A DNA stretch of 14,433 nucleotides from Bdellovibrio sp. GTDB taxonomy: Bacteria; Bdellovibrionota; Bdellovibrionia; Bdellovibrionales; Bdellovibrionaceae. Below the pieces are notes generated by a model. That model was not told the DNA's origin, made no database searches, and was given only the letters and a program-made list of their open reading frames with translations. Shown piece by piece: positions 1 to 14,433 of the stretch (positions are counted from its first letter, which is position 1; every line of letters begins with the position of its first letter). A program made the position numbers and the translations under genes. The DNA is taken from assembly GCA_046318155.1 (NCBI GenBank), contig JBKCUU010000013.1, positions 1 to 14,433 of the forward strand, read 5' to 3'.

Positions 1-1
1 T

Positions 2-184
2 ATCGACCCTGTAAAAGTCGTTCGTTGTGCTCTTGAGAACGCGGCTTCGGTTGCGTCCTTGATGCTCACAACTGAAACCATGATCGCTGAAGCTCCTAAA
101 AAGGATAACGGCGTCGGTGGTGGTAACCCTGGCGGCGGCCACGGTGGCATGGGCGGCATGGGTGGAATGGGCGACATGATGTAG
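2..184 (+). CDS. groEL: Chaperonin GroEL (Cpn60), 3' end only (5' part outside window)
   Basis: Frame +2 reads [35 protein letters not shown]...[13 protein letters not shown]: the GroEL C-terminal signature and GGM tail; TAG at 182-184. Confidence 0.98.
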
Positions 185-259
185 GTCTGTGGTCCCAGTT
201 GTGGGACCTAAGTTGTCGAGAATTTGACGCCTCAGTCGAAATTCATAGATTGAATTGAT

Positions 260-293
260 AAGTACCCCGGCGAGAGCTGGGGTACTTTTTTTT
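260..293 (+). terminator. Rho-independent terminator of the groEL transcript
   Basis: AAGTACCCCGGC-GAGA-GCTGGGGTACTT: 12-bp stem (one G-U pair), GNRA loop, followed by a T run to 293. Confidence 0.9.
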
Positions 294-320
294 GGGGTGC
301 AGATTTTTAAAGAGTAAAAA

Positions 321-515
321 CTATTTGTGAAGGCAGGGGAGTATGGGGTCAAGGGCCCAGCGGACGACGGCTTCGGCATTGACGATCCGAGCATGCTGAA
401 ACTTGCCAGCTAAAGCGGGCAGGTGGTGAACCGTCGCCTCGAGCCCGGGGTTCGCAGATCTCATGAGGCCTGCGATTCCCGACACAATGGGTGCGGCGCT
501 CTGGATCAAGCCCAT
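321..515 (-). pseudogene. Probable remnant of a subtilisin-like (S8) peptidase C-terminus
   Basis: Reads MGLIQSAAPIVSGIAGLMRSANPGLEATVHHLPALAGKFQHARIVNAEAVVRWAL..., resembling the S8 post-catalytic helix (AAPxVSGxAGLxxSxNPxL) and terminal LPxLxGK...VNAxxAV. The GTS catalytic-Ser motif and all N-terminal sequence are missing. Confidence 0.6.
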
Positions 516-573
516 GTGTTCGTGGAAGAGGGCGTCAAGACGAAAACTTGGGGACAAAAGAAATCCGAATTTT

Positions 574-1095
574 TTACGGAACAGCAGCTGTCGGGCACAC
601 GAAGACATCACCGACAAAATGATCTTTGTAGGTCTCGCGAAACCAAGTCTGTGTGGCAATCGCATCAAACTCGAGCGAGTCATCGCCCTGAGAAAAATCG
701 GCGTTTTGGTAGCGGTGCTGAAGGTAATGCACCAATTCGTGTGCGAGCGAATCAAAAACCGAGCGTTCATGCGAGTCATAATACGCGCGAGTAGCCATGA
801 TAAAAATTTCGTTCCGTAAAGAATTGTACATATTGAGAAAAGCGTCGGGCCTAAAGCCCCAAAAGCTTTCGGCCGAATCTTGGTAATCCTGCAAGGTGTA
901 GGGACCTTCGGGTTTAACCTCAGGAAGCGGAACGGTCTCGAGCAGCGTGATGTTTTTATGACCAGCCACAATTTGCAAAATGCAGTCACGGGCCTCGATG
1001 ATCGGGGATGCTGGAAAAAGCGGGGACGCGGGAACCTGTGCCCAGAGCTGTGAACCGGTGAGTGCGATGATCATGAGAGTCAAAATACGAGCCAC
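574..1095 (-). CDS. Secreted putative zinc metallopeptidase-like protein (HExxH), 173 aa
   Basis: GTG start with purine-rich RBS (GAAAAGGGGG, 5-nt spacer); signal peptide MARILTLMIIALTGSQLWA; motif LAHELVHYLQH with downstream ExxA (LEFDA) as possible third Zn ligand; two Cys. Confidence 0.8.
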   Translation of the reverse strand: MARILTLMIIALTGSQLWAQVPASPLFPASPIIEARDCILQIVAGHKNITLLETVPLPEVKPEGPYTLQDYQDSAESFWGFRPDAFLNMYNSLRNEIFIMATRAYYDSHERSVFDSLAHELVHYLQHRYQNADFSQGDDSLEFDAIATQTWFRETYKDHFVGDVFVCPTAAVP

Positions 1096-1169
1096 AATGT
1101 CCCCCTTTTCTTACGGCTTTTCGATGCCCAAAAGTGTTTAAGAACTAACAAGAGGTCGCGCCAGAATCA

Positions 1170-2795
1170 CTAGAATAAAAAGACGACGCCGCCCGCAAGG
1201 GTCGTCATCGCGTGGGCCGCCGAAGAGGCCGAATCAAAGCGGGTGCCGCCGCCGGAGAAGTTGGTGTTGTACTGGCGAAAACTGAGTTCGCCTTTTAGGG
1301 CCAAACGCGCCGTTGTCTGCCATTCGCTAAAGATCGAGAATGTCGAGATTCGGCTGGAACTGGAGTTGCCCGAGCTGGTCGGTGACTCGCTCAAGGAGGG
1401 ACTCCAATAATACATGAACTTTCCGCCGACTGAGATCGGGAGCTGAACCTCTTCGCCCAACGGAATGCTGCCCGCAAGACCCAAGGCCATGCCCCCGTAC
1501 TTCATTGACGTGAAAGCAGTCGGGGTTGAGTCTTCAATTTTTGAATCCATCTGTGAAAGCCCAAACATGAATTGCAGCTTGGGTCCCCAAAACTCTTCGG
1601 AGACCAAAACATTGTAGCCGCCAACCAGTTCGGCCTCGAGTGTTTGAAGCTCAAGACTGCTGGGGCTAGAGCCCGTCAGCTGATTATCTACTTTTGCAAC
1701 ATACTGGTGCAGCTCAAGGCCCAAGAACCAATTGGCCGAAAGCCACATCTCGCCCTCAACATGAAAAGACGGGACCAAGCTGCTGCGCGAAGAAACGGAG
1801 CCGTTCGTCGTCAAATTATTGCTGAGTGAGTAGCTTCCCATTCCCAAAAGCAGGGCGACCTTACCAAAACTGGGGGGACTCATTGGGCTCCACTCTTTTG
1901 GATTATCTCCAAAGGCGAGGCCAGAGTCGGCACGGCTGTTCAAGTCACCAATCAAGGTTCCATCTTTTAATTGAGGGACGCCCGGGTATTTAACAACTTC
2001 ATTGAACGTAATCTTAGCGCCGGGTTGTAACTGTCCCTCAGTGCGCTCTGAAAGGATTGAGCCAAAGCTGAGCTTCTCGTCAACTTTGGTAACTCGGATT
2101 TTTCCCATGATTTCTTTTTCGGTGCTAACCAAAAAATTAAATCGTGGATGGCGTCCCATTTTAGTGACCTGGATGGATTCGACGTCTTGACCTTCTCGCA
2201 GTCCGCTGGATTTACCTAAGTTCATTGTGACCTGCTGGCCACGGCGGCTCAAGATCAGGCCTCGGTAGGGAATTTTCGCCTTCGTTTGCCGGTACAATTT
2301 TTGGAGCTCTTGCTTGATATCACTGACGTCGTAAGATTGAATCTCGCCGCGAGATTCAATCAAGAGTGGATAACCTTGATCGCCAGAAAATAGAGCGAGG
2401 CGGATCGAGATTCCTGACGGCCCGCGGGCAATTCGCCCAGCCCAGAACGCATCCACCTTGGAGTCTTTTATGAACTGTACCGCAAGGCTGCGCTTTTCTT
2501 CGAATTCTTCGGGTGCAACTTTTTTTGTTTCGATCGGAGCAACAAACTCAAACTCGGGGTCTGCATTCATCAGCGCTTGCAGCTCGGTTTGAAGAGGCCG
2601 CGAATAAATTCCATCCAAGTTATCGACGAGTGGGTAGAGCGTCCATTTTGTGATCGAGAGTTCTTTATCGACCGCGCTGACATAGGTCGAGGACTGACTC
2701 CAGGCAAAAGGGGCGAAAAAGACAAAGAGGCCGATCAAGATGATTTGATTCACTTTTATCAGCCTAAAGTTGTTGTCAAAAGAGGTCAATTCCAC
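1170..2795 (-). CDS. Secreted/outer-membrane protein: N-terminal alpha/beta domain, FlgT-C-like middle domain, C-terminal beta-barrel (start uncertain: GTG 2795 or GTG 2753)
   Basis: 541-aa ORF; hydrophobic signal ending FAWS; middle VTMNLGKSSGLREGQ...IMGKIRVTKVDEKLSFGSIL...LQPGAKI resembles FlgT C-terminal domains; last ~230 aa alternate polar/hydrophobic and end in Phe (GGVVFLF). Confidence 0.75.
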   Translation of the reverse strand: MELTSFDNNFRLIKVNQIILIGLFVFFAPFAWSQSSTYVSAVDKELSITKWTLYPLVDNLDGIYSRPLQTELQALMNADPEFEFVAPIETKKVAPEEFEEKRSLAVQFIKDSKVDAFWAGRIARGPSGISIRLALFSGDQGYPLLIESRGEIQSYDVSDIKQELQKLYRQTKAKIPYRGLILSRRGQQVTMNLGKSSGLREGQDVESIQVTKMGRHPRFNFLVSTEKEIMGKIRVTKVDEKLSFGSILSERTEGQLQPGAKITFNEVVKYPGVPQLKDGTLIGDLNSRADSGLAFGDNPKEWSPMSPPSFGKVALLLGMGSYSLSNNLTTNGSVSSRSSLVPSFHVEGEMWLSANWFLGLELHQYVAKVDNQLTGSSPSSLELQTLEAELVGGYNVLVSEEFWGPKLQFMFGLSQMDSKIEDSTPTAFTSMKYGGMALGLAGSIPLGEEVQLPISVGGKFMYYWSPSLSESPTSSGNSSSSRISTFSIFSEWQTTARLALKGELSFRQYNTNFSGGGTRFDSASSAAHAMTTLAGGVVFLF

Positions 2796-2845
2796 TTCAA
2801 AAAACTTGGCCCTGGGGACGGTAGTCGGGTTTTAAGATTCTGATC

Positions 2846-2874
2846 TTGGGAAACCCCCAGGCTCAAGATATTCT
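2846..2874 (+). promoter_or_regulatory. Candidate sigma70-type promoter for the CheY-like gene (leaderless arrangement)
   Basis: TTGGGA(2846-2851)-N17-TATTCT(2869-2874)-N6-ATG(2881); no Shine-Dalgarno before the ATG. Confidence 0.4.
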
Positions 2875-2880
2875 AAATCC

Positions 2881-3267
2881 ATGACTGATAAAATTCTGAT
2901 TTGCGACGATGCTGGCTTTGTGCGCGAAATCTTGCGTCAGGCTCTTTTAGAGCTCGGCTACAACGTCGTTGGCGAAGCTTGTGACGGCAATGAAGCCGTT
3001 GTCGAGTGTCTTCGCCTGAAGCCCGACATTGTGTTCTTGGATCTTGTCTTACCGCTTAAAAACGGCGCCGAGGCAGCCAAAGACATCTTGGCCCAACTGC
3101 CCGGTACCATCGTGATTGCGATGTCCACGGCGCAAGAAGACTTTCTGCAAGAGCGTGCAAGACAAGCCGGCTGTTCGGACTGGCTCGCGAAGCCATTTTC
3201 TAAGTCGCAGTTAAAAGAAATGCTCTCACGATTTTCAAACCGCACACTTGAGGTTCAAAATGGATGA
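2881..3267 (+). CDS. cheY: Single-domain response regulator (CheY-like receiver), 128 aa
   Basis: KILICDD acidic pocket, VFLDLVLP phosphoacceptor Asp, AMST and LAKPF motifs; no output domain. Confidence 0.9.
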   Translation: MTDKILICDDAGFVREILRQALLELGYNVVGEACDGNEAVVECLRLKPDIVFLDLVLPLKNGAEAAKDILAQLPGTIVIAMSTAQEDFLQERARQAGCSDWLAKPFSKSQLKEMLSRFSNRTLEVQNG

Positions 3268-3583
3268 GTTGAAATTTGTTTTGAAGGGTTTTGTGATTGC
3301 CATACTCGTGACCTTGGGACTGCAAATTAAAGTGGGATCTGAAACTCTTGAAATGAAGTCAGATCGTTTGTTGCACGAGTCTTCAATTGGACAGTTTTTG
3401 AATCATACGGCAAGCGGAGCCGCGTTGGCGCTTAAGCAGGGAAGTCACGCGGTCTCTAAGATGATGGCCGAGGTTTTGGGTTCTTCAAAAGAAGTGAAGA
3501 ACGACCAGAAATGGAAAGCCCAGACAAAGCTCAGAGCTCTTCCCCCACAGGAGGAAGAGACCGCTTCTGAGGATTATCTCTGA
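3260..3583 (+). CDS. Hypothetical membrane-anchored protein, 107 aa (start corrected to ATG 3260)
   Basis: GAGGT RBS at 3250-3254; ATG overlaps the cheY stop region (ATGGATGA); N-terminal hydrophobic segment FVLKGFVIAILVTLGL; acidic C-terminus. Confidence 0.75.
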   Translation: MDELKFVLKGFVIAILVTLGLQIKVGSETLEMKSDRLLHESSIGQFLNHTASGAALALKQGSHAVSKMMAEVLGSSKEVKNDQKWKAQTKLRALPPQEEETASEDYL

Positions 3584-3753
3584 GTTCGTACTTTTTGAGC
3601 AGGCGCGGGACGTACGGAAGTTCCTGAGACAGGCTTTTCGTTTGTTTTTGCAAATAAGCCCGCACCGCTACGCTTGAAGCAGTCTTTTTCTTCTTTTGCC
3701 TGAGCCACCGTTGTCGCCGATAGAATGAAAGCCAATAAGATCAATTTTTTCAT
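3574..3753 (-). CDS. Small secreted peptide, 59 aa (not in ORF track): MKKLILLAFILSATTVAQA-KEEKDCFKRSGAGLFAKTNEKPVSGTSVRPAPAQKVRTQR
   Basis: ATG at 3753 preceded by GAGGA RBS (CGAGGATTAT-ATG); classic Sec signal (MKK, hydrophobic core, AQA cleavage); TAA at 3576-3574; upstream sigma54-like promoter. Confidence 0.85.
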   Translation of the reverse strand: MKKLILLAFILSATTVAQAKEEKDCFKRSGAGLFAKTNEKPVSGTSVRPAPAQKVRTQR

Positions 3754-3793
3754 ATAATCCTCGCTTCTAGAGAAACACTCTAGTCTCTTCTAA

Positions 3794-3810
3794 TGCGAAG
3801 CTTATGCCAG
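3794..3810 (-). promoter_or_regulatory. Candidate sigma54 (RpoN) -24/-12 promoter for the 59-aa peptide gene
   Basis: Minus strand CTGGCATAAGCTTCGCA: TGGCA with exact GG-N10-GC spacing; predicted start ~3783, about 30 nt before the ATG. Confidence 0.6.
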
Positions 3811-3927
3811 TGGCTCCCAGTGCCGTCGTCCATGGGCTGACTCAATAGTAGACGCCGTGAGGGCTCAGACCAAAGACCTTGCTTCTTGGCTGTCGAAGTC
3901 TTGAACGCTTGTCGAGCCTCTCGGGTC

Positions 3928-3956
3928 AAAAAAAAGAGCTCCCGGGAGGAGCTCTT
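3928..3956 (-). terminator. Rho-independent terminator ending the Tad-RHS-hit operon
   Basis: Minus strand AAGAGCTCC-TCCCG-GGAGCTCTT followed by a T run, 40 nt after the stop at 3996. Confidence 0.85.
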
Positions 3957-3965
3957 GAGAAAAAC

Positions 3966-3980
3966 GTCTCAATTTAAGAC
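3966..3980. promoter_or_regulatory. Palindromic site GTCTCA-ATT-TAAGAC (one mismatch to GTCTCA-N3-TGAGAC)
   Basis: Near copy of the perfect palindrome at 14290-14304; both are intergenic. Confidence 0.45.
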
Positions 3981-3995
3981 AACTGCCTTTGTTGG

Positions 3996-4325
3996 TTACG
4001 GTCCTTGTTCGAAACCACCGGCGCGCCCTGTTCCTGAGGGAGCTGCGGGTGCAGAGCCAGGGGCAAGTCTGTTGCTATCCTCGAAAATGCCCACTGGAGA
4101 ACGGCGGCATTCCAAACACTCGGGCTCTTTGCCAGGCTTTTCTTTGATGATCTGCGCGTACTGGGGGTTCGATTTGGGAGTCGCGTAGTTATCGATATAC
4201 TGACCATCAAAGTTATCCAAGTTGGGATCACGGTCGTTGTAGGTCGCCTGTGCTTGTGCGCCAATAACTCCAAGCGTAATTCCGAGCACTGTCATCATGA
4301 GCAAAGTCAATTTCTTCCAAGTCAT
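3996..4325 (-). CDS. hit: Hit/Bd0108-like small secreted, likely disordered protein, 109 aa (start corrected to ATG 4325)
   Basis: AGGGAG RBS before ATG 4325; signal peptide ending AQA; low-complexity P/G/A/N/D-rich mature part with CLEC (C70/C73) and GTGR near the C-terminus, features I recall from Bd0108 (CREC, GTGR); lies directly downstream of the RHS gene as in the HD100 hit locus. Confidence 0.75.
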   Translation of the reverse strand: MTWKKLTLLMMTVLGITLGVIGAQAQATYNDRDPNLDNFDGQYIDNYATPKSNPQYAQIIKEKPGKEPECLECRRSPVGIFEDSNRLAPGSAPAAPSGTGRAGGFEQGP

Positions 4326-4335
4326 TGTAGACTCC

Positions 4336-5994
4336 CTAATTATAAACTTCGGCCGTAGCCGGTGAGAGAATGTCGAGCAGATTGTTAAAAGTACTGGCGA
4401 CCTGCATGGCGACGGTGGGTCCTTCATTACTCGAGACTTTGTCGATTTCGCCACTGGATTTGTAGGCCACTTTGATCGTGCCCAATCCCGGCCGGTGAAC
4501 GATTGAAGGCTTGCCGAAGCGGTCTTCGTATTCGATCCGTACGACCTTTTTGGCGTGATCGGTAATCGAAGCGATTCGACCACGGTTATCATAAGTCATC
4601 TGCACTTTTTGCCCATCGGTATTTGCTGCAAAAGTTAGATTGCCTTTCTTATCGTAGCGAAACTCGGTCTTTTTCGTCTGCGCGACCTTGCCCTTGTCAT
4701 TCATGAAGGCGACAACCACGCTGGCAACTTTGCGAGAGCCTTTATCGTACTCGTAAACAAAGTTTGCAAGAGAGGTCGACTTTTTCTTCACCTGCCCGTT
4801 GGGAAAATATTCAAAGCCCGCCATGTCGTTATTTCGACGAATCGAGAGTGGTTTGCCAAAAACTTCGTGGTAGGTGATATCCGTGATATTGCCATTGATT
4901 GTCGAAGCCACACGTTGCAAGTAAACTTGGCCATCTTTACGAGTTTTAAACCAGAACTCGTGCTTACTTTCATTCACAACTTCTTTGCCACAGGTCTTTT
5001 TGACATTGGCCCAGTAGTGCATCTTGGGCTGGCTGTCCGAAAACTCGTACTTGTACGCCTCGACGCATTTTTGCCGGTCTGTAAAAGTCGTAACCCAGTC
5101 ATTTTTCTTATCGTAAGTCAGAGCCAAAAAGGTGTTGTCGGGATATCCAGCCTTGGTCAAGTTGTGCAACTCATCGTATTCGTAAGTGTACGTGTTGCCC
5201 CAACCATTTTTGACCGAAGCCAAGTCATCAAGATTAGCGTACTTGTAATCAGCGTTGATTCCATTGGGTCCAACGATCGATTTGACTTTTTTGTTAGTGT
5301 AAAACTTAAAATTGAGACGGCGGCCATTGTTGTCGACAATTTCACGAATGACATCTTTTTCGTAATCAAACTTTAAGAAATTTCCGTTTTTGTCATAGAG
5401 ATGAGTCAGCCGACCTTCGTTCGAAAAGCGCATTGAGCTTGAATCAGTCAGGTTGCGAGTATAGTAGCCTTTGGCGAAGATGATGTTCTCGACTTCGCGG
5501 CCATTGGCGAAAAACTGCGTTCCGTCTTTAACCGGAATCGCCACTTTGTATTCAGACGCATACTGCGCTCGCATGTCGTGATCTGACACCATTTGCTCGC
5601 TCAGTGCCTTGAGTTGACGGTCTTCGAATTTCTTTGAATCCTTCATTCGAGCCGTGATTTGACCAATTGTTCGATCAATCTCCTTGCGACCAAATTCGCG
5701 GGGATAGTAAAACGTCTCTTGGCCTGCGCCGCACTCGACGAGCTTGAGGTTTCCCTCAGCTGTTTTTTCGATTTTGGTTTCAAAATCTGAACACCAGCCG
5801 AAGCCAAAAATTCCGTTCAACAATGAACGGCTATTGTAGGTGCGAGAGATTTTGAGTTCGTATCCGGTTCCGGGCACTTCAATGTCAACCCAGGTATTTG
5901 AATAGTTGGCATTTTTCATGTCGACGATGGCGTGCGCCGACGTCGATGCAAGAAGCCCACCCATGAGCAGGGCGGAGAGAGCGAGAGTTTTCAT
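4336..5994 (-). CDS. Secreted DUF6531 + YD-repeat (RHS/WapA-like) protein, Bd0109-like, 552 aa
   Basis: Signal peptide ending AHA; DUF6531-like VDMKNANY...ISRTYNS...GIFGFGW; multiple YD repeats (YEYDELHNLT, FRYDKKGNLT, MTYDNRGRIASITD); GAGG RBS. Confidence 0.9.
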   Translation of the reverse strand: MKTLALSALLMGGLLASTSAHAIVDMKNANYSNTWVDIEVPGTGYELKISRTYNSRSLLNGIFGFGWCSDFETKIEKTAEGNLKLVECGAGQETFYYPREFGRKEIDRTIGQITARMKDSKKFEDRQLKALSEQMVSDHDMRAQYASEYKVAIPVKDGTQFFANGREVENIIFAKGYYTRNLTDSSSMRFSNEGRLTHLYDKNGNFLKFDYEKDVIREIVDNNGRRLNFKFYTNKKVKSIVGPNGINADYKYANLDDLASVKNGWGNTYTYEYDELHNLTKAGYPDNTFLALTYDKKNDWVTTFTDRQKCVEAYKYEFSDSQPKMHYWANVKKTCGKEVVNESKHEFWFKTRKDGQVYLQRVASTINGNITDITYHEVFGKPLSIRRNNDMAGFEYFPNGQVKKKSTSLANFVYEYDKGSRKVASVVVAFMNDKGKVAQTKKTEFRYDKKGNLTFAANTDGQKVQMTYDNRGRIASITDHAKKVVRIEYEDRFGKPSIVHRPGLGTIKVAYKSSGEIDKVSSNEGPTVAMQVASTFNNLLDILSPATAEVYN

Positions 5995-6042
5995 CCATGA
6001 ACCTCGTTTGGTGTCTAGCGGGGGCCCCGAGGGGCGATCCTT

Positions 6043-6930
6043 TTATACTTTAATACTAACAATCTTTCGGACAGTTAATCCACCGGCAATTACGAGGCTG
6101 AACATAATGACTAAAAGAAATACGCCCAAGGTCGTGGTAAACATGGGACCGATATAACCAGGATCAACAAGCCAGAGCAGGACGATGATTCCGATGGGGA
6201 CCATCGAAATAATCATGCCCTGCATGATTCCTTGTGCGGTCATGGCTTCGATCTTGCGCTCGACCTTTTGACGTTCGCGGATCACGGTGACGATGGTCGA
6301 GAAAGTTTCGGCCATGTTACCACCGGTCTCTTTTAAAATATTAATAGCGGTGACAAACATTTGCACGTCAGCCTTCGGAATTCGCTCGCCCAAATCAAGC
6401 AGAGCTTCTTCAACGCTGCGACCGAGGCGAATCTGCGACAAAACGAGGTTAAACTCTTGCGAGATAGGATTTGGCAAACTTTCAACGATGCGCTCCATCG
6501 ACTGGGTCACGGACAGTCCTGCTTTTACTCCATTCGCCATGATGGTGAGGCCATCGACCATTTGCGCAACAAATTTGTCGCAGCGGTTTTGCCATTGCTT
6601 ACGAACGTAAACCAGAGGCATCGACCACATCACCGCCGTAATGACGAGCGCGACAGGCACGCCAACGAAAATGTGAGGCCACAGCAGGAGAAAGAAAATC
6701 AGGCCCAGGCCAAAGCTCGCCAGAAGCATCATGTAGGTCAGCTTTTTTTGGTCGACCTCAACGAACATGAGATCAAGAAGCCGGGCAACCTCTTCTCGGC
6801 TGCCAAGAGACTTTTTGGCAAGCGCATCAAACACACGAGGAAAAACAAAATAAAAAATAACCGTTACGCAAATTGCAAAAAGAGGGATCGCAAGCCAGGG
6901 GCTTGAAAAAATCGATTGCAGAGTATTCAC
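6043..6930 (-). CDS. tadB: Tad pilus inner-membrane platform protein TadB (T2SSF family)
   Basis: QMVDGLTIMANGVKAGLS...PISQEF...IRLG...ETGGNMAE...AMTAQG motifs and TM helices; GTG start overlaps the tadA stop (GTGA). Confidence 0.92.
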   Translation of the reverse strand: MNTLQSIFSSPWLAIPLFAICVTVIFYFVFPRVFDALAKKSLGSREEVARLLDLMFVEVDQKKLTYMMLLASFGLGLIFFLLLWPHIFVGVPVALVITAVMWSMPLVYVRKQWQNRCDKFVAQMVDGLTIMANGVKAGLSVTQSMERIVESLPNPISQEFNLVLSQIRLGRSVEEALLDLGERIPKADVQMFVTAINILKETGGNMAETFSTIVTVIRERQKVERKIEAMTAQGIMQGMIISMVPIGIIVLLWLVDPGYIGPMFTTTLGVFLLVIMFSLVIAGGLTVRKIVSIKV

Positions 6931-9179
6931 GTCGAGCCTCCCGTTCCTGTCTTTTTCATCTGAGGCATGGCTTGCGGCATCGTCGGCGACTTCATGTTCG
7001 GAGCCGCTTTGGGAGCAATTTTGGGAGGTTCGTTCGAGAAAATCTCTCGTGGAATAATCACGCCTTTTTGCTCAAGCTTTTCAATAAAAGTCGGAATCAA
7101 ACCCATCGCTTGAAACTGCCCGATGATTTTTCGGTTTTTATCAAACCCTGTTTCTTTAAAACGAAAGATCTCTTGCAAGGTGACCGTATCACCCTGCATA
7201 CCGCACACTTCGGTGACGCTGATAATTTTACGACTGCCGTCCGACAAACGCGAAATTTGAATGATCAGATTGACCGCGCTGGCAATTTGCTCTCGAATCG
7301 CCCGAAGCGGAAGATCCATTCCTGACATTAAACACAGAGTTTCAAGACGTGCGATACACTCACGAGGTGAGTTGGCGTGCGTCGTGGTCATCGAACCATC
7401 GTGACCAGTATTCATGGCTTGCAACATATCAAGAGCGGCACCGTCACGGGTTTCTCCCACGACGATTCGGTCGGGCCGCATCCGCAAGGCATTTTTGATC
7501 AAATCCCGGATGGTCACAGCGCCGGTGCCCTCCATATTTGCGGGACGTGTTTCAAGCCTCACGACGTGGGGCTGCTGCATTTGTAACTCGGCCGCATCCT
7601 CGACGGTGACAACGCGAACATTGGACGGAATAAATCCTGACATCATGTTTAAGAGACTGGTTTTACCTGAACCAGTACCACCCGAGATCACGATATTGAG
7701 CGAGTTCTCAACGCACAGTTTGAGGAAATCAACCATCGGTTTGGTGACAGATCCGTATTCAATATAGCGCTCGGCGGTGATCCCGCCTTTTTTAAATTTA
7801 CGAATAGTCACCGCGGGCCCATCGATCGAGAGGGGCTCGATAATGGCATTCACCCGACTTCCATCTTTAAGACGAGCATCGACGTAAGGCGTTTTTTCAT
7901 CGATACGTCGCCCGAGTGGAGTGACGATCCGTTCGATCACGTTACGAAGGTGCATGTTAGAGGTAAAAGTCGTCGTGCTGAGAGTGATCTTTCCGGCCCG
8001 CTCGATAAAGATTTTTTTGTAACCATTGACCATAATCTCGGTCACGGCAGGATCAGCCAGAAGATCTTCTAAGGGTCCAAGTCCCAAGGCTTCTTCGAGA
8101 ACCTCTTTAATCAGACGCGAGCGCTCATCGCGCTGAGTGCCCGAAGCTTGACGGTCAATGATTGTCGTAATGGTGGCAACGGTCTTTTGTCGAAGCGCTT
8201 CTTCTTTTGCGCGGTCGCCGTTGGTATCCGCGACGCCTTTTTTCAGGTCCATCACTTTGATGAGTTCGTGGTGAATTCGCATTTTCAGCAAGTCCCGGGG
8301 ATCAATTTCTTCATCTCCACCGCTCACGAGGTTTGCGGCTGCCTGCGCGGCTGTGGTGGGCGCTTTTTGAGCTGTGTCACCTTTGGCGGCAATCGCAGCC
8401 GCCTGAGGCTTTTGCAAGGCCTTGAGTTTTTGCAGAGGTCCACCTGTTAATTTACGAACCAAGTCATGATAAGCAATAGCCACTGGAGTCTTGTTCGCGC
8501 CAATCACAAAAGGTGTCGACTTCGATAAGCTCTGCGCCGTCGTCACGTCGTCTTGAGGAATAAGTCCCAAGGGATTTAATCGTAAACTCTGCGCAATGGC
8601 CTGGGGCGAGAGCGCTCCGGGTCCCGACTTGTTGATCACGAGTTGAAACATTTCAAGAGGAAATGTTTGTGTGAGTAGATCCTGGACGAGCCTCTGGGTT
8701 TGATTGATCACCAAAACTTCAGGTGCCGTGATCATCATGGCCACAGTCGCTTCTTGAAGCATCATCAACTGAAAAGCCTGCAAATCGTTTCCAAGATCAA
8801 CAACGATGTATTTGTAATGGCGAGACAAGAACTCGAGCGGCTTTAAGAAGGCGTCAGGTGCGACTTTGAAAGATTCTTCGGGGCCGCGAACGGCGCCGAT
8901 GTAGGCCAAGCCTGAAGAGTGCGTCGTGACGATTTGTGGTAAGTTTTGCGGCGTCAGCGAGCCCTGAAAGCTGGCGATTTCGCCGATGGTTTTTTGTGGA
9001 CGAATCCCAAGGATCACGTTTTGATCACCAGCGGATTTGCCGTCGGCATCGATGAGCAAAACTTGCGATCGCTGCTCCAGCATTAAGGCCATGGCAAAGT
9101 TAGCTGCGAAAACGGATTTTCCGACCCCGCCTTTTCCGCCGAGGACCGCGATCAGATGACATGTCGGACTCGTAATCAT
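6927..9179 (-). CDS. tadA: Fused TadZ/CpaE (MinD/ParA-like) and TadA/CpaF pilus assembly ATPase, 750 aa (start corrected to ATG 9179)
   Basis: AGGGAG RBS before ATG 9179; N-terminal deviant Walker A GGKGGVGKS and VVDLG; C-terminal GGTGSGKTS, VEDAAEL, LRMRPDRIVVGE and AMNTGHDGSMTTTHANS. Confidence 0.95.
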   Translation of the reverse strand: MITSPTCHLIAVLGGKGGVGKSVFAANFAMALMLEQRSQVLLIDADGKSAGDQNVILGIRPQKTIGEIASFQGSLTPQNLPQIVTTHSSGLAYIGAVRGPEESFKVAPDAFLKPLEFLSRHYKYIVVDLGNDLQAFQLMMLQEATVAMMITAPEVLVINQTQRLVQDLLTQTFPLEMFQLVINKSGPGALSPQAIAQSLRLNPLGLIPQDDVTTAQSLSKSTPFVIGANKTPVAIAYHDLVRKLTGGPLQKLKALQKPQAAAIAAKGDTAQKAPTTAAQAAANLVSGGDEEIDPRDLLKMRIHHELIKVMDLKKGVADTNGDRAKEEALRQKTVATITTIIDRQASGTQRDERSRLIKEVLEEALGLGPLEDLLADPAVTEIMVNGYKKIFIERAGKITLSTTTFTSNMHLRNVIERIVTPLGRRIDEKTPYVDARLKDGSRVNAIIEPLSIDGPAVTIRKFKKGGITAERYIEYGSVTKPMVDFLKLCVENSLNIVISGGTGSGKTSLLNMMSGFIPSNVRVVTVEDAAELQMQQPHVVRLETRPANMEGTGAVTIRDLIKNALRMRPDRIVVGETRDGAALDMLQAMNTGHDGSMTTTHANSPRECIARLETLCLMSGMDLPLRAIREQIASAVNLIIQISRLSDGSRKIISVTEVCGMQGDTVTLQEIFRFKETGFDKNRKIIGQFQAMGLIPTFIEKLEQKGVIIPREIFSNEPPKIAPKAAPNMKSPTMPQAMPQMKKTGTGGST

Positions 9180-9231
9180 GCATAGACTCCCTTCATCTTT
9201 TCGGAAAAAGCAGGGACTTGCAATACCGACC

Positions 9232-10920
9232 TTAGTCGCGAAGACGGAACTTCTTTTTGATCTTCTCGGACCCGGCGCTAGCCGAGCTCTTGATGATCGG
9301 CGTGATAAAGACCACGAACTGGCTCTGGTTACGCTGAAACTGCCGTGAAGCATACAAGCTAATGATGGGGTTCGAGGCGACGCCATCAGGCAACTTGTTA
9401 AAGTCGGTATTCGCGCGGTTGGTAATCAAGCCGCCCACGGCGGCACTTTGTCCGCTACGCACAACAATGTCGGTTTGCATCTGATTGTTCGAAGTCAAAG
9501 GACCTGCCGTCGAGAAACCACTTAAGGACGAGATCTCAAATTCGATCGTCAAGTTGATTGAGTCCGAACGCTCACCCAAGATTATCGGTGTGATCCCGCT
9601 CTGCATACCGACGCGCTTAAACGAGGTGACCGGAGTTCCTTGTCCGCCTTGTGCGGTCGTGTAGGGAACCTCTTGAAAAGAGTTGAGAACACCTTTTTTG
9701 CCATCTTGAACAATCAAGCTTGAGCTCTCGAGAATGCGGCCGTAACCATGCTGCTTGGCCCAGTTGAGCTTGGGCAGCAAACTATCGATGACGCCCGTAA
9801 TGCTGGTTGACGCTCCTCCGCCAGCATCACCGGCTTGAAAAGTAATGCCAGAGCCGTCTTTTAAGTTCGGCATAAATTGAAATCGAAAGCTTTTATTGTA
9901 GTTCTTTGCGAGCTCAACGTAATGAATAACCAACTGAACGATTTTACCAGGCGGTGGTGCCGGCTGTTGCTTGATCGTAATCATATTAATAACACCATCA
10001 TTGGCCGCGCGCTGACGTCTGACGATATTTTCGGCCTCGGCTTTTTCGACAAATATAGGCGGAACGTAAAGCTTCGCGATAACCTCGGCTCGCTTGGCTT
10101 CGTCCTCACTATTGGCGGTTCCTTGTAAAATAAACTTGTCGTTAACGGCGCGGACTTCAATTTCGGGATTGTTAATGTCGCGAGCGATAAACTCGGCGAT
10201 TTTCTTTTGTGCCATGGGCGAAATCGAAACCATCGACGTTGCTTGATCGCCATACTGGCTGACGACGTTGTAAATGCGGTTCATATCGCGCGGCAAAAGA
10301 ATTTGTCCGTCGATAATGACCTTGTTATTCACAACCTTGATCTGCAGACCCTCGATGTCTCCGAGTAGGCCTTGCATTTCACGCATGATTGTATCGAGAC
10401 GGCTTTTGCGGACCTCGATTCGATATTCAGCAACGGCAAGACCGCGCGCATCGTGAACCGTTAAGGTGCCGACCCCTTCACGAGTGGGTTTGAAGCGAAT
10501 CGAGTTGATTTCTTTTGCAAACGAAGCCGCAGTTACGCGTCTAAAGTCACCTTTGAAGGAAATCGACTTAGGAACGGGGGGAAGCTTCTCATCGTGCTCA
10601 ACACCCATTGTGAGAGTAATAAAGCGGCGAGGACGAGCCGGTTTTTTCTTTTCGTTTTCTTCGTTCTCGCGCGAAACGCGTGCAAAGGGCGTTGTGGCAT
10701 CAGCGGCAGGATCAACAGGCGCGGCTTGAGTCGACCCACGGACTTGAGTCTCGGGATCGCCAAAAATTTGTTTTTCAACTTCAGTCATGGGCTTTTTTTC
10801 AGCTTCTTCGGCTGGAGCGATGGCTGGATCGGGCGCCTGCGCCCAAACGGGCACCGCCACGATCAGCGACCAAGCGCTGACGGCGGGGATCAGGATCTTT
10901 TTAAGGTGGCGAGTGTTCAT
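9232..10920 (-). CDS. rcpA: Tad pilus secretin RcpA/CpaC with BON-like periplasmic domains, 562 aa
   Basis: GGAG RBS; signal peptide (VWA); Ig-like N domain (GVGTLTVHD); BON-like segments (IQIK/IEVRAVNDKFILQG type); secretin C-domain (TDIVVRSGQSAAVGGLI...QFVVFITPII); position between cpaB and tadA. Confidence 0.88.
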   Translation of the reverse strand: MNTRHLKKILIPAVSAWSLIVAVPVWAQAPDPAIAPAEEAEKKPMTEVEKQIFGDPETQVRGSTQAAPVDPAADATTPFARVSRENEENEKKKPARPRRFITLTMGVEHDEKLPPVPKSISFKGDFRRVTAASFAKEINSIRFKPTREGVGTLTVHDARGLAVAEYRIEVRKSRLDTIMREMQGLLGDIEGLQIKVVNNKVIIDGQILLPRDMNRIYNVVSQYGDQATSMVSISPMAQKKIAEFIARDINNPEIEVRAVNDKFILQGTANSEDEAKRAEVIAKLYVPPIFVEKAEAENIVRRQRAANDGVINMITIKQQPAPPPGKIVQLVIHYVELAKNYNKSFRFQFMPNLKDGSGITFQAGDAGGGASTSITGVIDSLLPKLNWAKQHGYGRILESSSLIVQDGKKGVLNSFQEVPYTTAQGGQGTPVTSFKRVGMQSGITPIILGERSDSINLTIEFEISSLSGFSTAGPLTSNNQMQTDIVVRSGQSAAVGGLITNRANTDFNKLPDGVASNPIISLYASRQFQRNQSQFVVFITPIIKSSASAGSEKIKKKFRLRD

Positions 10921-10959
10921 ATTGTCTCCAAAAAAATTCCAGGACCAACGAGCTAAGTA

Positions 10960-11823
10960 TCAAAAAGTTCTTCGTGGAGGCGGTGCGGCCGTCCGTGGCA
11001 GAAGCGGGCTGGCTCCAGCTGGCGGCAGAACCGGCTCGGTGACTGAGGGACGGCCTAAGATCGTTTCTGAAGTCGCAGCGGGCATCCTTTGCAAATTCTG
11101 TTTGTCATTCGGATTTCGTAAAGTAAAAAAGATGTTCCCGGGCGCCGTCGAAAGAATGTAGATCAAGTCTTGTGCTTCGCGCGGGCTGACTTCGACCGTG
11201 ACCGATGAATACTTGGTGTCACCAATCAATGAAGTTTGCATGATATTCTTGGTATTGGAATCCAGGTCAAATGTGCGGGGAATGTTGTTAATGACATTCA
11301 CTCCCGTGGCCAAAATCGGAACGTCGGTCAACAAGGTGACGACTTCGCGTTTGGCATTCATTCCTCTGCCAGAATCAAGTGCCGTTACGATGTCGACGCG
11401 GTCGCCAGGACGAATCAACTTCGCAACTCCGCGCACCTCATCAACTGGAAGGGTGATTGCACGTTTTGTTGGTGAGACTTGCAATGAAATTCCTGTCTCA
11501 GGGCCCGGCTGTAAAAGCTTATTGGCCAAAATCTGTTCACCCTTTTTTATCGGGGCTGCCGCGACGTGCCCTATGATCGATTCAGGATCAATCACGGCAC
11601 CGGGCTCAACATAGTTGGCAGGTTTTTGAGTAATTTCGATCAATGTGTCGTCAATCGTTTGAAGCTCTCGAATTTCTTGTTTGGCGGTCACGACGTTTGT
11701 CATGGTCCCATACGATTTGTCGTACTCAGCTTTCTTCTCTTGCGAGTAGCTATACAGAAGAAAGGCTGCAAAGAGCCCCGCGCCTAGCGAGATCCATAAT
11801 GTCTTAGTTTCGTTGCCGCCCAT
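10960..11823 (-). CDS. cpaB: Flp pilus assembly protein CpaB/RcpC
   Basis: N-terminal TM; SAF domain (VVTAKQEI...APIKKGEQIL); RAITLPVDEVRGVAKLIRPGDRVDI; VTVEVSPREAQDL; TLRNPND. Confidence 0.95.
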   Translation of the reverse strand: MGGNETKTLWISLGAGLFAAFLLYSYSQEKKAEYDKSYGTMTNVVTAKQEIRELQTIDDTLIEITQKPANYVEPGAVIDPESIIGHVAAAPIKKGEQILANKLLQPGPETGISLQVSPTKRAITLPVDEVRGVAKLIRPGDRVDIVTALDSGRGMNAKREVVTLLTDVPILATGVNVINNIPRTFDLDSNTKNIMQTSLIGDTKYSSVTVEVSPREAQDLIYILSTAPGNIFFTLRNPNDKQNLQRMPAATSETILGRPSVTEPVLPPAGASPLLPRTAAPPPRRTF

Positions 11824-11846
11824 ACTTCCCCCTGGTGTCCATCACT

Positions 11847-12398
11847 TTACTTCGTACATTTGGAGTTCAAACAAATTCCATAAAGAACCTGAATCCAAAC
11901 GGGCGAAACCCCGCTGCGTCCTTCATCGGGTGTTTTTCCAGTAAAAATATCTGAAACTTTGCCGGTGTCTGCCACTTGGCGCACCAGCTGTTTGTGGTCG
12001 CTCGAAGAACCTACGTTCTCGACGCCATTCTTAAGGTCAGTGAACTTGATTGGCCGGCGCGTGACGGGCCATTTGTCTTGAAGCTCTTCACCGCGTCCCT
12101 CAGTAATGATGCCGTGAAATCGATATTGAACTTTGCTGTAATTAGACTTCATGGTGTCTGAGGTGGGGTCAATGTCTCGTAAATAATTGAGGTTGGCGCG
12201 GTTTCGAAAAGTTTCAAAAGTGTAGTTTCGTGCCGCAATAGAGTTCAAGATTCCGGAGTGAATGACACCAAAGAATCCCAGCGTAAAGTTGAACATCATC
12301 GCAAACATCAAAATTACGGGAACCAACTCGATCGTTGCGATTCCGCGCTGACTCGAGAGCCGAGACTTTTGCGATAGAGGCAGCTGCTTTGTTAACAT
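11847..12398 (-). CDS. TadE/TadG-like minor pilin (pseudopilin), 183 aa
   Basis: Class III signal SQRG|IATIEL then hydrophobic helix; IAARN motif; C-terminal CLNSKC; start overlaps upstream stop (ATGTTAA). Confidence 0.8.
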   Translation of the reverse strand: MLTKQLPLSQKSRLSSQRGIATIELVPVILMFAMMFNFTLGFFGVIHSGILNSIAARNYTFETFRNRANLNYLRDIDPTSDTMKSNYSKVQYRFHGIITEGRGEELQDKWPVTRRPIKFTDLKNGVENVGSSSDHKQLVRQVADTGKVSDIFTGKTPDEGRSGVSPVWIQVLYGICLNSKCTK

Positions 12399-13018
12399 CC
12401 GTTATCCTCCATCGCGACGTAAGCAGTTTGCTGATAAAAACCTTGTCCTGACGGCAACTGCCCTAGAGCCGTCCGCCTTTTTTCGAAAAAATCTTTGCAT
12501 TCTTTTTGTGAAGGCTCACGAATCATCATGGCATTGAGACGAGTTTTGAAGGCATTGCCATCCTCTTCGGGGTCCGTCTTGCCTAACAGCGGAAGATTCA
12601 TTGTTAAAATTTTTGCCTGCAGAGGTGCGCTGACACCCAAAAACCAGTTTCGGTTTGGCATATCAGAACCGCCGCCGAGATCAGCACCAAATGTTTTTGA
12701 ATCAGCAGAGACTCCGCCGCGAACATCGAGCTCATCAGGCTTCACCAGGACGAACCATTTATTGGCGTACAACGAGGAGATCGCGCTTCGGCCCGTTGTC
12801 AGTTGTTTGAATTTATCGATAGCAGCCTTTTTTTGTGCCGCAGGATCTTTATTGGAGCCTAAGTGCGCCCGCGCCGCTGAGTAGACGACATACTGGGTCA
12901 CTTCGACCACGGCCAACGTATAACTGACCGAGAACAACAAAATAGCTAAACCGGCCGACACCGTCAGTGCAAAAATAAACTCCATCGTCACTAGACCACG
13001 CTGATTTTGCATCGTCAT
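12392..13018 (-). CDS. TadE-like minor pilin (pseudopilin), 208 aa
   Basis: NQRG|LVTMEF then TM; YSAARA motif; REPSQKEC and C-terminal DNGC; ATGA coupling to upstream gene. Confidence 0.82.
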   Translation of the reverse strand: MTMQNQRGLVTMEFIFALTVSAGLAILLFSVSYTLAVVEVTQYVVYSAARAHLGSNKDPAAQKKAAIDKFKQLTTGRSAISSLYANKWFVLVKPDELDVRGGVSADSKTFGADLGGGSDMPNRNWFLGVSAPLQAKILTMNLPLLGKTDPEEDGNAFKTRLNAMMIREPSQKECKDFFEKRRTALGQLPSGQGFYQQTAYVAMEDNGC

Positions 13019-13287
13019 AGAGTTTTCGGGTCAAGCGATAAGACCCGCTCCTTGGTGTTGGGATGGAGTCCGGGAGCCTTGGTGTCGACTCCGCAGGGAG
13101 TCCATGTTCCGCATTGGATCATGCCATTCAGGCGTCCCCAGGGTTCGATCGTAAACTTTTGCGCGATCTTCGTGTCTTTAAAAAACTTTTGAAAGAGCAA
13201 GCCGACACCAAAAACGACCACCATCATCAAAATGTACTCGACGATGACTTGGCCTTTTTGATTTTTAATACCGGCTTGTCTCTTCAT
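13015..13287 (-). CDS. Small Flp-like minor pilin, 90 aa (start corrected to ATG 13287)
   Basis: MKRQAGIKNQKG|QVIVEYILMMVVV; ATG overlaps the peptidase stop (ATGA); Cys pair QCGTWTPCG. Confidence 0.8.
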   Translation of the reverse strand: MKRQAGIKNQKGQVIVEYILMMVVVFGVGLLFQKFFKDTKIAQKFTIEPWGRLNGMIQCGTWTPCGVDTKAPGLHPNTKERVLSLDPKTL

Positions 13288-13796
13288 AGCAACGAGACTC
13301 CTCTTTGGAGGAGCGACCAATGCGTGAGAAAGCCAAACAAGATGGCAATTGTGTATGGAATTTTATGAAGTTGCTTCTGCTCAACTGGATTTTTGAAAGC
13401 CAAACTCAAGATGTTGCCAAAAAAAGCACGGCTTTCTTTGCGCAAAAGGACCATGATGATTCCAAGTAGTGCGCCCCACACCAGTGAGAAGGCGAGAGTG
13501 GAGGCGATGTCCGACCAAGCCCAAAGGGGACTGATGGCCACAACAAGTTTTAAATCGCCGCCGCCAACTGCGCGCATCAGATAAAGCGGGAGGCAGAAGG
13601 CAAAGGCACCAACGATTGAAGTCATAATTTGAACAGAGGAACCTGGGCCAAACAGTACCAGCGCGGACCAGAGAGACACGACGAAGATCGAGGTAACAAG
13701 TGAATTGTGGACCTTGCGAGATCGAAGATCATCGATCACGCTCGCCCCGATCAGGAGCAGCGTTATAATAAAAGCGCAGGTGAGTCCTTCAAGCAT
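13284..13796 (-). CDS. cpaA: Prepilin peptidase TadV/CpaA (A24 family), 170 aa (start corrected to ATG 13796)
   Basis: Catalytic Asp motifs DDLRSRKVHN and GGGDLKL, C-terminal IPYTIAI, highly hydrophobic. Confidence 0.93.
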   Translation of the reverse strand: MLEGLTCAFIITLLLIGASVIDDLRSRKVHNSLVTSIFVVSLWSALVLFGPGSSVQIMTSIVGAFAFCLPLYLMRAVGGGDLKLVVAISPLWAWSDIASTLAFSLVWGALLGIIMVLLRKESRAFFGNILSLAFKNPVEQKQLHKIPYTIAILFGFLTHWSLLQRGVSLL

Positions 13797-13800
13797 AGTT

Positions 13801-13992
13801 TCATTTTTCAATCCAGTCAGTGGCAGGTCTTGTGCCATCCGACGAGAATCTTTCCCCAGTGATCAAATGCTTTTCGACGCGAGCTCCGAGCTTGGGGCCC
13901 GCATTACGAAAAGCATCGTTTGGACCGGTGTAAATCACCTTCATGACGAACAAAACAAAGCAGCTTAGAAGCAGAATGTATTCGACCGTCAT
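13801..13992 (-). CDS. Flp-like pilin lacking an N-terminal leader, 63 aa
   Basis: Begins MTVEYILLLSCFVLFVMKV (pilin EY plus hydrophobic helix); AAGGTG RBS 5 nt before ATG; lies between flp and cpaA. Confidence 0.75.
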   Translation of the reverse strand: MTVEYILLLSCFVLFVMKVIYTGPNDAFRNAGPKLGARVEKHLITGERFSSDGTRPATDWIEK

Positions 13993-14007
13993 GAAAGCAC
14001 CTTTCGG

Positions 14008-14193
14008 TTACTCAGAAAAGCCCGTGAAGCTATCCGACACAGATGACATTTTCGTCGTCACCATTCCTTTAATTTTATCCTTAAAGATGGCTGCTACGGC
14101 CAAGACAACCACGATCAAAAGAACGTACTCCGCCATCCCTTGACCAGATTCGTCTTTCCAAAGTGTCTTCAAAAACTTATTCATCTTTTTCAC
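14008..14193 (-). CDS. flp: Flp major pilin, 61 aa
   Basis: LWKDESG|QGMAEYVLLIVVVLAVA Flp motif; AAGGGGG RBS before GTG 14193 (ATG 14184 is an alternative); first gene of the operon. Confidence 0.93.
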   Translation of the reverse strand: MKKMNKFLKTLWKDESGQGMAEYVLLIVVVLAVAAIFKDKIKGMVTTKMSSVSDSFTGFSE

Positions 14194-14235
14194 TGATTCC
14201 CCCTTGCTTTAAAAAAGCGGTGTCACACACTCAGC

Positions 14236-14262
14236 GTTTCGGTTGATGCCGAGATTTTTTTA
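14236..14262 (-). promoter_or_regulatory. Candidate sigma28 (FliA)-type promoter for the flp/tad operon
   Basis: Minus strand TAAA-N15-ACCGAAAC versus consensus TAAA-N15-GCCGATAA: exact spacing and CCGA core, 43 nt upstream of the flp start. Confidence 0.5.
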
Positions 14263-14289
14263 AGAGGAGATTGGGCCTTAGGGCTTGAA

Positions 14290-14304
14290 GTCTCAAAATG
14301 AGAC
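14290..14304. promoter_or_regulatory. Perfect palindrome GTCTCA-AAA-TGAGAC upstream of the flp promoter
   Basis: 6-3-6 dyad read directly; near copy at 3966-3980. Confidence 0.5.
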
Positions 14305-14349
14305 AGTGACGCTGACAAAGAATCAGTCAGGCCTCGACGAAGAAAGAGC

Positions 14350-14374
14350 AAATCGTCGAGGGTTTCGACGATTT
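14350..14374. repeat. Perfect 10-bp inverted repeat AAATCGTCGA-GGGTT-TCGACGATTT
   Basis: Read directly; contains GTC-N9-GAC at 14355-14369. Confidence 0.6.
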
Positions 14375-14407
14375 CCCCTTCAAAAGTGCCTGCTTCCCAA
14401 TGCAGAA

Positions 14408-14433
14408 GCGTGCCGCCATCAAACGCGGCACGC
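14408..14433. repeat. Perfect 9-bp inverted repeat GCGTGCCGC-N8-GCGGCACGC (runs to window edge)
   Basis: Read directly; may extend beyond the window. Confidence 0.5.

Follow-up and report, generated by a model that had tools for sequence, protein, structure and literature searches.

A conserved 59-codon gene beside Bdellovibrio hit and its probable identity with a published small RNA

A published 'small non-coding RNA' of the Bdellovibrio hit locus is very probably the mRNA of a small protein with a predicted signal peptide. The window analysed here, a stretch of 14,433 nucleotides from a Bdellovibrio sp., carries next to its hit-like gene a 59-codon open reading frame that we call mini-Hit. 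What is new is the correction of the published non-coding assignment and the recognition of mini-Hit as a Hit-type variant, the function of which we infer. A conserved, Hit-like product with predicted export, encoded at the position of an 'sRNA' that rises upon loss of Hit, points to a likely overlooked feedback peptide of the switch between hunting and free growth.

The mini-Hit gene and its locus

The genes of the window are arranged as in the hit locus of B. bacteriovorus, with a minus-strand Tad/Flp pilus operon followed by an RHS gene, a gene for a 109-aa protein and the 59-codon frame. The HD100 order and coordinates used for this comparison were those of a supplement row of PMC3627812. 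Both small frames lie on the minus strand where the original prediction had placed them, at 3996-4325 (109 aa) and 3574-3753 (59 aa). Both products have Sec-type N-termini ending in AQA, as judged by inspection and our own heuristic, and the segments that had been quoted from the two proteins are present. The features of this part of the window are as follows.

2881..3267, plus strand: stand-alone CheY-like receiver gene, bd0102-like, used as a synteny marker
3248..3583, plus strand: convergent bd0103-like gene, 111 aa, forming the far edge of the mini-Hit slot
3574..3753, minus strand: small gene mini-Hit, 59 aa, with predicted signal peptide (1-19), single Cys25, GLFAKTN at 32-38 and a basic low-complexity tail
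3758..3762, minus strand: Shine-Dalgarno site GAGGA of mini-Hit, from the sequence
3794..3809, minus strand: predicted sigma-54 -24/-12 promoter, TGGCAT-N5-TCGCA (GG-N10-GC), the box being kept in 79 of 81 orthologous upstream regions
3839..3853, no strand assigned: weak dyad copy GTCTCA-N3-TGAGAC with three mismatches
3924..3956 (stem 3934-3956), minus strand: intrinsic terminator-like hairpin with U-run, 3' of the Hit-slot gene
3966..3980, no strand assigned: dyad GTCTCA-N3-TGAGAC with one mismatch, some 156 nt ahead of the sigma-54 box
3996..4325, minus strand: Hit (Bd0108)-slot gene, 109 aa, with predicted signal peptide, DPN, CxxC (C70, C73), GIFEDSN at 79-85 and a Gly-rich tail
4336..5994, minus strand: Bd0109-like RHS/YD-repeat protein, 552 aa, with DUF6531 and RHS repeats

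Mini-Hit and the convergent bd0103-like gene share 10 nt at the 3' end of mini-Hit. On its other side, the terminator-like hairpin would separate mini-Hit transcription from the pilus-RHS-hit operon. A short hairpin at 3767-3783 lies in the predicted 5' leader of mini-Hit, directly before the ribosome site. For the Bd0109-like protein, structure prediction gave a confident partial Rhs beta-sheet fold (pLDDT 86.7). Elsewhere on the minus strand, matches under the cut-off were obtained for an exported 173-aa protein (574-1095, weak metallopeptidase matches) and for a 541-aa protein (1170-2795, weak beta-barrel and FlgT_C matches).

Conservation was assessed in a sample of 168 loci around RHS orthologues, 136 of them distinct and 117 with at least 1 kb of downstream sequence. 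The scan for open reading frames was heuristic and combined an ATG, a ribosome site and a signal peptide, the last judged by inspection and our own heuristic without SignalP. It found a frame in the Hit slot in 98 of the 117 loci, and a second small frame with signal peptide and ribosome site, in the mini-Hit slot, in 81. The mini-Hit slot was filled in 70 of the 75 loci with the CheY-like gene in view and in 11 of the 42 without it. Where both frames were found, mini-Hit started 139-347 nt past the Hit-slot stop. Ten shuffles gave between 0 and 2 filled slots per 117 loci, and scanning antisense to the RHS gene gave none (0/117). A reverse-strand count was dropped as a control because it mostly captured the real bd0103-like gene, and the shuffles and the RHS antisense strand were used instead. 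The small frame is therefore conserved at orthologous loci, and its description as a paralog-like secreted partner of Hit is supported by the conserved slot and by a shared core of cysteine and short motif (see below), with secretion as a prediction.

Mini-Hit is not universal, since the scan found no frame in 36 of the 117 loci and the profile search, with a profile built partly from the genomes searched, recovered the family in 34 of 61 genomes sampled from the order. In the Bdellovibrio-type genus that includes genome G010, the profile matched in 44 of 44 genomes. In two deep-branching loci (L135 and L139), the CheY-like gene lies within about 400 nt of the RHS gene, leaving no room for mini-Hit.

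A single cysteine, a feature not used for picking the frames, was present in 76 of the 81 mini-Hit proteins, so that the CxxC pair is not a mini-Hit feature. This cysteine is the sole invariant residue of the family. For mini-Hit, dN/dS pooled from 14 pairs of closely related sequences was 0.17 (of 16 codon pairs, two were excluded as non-independent), the same ratio as for hit, with 87, 51 and 245 changes at codon positions 1, 2 and 3, respectively. By part, over 13 pairs, the ratio was 0.18 for the signal peptide, 0.12 for the core and 0.19 for the tail. We regard it as nearly certain that the 59-codon frame is a real protein-coding gene.

A paralog search of the window's genome, which is 95% complete, found one mini-Hit copy only. 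A look-alike on contig C47 was taken as a chance match, lying antisense inside a 672-codon gene. Family searches returned nothing from Pfam, only sub-threshold signal-peptide matches from NCBIfam, and Atlas hits of 0.82 or less.

The frame had also been thought unannotated and missed by gene callers, which is true only of the old Bd-numbered annotation; the supplement rows of PMC3627812 show no gene at this position. Protein sets of NCBI and JGI/IMG contain the exact 59-aa sequence, and WP_038450492.1, a 'hypothetical protein', is its B. bacteriovorus counterpart. In RefSeq, the HD100 hypothetical gene between bd0108 and bd0103 is BD_RS00505 (PMC5941755, consulted in part and the only paper found with this tag). 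All 29 database homologues are unnamed or hypothetical and have no Pfam domain. The accessible 2025 proteome supplements list Bd0108 and Bd0109, and the RefSeq identifiers of mini-Hit were searched for there and not found, which probably reflects the use of the Bd-numbered UniProt set as database. In the openly available literature covered, no paper was found that ties mini-Hit to Hit, sigma-54 or the sRNA. This comparison extended to the available portions of PMC5430801, PMC12075869, PMC13689555, PMC3627812, PMC11323537 and PMC11870529, and further of PMC12428579, PMC6561027, PMC13147790, PMC12546842 and bioRxiv 10.1101/2025.09.24.678257.

The hit-locus RNA, the predicted mini-Hit promoter and additional copies

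The hit-locus 'small non-coding RNA' was reported as a transcript of 261 nt at HD100 96455-96716 (PMC3818213). According to the available passages of the same paper, its level is high when bd0108 is deleted or mutated at the start codon and slightly lower in a 42-bp deletion; wild type in attack phase and the host-independent HID2, with intact bd0108, have low levels. Because HID2 is host-independent and yet low in transcript, the rise tracks loss of Hit and not growth state. An indirect effect could account for the rise in bd0108 mutants.

Both RT-PCR primers for this RNA bind within the mini-Hit frame. They match locus L167 exactly, L168 with two mismatches and L058 (the named record) with three, all at synonymous third positions. 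The published HD100 coordinates, together with the 189-nt spacing found in L058, L167 and L168, place the frame at 96483-96683 and thus within the published interval. This interval is not more stably folded than shuffled sequence (z -0.12), and an Rfam search of it gave no match at gathering level. The sequence evidence strongly favors the identification of the published 'sRNA' with the mini-Hit mRNA, although the RT-PCR passages give no strand.

A sigma-54 -24/-12 box was found 40-86 nt before the mini-Hit ATG in 79 of the 81 loci, compared with 1.1% of shuffles, and had not been used for picking the frames. The box at 3794..3809 is the only match to the GG-N10-GC pattern in the window, and the genome encodes RpoN and 11 strong sigma-54 activator domains. 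Mini-Hit is predicted to have its own sigma-54 promoter, from which transcription would start near 3783.

The dyad GTCTCA-N3-TGAGAC, which lies close to many of the mini-Hit promoters, was considered as a sigma-54 activator site specific to mini-Hit, and this was not supported, as the dyad is genome-wide and not tied to sigma-54 boxes. It occurs at 48 sites in the window's genome (9 perfect, 39 with one mismatch), where about 6 are expected by arithmetic, and 3 of the 48 are near a sigma-54 box against a background of 3%. The sites are mostly intergenic and often ahead of genes for exported proteins; one is also found upstream of the flp/Tad operon, and others precede genes that, from their sequence, we take to resemble fliA and a flagellin. 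Within the window, sites with at most one mismatch are at 14290-14304 and 3966-3980. The dyad is likely the site of a global regulator.

An additional copy of the small family occurs in many genomes, in tandem or dispersed. A tandem third copy was found in 15 loci (among L053-L055, L065, L066, L068, L071, L142 and, in part, L151-L165), with a sigma-54 box before 15 of 15. A sixteenth candidate, the 'third ORF' of L074, was dropped as it has two cysteines and no sigma-54 box. Dispersed copies were examined at 20 loci, 13 of which have gene and sigma-54 box by pattern (L174, L175, L180-L182, L184-L187 and L189-L192). The gene beside most third copies presumably encodes a membrane transporter of EamA-like appearance. 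Profile matches of the small family off the RHS contig (G012:C258, G019:C119, G020:C49, G023:C126, G026:C172 and G035:C95) are in genera outside that of G010 and are possibly moved copies. A 174-bp insert was interpreted as horizontal transfer in PMC5941755, as far as that paper was available. Its length corresponds to 58 codons and its position to that of the tandem third copy, so that, judging from the other loci, it is probably the tandem form.

Likeness of mini-Hit to Hit

The 109-aa protein is the Hit counterpart by its position directly behind the bd0109 orthologue and by its signal peptide, DPN and CxxC. Its original designation as Hit holds for position and features but not for the family model: it gave no match to NF053838 (hit_Bd0108, NCBIfam) at E<=1, against scores of 102 bits for P0011 and 125 bits for the L009 protein. 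A hidden Markov model built without its own genus nevertheless ranks the protein first in its genome (E 5e-5). Among the small proteins, P0002, P0004 and three others had no NF053838 match either. Throughout the order, the Hit slot immediately after the RHS gene is occupied by a gene for a small secreted protein with a Cys pair (98 of 117 loci). The literature, in the parts consulted, calls bd0108 absent from many strains or limited to some species; Hit-slot genes reach far past the species in which BLAST finds Bd0108.

Direct comparison of the mature 109-aa and 59-aa proteins gave a pairwise score of 33, which 166 of 5000 shuffles also reach and which is weak evidence alone. A profile alignment including the signal peptides gave P 96%. 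Profiles of the mature parts only aligned the same 19 columns with P 17-33% and E 0.0005-0.0014, a score reached in 0 of 60 column shuffles; with larger sets, the mature-only values were P 3.9% and E 0.011, with 0 of 100 shuffles. All three alignments pair the cysteine and the motif marked by the original prediction. The register proposed for the shared motif was thus right, but the exact pattern, C-x(1,2)-R-S-x2-G-[IL]-F-x2-[ST]-N, is not a family motif, as its only matches, one among 66 small proteins and one among 63 of the Hit slot, are the window's own. Common to mini-Hit and Hit family-wide is a core Cys...[LM]-x-[DAK]-x-T-[NTA], which is weak, yet above all shuffles at the family level.

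The motif learned on the mini-Hit proteins was [GDSK]-[LM]-F-[AKD]-[NS]-T-[NA]-P, and the one learned independently on Hit was R-L-[GN]-D-[DN]-T-[TN], in the same register. The mini-Hit motif scores the Hit-slot proteins at 4.68, compared with 1.93 +/- 0.30 (maximum 2.95) in 300 shuffles, and its best site there is mostly about 7 residues past the second cysteine. Even a loosened pattern is found in only 34 of 66 small proteins and 32 of 63 from the Hit slot. The Bd0108-type protein of L167 has the motif at residues 73-79. The classic 42-bp deletion that confers host independence removes Hit residues 73-86 (PMC4267844, in part), and the shared core lies within this segment.

Of 26 independent tree pairs, 19 showed Hit and mini-Hit from the same genome to be closer to each other than when swapped, 6 showed the opposite and 1 was a tie (sign p 0.015); the reversed control gave 10 versus 16. 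The excess was not significant for the motif only (13 vs 10 pairs) or for the last five residues only (12 vs 12). The motif-only test was weakened because the PSSM took the wrong site in some Hit proteins (e.g. L001, L167). The motif contains R-H in all three genes of one lineage, namely hit, mini-Hit and an unlinked third copy, with different codons around it. Although this is a single event, it would suit a shared partner better than recent gene conversion.

The likeness concerns the rear half of Hit, with which mini-Hit probably shares its origin. A DP[NT]-type front-half motif is present in 3 of 81 mini-Hit compared with 55 of 98 Hit-slot proteins. Charges differ as well, with +5 (median) for mature mini-Hit, +11 for the RHS protein and -3 for the Hit front half. 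Rhs cores end in DPxG, which the DP[NT] of Hit (residues 33-35 of the product of 3996-4325) resembles, and Bd0109 has about half the length of the Rhs cores matched. Hit might descend from a detached Rhs tail. A C-terminal G-x-[RQK], resembling a recognition tag, is frequent in both families (51 of the 98 Hit-slot proteins and 37 of the 81 mini-Hit proteins have G at -3), while the window's own mini-Hit ends differently.

Proposed role and comparison with known systems

Bd0108 is disordered, and Bd0109 binds about three Hit molecules weakly, with a Kd of 45 uM (PMC4267844, in the passages available). By NMR, the main Bd0109 contact comprises Bd0108 residues 24-66, with residues 32-40 conserved, and a moderate signal loss is seen for 74-85; the authors suspect a further Bd0108 partner. 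As mini-Hit is without most of this NMR-mapped front half, Hit can be read as a tether plus a signalling motif and mini-Hit as the motif alone. The front half would tether Hit weakly to Bd0109, while the rear motif would be sensed by a putative envelope receptor that holds a putative sigma-54 activator off. When the Hit motif is absent, the activator would fire and the cell would export the mini-peptide of about 40 residues, which would occupy the same receptor as a feedback ligand. It would be no substitute for Hit because it is without the Bd0109-binding half. Induction upon loss of Hit or its motif, and not by host-independent growth itself, fits such a feedback loop.

The reading of mini-Hit as a motif-only Hit copy, made from a sigma-54 promoter when the motif of Hit is missing and acting through a putative receptor, is the one that we prefer, and we advance it tentatively. 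Slightly more speculative is its extension to the whole switch, which may be run by two to three exported disordered peptides sharing motif and receptor, namely RHS-tethered Hit and one or two short sigma-54-induced forms, with motifs co-changing within a lineage. The 42-bp deletion would then act via removal of the motif, and the 'sRNA' would be the message of the feedback ligand.

The original prediction had the peptide bind Bd0109 at the site of Hit, competing with it or mimicking it. Such competition appears unlikely to us. The genes adjoin, binding of about three Hit molecules is weak, residues 56-66 around the CxxC fall within the contact and 74-85 lose some signal (PMC4267844, in part), and Capeness et al., in the passages seen, propose the residues of the 42-bp deletion as part of the interface; however, mini-Hit is without the part that makes the main contact (as the 3 of 81 and 55 of 98 proteins with DP[NT]-type motif indicate), and mature mini-Hit and the RHS protein are both basic, whereas the Hit front half is acidic. 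A somewhat less likely alternative makes mini-Hit an antagonist, a motif-only decoy that would titrate the receptor of Hit and lock the growth state by positive feedback. This would agree with the attack-phase enrichment of bd0108 (2010 vs 357 RPKM in the part of the PMC3627812 supplement consulted) at a time when the RNA is low, with the high RNA upon Hit loss, and with the failure of high RNA levels to restore prey dependence in bd0108 mutants. It sits poorly with HID2, which is host-independent at low transcript, so that the rise follows the loss of Hit.

We consider it improbable that the function lies in the cysteine, as a disulfide dimer, as a mixed disulfide with the Hit CxxC or an RHS cysteine, or as a redox partner. 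The invariance of this residue would be accounted for, Bd0108 contains a disulfide between C56 and C59 and gives disulfide ladders upon over-production (PMC4267844, in part), and Cys310 and Cys335 are invariant in the RHS family. Nevertheless, the conserved T-containing motif and the same-genome likeness to the motif of Hit would be left unexplained, and the RHS protein has an even number of these cysteines, which may pair with each other. Release as a prey effector or cell-to-cell signal, whether by the Tad pilus or as cargo of the RHS protein, is more doubtful still: the peptide is small, basic, fast-evolving and multi-copy and is encoded beside a Tad operon and an Rhs-fold protein, but little of its transcript is present in attack phase, the time at which cells would stock an effector, and family searches gave no effector match. 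Least credible, in our view, is a regulatory RNA with an incidental frame, or a lipoprotein product. PMC3818213, in the passages available, names the transcript non-coding, and two cluster members bear the automatic UniProt label 'Lipoprotein'. An RNA-only role conflicts with the dN/dS of 0.17 and the third-position excess, with the synonymous primer changes and with the lack of an RNA structure signal, and the lipoprotein reading was rejected as a lipobox-like sequence precedes the cysteine in only 2 of 81 proteins. A dual role of the transcript as RNA and mRNA is possible.

A 2025 review (PMC12428579, in part) calls the way in which hit mutations free Bdellovibrio from prey dependence uncharacterised. 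The lone published downstream readout of Hit, an 'sRNA', is recast here as the likely mRNA of a Hit-like peptide, which points to a sigma-54 activator for the missing connection between envelope and transcription and singles out Hit residues 73-80. The mini-Hit promoter would serve as a direct reporter of Hit signalling and as a handle for finding the receptor.

Among known systems, BD_RS00505/WP_038450492.1 is the same gene by position, for which PMC5941755, in the passages available, reports neither a function nor a family or promoter, and no connection with Hit or the sRNA. The 261-nt hit-locus RNA is in the same place and its primers are inside the frame; it was published as non-coding, whereas we find a ribosome site, a signal peptide, purifying selection and no special fold. 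Like Bd0108 (Hit) of HD100, the protein of NF053838, mini-Hit has a signal peptide, a low-complexity mature part and the same locus, and both have a cysteine followed by the core motif about 6-7 residues on and a Gly near the C-terminus. Mini-Hit differs in having about 40 instead of about 80 mature residues, one cysteine instead of CxxC, a basic instead of an acidic character, no DP[NT] front half and no NF053838 match; it also has its own predicted sigma-54 promoter, whereas hit is co-transcribed with bd0109. The PilA-PilS-PilR system of Pseudomonas exerts ligand-sensing feedback on a sigma-54 promoter, and there, too, loss of an envelope protein raises transcription from such a promoter. 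At the hit locus, however, the regulated gene is a paralog and not the gene of the ligand itself, and sensor and activator are putative.
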